DNA of 46,255 bases, the filler included, from Jimgerdemannia flammicorona (Eukaryota), in assembly GCA_003990765.1 (NCBI GenBank). It is 2 parts of 2 records of this genome, joined end to end, with 100 filler letters (N's around TTAATTAATTAA, not from the genome) between each part and the next. Parts side by side here need not be neighbours in the genome. Positions count along the whole stretch, not along the records: positions 1 to 23,084 come from RBNJ01001162.1; 1 more part is not named here. One strand, written 5' to 3'. The notes under the pieces were generated by a model. That model saw only the letters and a list, made by a program, of their open reading frames with translations, had not been told where the DNA came from and did not search any database. Shown here in pieces: positions 1 through 46,255 of this stretch; position 1 is the stretch's first letter; each line of letters begins with the position of its first letter. The translations under genes and the position numbers were made by a program.

Positions 1-340
1 TTTTTCATCTTCCAAACCGTTGAAAATGAATGAGAAACTACTAACGGTGGCTGTCGCGTCAGAGCCATCGTGTTTTCTCTTCTTTTTATTTCCCCTTGCG
101 TGTTTAGCATACGTTTGTGTCTCACTTTGTGTTCATTGATTACCTTGATCAGCGACTCTCATCACTGTTTTCACTCCTTTCACTCCCCTTTCTTTCCCCT
201 CACGCACTCAAAGGGTTGCGAGCGGTAAACGGAGTCGTTTTTTATCTTATGGGAGACGGGAGGGGGAATTGCGCTGCCACGCGATCTTGGTGGTGCGTTT
301 TTTTCACCTGGAACAAACAAACGCAATGGTGGCATTTCAG

Positions 341-720
341 TGTCGGTAACGCCACCGACGGTAATTTGGCGCAAGAAGTCTCAAAAGGACATTGCAAGCA
401 GTCTCGAAGGCCTCAAGGGTAGCTCATTCTCACTCGTCGCTCGGCTGGAGATCAGGTAATCTACTTTAATATAAAACGACACGCGTAAATCGACACTAAC
501 CGTCTCGTTCGTCCGAAAGAAGGACAGCCACCCTGGGTGGTAGATGTGGGTGCAAATCCCACGCGAGATTGCAGTAATTACGCGTGTAAAAGTAAAAACA
601 AGAGCACATCCGTGTCCGTTTGTTGACTCGTCATTCTCACCCTTTTTCGTTTCATATTCCCTCCACCCCTCTTATAGCACCTCGCCCCTTCAAGAAGGCA
701 CGATCACCTTTTACCAGTAA
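341..720 (+). CDS. Putative terminal exons of an unidentified gene (341-455 joined to 678-720)
   Basis: Acceptor ttcag| at 340, donor |gtaatc at 456, pyrimidine-rich acceptor cttatag| at 677. The joined frame reads ...SVTPPTVIWRKKSQKDIASSLEGLKGSSFSLVARLEISTSPLQEGTITFYQ*. CpG-rich, gene-like composition. No firm homology. Confidence 0.3.
502..570 (+). ncRNA. tRNA-like cloverleaf (non-canonical, probably not a translating tRNA)
   Basis: Acceptor stem GTCTCGT(502-508)/GCGAGAT(563-569); D arm GTCC-GAAAGAA-GGAC; anticodon arm GCCAC-CCTGG-GTGGT with a 5-nt loop; variable region AGAT; T arm GTGGG-TGCAAAT-CCCAC. Arm spacing is that of a tRNA, but the D-loop GG, U33 and TTC are missing. Confidence 0.7.
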
Positions 721-1273
721 ACTTCGAAGAGGCAATAAAAATTATTGACTCCGATTGGTAAGTTGGTGCAGTTATTGGAGTCCCTCGTGTATATATGTAA
801 GTGTGCGAGGCCGTGATTTTTTTTTTTTTTTTTTTACTCTCTCGTTTTGAGGTGCCATTTTCGTTAATGGAAGTATTCATTTTCGCCACATCACTAGTCC
901 TACGCCTCCGGCTTCTTGAGCGGAAAAATATCCCTTCATCTTCTAATGTCTTTACGGCATTCCGCCTCAACAGCGTATCGTCGTTGAGATTCTTGTATAT
1001 ACATTATGCCTAAGAGGTTTATTGGCACATTGCATATATAGGTAAAGTGTTAAGAGTGCCTTGGGTTGACATCACAATTATCGGGACAACTGCAGCATCA
1101 TGCCGACGCCTGCGCAAGTGACCACGTCCAAATGGCAGTCTCTCGCCGTGTGGCTATTAAATTTTATGTCCTGTTTGCGCACTTCAGTGTCGTACAGGCG
1201 AAACACGAAAGGCAAGGTAGGTGTCGCTTCCGATATAAATGTTCATGGTTCCTAGCAAGGCATGTTGGTTGGT

Positions 1274-1605
1274 TTATATTGAATAAGTAAAGCTATCAAT
1301 TCGACCTCCTTCTTCCCTCCTACTATCTACCTTTCCGCAACCCTCCAATTTCTCTCCCTCACCCCCACCAATATCTGGCGCATCGCGGTCCGGGCAATAT
1401 TTCGTCCTGTCCAATTTCCGCCAGGGGTGGTAAAACTCGACCGACCCAACTCCTCCAACTCCGCTCACGTATTCATTATCCATGGGCGTCGGCAGCTTGG
1501 CGACGGGATAACCCTTGCCTGTGTCGCTGCGGTAAGTCGCTAGCCCGGCTGCCGGATCCCAGTCAAGGAGGAACGTGGGCGGGGAGGAAGGGTTAGGTGG
1601 TGGTT
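1274..1605 (-). CDS. Putative coding exon or gene fragment, product unknown
   Basis: The open frame extends upstream of the listed Met (...PTFLLDWDPAAGLATYRSDTGKGYPVAKLPTPMDNEYV...FYHPWRKLDR...). GC/CpG-rich composition. No recognised domain. Confidence 0.3.
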
Positions 1606-2429
1606 CTCAATGAAGTAAACCGGATGAGAGAGGTGATTAGAGACAAAGGATTTGGTGATGGTTGTTTGTTGCTTTTTCGTGGCATTTTTTTTTTAAAAAA
1701 AAAAAATAATTATTATTATTCGGTTATCGCGTCCTTCGTTTCATATATTTAATGTGAGATTGGAGGTTTCCTCAGGCTATTGTCAGACAACAATTTTCCA
1801 ATGCCGTGGGACACGTAGATCATAGTTTTGTGTATATTGGTGGATGGCGTGTACTGAAGCTGGTTTACTGTGGAGACGGTTCCGTTTGCGGTCGGTGGTC
1901 CAACCTGGTACCTCGTCGTTTATAAAATGCAAGTTCCTTATCTAAGAAGAGTAGAAATATTGATGCTCGTCGATTGAACATGAGATTAATATACGTAGTG
2001 TCCTTCTTACAACGGGAAATCCATTATCAAAGACTAGCTTGCCGTCATGTGGTAACTTAGGCCAGTCAAGCACTGCCATCGATGTTGCAAGTGATGTTTG
2101 TGGACATTGGCAAAATCTCGAGATTTTAGTATTCTTCTCGTTTTCCGGATTTCTTATATAATTTAGACTTTAGCTTGAAATCCACTATTACTGATATATC
2201 CAACTTCACTGTTAGTATAATTATCTCTCAAGATAATAGAAAAGAATAAAGACTCATTATCTTTGAGTCATACATATAAGCTGTCACCTGCTTGGAAGGA
2301 TTTTTTTTTTAATGTTGTTATTAATTATCAGTTTCAAGTATATTAATAATTATATATATTACTATAGTACTAAACATTCTTAATTAAATTAAGATAGTCT
2401 ATAAAGATTACTCTATAGTTCCTGAGTTA

Positions 2430-3385
2430 CTTAAAACTAAGCTTAAGGAAAACTATACTGGGGAATTTTCAGCCAAGTAAGAAATGATGCACTTAGACCT
2501 CAGAGCAACCATTCATACAGCAGTAACCTGAGAAGCAGAATATAAAGTTATGACCCACTGGCTTATTGAGAAGTATATAGGAAATAAGACCCACTATAAG
2601 ATTTAAGAATTAATCATAGGAATAAAGATAAATCTCAGAGAATTACCTAGAGCATTCTTCACAAGAATTCAAAAAAGAATGTATACAGCTGAGTTCAATG
2701 CTATCAACCAAGACATCATAGGGTCAATGACCTTTATGAATGGGATTTCTCTGAACATTGTTCAGTATATCTATACTCTAGATATCAGAAGGTCTGAAGA
2801 GCAATTAGATATAACTCAAGAATTTTTTGATATCAGATAAGAAACTATCTAGAGTAACTTTAACAAGAAGAATAACAAAGAGGACCTCTTGGTCAAGACT
2901 CTGCAAAGACTCCTCCAAGAACAAGAAAGATCTGAAGAAAGAAAGTCAGCCAAGAAATAGAAGAAAGAAAGAACCAAAATCTAAGACCTTAACTCCAAGT
3001 TGGACCAATTGGTTGAATAGATTAAAAAACTCACTATATGTAAAAATCAGAGCTATTTACAAGACAATATAGGGTATATATTACAAAGAAACTAAAATTA
3101 TCTATCTAGAGATAATAGAAGCTAGTAGTAAAAAGAAAGAAAATATCCTGTCTAAGACAGAGCTCAAGTCCAATACTTCCACTATAGATAATTTATATAT
3201 TATGCCATAGAATATAATAATAGAAGAAGTAATCAAAGAGACTTAGACTCACCAAATTGAAAGAATGAAATCCAGTATAAGAAGACTGAAGCTCATCATG
3301 TTAAATACTTTGAAGAAGAAAGTAATAGTTAAGATTATAGTAACTTAGACCTAGATCTATACTCTGCCAAGGTTATTATTAGAAA
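2430..3385 (+). mobile_element. Degenerate Ty3/Gypsy gag relic
   Basis: Stop-riddled sequence that resembles gag of the 9792-18594 element (e.g. gcattcttcacaagaatt vs tcattctatacctgaatt; ctagatctatactctgcc vs ctcgaattctaccctgct). Boundaries are approximate. Confidence 0.5.
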
Positions 3386-3389
3386 AAAA

Positions 3390-4735
3390 AGGTAATTGAT
3401 ATATACTAGTGTCTTCAGGATTTATCTATCTATGCTTCCTAAATAGATACTGATTTCTTTGATATTATACATATACAAGATAAGATCTCTCCTATTTAGG
3501 CTCTAGTTTGATAATAAAGTTTGTTTCAATTATACTTCTCCAGACTAGTACTTGATCTTCAATCTTGATCTTTTAATCTTCTACTTCTGATTATAGTACT
3601 TCTTTTATCTTTCTTAAGTCTTAATTATCTGAGCTTAGGCTTGATTGTGTAATATTCTGTCTTTTTGAAGAGATCTCTGAGGTTTTTATAATTAGTAGTT
3701 CTAATTCTTTTGATAAATATTATCTTGAATAGTTTTTATTTAGTAGAGATAATAGAGATATTCTGAATGTTCCATAAGATCTTAGATAAGTAGAGGTCCC
3801 AGGTAGTAGAATTAACTCAGATATGTTCTTTCTTGATAGTCTAGTTTATTCATTCTTGGTCAGAAATAAATTCTTCTGAAGATCTGTATCTGAGTATGAG
3901 GCCATAGAGGAGGTTTACAATAGTCAAAATATTAGTAATTTCTATTAGAAAAGCTTTACAAATACTAGGATATATTTGTTCCTTCTTAGTATAACTGATA
4001 GAGGTCTAATAATATCTACTCTCTATCTCTGAAAGATATTGTCTAGTGGTATGATTAGTTATAGTATTGCTTGATAGTTCTTCTTTCTTTAATACTTCTA
4101 GCAGATATTATATTTCTTAAATATATCTCTGACTTATGTTCTGAGATTGAGCTAATATTGGTATATTATTTGTAGCTTTTCTTTTATATTTATCTATCCT
4201 TAGTACACTTTCTGGTATTCTTTTTAGATGAGGTCTTTTTGTATTTTAGTAGTTATGAGAGTCTTCTTTAGAGTATAGTTCATTAGTATATTCTTCTTCT
4301 AGTTTATTAGAGTTGGCAGAAAAATATATTAAGCTTTTCCTAGTTTATAGATAATAGTGATTTGTAATTCTATAGAATAAAGATCTAGTGGATAAGAATT
4401 TCAGTAGGTTTCTTATAGTTGAATAGCTATTTGAGAGATTATCAGAGTAAATCTTTTTCTAATAAGATAGTACTTGAATAGAGTAACTGTCTATATGATT
4501 ATAAGAAATTTCAGTTTAGTGCTACCATAATTGATTTGTTACTAATTAATAGCTAGCTTATATAAGCTATTATATAGTACTATTAGTCAGATTCTTCTTG
4601 GACTAGAACTGCTCTAAGGCCATCTTTGAAAGTATCTATATATAAGATAAATAGCTTCTATAGGTTGGGCTATATAAGAATTAGTATTGTAGTTATATGA
4701 TACTTGAATTTTATAAAGGTCTATTCACTACTAAT
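3390..4735 (-). mobile_element. Degenerate Ty3/Gypsy RNase H-integrase relic (same family as 19074-23084)
   Basis: Colinear nucleotide similarity to ~21150-22600 (e.g. 3541 cagactagtacttgatcttcaatcttgatc vs 21270 caaactaggacttgatctccaatcttgatc; 4610 tgctctaaggccatctttgaaagtatc vs 22488 tgctcctaggccatctttggaagcatc). Confidence 0.8.
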
Positions 4736-4759
4736 ACTGCTTAACTATTTTCTAATAGA

Positions 4760-7700
4760 CTGATTAATAACCTCCTGAACCCTGGGGGAACTCCTACTCT
4801 TTTTAGCACTCTCTCTAGCCAGACCCTCCACACCCTATTATATGCCTTTTCCTGATCTAAAAACACTAACTGGCCATCAACCCCAGCTGCCTAAGCCCCT
4901 TCAATCACTCTATGGACCTAGGCAGTTCTATCTCAGATCAACTGACCACCAACAAATTCCCTCTGCTCCACTTCTAGTATCTGCTGAGTGATCCCCTGCA
5001 GTCTAGTTACTAAGATCTTTGTCACCAGCTTGCAGTTCATATCAAGGAGTATGATTAGTTGCCAGTTCTTCCAATCTTCTCTTCTCTCCTTATTCTTATA
5101 GAGCAAAGAGACCAGCCCTAGACACTGGCCTCCAATCTAAGATCCAGATTGAAGGACCTCATCACTCATTGCTATCATCTCCTCCAATACTACCTCCACC
5201 CCTGTCATCTTCTTCCAAAAATCCCAGAGAAGCCTATCCTCCCCTGAAGCTATCCCCTTACTCATTGAAGCCAAGATCTTACATACTTCCTCCCTCCACA
5301 CTAGATCTCCCAGTGTCTCCAGGCCAAGAGCTGGATCTAGATACCAATCCTCCAACTGCTGTTCAATATTTAGGGCATCCTCACCCCCTTCTTCCTCACT
5401 CCATAAATTCCTTCAGTGAGTCCTCAGTAATTCCAGAATCTTAGGCATCCCTGCCACCATCTCCCCATCCTTATCCAAAATCCCCTCCTACTACTGTCTG
5501 GTTCTTTGGGCCTGAAGCAGCCATAAAAGAAACCTAGTGAGCCTCTCCCCCTCCTCCAACCCCTGCCACTGCAACCTCACCACTATCTCCTTCAACTGAA
5601 CCTCTTTCTCCATTTGTAGCATGTTATTTAACTCAACAACTTCCTTTTATATCCACAGAATTTGCCAATCAGCTGCCCCCCAATTCTCTAGCAATTCTAC
5701 TCATCTCTTCAGAAGTACTACTAATTGCTGTGAAGCCCATTGTACTTGCCACTGCTGCTGAGTACTCCTTCCTTTCCCCACCTCCCTTCAGTACCTCTGA
5801 GCACTCAATTTCAGCTACCACCAGTGATCTTCAATTACCAATCTCTGCTCCCTCTACCTCCCAATCTTTACAATAACTTTTATCTTCCAGTCTGTCCATA
5901 AGGAACCATTCTCCAGCAAAGAAGAATTCAGCTGCTAATGTTCTGGCCCATTCCCACTTCTCCCAAATCTCTCCCTCTCTACCAGACCCCAGTGATCTGA
6001 CCATGGGCACTAAATCACCTCCAGTACATCTCAGACATCTACTCCCCAGTACTCTACCATTAATACCCCATCAATCCTGAAGCCTAGCCCTATCACCCAA
6101 TGGGTATAAATATAGCAATCTATCCAAAACTGTTGCCCTGAGTCAATCAAGAAGCTCAGCCTCTCAATCTCTATCCAATTATTCAACCCACCACTTTTGC
6201 CTCTCACTTCTCTCCCACCATTAGTTCTATTCAATCCATTATTATATATCATGTTGAAATCACCCCCCAAGCAATCAATCCCTGCCTCATCTATAACACT
6301 AGCCTCTCTTAGGTCTCTGATCCAATCTATGTATTCCCCCCTCTCAGCCAGGCAATAACATGACCCAACAGTCAAAGGGTTTCACCCAGGCCTTTTTTAT
6401 ACTCCCCACACCAACCTACTCTCCCAATATCCAATATCTCAAATATCTCATCTCCTTTCTAACCAGAATATCCACCTGTCCAGTCTACACTACTGCCCCA
6501 CCCCATTCTTTAGTCCAGTTCTGTAAATCTATATCTACCTCATACTATATATTCTGTAATAAGAAGAGATCTGTATCCAGTCCCCTCAGCTAGCCAAAGA
6601 TATTCCTATACTATGTCACTCCCCTCAACCCATTTACATTCAAAGAAATGATTCTAGTTATACTATTTATATTGAATAATATTTAATAGTGAGAGCCCAG
6701 TCTAGTATTCTATGTTCATCCCATTGCCAGCCAGATCTATATACTGCTCTGCCTCTAACTCATCTGTTGCTACAGCCTGAGCATCCAGTGCCTCCAAGAT
6801 TTTCTGATACTCCACTCCATCCACAACCTCTATTTCTATCTGATAATCTGTACATACCACTCTCTACTTCTCCAACCCCTTCCTTGAACCTTATAAGTAT
6901 ACTGCCTAGTCATTTGCAATCTCTCGAAGAGCCTCCTCCCTCTGATCATCAACTTGATATTTCTCTGACTCCAAGAGCACTGCCAGGATCTCATTTCTAA
7001 TCTTCCTTAACACCTCCTCCCCATGAAGAATTTCCTCCTAATATCTATCACTCAGTATCCAGAAGTCCTCTCCTCCTAGCTTCTTAGCTGCTACTCCCTC
7101 CAAAGTCTTCCACAGCTACTTCTCCTCATCCACCACCCCAGCAACACCCTGGGCAACTCTCTTGACCTCCACCACTGGGTCCACCAAAGTGCTCCTCCTT
7201 CTCAACTCATCCCACTCCTCCTCCAGTATGTCCAGTAGTTCCTTCTCCTCACTTACCTCACCTAGGACACTATACTGAGGGTGTACTTCCTCTCCCATTT
7301 CTGTATCCTCTGCTATGCCACCCAGTTCCTCCTTGTTCAATCCACCCTGGGCCACATTCTGATCCATCCTATGCTCCCCAGCCCAGGCACTCTCCCTCAG
7401 TCTAGCACTATCTTCTCTCACCCCACTATTTACCCCACCCTCTCCCAGCTTCTTCAACAACTCCTTCTGGATTCACCTCCTCTGCATCTTCTTCCAGGTC
7501 CTCTTATCTATTCTGACCCTCTTGCCATCCACAATCTCCACCACCATCTTGGCCTCATACTTCTTCCAAGTCAGTCTCCTCTACTCAACAGCCCTTGCCA
7601 GATCCTCAAGAGCCTCCAGTAAGTCCTCCTCTTCCTCTGACATCCCTTTCACCTGTGAGACCTTATACTCAACTGGTCCCCACTTAAGAGCAGTAGGCCA

Positions 7701-8665
7701 GTCCCTTGTCTTCTCTGTATTCTCTCTTCTAGTCAGCCTCACCCTGATATCGATATCTTCTGTCTGAAGTTCTATACCCTCCCAGACTCTGAACTCAATA
7801 TCCACAATCTCCCTATACTCCTTGACTACCTCCACAACTGGCTCCCTGGCCCTCTCTCTCAACACCATAAGAAGGTCTAACACTGTCAGCTATACTACTT
7901 GGGGGTCCCAGTACATATAGCTGGCCATAGGAACTACTACTCCACCCACTACTACTCCTTTTTCCATGGCCTCCAATAACAATATTTCTTCCTCAAACCC
8001 AACCTTAACCCCCTCCTTCCTCTTCAAGAACTTCATTGATACCACTCTCTTCACCTCCTATACTACCAACTCCAGAATCATCCTTATAGTTACCACTAAG
8101 CCTCAAAAGCACAATGTGATGGCAAATTCTAACTGTGACTTTTTGAGTAATAGTGCCAACACCATGCACATCATGCCATCAGCCAGGTCTCTGGGCCTCA
8201 TGCCCACCCCCTGTCCTGATCTACCAATGACCATTACATCTGGATTTTTTTCTAGATCCCCAGTTACTACTCCATCAGTAGTCACCTCTCCAGCCTCTAC
8301 TCTCTCCCCCCCTCTACTATCTGACCCTTCTATGGGGGCCCCTCTCTGTCTTCTAACTGCAATCTTTGATGTCTTCTCTAGTCCCAACCAACTATCCAGA
8401 CCCAATGTCATTCTCTCCATCTTGACCTTGTCAGCAAAGGTCATCTTCTTCCCTCCTTGTTATCTTAATCTGCCCCTCTCTTTACTACCAGTACCTTGCC
8501 CAGCCATAGAAGGTCCTAGCATCTCCAAACTATCTCTCCTCCTCTCCACATACTGCCAATCAAAGGCACTGCTACCCCCCTGGCTGGTACACTCACCAGT
8601 ATGATTGTTGCTATCTATATCAATAGTCTCCTTTATCAAAAACATTGTGAAAAGTATTATCTGAG
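4760..8665 (-). mobile_element. L1/Tx1-like non-LTR retrotransposon relic (ORF1 + APE endonuclease part of ORF2), nested in a Gypsy relic
   Basis: Minus-strand APE motifs IISLNVNGLRG (~6650), DCLGGDFN, RIDGVL, WSDH and QLNSSLL. ORF1 has degenerate CCHC knuckles near 7400-7500. Many stops. The 3' part (RT) is missing. Confidence 0.8.
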
Positions 8666-8669
8666 TCTT

Positions 8670-9791
8670 ATATCACCTGAATGTTACCAGTGAAAGGTGC
8701 AGCCTCATCTTGTATCTTATAATTAATCTAGAAGGTCATCAATTCTGAGTAAGGGTTAGATATCTTTTTTTATCACTGAGTTGAGCTTTCTGTAATATAT
8801 ATAGAGTCACTATCCTTCTTTCTTAGATATAATAAGTATAGGGCTAATCCAGGGGCTAGTGGAGAGTTAGATAACTCTATTATCTAAGAGTTTCTAAATA
8901 TATTCCTTCTTAAATGTTTTTAGATAATGATGTATTCTATAAGACTTCTGCTAGATAGATATTGTATTTCTTGTATTTATGCTATAGTAGTATGATGAGT
9001 TATATGATAGATTACCATAATCTATAGTAAAGATGTCTTAGTATTTATAAAGAAGTTCTACTAGTTGTTACCATTATTGAGGTGACAATTCTTCTCTAAT
9101 ATTAGTAGAAGGCTTTACTTTCTTCTAAGTTACAGAGAGGCCTTTTCTTTCTTCTAGAACCTTCTGCTGTTTTCTAATAATTTTAGTTTATAAACTTCTC
9201 TATATATCTAATTGAGATAGGGCACCAGATGGTCTATAATAGTTTCTTTTAGCAGAATGAGGCTTTCTCAGCTTTGATTAATTGTTCAAGAGTATATAGA
9301 ATTCATCTTTTCAGAAAATATATATTCTTCTATATCTAGGTTCTTGATATTCTCATTGGGTTCAAAGAAGAGATTTCTAGGATCAGAGAGTACAAATATT
9401 TCAAAGATGGTCTGCTCTCTGGGTTTTAGAATGAGGTTTTTGTATAACTTAACTAGTTGGTAGTATACTTGCTGAGGGACATTCTTTTTGAAGTAGTTGA
9501 CCTAGAAGAGGTATATCTCTTTCTTATTTGAGCTTCTAAATTCTTCAGTTTGTCTTATGTCTTGAGTCATTTAGAGAACTCTTATAGTTGGGGGGTCTTG
9601 ACTTTCAAAAGATTACTTGGGCAACCTTTTGTTCTTTATAGATTTAGTATCATTCTATACTATTGTTTTTCAGAATAATCTTGATTTTGCCTATATATTC
9701 TAAGTCTATTGTTCCTCCTTCTATGATTATTCCTTATCTAGTGAGTTCAGACCTTAAGACTAGTTGAATATAGATTTCTTTAGATAGCTAT
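8670..9791 (-). mobile_element. Degenerate Ty3/Gypsy pol relic (RT N-terminus and upstream), continuation of 3390-4735
   Basis: The reverse strand gives STSPWISPILI (~8860) and a degenerate YRKLNSVIKKDI..LRIDD (~8790-8735), the Gypsy RT N-terminal motifs. Confidence 0.7.
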
Positions 9792-10033
9792 TATAATGGT
9801 GACCCCAGAATGATGACATCAGCACAGGAGACAGCCTTTCTTTACAAGCCACCAGATCGGAGTACAAGAAGATCATACGGCATACAAGATGAGCAATGAT
9901 GACCAATTGTGAGTCATTATGACCACAGCACAAGCATCCTGAAGAATATAAAAGAAGGATCAAGGAACCGCAGTAGCAGCAACCAACAAGAACCATCAAT
10001 CCCAAAATAGCTCAAAGACTTACCACAAACAAA

Positions 10034-10882
10034 ATGTCTGCTGCCCACCAAACCTCAAGGTCAAGGAATCATCAAGGTATCTTGGTTGAGGAAAGGATGT
10101 TCTAAGACATCAGAAGAGCCATGAGGACCTGCTCAAGAAGGACTCCTAGTGTTAATCTGGGTACTGCAGACCTCTATCACTTCATTCTCTACCACCGCGA
10201 AATGGAAACAAGGATCACCATTGCCACTGAATACCTCCAAATGTGGCAGGAATACGAAATAGGAAACCTCCTCTGCCGGGAGTTCCCACAGGCCAGCCCC
10301 CAAGAGCTACAAGACGCCACTCTCATAGACCTACATGAGGTAAGGACAGCAAAGAAGATCCATCAGATCTTCAGGCATGCACCATGGTCGATCCCCAACT
10401 TGGAGTATGTTAGAGTCTCAGACTTCAGAGACCTGTCATCCCGCCATATCAATGCACTAGAAGCCAGGGTAGCCACAGAAGCCCAGTCTACCATCACTCT
10501 CAACAGCGAAGAAGTAGAAGACTTCTGGCACTCTATTCTTTAGAACAACCCAGACCAATTCCTGCAAGGATTGATCTCAGTATTCCAAGGCCCAAGCATC
10601 CAGGTCAGATCTCCTCAAGACCCCACATTTGTTCCTTATTTTGTAGAAGAGAACCTCATAGACTGGAGAGCTCCAGACCTTGTTCCTGATTTTCCCACCA
10701 CAGCCAAACGTGATGACGTCATCGATGACGTCATCCCATGTGACATACCATGCAAAATACACGAAACTTATGACAATGAAGTATACGAGACACGTGGCCT
10801 GCATGACGAATTCGCAGACCTCATCTCCTTCAGTGATGATGATGATGATGAAGCTCCCATGGTCCTGAACTTTCTGCTCTAA
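10034..10882 (+). pseudogene. LTR-encoded accessory ORF (~282 aa, HTH-like helical domain plus acidic tail)
   Basis: A single frame runs from ATG 10034 to TAA 10882. Its two internal stops (10103 TAA, 10541 TAG) are CAA and CAG in the 3' LTR copy. Confidence 0.8.
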
Positions 10883-10889
10883 GTTCTTT

Positions 10890-11023
10890 GTTACACTGGA
10901 TAATGCCAGCACTGATATTCTCATGTAACACTGGATAATGCCAGCACCAGTATTCTGAGGTGATATGAAATTATTCCAGCACTGGCATTTTGATGTGATA
11001 CTAAATAATGCCAGCCCTGGAAC
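10890..11023. promoter_or_regulatory. Four 35-bp tandem units, each with a palindromic core (AATGCCAG-nn-CTGGCATT), upstream of the LTR TATA box
   Basis: CCAG cores at 10906, 10941, 10976 and 11011 give an exact 35-bp period. The array is repeated at 18021-18153. Confidence 0.75.
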
Positions 11024-11346
11024 TTAGTAGTTTTAGTTATTGGAATTTATATTTAGCTTTATATCTTAGCAACCATTGAATTATATTTTGTATAAATACC
11101 TCTCTTATTTTCTCTGAAATAAAGTCAGTCAAGTTTGAGTCAAGTTCCAGTTTCACTTATACACACTTCCTTGCAAGCAATCTAAGAGATAACAAGACAG
11201 TTAAAGATAAAATTTTTGAGGACTATAAGACCTTGGGAAGGTACTCTAATAAGAACTTGCTTATAACAACTTGAGTTAGTCTAAGAGATACACCTTGAAG
11301 AGAATCTGGCATATTTGAAGGACTCAGCGACCACTACGTGACAACT

Positions 11347-11363
11347 TGGTGCCCATTGGCTGG
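11347..11363 (+). promoter_or_regulatory. Primer-binding site (tRNA identity not determined)
   Basis: TGGTGCCCATTGGCTGG begins 3 nt after the LTR-terminal CA. TGG is complementary to the tRNA CCA end. Confidence 0.75.
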
Positions 11364-11470
11364 TGATTCAAGACAAATTCCTCACTTTTAAGCTGAAAAA
11401 CAAATAACCCCCACAACAACTACCCTGACTACAAGAGTCACCCCCTGCAAGAATTCAAGACAAGATAGAA

Positions 11471-21099: not shown

Positions 21100-22162
21100 G
21101 GTGTGAGAAGAAGTATATCTTGAGGCGATTGATGTATACTGGTGTTCTCAAGGTTCATCCATCCATGCTTCTTAAATAAATGCTGGTTCTTCTGATGTTG
21201 TGTACAAGATAAGGTCCTTCCCGTTTTGGTTCCAGTTTGGTGGCAAAGTTTGTCTCAATCATGTTTCTCCAAACTAGGACTTGATCTCCAATCTTGATCT
21301 TCTGATCCTTCTGTTTTTGGTTATAGTACTTCTTTTGTCTTTCCTGGGCTTTGATAATCTGTCCTTGGGCTTGATTTTGTAATTGTTCTGCCTTCTTGAG
21401 GAGGTCTCCGAGATTCTCATGGTCAGCAGTTCTGGTTTTCTTAGCAAACATCATTTCGAATGGCTTTTGTTTGGTGGATGTGGCAGGGGTATTCCGAATT
21501 TCCCATAGGATCTCAGGGAGGCAGAGGTCCCAATTAGTAGGGTTGACTCAGGCAAGTCCTTTCTTGATGGTCTGGTTCATTCTTTCTGTCATGCTGTTGG
21601 TCTGGGAGTGGTATGATGTAGTCCTTTTGAGGTGGATCTTGTGAATTCAGGCATAACTTGTGATTATATTGTTGATGAATTCTGTGCCTCAGTCAGAGAT
21701 GAGTTCCTCTGGAGGTCCATATCTGAGTGTGAGTCTATGGAGGAGGCCTACAATGGTTAAGGCATCTGCGATTTCCATTGGGAAAGCCTCGGGCCACTTG
21801 GTCAGATGTTCTACAAATACAAGGATGTATTTGTTTCTTCTTGGTGTAACTGGTAGAGGTCCAATTATGTCTACTCTCTATCTTTGAAAGATGTGAGTGG
21901 GTGGGGGAATTGGTTGTAGAGGGGCTTGATAGTTCTTTTTTCCTTGGTACTTCTGGCAGATGTCACATTTCTGAATAATGTCTCGGACTTGAGTTCTGAG
22001 GTGGGGCCAATGTTGATATTGTTTTCGAATCCTATCTTCTATGCTTGTCTGTCCTTGGTGGGCTTTCTGATGTTCTTTTCGAATGAGATCTTCTTGTGCT
22101 TTGATAGTCTGAGGAGCTTCCTTTAGGGTGTAGTTCCTCGGGACACCCTTTATCTGATTCAT
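21083..22162 (-). pseudogene. Integrase of second element (disrupted)
   Basis: EHQKAH...CDICQ, DIIGPLP, YHSQTNSMTER, KLEPKREGPY. Its ATG overlaps the RNase H stop (ATGA). Confidence 0.9.
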
Positions 22163-23084
22163 TGGAGCTGGCAGGAAAGTACATCAACATTGTTGTGGGC
22201 TTTCCCTGCTTTGTGAATGATGGTGATTTTGTAATCCTGAAGGATAAGGATCTAGTGGGCTAAGATTCCAGCAGGTTCCTTGTGGTTGAATAGCCATTTG
22301 AGGGCTGCATGATCTGTGATCAGGGTGAACCTTTTTCCAATGAGGTAATGCTTGAACAGGGTAACTGCCCATATGACTGCAAGGTATTCCAGTTTGGTGC
22401 TGCCATAGTTCATCTGCTGCTGATTGGTAGCTCTACTTGCATAAGCTATCACATGGTGCTGTTGGTCAGGTCCTTCTTGGGACAGTACTGCTCCTAGGCC
22501 ATCTTTGGAAGCATCTGTATACAAGATGAATGGCTTCTGTAGATTGGGGCACACAAGAATTGGTGCTGTAGTCATGCAGTTCTTGAGTTCTCTGAAGGCT
22601 TTTTCCTGTGATTCTGTCCATTTGAATGGTACTCCTTTCTTGAGAAGGATTCGGATTGGGGCAGAAATTTGGGCAAAGTCTTTGATAAACCTTCTGTAGT
22701 AGGATACTAGCATCAAGAATGATAGTATTTCCTTTGGAGTCTTGGGTACTGGCCAATTGTTGATCTTCTCAGTTTTCTTTGGGTCTGCATGAGTTCCTTC
22801 TTTTGAGACCATGAATCCAAGGAATTTGAGTTTCTGTTTTCCAAAGTAGCATTTCTTTGCATTCAGTCTCAAGTGATTCTTGTGGGTGAGCTTGAAGAAT
22901 TCCTCCAGGTGGTGCAGGTGTTCTTCGAAATTTGCTGAATAGATGTTGGAATCATCTATGTATACAATCAGACAGTAGTGGATCAAGGGGGCATAGACTG
23001 AATTCATCATCCTCTGGAAGGTGGGGGGTGCATTGCAAAGTCCAAAGGGCATTCAGAGGTATTCAAACAGTTTTCCTAGAGCAA
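22159..23084 (-). pseudogene. pol: RT-RNase H of second element (partial)
   Basis: ORF 22252-23052 has RT and RNase H motifs; the C-terminus continues after a stop to ...DVLSCQLQ*. Confidence 0.93.
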
Positions 23085-23184
23085 NNNNNNNNNNNNNNNN
23101 NNNNNNNNNNNNNNNNNNNNNNNNNNNNTTAATTAATTAANNNNNNNNNNNNNNNNNNNNNNNNNNNNNNNNNNNNNNNNNNNN
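23085..23184. other. Assembly gap: 44 N + TTAATTAATTAA linker + 44 N
   Basis: A 100-bp artificial spacer with stops in all six frames. The flanks need not be adjacent in the genome. Confidence 0.95.
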
Positions 23185-25287
23185 AAAAAAAAAAAAAAAA
23201 AAAAAAAAGTAATATTATCAAAGATTTTGAGTGATCTAGATCAATCCAGATCAATTCAGATCAAATATGAGACCAATCTAAGTTGATTTGAATTTATTAT
23301 ATAATGAATTAGAATTAAATCTCATCTAGATAAATTAAATCTATTCAAAATACTAATGAGTATAATATTATATTTTTAAACAGATTAACTAACAACTTAT
23401 AGATATCTTATATAATTTGTATTATAGTAGTTTTTCTGACTTTAAACTACTGTACTATAGCTTATTGTATCTTACTGATTGCTAAAATCCAAATAGCAAT
23501 TATAAGCTAAGTTGGTAGAGAAATAGACAGTTTGTCAGAACTGAGACCAGAGTACTTGAGGTGAGATATAATTATACAGAATAAAAGATCAAATATAGAA
23601 TAGATGATCCTCATATACTTGCAGAACTATATATTAAATATAAAGAAGAGAATATTTTAGAACCAGATTATAGATTTCAATCTATCCAGTCTACAAAAGT
23701 TTGGAGATTAGTAAGAAATAGTAGTAACTATTATTGTCAAAAGTATAAGAGTATTTATTGATATTAGAAGTAGTATTAAGATAATAGCAAGTATGTAGTT
23801 TGCTGATATATTTTACATAGTGTTTTCTGGAAAGATATAGTATAGTTATATAGATTATATATTATTAATATTAATATTTTTGATATTTTTATATCTCTTC
23901 TTAGTTACTAGAAAATTTACAGATTTTATTCTAATATCTGATTATATCTATTGGATATTTTTAATTATATATATTTCTTTATATTAGATATAAATAATAA
24001 TATTATTAAAGCCAATTTTAATAAACAAGACTTCTGGAAACTAGTATATACTCTCTGACCATATATTTCTTAGCTCTCTGCAGAGGTAATTAGGCCAATA
24101 AGTAATGTCTTATACTTAGATAATTTGGTTATCAATATGTATACTTTAGTGAATATGAATATTAGTGCATTAATATCAGTATTATGGTTAAATTAATAGT
24201 AAGTCATTTTTATCATTAGAATGCTAACCTTCTGACTCAAACTTTGACTGCAGTCTTAAAAAATATTTATACAAACATCTTATAATATTGTTAAGAAAGA
24301 AATATAGCTTTTATTTAAAAAATAGATAAAATACATATTAAATATGAATAGAGATAAAGAATAATTAGTGACCATCATGTTCCGATAAATAAAAATAATA
24401 ATCTGACTAAATACAAGCTCAGTTGGTTACTTGCTCTATAATTATAAGTTGGTATAAGATTTGATAAATATAGTATCTTGATAGCTTATATAAAAGATCT
24501 ATGTATTCTCAGAAAATAGAGCTGACATAGATGCACTACATTTTATACAGTATTGCAAATCATATTCTTGGTGGGGTGTTGTGATATATGAAGATAATGC
24601 AAAAAAAAAAAAAAAAAAAAAAAACTGGTAATGACATCTTAACATACTCATAGATATATTACCAGAGTACTCTCAGATCATTGAAATTACAATTACAGGT
24701 TCTGTTCACCACTCCCACAATAATGAGCAATTAGATCGAATGACAGGATCAATAAAACTATTGGGAACATGCAATTGGAAAGTGGGCTCATAACCTGTTG
24801 TGAATATGGTTCTTGACACTGATTACTGATGACGTAAACTGAGACGTAAACATAAGCCACAAATAACAGTCTCGGTTCGAGCTTGGCAAAATTGTTAACA
24901 TGGACATGTTTTTAGACACCGTCCAATATCGCTAAACTCGGACTGTATGATTCTTGAAATAATCCAAGGGTCTGGGCTTGACGTGTCCAAATTAAGAACG
25001 TCCGCAAGCCAAGGAAGGCGCGCGAAAACATTATATTTTGTTCTTACGTAGTATTAGTTAACAAAGGAGTAGAAATAAGAGGGCTGGTGTAATTAATAAA
25101 GGGAGTTAATCATCTTATTGGAATAAGAGGGAATTGAGGCAAGAATTCGGGGGGACCAGGTCGGAAGGTCAACACTACACTGACTTCAAAGCAAGTCTGT
25201 GTTTCACGCGATGGGTTTGATTTTGGAAAAGCACGTGGCACCCATTTATTAAAGCAGTGTGTGGCTTGAACATCTCGCGTTTGCGCA

Positions 25288-26131
25288 ATGACCGACTGGA
25301 CCGCCATTCCCCTGGACATCGGCCATCACCACCATGACCCCCAAGGAGCCGCCATCCCCATCGATTCCAACGAGAACGGTACGTGACATAGTGGCAAGCT
25401 CATTCCTCACGTATGACGGACCGCTAGCTTATAATATTTGCATATAACGCGCCTTCATTCGAACAGATTCACTTCGTCACCAGCTAGACAATCTAAACTC
25501 GGTTCTCGATTCGTTGACAACGAGGTTATATGATGGCCAGGCGGAGTTGAGGAAAACGACACAGCTGGTATTAAGCTTTTACAAAAGCTAAATACTGATT
25601 TTCAGGCTCGCTTTACCTTTTTAACAGAGAATCCACTTCTCGACATTTGTACACACCAAATACACCACCACCTAGCTCCACGACAAATATCACATGCTCG
25701 CCGAATCACACTCTTTTCTCCGCTCCCTCTCCGCCACATTTTCCCTGAACCAAAATCACGATGCTATCTGGAACGACCGAGGCAAGAACCAGGGAAGGAA
25801 ACGCAAGAGACCAGACCCGTCCTGGCGACTTGTTCCGTTGTTACAAGCGTTGGAAGCTGGAAGGGGTGATGTGCAGGAGAACAGCGAAGAGGAAGAAGAA
25901 GAAGAAGGAGAAGAGAATCAGGAGGAAGAAACGGTGGATTTGAAGGTCGTTACAGCGGAGGTTTGGGATAGGGGAGAGTATGAGGACGTGCGGTGGGTGA
26001 GATTGCGTGTGAAGAATTGCGGGAGGTTCGTAGTGTTTTCACGTTTACATAAATTACGCTTCATTATGAACGGAAGGACTGTTTACTCTCTCGCCATCGT
26101 CATTTCTTTCCTTCGCCATCTTCGTCCACCC

Positions 26132-26180
<49 letters not shown>

Positions 26181-27457
26181 TCGTTGATTTGTCTCTTCTA
26201 ATTTTAATTTTTTTTTGTTCTGACGAAACACTGGTCGGTATCTGCAGCTACCCTCTCCACTCGCTTCATCTGTACCTTCACCATGCCGACCCACGACTCG
26301 CCCCACGCTGTTACCGCCACAACACAATACCTCATCTCCAACCAGGACAAGACGCAACCCTGACGGCATCGGTTGGACATTGCACGAGTGGAGAGAAGTC
26401 AATGGGTTTGATATGTCGGTATCGGTGTCGAGTGGAAGCAGGGGGTAGTGAGAATGCTGCGGTTGAGCAGCAGAGGGTCGAGGAGGAGGAAGGGGAGGCG
26501 GGAATATGGAAGAGTGCGGATGTGAAAGAGGTGGTATGGAGAGGCGGGGCAGAAGTGAAGAATGATATCGTGAGAGGAGATTGGAGAATTGGGTTGTCTC
26601 TGGGGCTGGTAGAGGGTGAGCAGTATGAACGCGAAATTTGTGTCGTCTGATAATCGACTCTTCGTGTAAATTTCTTCAAAAATATGTCTGTCGTAAGTAA
26701 CCACGTCCTACACTCTTATTATTCCATCGTAGATACCGAGGTTTTTCTGCCATCCTGCATCACAGCCACGGTCGTCCCGACGCGACCATTGCAGGCAAAC
26801 TCGCCCTCATCGTCTGCTCTTCCAAGCTCGTCGCCAATTGACACATCATCGGTTATCCCGTCCGTATTACGTCAGGATTTGAGGATGAGACAGGTTGAGG
26901 TTCGTATATTTTCGGAAGAGCGATTTTCTTGCACAACTAATTTTCCATGCTCTAAACTGCCAATCTACGATCTCCACGCACTTCAGGATCCACCATCTCA
27001 ATCCGGCGAATTTCCAGTCCACTCTTCCAACCCAACCTATCGCATCTTCGTCTCCTCCGACCAAACGCTCGTCATTGTCCTCTCCATCGCCATCCCGCCT
27101 TCCAATTCACCACACCATCCACCAAGGTACACCCTACTCCTCCGCGGACTTAACGACCGCCTCCTCGAACGATCGGTTGGCATACTTGCCCGTCGCCTGT
27201 CTGCAAACCATCTCCATATTACGATCGGCGCCCCTCCGTCGTCGGAACTCGATCTCCTAGGCCCCGACTCGGTGGGGACGATGGATGGGCTGAGGGAGTG
27301 GATCCTGGCGGTGCACGACCGAGCGGCGGACGAGGGGGCGACGGTGGTGGATGGGGATAGGGTCGCGCCAGCGCATAGGAGAGTCGGAAGGAGACAGGAT
27401 GTTTGTTTGGCGGCGGTGAGAGTTGGAGGCCGATTGATATCATCACGCTTTGATTGA
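25288..27457 (+). CDS. Multi-exon gene of unknown function (coiled-coil segment, acidic stretch, beta-rich region)
   Basis: In-phase exons 25288-25378, 25467-25567 and 25676-~26025 (MTDWTAIPLD...LRHQLDNLNSVLDSLTTRLYDGQAELRKTTQLLHDKYHMLAESHSFL...). Further exons lie at ~26248-26590, ~26733-26900 and ~26986 onward. The later junctions are uncertain. Confidence 0.6.
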
Positions 27458-27699
27458 CATTGTGCGCGGAGTGATCATTCGAGTTGAATTATTATAATAT
27501 GGTTTATTTGTCGAAAATGTGTGTGAATTTCCTGTGTCTCTTTTGAATATTACGTACAATGCCTAGCATTACAATAGTGATCTATACCTTAAACATGAAC
27601 CAAGACGATCACAATCCCAACCGCACCATCAATTCTCGGACTTTCGTCCATAATGACTCTACAAATGAAGCACAGCTTGGTTCTCCTCGCTTTCAGCGC

Positions 27700-28021
27700 C
27701 AGGCTCCTTCCCAATCTCCACATACTCACGTCATCAATGCCGAGCGCTTCTCGACGTCGTCAGCTCAGAGAGCCGCCGCTAATCCCAACTCATCCTACTC
27801 ACACAACTCGACATACCCTCGAGCTTGTGAGCTCTCTGAGCCTGATCGGAGAAGTATGTGGTCTCCCCGCGCTGAAAGACGAAGTCGAAGGTACCGTCCT
27901 CGAACGGTAGGCCCTAAGGCGTGTCGGCCTAGAGAAAGGTGTAGTTGGGCAGGGCCCATTGAACAGGCGAAAACGTTGGCGTTCGTATGAAGGTGGAGTT
28001 AGGGAACTCCTTGGCGAGCTT
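27700..28021 (-). pseudogene. Class I SAM-dependent methyltransferase (LaeA-like) relic
   Basis: After the acceptor at 28022 it reads KLAKEFPNSTFI...PNYTFL*ADTP*GLPFEDGTFDFVFQR, then, frameshifted, RGYVELCE. These are motifs typical of this fungal family. The 5' part is absent next to the LINE. Confidence 0.75.
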
Positions 28022-28164
28022 CTAGGAGATGGGATGAGAGGTGGAGATTGAGGATGTCATTGCAGAGTGCAATTGGTGGAGAGTGGAAAGGACAAAAATA
28101 CTTAAGATTAATATTATTATATAAAGAAGATCAGAAAATTAAAACACATACAACTCATTTAGAA

Positions 28165-30630
28165 CCCATAGGCACCCCAGTCTCTAAGAACCCCACTCTC
28201 CTGGAGACCTTTCACTCAATCCACATACTCACTCTATACAGCAGAGTAGTAACAGGAGCCCACTGTGACTGGCTCCCAACCTATATGTATCTACTCTCCC
28301 CAGACCAATCTATCCCCCCAGCTCCTCATATCCTGTATCTCCCCTCTGCTTTTCTGGACCAGAATCCCAACCTTGTCCTTCCAAACTGCCTCACCTCCCC
28401 ACTCTTTTATCCATTCCAGCCTATCCAAATCATCCTCACACCTAATATCCTGCAAGAGGAAGAGATCAGCCTCCAATCTCTTCAGCCAAGTAAAAATGTT
28501 CCTATATCAAGAAGTGCCTCATAACCCATTTATGTTCAAAGAAAAAATATTGATTGTACTATTCATAATGAAATATGGTGTGTTATCAAGACCATCTCTA
28601 CTGCTCCCTATTAATTTCTTTCTGCACCATATCCAGATTATATTCCATAGTTACCTCCTTCTCTTCAGCCCTCTGAGTCTCCAATCCAGCCAACAGCTCA
28701 CTCATCTCCCCATCTGCCTTCTCCTCAAACTCCTCCTGATACTCCAGGCAGACCTCCTGCCAGAACTGCAATCTATAATACTTAGTCCAGCAGTATGTAG
28801 CTCTCTCACCAGAAATATCTGTCAACTCTATCTTCTACTCCTTATTCACCTCATACCCTTTCTCCTTTAGATATACTGCAAGAATTTCCACCTTCAATGC
28901 CATTACTACTCCATCCCCTTACAGAATTTGTACCCAATACTCATTGCTCATTACTCTCAAGTTCACCTCCTCCAACTCTTCAGCCACCAGATTATTCATC
29001 ATTCTATATATCCAAAGTAGGTTCCCTATCTCCTTTCCTCCAGGAGTTGCCAGCCTCTCTCTATCCAGTATCATGGTGTCAGTCCTGGCACTTGCAGACT
29101 TATCCTATATCTCTGGGACATCCACTAGTTCCTCCTCTCTAACTGTCACCACTTGTCCTCCATTTGCTATCTCTGGAACTCCAAACTGCACTTGCTGGGC
29201 TCTCTATATTAGTACATCCTCTACTACTCTACTTCAAGAAGCCAGATCTCAAATGTACTATTAGCATATGGGTCCTTGCTAGTTACCTCCCTGTCCTCTC
29301 CTGTCCTCTTTTCTCCACTCCCACCACTCTTGTCAACCCAGATACTCACTTTGGCACCCTCTATCTCTACCATTCTGTCTATATCCCTCTGTAGTCTACT
29401 CTCTAGCTTAGCCAGCAGCTTTTTCTATCTCTTATATCTCTGAGCTCTTTTCTCACTGTACCTTATTCACTTGAATCTGCTTTCCATCCACCATCTCTAA
29501 GTATGTCAACTCCACAAAAGTCTTCCAAGTCTTCACCTGCCACTCCACAGTACTACTCAGCTCTTTCAGTACTTCTAATAAGTCCTCTTCCTTCTCCTTA
29601 CTCCTCTTTACCCTCATCACCTTGTATAAGATCACTACCCAGACCATTACTAAAGGCCAGTTCCTTGTCTTCCCAATAGCTTCCTTTTCTATCAGCTGAA
29701 TTCTCACATCAACATTCTCAGTTCTGAGCAAGGTCTCTTCTCAGACTCTGAATCTGATATCTATCATCTCTCCATACTCTGCCATAACCTCCTTGACTCT
29801 CCTTCTCATCTCCACCATCATCACTGTAAGCACTCCTTTTACCAGCAGTTATACTACTCTGGGATCCCATCTCAGGCAATATGTCATTGGAACACACACC
29901 TTCTCAACAGTCAATCCAACCTTCAGCACCTCATCTAAAGGTCTAGCCTCCTCAAAGCCCACCTCCACTCCCTCCAATCCCTTCAGAAACTTTACCAATA
30001 CTGCTCCAGCCACCTACTTAGCAATAAGTCTCAGCATCATTTTTGTCATCACTGATAGGCCTTGAAAGTATAGCATAATTGTGAATACTGAGATCAATTT
30101 TTTGAGTAATGGGCCACCACTAGGCCTATTACACTATCTGCCAAATCTCTCTGTCTTCTAAGCCCCAGCTATTCAGCTATACTATCAGCAATCACATCTG
30201 GATTTTTTTTCAGATTGGCAGTTCTGTCACTATCAGCTATCATACTCACCCCAGCTACTACACCCCCAGCTCCATTGCCCCTACTGCCAAGAGCTACTCT
30301 CCCATACACTATTGTCTTCTCCATTATCTTATCTTTCCTCAGTCATCCTTCCAGCCCAGACACCTGCTATCTCTCCTTCACCATCTTTACAAAGCTTGCT
30401 CTTCCAAACCTCTGTCCTCTACTACTGTCTCCTCTCCTTCTATATTCTCTCACCAGCAGCTCTCTCATTTCCCCCCCCCCCAGACAAGAGCCTCTCTCTA
30501 TATACTGCTAGTCAAATGTGCTTGGGCCACTCTGCCCAGTATATATCTCAGATTATCTGTTAGTTATCATATTACTAGTCTTTTTTCTCCAAAAACAATG
30601 TTGTAAGTACTTACTAGAGATTGTGTAACC
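28165..30630 (-). mobile_element. L1/Tx1-like LINE relic (ORF1 + start of APE), 3'-truncated
   Basis: Similar to 6300-8660 (ADLFLLQD...VGILV; EEDLLEVLKELS...VEW). Shares the 5' end motif. Confidence 0.8.
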
Positions 30631-33600
30631 CAAATAGTACTGGAGAAAGATGTCTGTTTTTGGAAGAGAACTATACCTCCCAACTCTCTGCATAAGGAGT
30701 ACCTACTTCTGGTCTCTTAACTTATTAGCTCACTTCAGTCACTATATCCTCAAGCAGTAAAGGTACTTGGTAAAGTCCATCAGATCTAGTCTTCTTCAAT
30801 CTACTAATAATGTCAATATCTCTCAGCTAATCTGACTCCACTATTCTACTCATATTGATGTCCTGGCTATCTTCAATAATCTCTTGACTACCTATACTAA
30901 AAAGTTCAAGTAATATCTCAGATACTATAACTTAAGCAGCTAATATACATTCAATACTATTATCCTATCTACCAGAGAGATATATTAGCTGCCCCACCTC
31001 AGGAGAATATCTCTCCACTCAATCAGCCACTACTCTTACCATTCCTGAGATAATAGAGAATCATATACTGTGAAGTAGATCTCCAGATATCTAACTGTCT
31101 CTTCTACTGAGACAACTGTTCCAATTACATTCTCTTCTATTATCTCTCTATCTAACACCAGGGTCTTGTACTTATGCCAGTTAAGCTTAGTATCTGAGTA
31201 CCTCTCATACTATTCCACTGCTCTCTTCAGTACTACTATATTCTCTACAGAGTCCAGCCCTATCACTAAATTATCAGCAAATGTCCCCACCTTTCAGTTC
31301 ACTTCCAGAATATTCAACCCCCCCACTCTATATCTTATTCTATCTAACAAAGGCTTCAGAGAGAAGGCATAAAGAATTGGTGATAGTGGATCTCTCTGTA
31401 GTACTCTTCTGCCCAGGAGAAATGACTCTCTCCTATATCTATTCACCAGAATAGCTACCTGACTTCCCTCCAACAGACTGATTAAAGATTGTCTAAAATC
31501 TGGAGAGATCTCTATATACTTCAGTACCCTCTCCAGTCATACTTATCAGACTCTGTCATAGGTCTTCTCTTGGTCCAGAAACACTAGCTAACCATCTACT
31601 TCTGTAGTCTATACTTCTTCAATAATATTATATATCTGTACTGTCTCATCTCTTATCAAATGACCCCTGATAAAGTTCTTCTGCTCAGTCTCTACTACTT
31701 GCTGAGCTACTCCTTGCAACCTAGCCACCAATATCTTTATAACCAACTTGTAATTTATATCCAGAAGCATGATCAGTCTCCAGTTCTTCTATTTCTCCCT
31801 TCTCTCTTTATTCTTATATAACAGAGCTATCAGCTCCAGATACTGTCCTCCAATCTAAGCCTCCAAGTCAATAACTTTATTATACATCTGCTTCATTTCC
31901 TCCAAAATCAATTCTATATCTACTATTCTCTTCTAGAAATATCAAGATAGACTATCCTCTCTAAGAGCTGTCCTGAGACTCATTATTACCAGCATCCTAC
32001 AGATCTCCTCCCCTTAGACAGATACTCTAAGTTTACCTAAGCCCTCTGTCAGATCTGAGTATAAATCCTCCAGATGCTATTCAATGTCCAGTGTATTCTC
32101 CCCACCCTTCTTCTTACTCTACAATTGTCTCTATTGAGAATCCAACTGGCTTAAGATCTCTGGAGTTCTGACTATCATTTCTCCTACCTCATTCAATACT
32201 TCTTTCCACTGCTACCTCACTCTCCTCACCTAAAGCAGTCTTGATAGAAACTTCATTGATCTCTCCTCCTCTTCTAAGCCCTGCTATTGCAGCTGGGCTA
32301 CTATGTTCTTTACCTGTAATTTCTCCTCTTGCCTCAGCAGCTCCTTCAGCTCCTCTACCTCTAGCTAGATCCACTAAAGCCTCCAATCTCCCTCCTCCCC
32401 ATTATTCTACAAATCAGCCTACTTCTTCAATAGCTTCTTCAACCTCTGGGAAGTCTACCTTAACTAACTCCTCCTCTGAGAACTCTGTTCTCTCCCTGCC
32501 TCTCTTTAGAACTATTGAGCATCTAATTTTAAATATCACTAGTGATCTCCAATCTCCAGCCCCTATACTCTCTAGCTAATAATTCTGGAACTAATGTCTA
32601 CTATCCATGCACTCTACAGAGAGAGCTTCTCCAGTAATAAGGTATTATTCAGACTCCTCCCCACTTCTTCTGAACCTTTTACAACTTAGCAGATCTTAGT
32701 GATCTGACCATAGATACCAAACTGTCTCCAAAGAACCCCTAACATCTGCTCTCCAGTACTCAGCAGTCAAGACCCAGTCAATTCTTGAACTCAGTCCTGC
32801 CACTCAGTAAGTATAGACTCTACAGTCTCTCTACCCAAGATGTCCAGCATTTATTAGTAAGCTCAGCCTTTCAATCTCCTCTCAGCCTTCTATATCTCTA
32901 CTCCTACTAGTCATTCCTCTCTCTCTATTAGTTCTGTTTAACTACTCATTCTTTATTATATTGAAGTCTCCTCTCAGACAGTCAATTCTCTCTACTATCA
33001 TAGTATCATAGTATCTCTTATAGTTCTCTTACTCACTCCATATACTCCCCTCCTTTCTGCTGGATAATAACAGGACTCAACAGTCAAGGGGCTCTGGCCT
33101 AGCCTCCTTCACACTCCCTACACCACCCTACCCCTCTAATATTCAATATACTTAATATTCCCCTTGCTCTTCTGAACCAGAATATCTACCTAATCCTACT
33201 AAACAGCCATACCTCTCCATTTTCTTATTCAGTCTAATATATCTAAGTCTTCATTACAACTAATATTCTACAGCAAGAATAGATCAGCATCTAGCCCCTT
33301 TAACTAGCTAAAGATATTCTGATATCTCACTATACTCCTTAATTAATATTCAAAGAAAAAATCCTAGTTGTACTATTTATATTGAATAATATTTAGAGAA
33401 AAATTGCCACTTTATAATTCTATACTTACTATGTCATCAGAATATCTAGATTTCTCTCTATCTCAAGCTCATCTGTCTCCTTCTACTGAGCATTCAATGC
33501 TTCTAAGATCTCTCAATAGTCCACACTATCTACTACTTCCATATTAGATCAATACTTCTTATATATTACCTACTACTTTGCCAACCCCTTCTAAAGGCCC

Positions 33601-35355
33601 CACAGATAGGTTGTATATTTATTCATAATTACCAAAAGCACTGCCTTTCTGTTCTCATCTACCTCATACTTCTCTGCCTCCAACAGACCTGTCATTAGCT
33701 CATCTCAAAGCTTCTGTACTATCTCTTCTCCTTACAGAATCTCACTCTAGTACCTCTCACTTATTATATAAAAATCTATCCTACTAAGCTCATCTGCTGT
33801 AATATTTGTCAATATCTTCCACAACTATTGCTCATCTTCTATAATCTCATTGACACTTAGGGCTACTTCCTGTCCTTTAACCCCCTGGCCTCTCTCAGTA
33901 TCCATCCTTACTAACTTATCTCAGTCCTTCTTCAGTACATCCTATAGCTCATCAGTTTTTCTTTCTCTTATGAGTACATTATATTACACTTGGATCCCCT
34001 CTATCATCACCTTATCTCCAGCCACTGTACTCTGCCTAGAGCTACTCCCCTTCTCTAAGATTATAGTAGGAGCTATCTTCTTTTTCTCTACCCAAGTACT
34101 AGCTCTCAATTCAACTCTATCTATAGTATTCTCTTTCTCTGTCCTCTCTCTCAGGCTTGCCAACAAACTTTCTAAAGCTATCTCTCTTGTGCTCTCTCTT
34201 AGATAGCCTGATCTAGTTATACTATCTTATCATTCACAATTTCTACTACTATCTTAGTCTCAAAATTCTTCTAGATTAGTCTTCTCTTCTCTACTGCTTC
34301 AGCCAAGTCCTTCAATACCTCCAGCAAGTCCTCCTCCTTCTCTGGCATTTTCTTTACTCTTGAGACCTAGTTTCTACTTAAGTACCATTAGCTAATCTCT
34401 TTCTTTTTCAGTATTCTTCTTATCTACTGGTCTTACCCTGATATCTATATCTCCAGTCTTAAACTCTGTAGCTTCTCAGACCCAGAATCTAATATCAACT
34501 ACCTCTTTATACCTTTTAATAATATTAACAATTAGTCTCTTGGCTATCTATAGATATATTTGCCACTATCAACTATACTATCTAAGAATTCTATCACAAG
34601 TATCAAGCTATAGGAATTATTACTCTTTCTACTATCACTCCTTTCTCCAATATGCTCAATATTAAATTCTCTTTCTCAAAGCCTACCTTTACTCCTTCTA
34701 GTCTCTTTAAGAACTTTACTGAGACTATTTCTTTTACCTTCTGAGCCAGAAGCCCCAGAACTATTTTTTCTATAACTGCTAAGTCTCAGAAGTATAATGT
34801 AATAGTAAATTTAGATATTGATTTCTTAAGTAACAGTACTACTACTAGACCTGTTATACTATCAGTTAGATTCTTAGATCTCATATCCTCCCCTCTACTT
34901 AACTCTACTATCAGCTATCATATTTGAATTTTTTTTCAAATTAGTAATCTCCTCTCTATTAGCAGTCTTACTCTCCTTTACTTCTATTCCTCCAACCCTA
35001 CTGTCACTATCACTATAGACCCCTCTACTAGATCTTATAGCTTCCTCATTCTTCTTATCCTTTTATAACTAATCTTTTAATTTAGTTGCTAAATACTCTA
35101 TCTTAATCTTATCAGCAAAACTCATTCTTCTAAACTTCTGTCTGCTAGTTCCACCTCTTTTATCTCCTTATCTATTAGAGAAAATACTCAACAAACTCTC
35201 TCTCAAATCATAACTCCTCTTTACATACTATTAATTAAATGTACTAAAACTATTCTATCTTATATACTTCTTAAAATACTCATCAATCACTATATTATTA
35301 TTACCTTTTCTCTAAAAATGATATTGAAAGTATTATCAGAAGTTTGTGTAATTCA
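30631..35355 (-). mobile_element. L1/Tx1-like LINE relic (ORF1, APE, RT)
   Basis: Minus-strand NWRLIMLLDINYKLVIK (~31790), LDQEKTYDRV (~31580), VLQRDPLSPIL (~31400), FADN (~31280). APE and ORF1 are colinear with the other two copies. Confidence 0.85.
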
Positions 35356-36769
35356 AATTATATTGAAGAAAAATATATTAAAAGATCTCATTTAATAAAA
35401 ATATCAAAAAGTCTACCAAAAATAATAAATATAAAAAAACAATATATCAATATTAACTCAATCTCAAAATATAAATCAAAAACATACTTAAGAAATATAA
35501 TATCTATTAGAAATATCAAAAAAAAAAAAAAACTATTAAATATCATTACAACTAATTATACAACTAATCTATATCTTTTAATACTCCTTTCTCTACTATC
35601 TTACCAGTCATATAGTTTAGTAGGCAATCTTCTGAGTTCTGTTTTCTCTATTATTACTCCCTTTATCTCAAGTTAGTTTATTATACCTACAGGAGCATAG
35701 TGGAAGGAGAGCAATAGTAATGAGTTACTCTTTTATCAGTATCAGATCAGTGTCTTCTCTACTTTTTTGTAGATTCTGGTGCCTTCAGCTACATCTGAAG
35801 TATATTCATTTTAGTACAGTGTCTTTTTCTTTTTACTATTGCCAACAAGATATTATCTCAGAGTATTATAAGTTATATAGAAAGTTGGCCAACCTTAGGT
35901 ATCAAGTATTCAATATAGGTTATCTGCAGGTTCTTGATATCTGTAGTAAGACCCTCTGGCTTTGGCAAGCTTCTCGACAAGTGTAGTTCTAATATAGATG
36001 ACTATTTTTTAGATATTGTTAGGATAGAAGGAAAGATGGCTATTATAGATAAGAGAAAGAGTAATAATAATGAACCAGTAAAGTACCAGACTGAGAGCAG
36101 TTATTGAGACTGAGATAGATACTACTTCAGTAGAGCCTTTTGATTAGTGCAGAGTGATTAGATAGTAGGTGTCACTCTTGGCTTCTTTTAATAATATGTG
36201 AAATTGGACCCTAGTTATTAGAAAGAGTCAGGAGGTCTGAGGCTATACTCAACTAGAACTGAGAGCTGATATAACAATGTAATCAAGGTCTGTAGACTTG
36301 AGTAGTAGGATATTAGAGGTTTTCTCCTATCTTATATATAAGTCTTCTACTCACCTCATCTGAAAGAATCAAGCTCTATCCACTGTAATATACTTTGATA
36401 AAAAATTTTCTTTACCTATTATTCTTCTTGAAATAACAAAAGTTATTCTATTTAACTTAAACATAATCTTATACATATATTGAAGTTTCAAGCATATATT
36501 TTTAATCATTAATATATAACTAAATTCTTTCTAATAATAGAGAGAATATAATATATAAAATGAGATATAAACCACTATAAGCCCTACTACATCTAACATG
36601 ATTAAATTACTAAACAATAACTAATCTAGATTAATAAGAAGACAATGCTTGATAAATAGTGAGAGAGAATTTTAACCTATATAGTCTAAATTCCCTTCTA
36701 ATAAAAATCCGCAAAACTCTGAGTCAGTAAAACAAACAAAAAAAAAAAAAAAAAAATCTATATCTTTTA

Positions 36770-36905
36770 AAGATAAAAAATAAACATTATTAGACCCCTA
36801 TCAGTTATACTAAGAAGAAATAAATATATCTTAGTATTTGTAAAACATCTGACCAAATGGCCCAAAGCTTTTCCAATAGAAATTACTGATGCCCTGACCT
36901 CCTCC
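36770..36905 (+). mobile_element. Short Gypsy integrase fragment
   Basis: INIIRPLSVILRRNKYILVFVKHLTKWPKAFPIE; reverse-complement match to ~21770-21880. Confidence 0.75.
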
Positions 36906-36924
36906 ATAGCCTCACACCAAGCCA

Positions 36925-37171
36925 CGATCTGGACAGCGGAATTACTGTGATTGCAGTATACGTCCAGCCCGAGAACACGATCCGTCCAAGGGCACGCACC
37001 ATACCACAAAGAGTGACTTTTGTCTTCATGATGTCTAGTTGAACTCCACTTGCAGATTTGTTGTCCGCATTCTCAACAACCCCGAACTCGTGACTCCAAT
37101 AGTGGTGAGTCCGCTGACTGTTGCTAAAAGATACCAAACATTCAAAAATTTCAATTTAATTTAAATTTTTT

Positions 37172-37206
<35 letters not shown>

Positions 37207-39124
37207 GAACTCGAAACTCGGCGAAAAGCCAGTCCGACTTTGTGCCCTCAGTTGGTTTGCACCCGTCCTCCGAAAATTCCTTCCTTTCCTTGGAAGCTCG
37301 ACTGACGACTTCGTCCCTAGTAAAATCGCATGAGAATGAAATATTAGATGTTTAGCGGAGGGAACAACAATAGAAATTAAACAAACTTACAAATGAAGGT
37401 CGACGACTTCTTCTAGAGTCGTAAATAACGTACGACTATAATAGATATCGAGATCACGCTCGGAGTTTCGTCTCTCCGTCATCTTCTTCATAATATTTGA
37501 GTGACTACAAAACATATCTGGTAAAATTAATATTTTTAATATTTAAAGAAGATCAACAAATTAAAATACGTACAACTCATTGAGAAATTGTAGGATCCAG
37601 ATGACCTCCGCATCAGTAGAATCGATGTTATCAAGCAAGAGCATGGTCACGGTTTTATCATCCAGTGATGATGGCTCGCCTTGAAGCTCCATATGGAGAC
37701 ATTGCTCAGCAGAATCTTCTCGGGAATCCGAAACTTTGACAGAGTCAACGATTCCGAAAGATCCAATCTTGAAAATTGGTCCGAGATGTACTGCAACTCG
37801 TCTACGGGCAGCTAAGATATGTTGTGATAAAAGACGTAGAGACAAATGACAAGCAATATCAGGAGACTATACAAGAATAAAAATGGGACAGGAAGAATCC
37901 TGGGTAATTGTTAAATGCTAATTACCTGTGAAAGAGTATCTAGGAATGCGCTCGTAGACAGGTTGATGCTGACATCTAGGTTGTTCCTGGTGAGATCTGC
38001 TCTGTAGCCTCGTCTGACAACGAGTACACCGATTTTCGAGACATGTCTATAATCTTTCACCAAGCCGGGCTATTTCGATTATAAATAAGACCATTATTGC
38101 TTTGCTATAAAAAAACAGTAAAACTGTAAGCAAACAACCATATAAAATATACTCTAGATTATCCTCAATATTTGGAAATACGATAGCTGCTCGCCCTCCT
38201 CCTCCTTATTCTCCCAATCTTCGCCAACATGCACCTTTACAGCTTTGTCCGGGCGAACACCGCGGTCTACTTTCCTCTAATGGACATAAGTACGATAATA
38301 AATGACAAAGTAGAGCGACAGAGTAAAACGATAGAGTAGAGAATGCAAGAAACACATGTACTTCGAGGGATCCCACTGAACTTGTGGCCCGCTTCTCGAC
38401 GACCCGTGCTTCCAGCTTTTTCTAGAAGTTGGAGAAAGAAAAAAATGTTAGAATATAATGCCAAGTGCATGCCACTGTTGTAACACACTTCCCGCGAGTA
38501 GAATGCAAGAAACACATGTACCTTAGTGACCTGTCGCTGACCTTGTGGTCCGTTTCTCGACGGCTTGCACTTGCAGGGTTTTCTAGAAGTCGGAGAAAAA
38601 AAAAGTTAGCATATAATGCCAAGTCAGGGAACATGGCATGCCACTGTTGCGACACACTTCCCGCGAACACAGATCTGACAAACACTACTTTTTTTAGTCA
38701 GGAGAACATTGCATGTCACCATTTGTCCCATACTCCCCGCGAACGCAAGTTTTCGTTACTTCAAATTGTCGCTCCGCCGGAATACTTTCCCAGCTTATTA
38801 AAACAAAGAAAAACTGACCTTGAGCACCCGTTGTAACATCAATACCTTGTTTGTCCTACGAGTGGACGATTCCGGTGACTTCTTCAAAAGAGCCAGATCG
38901 GACTCCAGAATTCCTCGTATTTGAGCTTCGGTTGCGCGCCTGGATCTTGAGCGCGCACGCGTTGGGCCGAGCTCCGTAGGCTCCACTTCGAACTGGTTGA
39001 TCCCAATAGTCTGGAGAGAAACGGAAAAATTAGAAGACGAGGTGGATATATACAGCGGTGGATATAATTAATTACCAGAATAGCGCAAAGGTGGCAAAGA
39101 AGAGGTCGGTGCAGGTGAAGACAT
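36925..39124 (-). pseudogene. Multi-exon pseudogene with a C-terminal PD-(D/E)xK (restriction-endonuclease-fold, Crinkler-associated type)-like domain
   Basis: ATG 39124 (MSSPAPTSSLPPLRYS|DYWDQP) with GT-AG introns. Late exons give NSERDLDIYII, EVVSRASKERK...GTKSDWLF and EFGVVENA...DIMKTKVTLCGM. Several frameshifts and stops. Family assignment is by motif memory only. Confidence 0.5.
38335..38667. repeat. Tandem duplication (~165-bp unit) of an exon plus intron
   Basis: Two diverged copies of agaatgcaagaaacacatgtac...cacacttcccgcga, plus a partial third copy to ~38745. Confidence 0.85.
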
Positions 39125-39870
39125 TATCTAAAAGGGTATATAATGTGAAGAGTGTGAAGGGTATGTATCCAAAGGGTATACAATGTGAAGAGTGTGTATC
39201 CAAAGGGGTATACACGATGTTTACATGGCCTTTTTAGGCCACATCTTCAGTGGCGACCCTTTTTAGGCCATATCTCCAGTGGTGACGTCAAAATCTCAGA
39301 CGGAAGGACCCTGTCAGCATGCGGCAGAAGCATATTGTTTATAATCTCCTCGTAGATTTCGGAGATACCATTCACGTATTAATTATATAGGGATTCAAAG
39401 AAAGCATGGCAGCTGACAAAGGTCTGTGAAGCCAATAAGAATTCTCCGATCTGTATCGTCATGTCCAGGGCGCGATTTTAGATTCTAGGGGAAAGGGCCC
39501 ACAGCAGCCACCACTGACTTTTTGGCTTTAGCTAACTATAGCTTTAAGCTACAGTTAGCCGATCAATCTATTTTTGCACAAGCCACATGGAGGCCGCTTG
39601 ACCGACATGCCCTCCTCCTCCTCTGGTGGGGTGTTTTCCAAGCTTCCGTGGACTTCCGTGGTCTTGGAGCAAAGGCAAGAAAGCAACAATCATCCCACTG
39701 AAGATGTGCACCGATATGTCAAAGCGATCCCATTTGAGTTGACATGCCGGGCCGATCCCGACACGTGTCTGTTACACCGATAACAGCGTGTCATATGATG
39801 ACGATTCGCCCACCAATTCTTGTAACCTACTAGATCTCTGCACTCACCCCACCCTCCCCCCTTCCACCCA

Positions 39871-42800
39871 ATGGTGTCTCCTTTCTGTCCCACCCCGGAC
39901 GACTTTGTCATTGTTCCACCCACCCTCTCCTTAGTCTTTCTCCTCAGCACCGCCTACTTCCGCAGGCTCCCATTCTCAACACGTCAGCCCGAGACCGACC
40001 CCACCCCCACCTCCTCCAGCACCCCCGCCGATAGCCCAGGGGAGTCGAATGGCCACTTGTCCAACCCCAACGGAAAAAAGGCCGCTGGCCTCACCGACCC
40101 CACCCCCGTTCCGCGGGCGACGCTACTTGTGCTATCGATATACGCTCTCAATGTGCTCGTCCTGTGCAGCTTCTTCGCCGACGTGCCTGTGTTGGTATCC
40201 TCTGCCACATTCCGCGAGGGGTGTCTCAGTAGCTTGCTCTATTACGACCTGGCATCGGGCCTGGCATGGATCCTTAATCTGATTGGATTATACTTTGAGA
40301 GCAATAGGCTGGGGAAGTGGGGAATCCTGCAGCATGGATTCTGGTTCGGAGCGACACTGTTGGAATCTGTCGAGTTTGGAGACTTGGCTGGAAGGTTCTT
40401 TGCGACACCAGATGGCGGTAAGTGCCGGGATGCGATGGGTGATTGGTTCCACTCTGTGACGGTGTTTCACACGTTCACAACTCGGGCACTCCGCAAGTTC
40501 CTCCTTTCATCACCATCAGTGCAGTTCAACCATGACAAGAACCGCTACACCTCGACGAAACAACACAGTTTTACATCTTCATTAGTTCACGTATCTGCTC
40601 TATTACTTCAACTCTAACATACACCCATCTAATCCAATCCACCCCACTCCACTCCCTCTTTAGCCCTCAATATCTGGGAACTGATCCACTACTACCTCTT
40701 TGCCCTGCGCGTCCTCCTCCTCACCCTCCTCTGCCTCTGCCTACTATTCAAGATCCGACGCAGCCTTCGTGTCTACCTGACCGACGAAGAATCCGCGTCC
40801 CTTACCAACGGGACCACCAACACGACCGCATCCTCTTATGGCACATTCACCAACGCCGCCGAGACCGCTACGGTCACGCCCACCGACGCGTCGGACAAGC
40901 AGGCCCGGCTGGAGCAGTCGGCGTTCGTGGATTTTGTGCCCAAAGTCAAGCAGCTCCTGCCGTTTCTGTACCCCAAAAAAGATACCAAGCTGCAATTTGT
41001 GACGCTGGTGTGTATTGGGCTGCTTTTGGTGGCGAGAGCGCTGAATCTCTTGATACCCGTGCAGATGAAGAAAGTCGTGGATAGTTTGGCTGGCGATCAT
41101 CGTGAGTTATCAGAATTTTTCCGTTGTATTTTCGTGTCATCTCAACCATCTTCTTGACGTATTCGTAACATTCCTCCACCTCAGCGTATTTCGCTTGGGA
41201 TCAGATTGCGGTTTTGTTTGCCTTGAGGTTTATTCAAGGCTCTGTAAGTATATACCTCGTCATGAATGGCAACCCCGAAGCGATCCTTTCTTTTTCTCTT
41301 TCCGGGCCCATCTTATTTTCCATTTCGCCTCACCACCTCCACCCAGGGTGGAATCGACTCCCTGCGCAGCTACCTCTGGATCCCGATCTCGCAATACACG
41401 ACGCGCGAGATCAGCATCAAGATTTTGTCGCATCTACACAGCCTCTCTCTGGAGTACCACATCAACCGCAAGACGGGTGAGGTTCTTCGGATTGTGGACC
41501 GTGGCACGTCGTCAGTGCAGAACGTGTTGCAGGGCCTCTTATTCCAGTTGTTCCCTTCGGTGCTGGACGCGCTGATCGGCGTGTTCTACTTCAGGTTCGC
41601 GTACGGCTGGTCGTTTGGGCTAGTCATCTTTGTTGTCATCATCTTTTATGCCGCCTTCACAATCGGGCTGACGGAGCAAAGGACGAAGTATTCGCGCGAG
41701 ACGAATGCTTTAGATCAGGACGCGAGGGCAAAAGCTGTGGATTCGTTGCTGAATTATGAAACAGTGAAATATTATACGGCGGAGGAGTTTGAAATAGAGA
41801 GGTATGCGGACGCGATGGAGAAGTATCAGAAACTGAGTTATCGGAGTGCGAATACGAGCAATTTATTATGGATGAGCCAGAGTGCCGTTATTAATGGGGG
41901 GATGTGTGCCGGAAGCTTGCTGTTCGCGTGGAAGGTTGTGCATGGGGAGCTGACGGTCGGGGATTACGTGTTCTTTGGACAGTATATTATGCAGCTGTTT
42001 ATGCCGGTAAGTTGTTCTACGTGACTTTGGTATTATGATTTTTTTTTAAAAAATGCTCAGAACTTCATTTCATGCACACTTTCCTCGGTTTCAGCTTGGC
42101 ATCCTCGGATGGATCTACACGAGCATACAGCGTAGCTTCGTTGACATGGAGAAGATGTTGGAACTGCTGAAAGTCGAGCCGTCTGTCAAGGATCCGCCGG
42201 ACAACAAGGCCCTCGTCGTTACAGAGGGGAACATTGTGTTTGGTAAGCGCGCCAGGACGAGGTTTCATGCTTCGGACGCTGAGGTTGGCGTGTTGAGTAT
42301 CGATGGTTGGTTTTCGGGATACTAGGTCGTAAACTAATCTGAGACACAATTGACCCACCACCGCAGACAATGTGTCGTTCTGGTACGACCCGCGCCACCA
42401 AGCATTGAGCAACGTCTCCTTCACGATACCCAAGGGGGCCACCGTCGCCCTTGTTGGTCCATCAGGTGGCGGGTATGTACAAAACATGGCTTCCGTATTT
42501 TCCGCTTCCTTCCGGTTGGATTAACGATTCTCATTCACCCGGGTCGCCGCAATCTTTGTTTTCCAGGAAGTCGACCATCCTGCGCCTACTCTTCCGCTTC
42601 TACGACGTGACCTCGGGTCAGATCCTGGTGGATGGGCAGGATATACGGACGGTGACGCAGCGGTCTCTGCGGCAAAACATTGGGGTCGTACCGCAGGACA
42701 CATCGCTGTTCAACGATACTATTTTGTGAGTGGAAGGGGTTGAAGTATTATTCATATTGGGGGGCATTTGGGGAAAATTCCGTGACTACGCTAATCATTT

Positions 42801-43866
42801 GAATTCGGGATGCAGCTTCAACATTCGGTACGGGAATTTCGACGCTACGGATGAAGAGGTGTATTCGGCGGCCAAGGCGGCGTATATTCATGATAGGATC
42901 GTGAATTTCCCAGATGGTGAGTTGCAGGTACTTTGGCGGGTTAGCCTTGGGGGTCGAGAGTGTATAGCAATTGAGACTGACACATGATGTACCGACCGTT
43001 TCCAGGTTATGAATCGAAAGTCGGCGAACGAGGATTGAAGCTGAGCGGTGGAGAAAAGGTGGATTGTTTTCGAATTTGTGGATGTCCAACAATGGAACGT
43101 TGTCGAATTTTACGTCATCATCACCTGCTCATCTCTTTTGTTCCCCAACGCCTCAACTCATATAGCAACGTGTGGCGATAGCGCGCACGCTTCTTAAGAA
43201 TCCACCGATCGTGTTCCTAGACGAGGCGACCTCGGCGCTGGACTCCACGACGGAGCGGCTGATCCAGAACGCGTTGGCGACCATGACAAGGGACCGCACT
43301 ACCATTGTCATCGCGCACCGGCTGTCCACCATCGTCAACGCTGACCTAATTCTGTGGTGGGTTTTGTTTAAGGATTAGGGGACAGGGCGTTGTGCTAGAA
43401 TGGATCAGGCAAGGAATGAGATTGTGTATGATTCTGATAAGCCTTGTGTCGATTTTTAGTATCAAAGATGGTCAGATTGTAGAGTCTGGAACGCATGACG
43501 AGCTCATTCAGAGCGGGAGGGATGGAACCAGTGAAGGTAATTTTGTGCCACAAAGTTTTCTTGGCTAGTTTGTAGATGTTATATATATCTCTCGCGGTGT
43601 TAACAATCGACTTGAATTTTGAACTCCATGCACGTGACAAATCAGGTGTATACTATGAAATGTACCAGAAGCAGACCAAGGAACAGGGCGAGACTACGCA
43701 GATCGACACCGTCAGCCAGGCCTCGGGCGACCTTCCAAGCGACAGCGAAACGGTGCACGGGGCTAGCAAGGCGGTTCAAGGAAACGACGAAGTGGTTCCG
43801 GACGTGGTGGACGGTGAGGCGGTGGAGAGGGTGGGCGAGGCACAAAAAGCTGCGCCGCGAGAATAG
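39871..43866 (+). CDS. HMT1: Heavy-metal-tolerance half ABC transporter (HMT1/ABCB6 family), 12 exons
   Basis: Exons ~39871-40417, 40664-41101, 41185-41243, 41347-42006, 42095-42242, 42367-42472, 42567-42725, 42816-42916, 43006-43058, 43166-43356, 43460-43536, 43646-43866. N-terminal TM extension; [25 protein letters not shown]; Walker A GPSGGGKST; signature LSGGEKQR; Walker [19 protein letters not shown]. Confidence 0.93.
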
Positions 43867-44521
43867 ACCGAGCCCAGATAGGATCGGTCCCTACTAGATT
43901 GATTTATAGTTTGCGTTTAATCTCGGACATTTTACCTATATGCTGTTTTGTTTTGTTTATTATTGTGGATATACCTTGGTGTAAAGCGATCAGTCGGCAA
44001 ATATTGGCCCCATTCACATTGCATGTTGTACGCACAACGCATACACAGAACTATTTAACATGATTTGTTTGAGAACATTGGCACATTTGCATAAATAGGA
44101 AGTCGTTCCCGTACGGAATTTGAATCTCATAGGGGTTGGATCCAAATTGTGACAGCATGAATGAACAGGAGTGGGGTTGAGACGATTGGACCACGGGGCA
44201 CAGGCGCATAGGAGGTGTGCGCGTGAGCTGGTGACGTCATTTCTGTGATGGCGGCCAACCACTTGTGGAGAGGCATGTGATCCCCACGCAGAGTGTCAAA
44301 GGGACCGCTTTATATATCCACCGCAGAGAACACACCTCCCACGTTGCCAATTGCCTTGTACATTTCAAACAGAATCCTGAGAAGTCTGAACACAACCCCT
44401 TCTTCTCCCATTGATCTCCCCCCCCCTCTCCTTACCTTCCTTTCTAAATATACACTCCCTCTCCTCCCACCCTTTCCTTTCTTTCGCCTCCCACCACACC
44501 ACCAATCCATTCTCACGAGCC

Positions 44522-46255
44522 ATGGGTGTCGTTTTCTCAAGCTTTCGCAAGGTACATGTTTCGTTCAAAAACGAAAAAAAGTTAGCCAAGGGCACACCAA
44601 ATAGCCAATGACCTTGCGATTCCCCGTGCTAAGATATCGCACACTCTCTTCCTATGCACACCCCAATGATCTATTTCTAACCCAAAGCCCGAGGAGACGG
44701 ACTACGAGAAAATCCTCTCGAACCTGGACAGCGAAATCAAGAAGGCCGAGCTCCGGTTGTCCGAGATCAAGGTCCGCGAACGCCGCGTCGTGCTGATATG
44801 GCTGCTCTACACCACTCTCGCGTACGCGCTCTACCTCGTCGCCTTCTTCCTGTACTTCAGTCAGGACGAGGATCTGTGGGACAATTGGGTCACCAAGGTC
44901 CTGCCGATACCGTTGGCACCATTGGCGTAAGTTTGGGACTTTACCATGTTCGTCGGTTTGGTTTGCACGGTGTCAGATCAAGGGATGATTATCGCGATCG
45001 CATAACGGTGCCGATCGTGGCTATGGGACGCGCGTGTTTGGGACTCGTTTTTCTCCTATATTCTCCTCATTGAACATCCTGAGTTGATTCTCGTCGATCG
45101 CCCTCCCATGCACAGAATTTTCATGGTCAATCGCCTCTTTGGCGTCTTCTTCAAGCGCAAGCAAACATATGAAGGTAGGCTCAAACCGGATCACGATCAT
45201 AAAGTTTACCGTGTACGTATTAATCTTACACCACCTTCACCTATTCGCAGAAACCCAACTAGGCGATCTGCGCACGCAGCAAAAGCTAAAGATCGAGGAG
45301 CTGAAGAAGAAGACGTCGTACTACACCACCAAGTCGCTGGTCGAGCGCTACGATCCGTCGGCCACCCCGCGCCAGGGCCGCGGCAGCCAGGGACAAGGTC
45401 AGCCGGGCCAGGGCCAGGGTCAGGGTCAGCGGCCCAACCAGCCACAGCAACAGAAAGGCGGGCCACTCATGCCCGGACAGCAACTCCCCGTCATGCAGAG
45501 GATGTCCGACGGGACCCTGGTTAGAGTGCCTATTAATCCTGGTGAGCGGTCATGGTGTTTTTGGAGGCTGCCTTTGGTGGTTTTTTCTCTCGTTGTTGCT
45601 GAGGAAGAATGGACGGTGAGAGGATATGTGAAGGGTTGCATGTACTCAATCATTTGTAGCATGTCCAAATTGATAATACGATGTTGAGAAGAGTGAACTC
45701 GGCAGAGTGACGAGGGACATACACTACACAGTCAATCGTACTAACATGGCAACCTTACCTCCAAAAACATTCTTCCTCCCAGCAAACCTCCCCCAGCGAG
45801 CGCCTCAACCCGGCGCCCCTCATCCGTTCGCGCCTTCCCAGTTCCCCCAACAACAGCCCGGATCCAATGGCGCCGTGGCCATGCCGAACCCGATGCTGGG
45901 GCGTGAGTATCTCCATCAATGCGGACTTTTGTTTTTATCATCCTTCTTGGCTCAACTCTTTTTCTGCGTTGGTTCTTGGGCCTTTTGTGTGGAGACCATA
46001 TATTTTTTTTTTTTTTTTTCGTTCGTGCCTTTCTCACTCGACGGTTGCCTATTCACGTGATCTCCACAACAGAATACCCCAATTCGGGCCCGATGGTGCC
46101 GACGGAGAGGTATTGGTATGAGAAGCTCGTTGACCTCATCGTGGGCGAGGACGGTCCAGAGACCAAGTACGCACTCATCTGCAACCAGTGCTTTGCGCAC
46201 AACGGGTTGGTTCTTCCGCAGGAGGTGGACGATATTCGTGAGTTTTTTTTTTTTT
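44522..46255 (+). CDS. LNP1: Lunapark ER-junction protein (3' end beyond the window)
   Basis: MG start (myristoylation type), DYEKILSNLD, two TM segments, KIEELKKKTSYYTTKSLVERYD, WYEKLVDLIVGED..KYALICNQCFAHNGL zinc ribbon. Introns are GT-AG. Confidence 0.93.

What the first reader, a model, noticed from the sequence alone, without database searches (positions are those of the whole stretch)
479..587. tRNA-mimic on an outer stem inside a probable intron
A four-arm cloverleaf (502-570) with all stems intact but non-canonical loops (D loop GAAAGAA, 5-nt anticodon loop cCTGg, T loop TGCAAAT) is enclosed by a perfect 10-bp inverted repeat ACACGCGTAA(479-488)/TTACGCGTGT(578-587). It sits exactly between a branch-point motif (CACTAAC 494-500) and a TGCAG acceptor (570-574), downstream of a donor at 456; a distal acceptor lies at 677. 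Intact stems with altered loops argue for selection on shape rather than pseudogene decay. Inference: an RNA mimic that controls 3' splice-site choice or serves as an RNase P/Z substrate (compare the plant 5S rRNA mimic and mascRNA). The host peptide end (LEISTSPL...FYQ) only weakly recalls Alba/Rpp25 C-termini; that link is speculative.
Basis: partly seen in the sequence, partly recalled or inferred. Interest (0 to 1): 0.75.

Follow-up and report, generated by a model that had tools for sequence, protein, structure and literature searches.

The report
Decayed tRNA-like module in a repeat family
The cloverleaf is real, but it looks like an anticodon-less copy of a tRNA-derived sequence that occurs many times in this soil fungus, so it is probably repeat-family baggage and not a one-off regulator of splicing.

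Summary
Bases 502-570 fold into a four-arm cloverleaf, and a perfect 10-bp inverted repeat (479-488/578-587) encloses it. It is the only 69-nt stretch on either strand whose best fold is a stable cloverleaf.

It is not a callable tRNA. ARAGORN and Rfam find nothing. A loosened ARAGORN call is no better than chance.

The window is from Jimgerdemannia flammicorona or a very close relative; one protein is 100% identical.

Contigs from four public runs show the stretch 394-587 in several diverged copies, some at 20-30 times the local depth. One abundant copy has 8 extra bases in the anticodon loop. Rebuilt from the variant table, it is called tRNA-Arg(CCT) at ARAGORN's default threshold.

Other copies join 455 directly to 678. 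So 456-677 behaves as a GT-AG unit that uses the distal acceptor; no contig joins 455 to 575.

The "host peptide" has no credible homologue.

Best reading: a tRNA-derived core of a multi-copy family, here in a loop-deleted form. A locus-specific splice-control mimic is not supported, and it cannot be excluded without RNA data. Interest is modest.

The parts
502..570 (+). tRNA-shaped cloverleaf. It has a 7-bp acceptor stem, a 4-bp D stem, a 5-6-bp anticodon stem with only a 3-5-nt loop, a 4-nt variable loop, and a 5-bp T stem with a 7-nt loop.
   Evidence: Read. It is the MFE fold. It is the only cloverleaf hit in the 69-nt scans. ARAGORN at default and Rfam do not call it.
479..488 (+). 5' arm of the outer stem, ACACGCGTAA. 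It contains the palindrome ACGCGT.
   Evidence: The relatives' contigs show no listed difference here.
578..587 (+). 3' arm of the outer stem, TTACGCGTGT. Likeness to the abundant paralogue stops right after 587.
   Evidence: In one search, tables 7 and 8, loose ends begin behind 587 in both X1 and X2. The change 577 A>T in relatives would add an 11th pair with A489.
527..541 (+). Shortened anticodon arm. The abundant paralogue has 8 more bases here: +3 after 531, +3 after 533 and +2 after 534.
   Evidence: tables 4 and 5c. ARAGORN at default calls the rebuilt long form tRNA-Arg(CCT).
456..677 (+). GT...AG-bounded 222-nt segment, a putative intron. Some family members lack it exactly.
   Evidence: One search shows GTAATC at 456 and TATAG ending at 677. 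In one search, table 7, X2 contigs run from 452/455 straight into CACCTCGCC.
394..455 (+). Conserved upstream module, the putative 5' exon, shared by all family members seen. It has no protein homologue.
   Evidence: tables 7 and 8: likeness starts at 393-396 in X1 and X2. Searches find no credible protein match.
678..689 (+). Start of the downstream module, CACCTCGCC(CCT), joined to 455 in the copies that lack 456-677.
   Evidence: table 7.
494..500 (+). Branch-point-like CACTAAC. It reads TACTAAC in the relatives (494 C>T).
   Evidence: The motif occurs at chance frequency.

Best explanation
Bases 479-587 are the core of a multi-copy sequence family in this Endogonales fungus. The core descends from a tRNA; the nearest form looks like tRNA-Arg(CCU).

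The window holds a variant that lost 8 bases of the anticodon loop, so it cannot decode. It also carries private C-to-T changes at 508 and 541, each turning a G-C pair into G-U.

The clean cloverleaf is inherited from the tRNA ancestor. It is kept at family level because the tRNA-like core is the best conserved module of the repeat.

Inferred mechanism, not shown: the core serves the repeat itself. It could be a TFIIIC/Pol III B-box site. It could also be a fold recognised by RNase P/Z or by a reverse transcriptase.

The family carries the core inside a GT-AG-bounded 222-nt segment, and other copies lack that segment exactly. So the family has either been copied through spliced and unspliced RNA, or has gained and lost this segment as a unit.

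At this locus the element is most likely a passenger, not a regulator of a host gene.
For: 1. Multi-copy.
- X1 contig 3 covers 396-587 at depth 111, with 22 changed letters and 17 gap letters.
- X1 contigs that are near-identical to the window over 660-1654 have depth 3.3-5.
- X2 has contigs at depth 89, 29, 19 and 13 on 393-587, where unique parts have 2-3.5.
- Five X2 contigs overlap position 421.
- Two further runs, X3 (soil metagenome) and X5 (a second organism), hold diverged copies.

2. tRNA ancestry.
- The long-loop paralogue, rebuilt from tables 3-5c, is called tRNA-Arg(CCT) by ARAGORN at default. At that setting the whole window gives 0 calls.
- By the tRNA numbering and consensus I recall, the fold keeps U8, G18, A21, G53, U54, C56, A57, A58 and C61, and A14 in the relatives.
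- A T arm with the same loop TGCAAAT occurs in a contig where ARAGORN calls tRNA-Thr (L001).

3. The core is conserved more than the upstream flank.
- Against X1 contig 3, the listed differences are 11 substitutions plus 9 deleted letters in 396-501 (106 nt).
- In 502-587 (86 nt) they are 5 substitutions plus the single 8-nt loop indel.
- None is listed in either arm of the outer stem.

4. The short-loop form is shared. X1 contig 4, X2 contig 12 and X3 contig 17 lack the insertion. So the deletion is older than these copies.

5. No host protein can be identified.
Against: - Copy number rests on reading X1 and X2 as DNA. The tool labels them 'RNA? (a guess)'. If they are RNA, depth means expression, although the several diverged variants still show more than one copy.
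- I saw no full-length copies, so the boundaries of the repeat, target-site duplications and the number of genomic sites are unknown.
- 6 of the 22 changed letters of X1 contig 3 and 5 of the 10 of X3 contig 17 are not shown. The conservation contrast is therefore incomplete.
- For X1 contig 4 the listed differences show no contrast: 5 in 479-587 and 6 in 588-708.
- The long form is my reconstruction from a variant table, not a fetched sequence. ARAGORN's fold of it has an A-A mismatch in the anticodon stem and a 9-nt variable loop, so even that form is not a clean tRNA.
- Likeness among copies runs at least 100 nt upstream of the cloverleaf, which a classical tRNA-headed SINE does not do.
- Both stem changes keep pairing and 577 A>T extends the outer stem. 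That fits selection on shape as well as it fits my reading.
Confidence: 0.5

Rival explanations
1. This is a selected tRNA mimic inside a spliceosomal intron. Either it hides cryptic AGs and sets which 3' splice site is used, or RNase P/Z cuts it out to give a small RNA, as happens for mascRNA.
For: - The fold is stable and unique in the window.
- 456-677 behaves as a GT-AG unit.
- Three AG dinucleotides (518-519, 521-522, 526-527) lie inside the D arm and at the start of the anticodon stem.
- The stem differences among copies keep pairing, and 577 A>T extends the outer stem.
- The core is conserved more than the upstream flank.
Against: - The same module occurs in many diverged copies, so it is not tied to one host gene.
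- No host protein can be identified.
- Only the 455-to-678 joint is seen, never 455 to 575.
- The branch-point motif is at chance frequency.
- No double compensatory change was seen, only G-U to G-C on one side.
- The D and T loops lack the G18G19/T-psi-C contacts that shape the tRNA elbow (recalled knowledge). That weakens recognition by RNase P/Z but does not exclude it.
Confidence: 0.15
2. 456-677 is a mobile, repeated intron, an introner-like element. It carries a stable tRNA-like fold and has spread to many sites.
For: - Copies with and without exactly this GT-AG segment coexist.
- At 222 nt, it seems longer than usual for a fungal intron (my recollection; no call measured this fungus's introns).
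- It holds a very stable structure.
- Fungal introner-like elements are described as present in hundreds of copies, longer than regular introns, and with stable predicted structures (abstract of PMC3609843, seen in the listing).
Against: - The copies also share the 62 nt before the donor and 9-12 nt after the acceptor. So the repeated unit is larger than the intron. Introner copies sit in unrelated genes.
- In the abundant form, likeness stops at 587, inside the segment and not at its end.
- No target-site duplication is visible at 455/456 and 677/678 beyond the dinucleotide AG.
Confidence: 0.15
3. The cloverleaf is a chance structure with no tRNA ancestry, sitting in non-coding repeat DNA.
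For: - Rfam gives no tRNA match even at E up to 10.
- ARAGORN calls it only at a setting that makes as many calls in shuffled sequence.
- The inverted repeat and the YACTAAC motif are at chance level.
Against: - It is the only hit among all 69-nt stretches on both strands, and z = -4.1.
- The stem lengths and spacers have tRNA dimensions.
- The long-loop paralogue passes ARAGORN's default.
- The fold is kept in diverged copies.
Confidence: 0.07

Closest known systems
tRNA-related SINEs of fungi (for example the AfuSINE2 families of Aspergillus fumigatus; abstract of PMC5063351, seen in the listing)
   Same: Both have a tRNA-derived module with an almost intact B box. By the consensus I recall, GGTGCAAATCC differs at one position. 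Both occur in several diverged copies in a repeat-rich fungal genome. Both have a decayed or missing anticodon.
   Different: Likeness among copies starts about 100 nt before the tRNA-like 5' end, not at it. I found no target-site duplication and no clear 3' tail. The A box is poor. The module sits inside a GT-AG-bounded segment and within a 10-bp inverted repeat.
Introner-like elements of fungi (abstract of PMC3609843, seen in the listing)
   Same: Both are multi-copy, probably longer than ordinary fungal introns (recalled for this fungus, not measured), strongly structured, and bounded by GT-AG.
   Different: Here the flanking sequence is repeated too, so the intron alone is not the repeated unit.
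mascRNA-type tRNA mimics cut from long transcripts by RNase P and RNase Z (recalled knowledge; no paper read here)
   Same: Both are cloverleaves with a reduced anticodon arm, embedded in a longer Pol II-type context.
   Different: There is no evidence of transcription or processing here. This element is multi-copy. It lies inside a putative intron, not at a 3' end. It lacks the D-loop/T-loop contact bases.
Canonical cytosolic tRNA gene or pseudogene
   Same: The arm lengths, the spacers, and many bases that I recall as invariant in tRNAs are shared.
   Different: The anticodon loop has 3-5 nt. There is no U33, no G19 and no T55. Rfam and default ARAGORN make no call.

Membership tests
tRNA gene (Rfam RF00005 / ARAGORN) | Scores as a tRNA with a covariance model or a dedicated finder | tested here: not met
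   ARAGORN makes 0 calls in the window. Rfam gives no tRNA match in 380-700 at E up to 10. ARAGORN calls it only at -ps80, where shuffles give 11-31 calls.
tRNA gene (Rfam RF00005 / ARAGORN) | 7-nt anticodon loop with U33 and a readable anticodon | tested here: not met
   The loop is CTG, or CCTGG. The only 7-nt reading, CCCTGGG, has C at position 33 and a 4-bp stem.
tRNA gene (Rfam RF00005 / ARAGORN) | Cloverleaf with a 7/4/5/5-bp arm geometry | tested here: met
tRNA-headed SINE | Many dispersed copies | tested here: inconclusive
   Several diverged contigs exist, with depth ratios of about 20-30. The runs may be RNA, and no genome was on hand to count sites.
tRNA-headed SINE | Copies begin at the tRNA-like 5' end, which is the Pol III start | tested here: not met
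   Likeness to the paralogues begins at 393-396, about 106 nt before 502 (table 8).
tRNA-headed SINE | Target-site duplications and an A-rich or simple-repeat tail | tested here: inconclusive
   An A-rich run at 588-601 follows the outer stem. No direct repeat longer than the shared ACGCGT flanks the element.
Introner-like element | Near-identical introns inserted in unrelated genes, with flanks that are not alike | tested here: not met
   The flanks 394-455 and 678-686/689 are shared by the copies (tables 7 and 8).
MITE (miniature inverted-repeat transposon) | Terminal inverted repeats at both ends of the repeated unit, flanked by a target-site duplication | tested here: not met
   The right end fits: likeness to the abundant form stops at 587. 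The left end does not: likeness runs through 479 to 396. No duplication flanks 479 and 587.
mascRNA-like processed tRNA mimic | Cut by RNase P/Z into a discrete small RNA, with CCA added | not testable with these tools
   No RNA run is on record for this stretch.

The most novel reading that the evidence does not exclude
This is a previously undescribed kind of mobile or amplified unit in early-diverging fungi. Its conserved core is an anticodon-less tRNA mimic clamped by an outer stem. The core rides inside a spliceosomal intron. The tRNA-like fold is the functional handle for processing or copying the element. Spliced and unspliced RNA copies have both been written back into the genome.
Probability: 0.12. 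Interest if true: 0.7.

Novelty: new variant of a known kind. Interest (0 to 1): 0.3.

Why it matters
If the best reading is right, this is ordinary repeat biology in a repeat-rich, poorly studied fungal genome. Its main use is as a warning: a perfect-looking tRNA mimic in an intron can be a family relic.

It would matter more if the tRNA-like core proves to be the functional handle of a repeat that carries its own intron. That would link tRNA mimicry, intron gain or loss, and RNA-mediated copying in a lineage where no SINE has been described. One full-text search for SINE + tRNA-derived + Mucoromycota found 0 papers. That is weak evidence of absence from print.

Tried and rejected
- No whole genome is held for this window, so copies could not be counted directly.
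- Scans for relatives:
  - A metagenome scan with a 32-nt core pattern found 0 matches.
  - A 21-nt T-arm pattern found 4 loci.
  - A viral scan with a 20-nt pattern found 7 loci.
  - All 11 loci match the T arm only and are unrelated outside it. One is a predicted tRNA-Thr, and one lies beside four predicted tRNAs.
  - So no sequences were obtained for a covariation test.
- No RNA holder is listed for 200-1100. All laid runs are contigs, so nothing can be said on strand, ends or expression.
- No contig joins 455 to 575. With contigs this shows nothing about absence.
- Earlier notes of this scan hold nothing for this genome or this sequence. The word search returned one unrelated bacterial nested-tRNA note.
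- Host peptide:
  - Pfam finds nothing at E up to 10 for 229-456, 340-456 and 544-717.
  - The word-based search among longer proteins found 13 candidates, none scoring E up to 10.
  - The exhaustive search gave 6 matches between E 3.9e-07 and 6.1e-04. All 6 are made of 3-7 matched stretches. I checked four of the six: two are repeat proteins (SprB repeats; a lipoprotein-repeat protein) and two have no Pfam family. I rejected all 6 as spurious.
- Rfam at loose thresholds on 1-2000 found nothing relevant.
- The bacterial promoter/terminator scan is uninformative for a eukaryote.
- Considered and rejected: on the minus strand, the complement of the cloverleaf's 3' end is preceded by TGCA. That resembles a primer-binding site of an LTR element with read-through into the primer tRNA. 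I dropped this because it does not explain the 455-to-678 joints, and no LTR could be shown at 575 onward within the window.
- Considered and rejected: origin from mitochondrial DNA. ARAGORN's mitochondrial mode calls it, but that mode is very permissive, and the element is 54-57% G+C and lies in a nuclear, retrotransposon-rich context.

Full report
**What is there.** The window is eukaryotic.
- It holds a U6 snRNA match.
- It holds LTR-retrotransposon reading frames: gag zinc knuckle, dUTPase, integrase and RT-RNase H.
- It holds an ABC-transporter exon that is 100% identical to a protein named by its source as from Jimgerdemannia flammicorona, Endogonales.

All coordinates of the finding are correct. 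The RNA minimum-free-energy fold of 479-587 is the 10-bp outer stem enclosing a four-arm cloverleaf at 502-570. Its energy is -42.5 kcal/mol, z = -4.1, and 1 of 200 shuffles folds as well. The opposite strand folds almost as well, z = -3.6.

**Is it more than chance?** The parts taken alone are not.
- 10-bp inverted repeats at this spacing occur at 7 places in the window. Shuffles give 1-10 hits.
- YACTAAC occurs 7 times against 10 expected.
- ARAGORN calls the cloverleaf only at -ps80. There it makes 16 calls in the window and 11-31 in shuffles.
- ARAGORN at default and Rfam find no tRNA.

The whole is unusual. Among all 69-nt stretches of both strands, 502-570 is the only one whose best fold is a cloverleaf with a closing stem of at least 6 pairs and energy of -25 kcal/mol or lower. 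I chose those cut-offs after seeing the element.

**Relatives.** No genome is held. The metagenome and viral scans gave only unrelated T-arm matches. The one informative source is the laying of contigs from four public runs on 1-2000 at 80% likeness.

Runs X1 and X2 carry contigs that are near-identical to the window over 660-1654, at depth 2-5. One of them has a 103-bp gap at 795-897. On 393-587 the same runs carry diverged contigs at much higher depth:
- X1 contig 3 covers 396-587 at depth 111, with 22 changed letters and 17 gap letters.
- X2 contigs have depths of 89, 29, 19 and 13.
- Five X2 contigs overlap position 421.
- X3 (a soil metagenome) and X5 (another organism) hold further diverged copies.

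So the stretch belongs to a family with several members. If X1 and X2 are DNA, as their even low depth over seemingly non-genic sequence suggests, the abundant form has roughly 20-30 copies. The tool only guesses 'RNA?' for these runs, so the copy number is an inference.

**What the relatives show.**
- All other copies read 508 C and 541 C, which makes G-C where the window has G-U. Most read 515 A and 517 G, both in the D loop.
- Several read 577 T, which would add an 11th pair to the outer stem.
- Several read 494 T, which gives TACTAAC.
- Neither arm of the outer stem has a listed change.
- Against X1 contig 3, the listed differences are 11 substitutions and 9 deleted letters in 396-501. In 502-587 they are 5 substitutions plus one 8-nt indel. 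Six of its 22 changed letters are not shown.
- Against X1 contig 4, the listed differences show no such contrast: 5 in 479-587 and 6 in 588-708, with 9 not shown.

The 8-nt indel lies in the anticodon loop. The abundant form has 3 + 3 + 2 extra bases after 531, 533 and 534. X1 contig 4, X2 contig 12 and X3 contig 17 share the window's short loop.

I rebuilt the long form in a script from these tables. ARAGORN at default calls it tRNA-Arg(CCT), 77 nt. Its fold has an A-A mismatch in the anticodon stem and a 9-nt variable loop. The rebuilt short form, like the window, is not called at default.

By the tRNA consensus I recall, the fold keeps U8, G18, A21, G53, U54, C56, R57, A58 and C61. It lacks G19, T55 and U33.

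**The intron question.** X2 contigs run from 452/455 directly into CACCTCGCC, the sequence that follows AG at 677 (table 7).
- The segment 456-677, which begins with GT and ends with AG, is therefore exactly absent from some family members.
- If the runs are RNA, this is splicing at the distal acceptor.
- If they are DNA, copies with and without the intron coexist.
- No contig joins 455 to 575. Contigs cannot show absence.
- Likeness among copies also covers 394-455 and the first 9-12 bases after 677, and upstream of 394 the copies differ. So the repeated unit is larger than the intron.

The putative exon has no credible protein relative. The host gene remains unidentified and may be non-coding.

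**Reading.** The most economical account is a tRNA-derived core carried by a multi-copy family. The window's copy is a loop-deleted, slightly decayed member. The intact stems come from ancestry plus family-level conservation of the core.

What the core does for the family is inferred only. It may be a TFIIIC/Pol III B box, or a fold for RNase P/Z or a reverse transcriptase.

It fails the tested criteria of each known kind I considered:
- It is not a tRNA gene.
- It is not a classical tRNA-headed SINE, because likeness starts about 106 nt upstream of the cloverleaf.
- It is not a MITE, because the left boundary is not at the inverted repeat.
- It is not an introner-like element, because the flanks are shared.

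I therefore file it as a variant of tRNA-derived repeats, not as a member of any of these kinds.

It loses its main argument, that intact stems at a unique site imply selection there.

**Literature.**
- I saw only search listings and abstracts: PMC3609843 on introner-like elements and PMC5063351 on fungal tRNA-related SINEs.
- A search for SINE + tRNA-derived + Mucoromycota found 0 papers.
- A search for tRNA-like + intron + splice site + branch point + RNase P found 9 papers, none on an intronic tRNA mimic in fungi, judging by their titles.
- No paper was read in full, and no supplement was consulted.

Noticed in passing
window 18412-18560 (compare 11295-11323): The U6 snRNA match (18427-18539, 78 bits) sits inside the 3' LTR copy of a retrotransposon. 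It is flanked by a duplicated 15-bp TTGAAGAGAATCTGG. The 5' LTR has that sequence once, with no insert. It looks like a U6-derived retro-insertion with a target-site duplication. The insert ends in GTAAGT after a 3' part that does not look like the usual U6 end.
   Followed up: partly
window 9794-18594: An LTR retrotransposon has long terminal repeats of about 1.5 kb at 93-98% identity (9794-11343 and 16972-18594). Inside it are gag with a zinc knuckle, a dUTPase domain and an integrase. A second, more diverged element is on the minus strand: RT-RNase H at 22252-23052, with 74-80% alike pieces at 3474-4726.
   Followed up: no
window 110-183: Run X2 holds a contig alike to this stretch at depth 461, where unique sequence has 2-3.5. 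It is another, more abundant repeat just upstream of the finding.
   Followed up: no
window 795-897: A contig of run X1 that is otherwise identical to the window skips these 103 bases, which include the T run at 817-838 (table 5). It is probably an insertion/deletion difference between strains. It is not a GT-AG intron.
   Followed up: no
window 23085-23184: Runs of N flank TTAATTAATTAA. This is an assembly gap with a linker, not biology.
   Followed up: no
window 20256-20388: A tandem array of a 19-bp unit (consensus near GTGTGTCCACAGGACATGA), about 7 copies.
   Followed up: no
L002/L004/L007/L011 and L003/L005/L008 (metagenome and viral contigs): The 20-21-nt T-arm string of the finding recurs exactly in unrelated phage-like contigs. 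In most of them ARAGORN calls no tRNA at the match. These may be tRNA-like T arms of their own.
   Followed up: no
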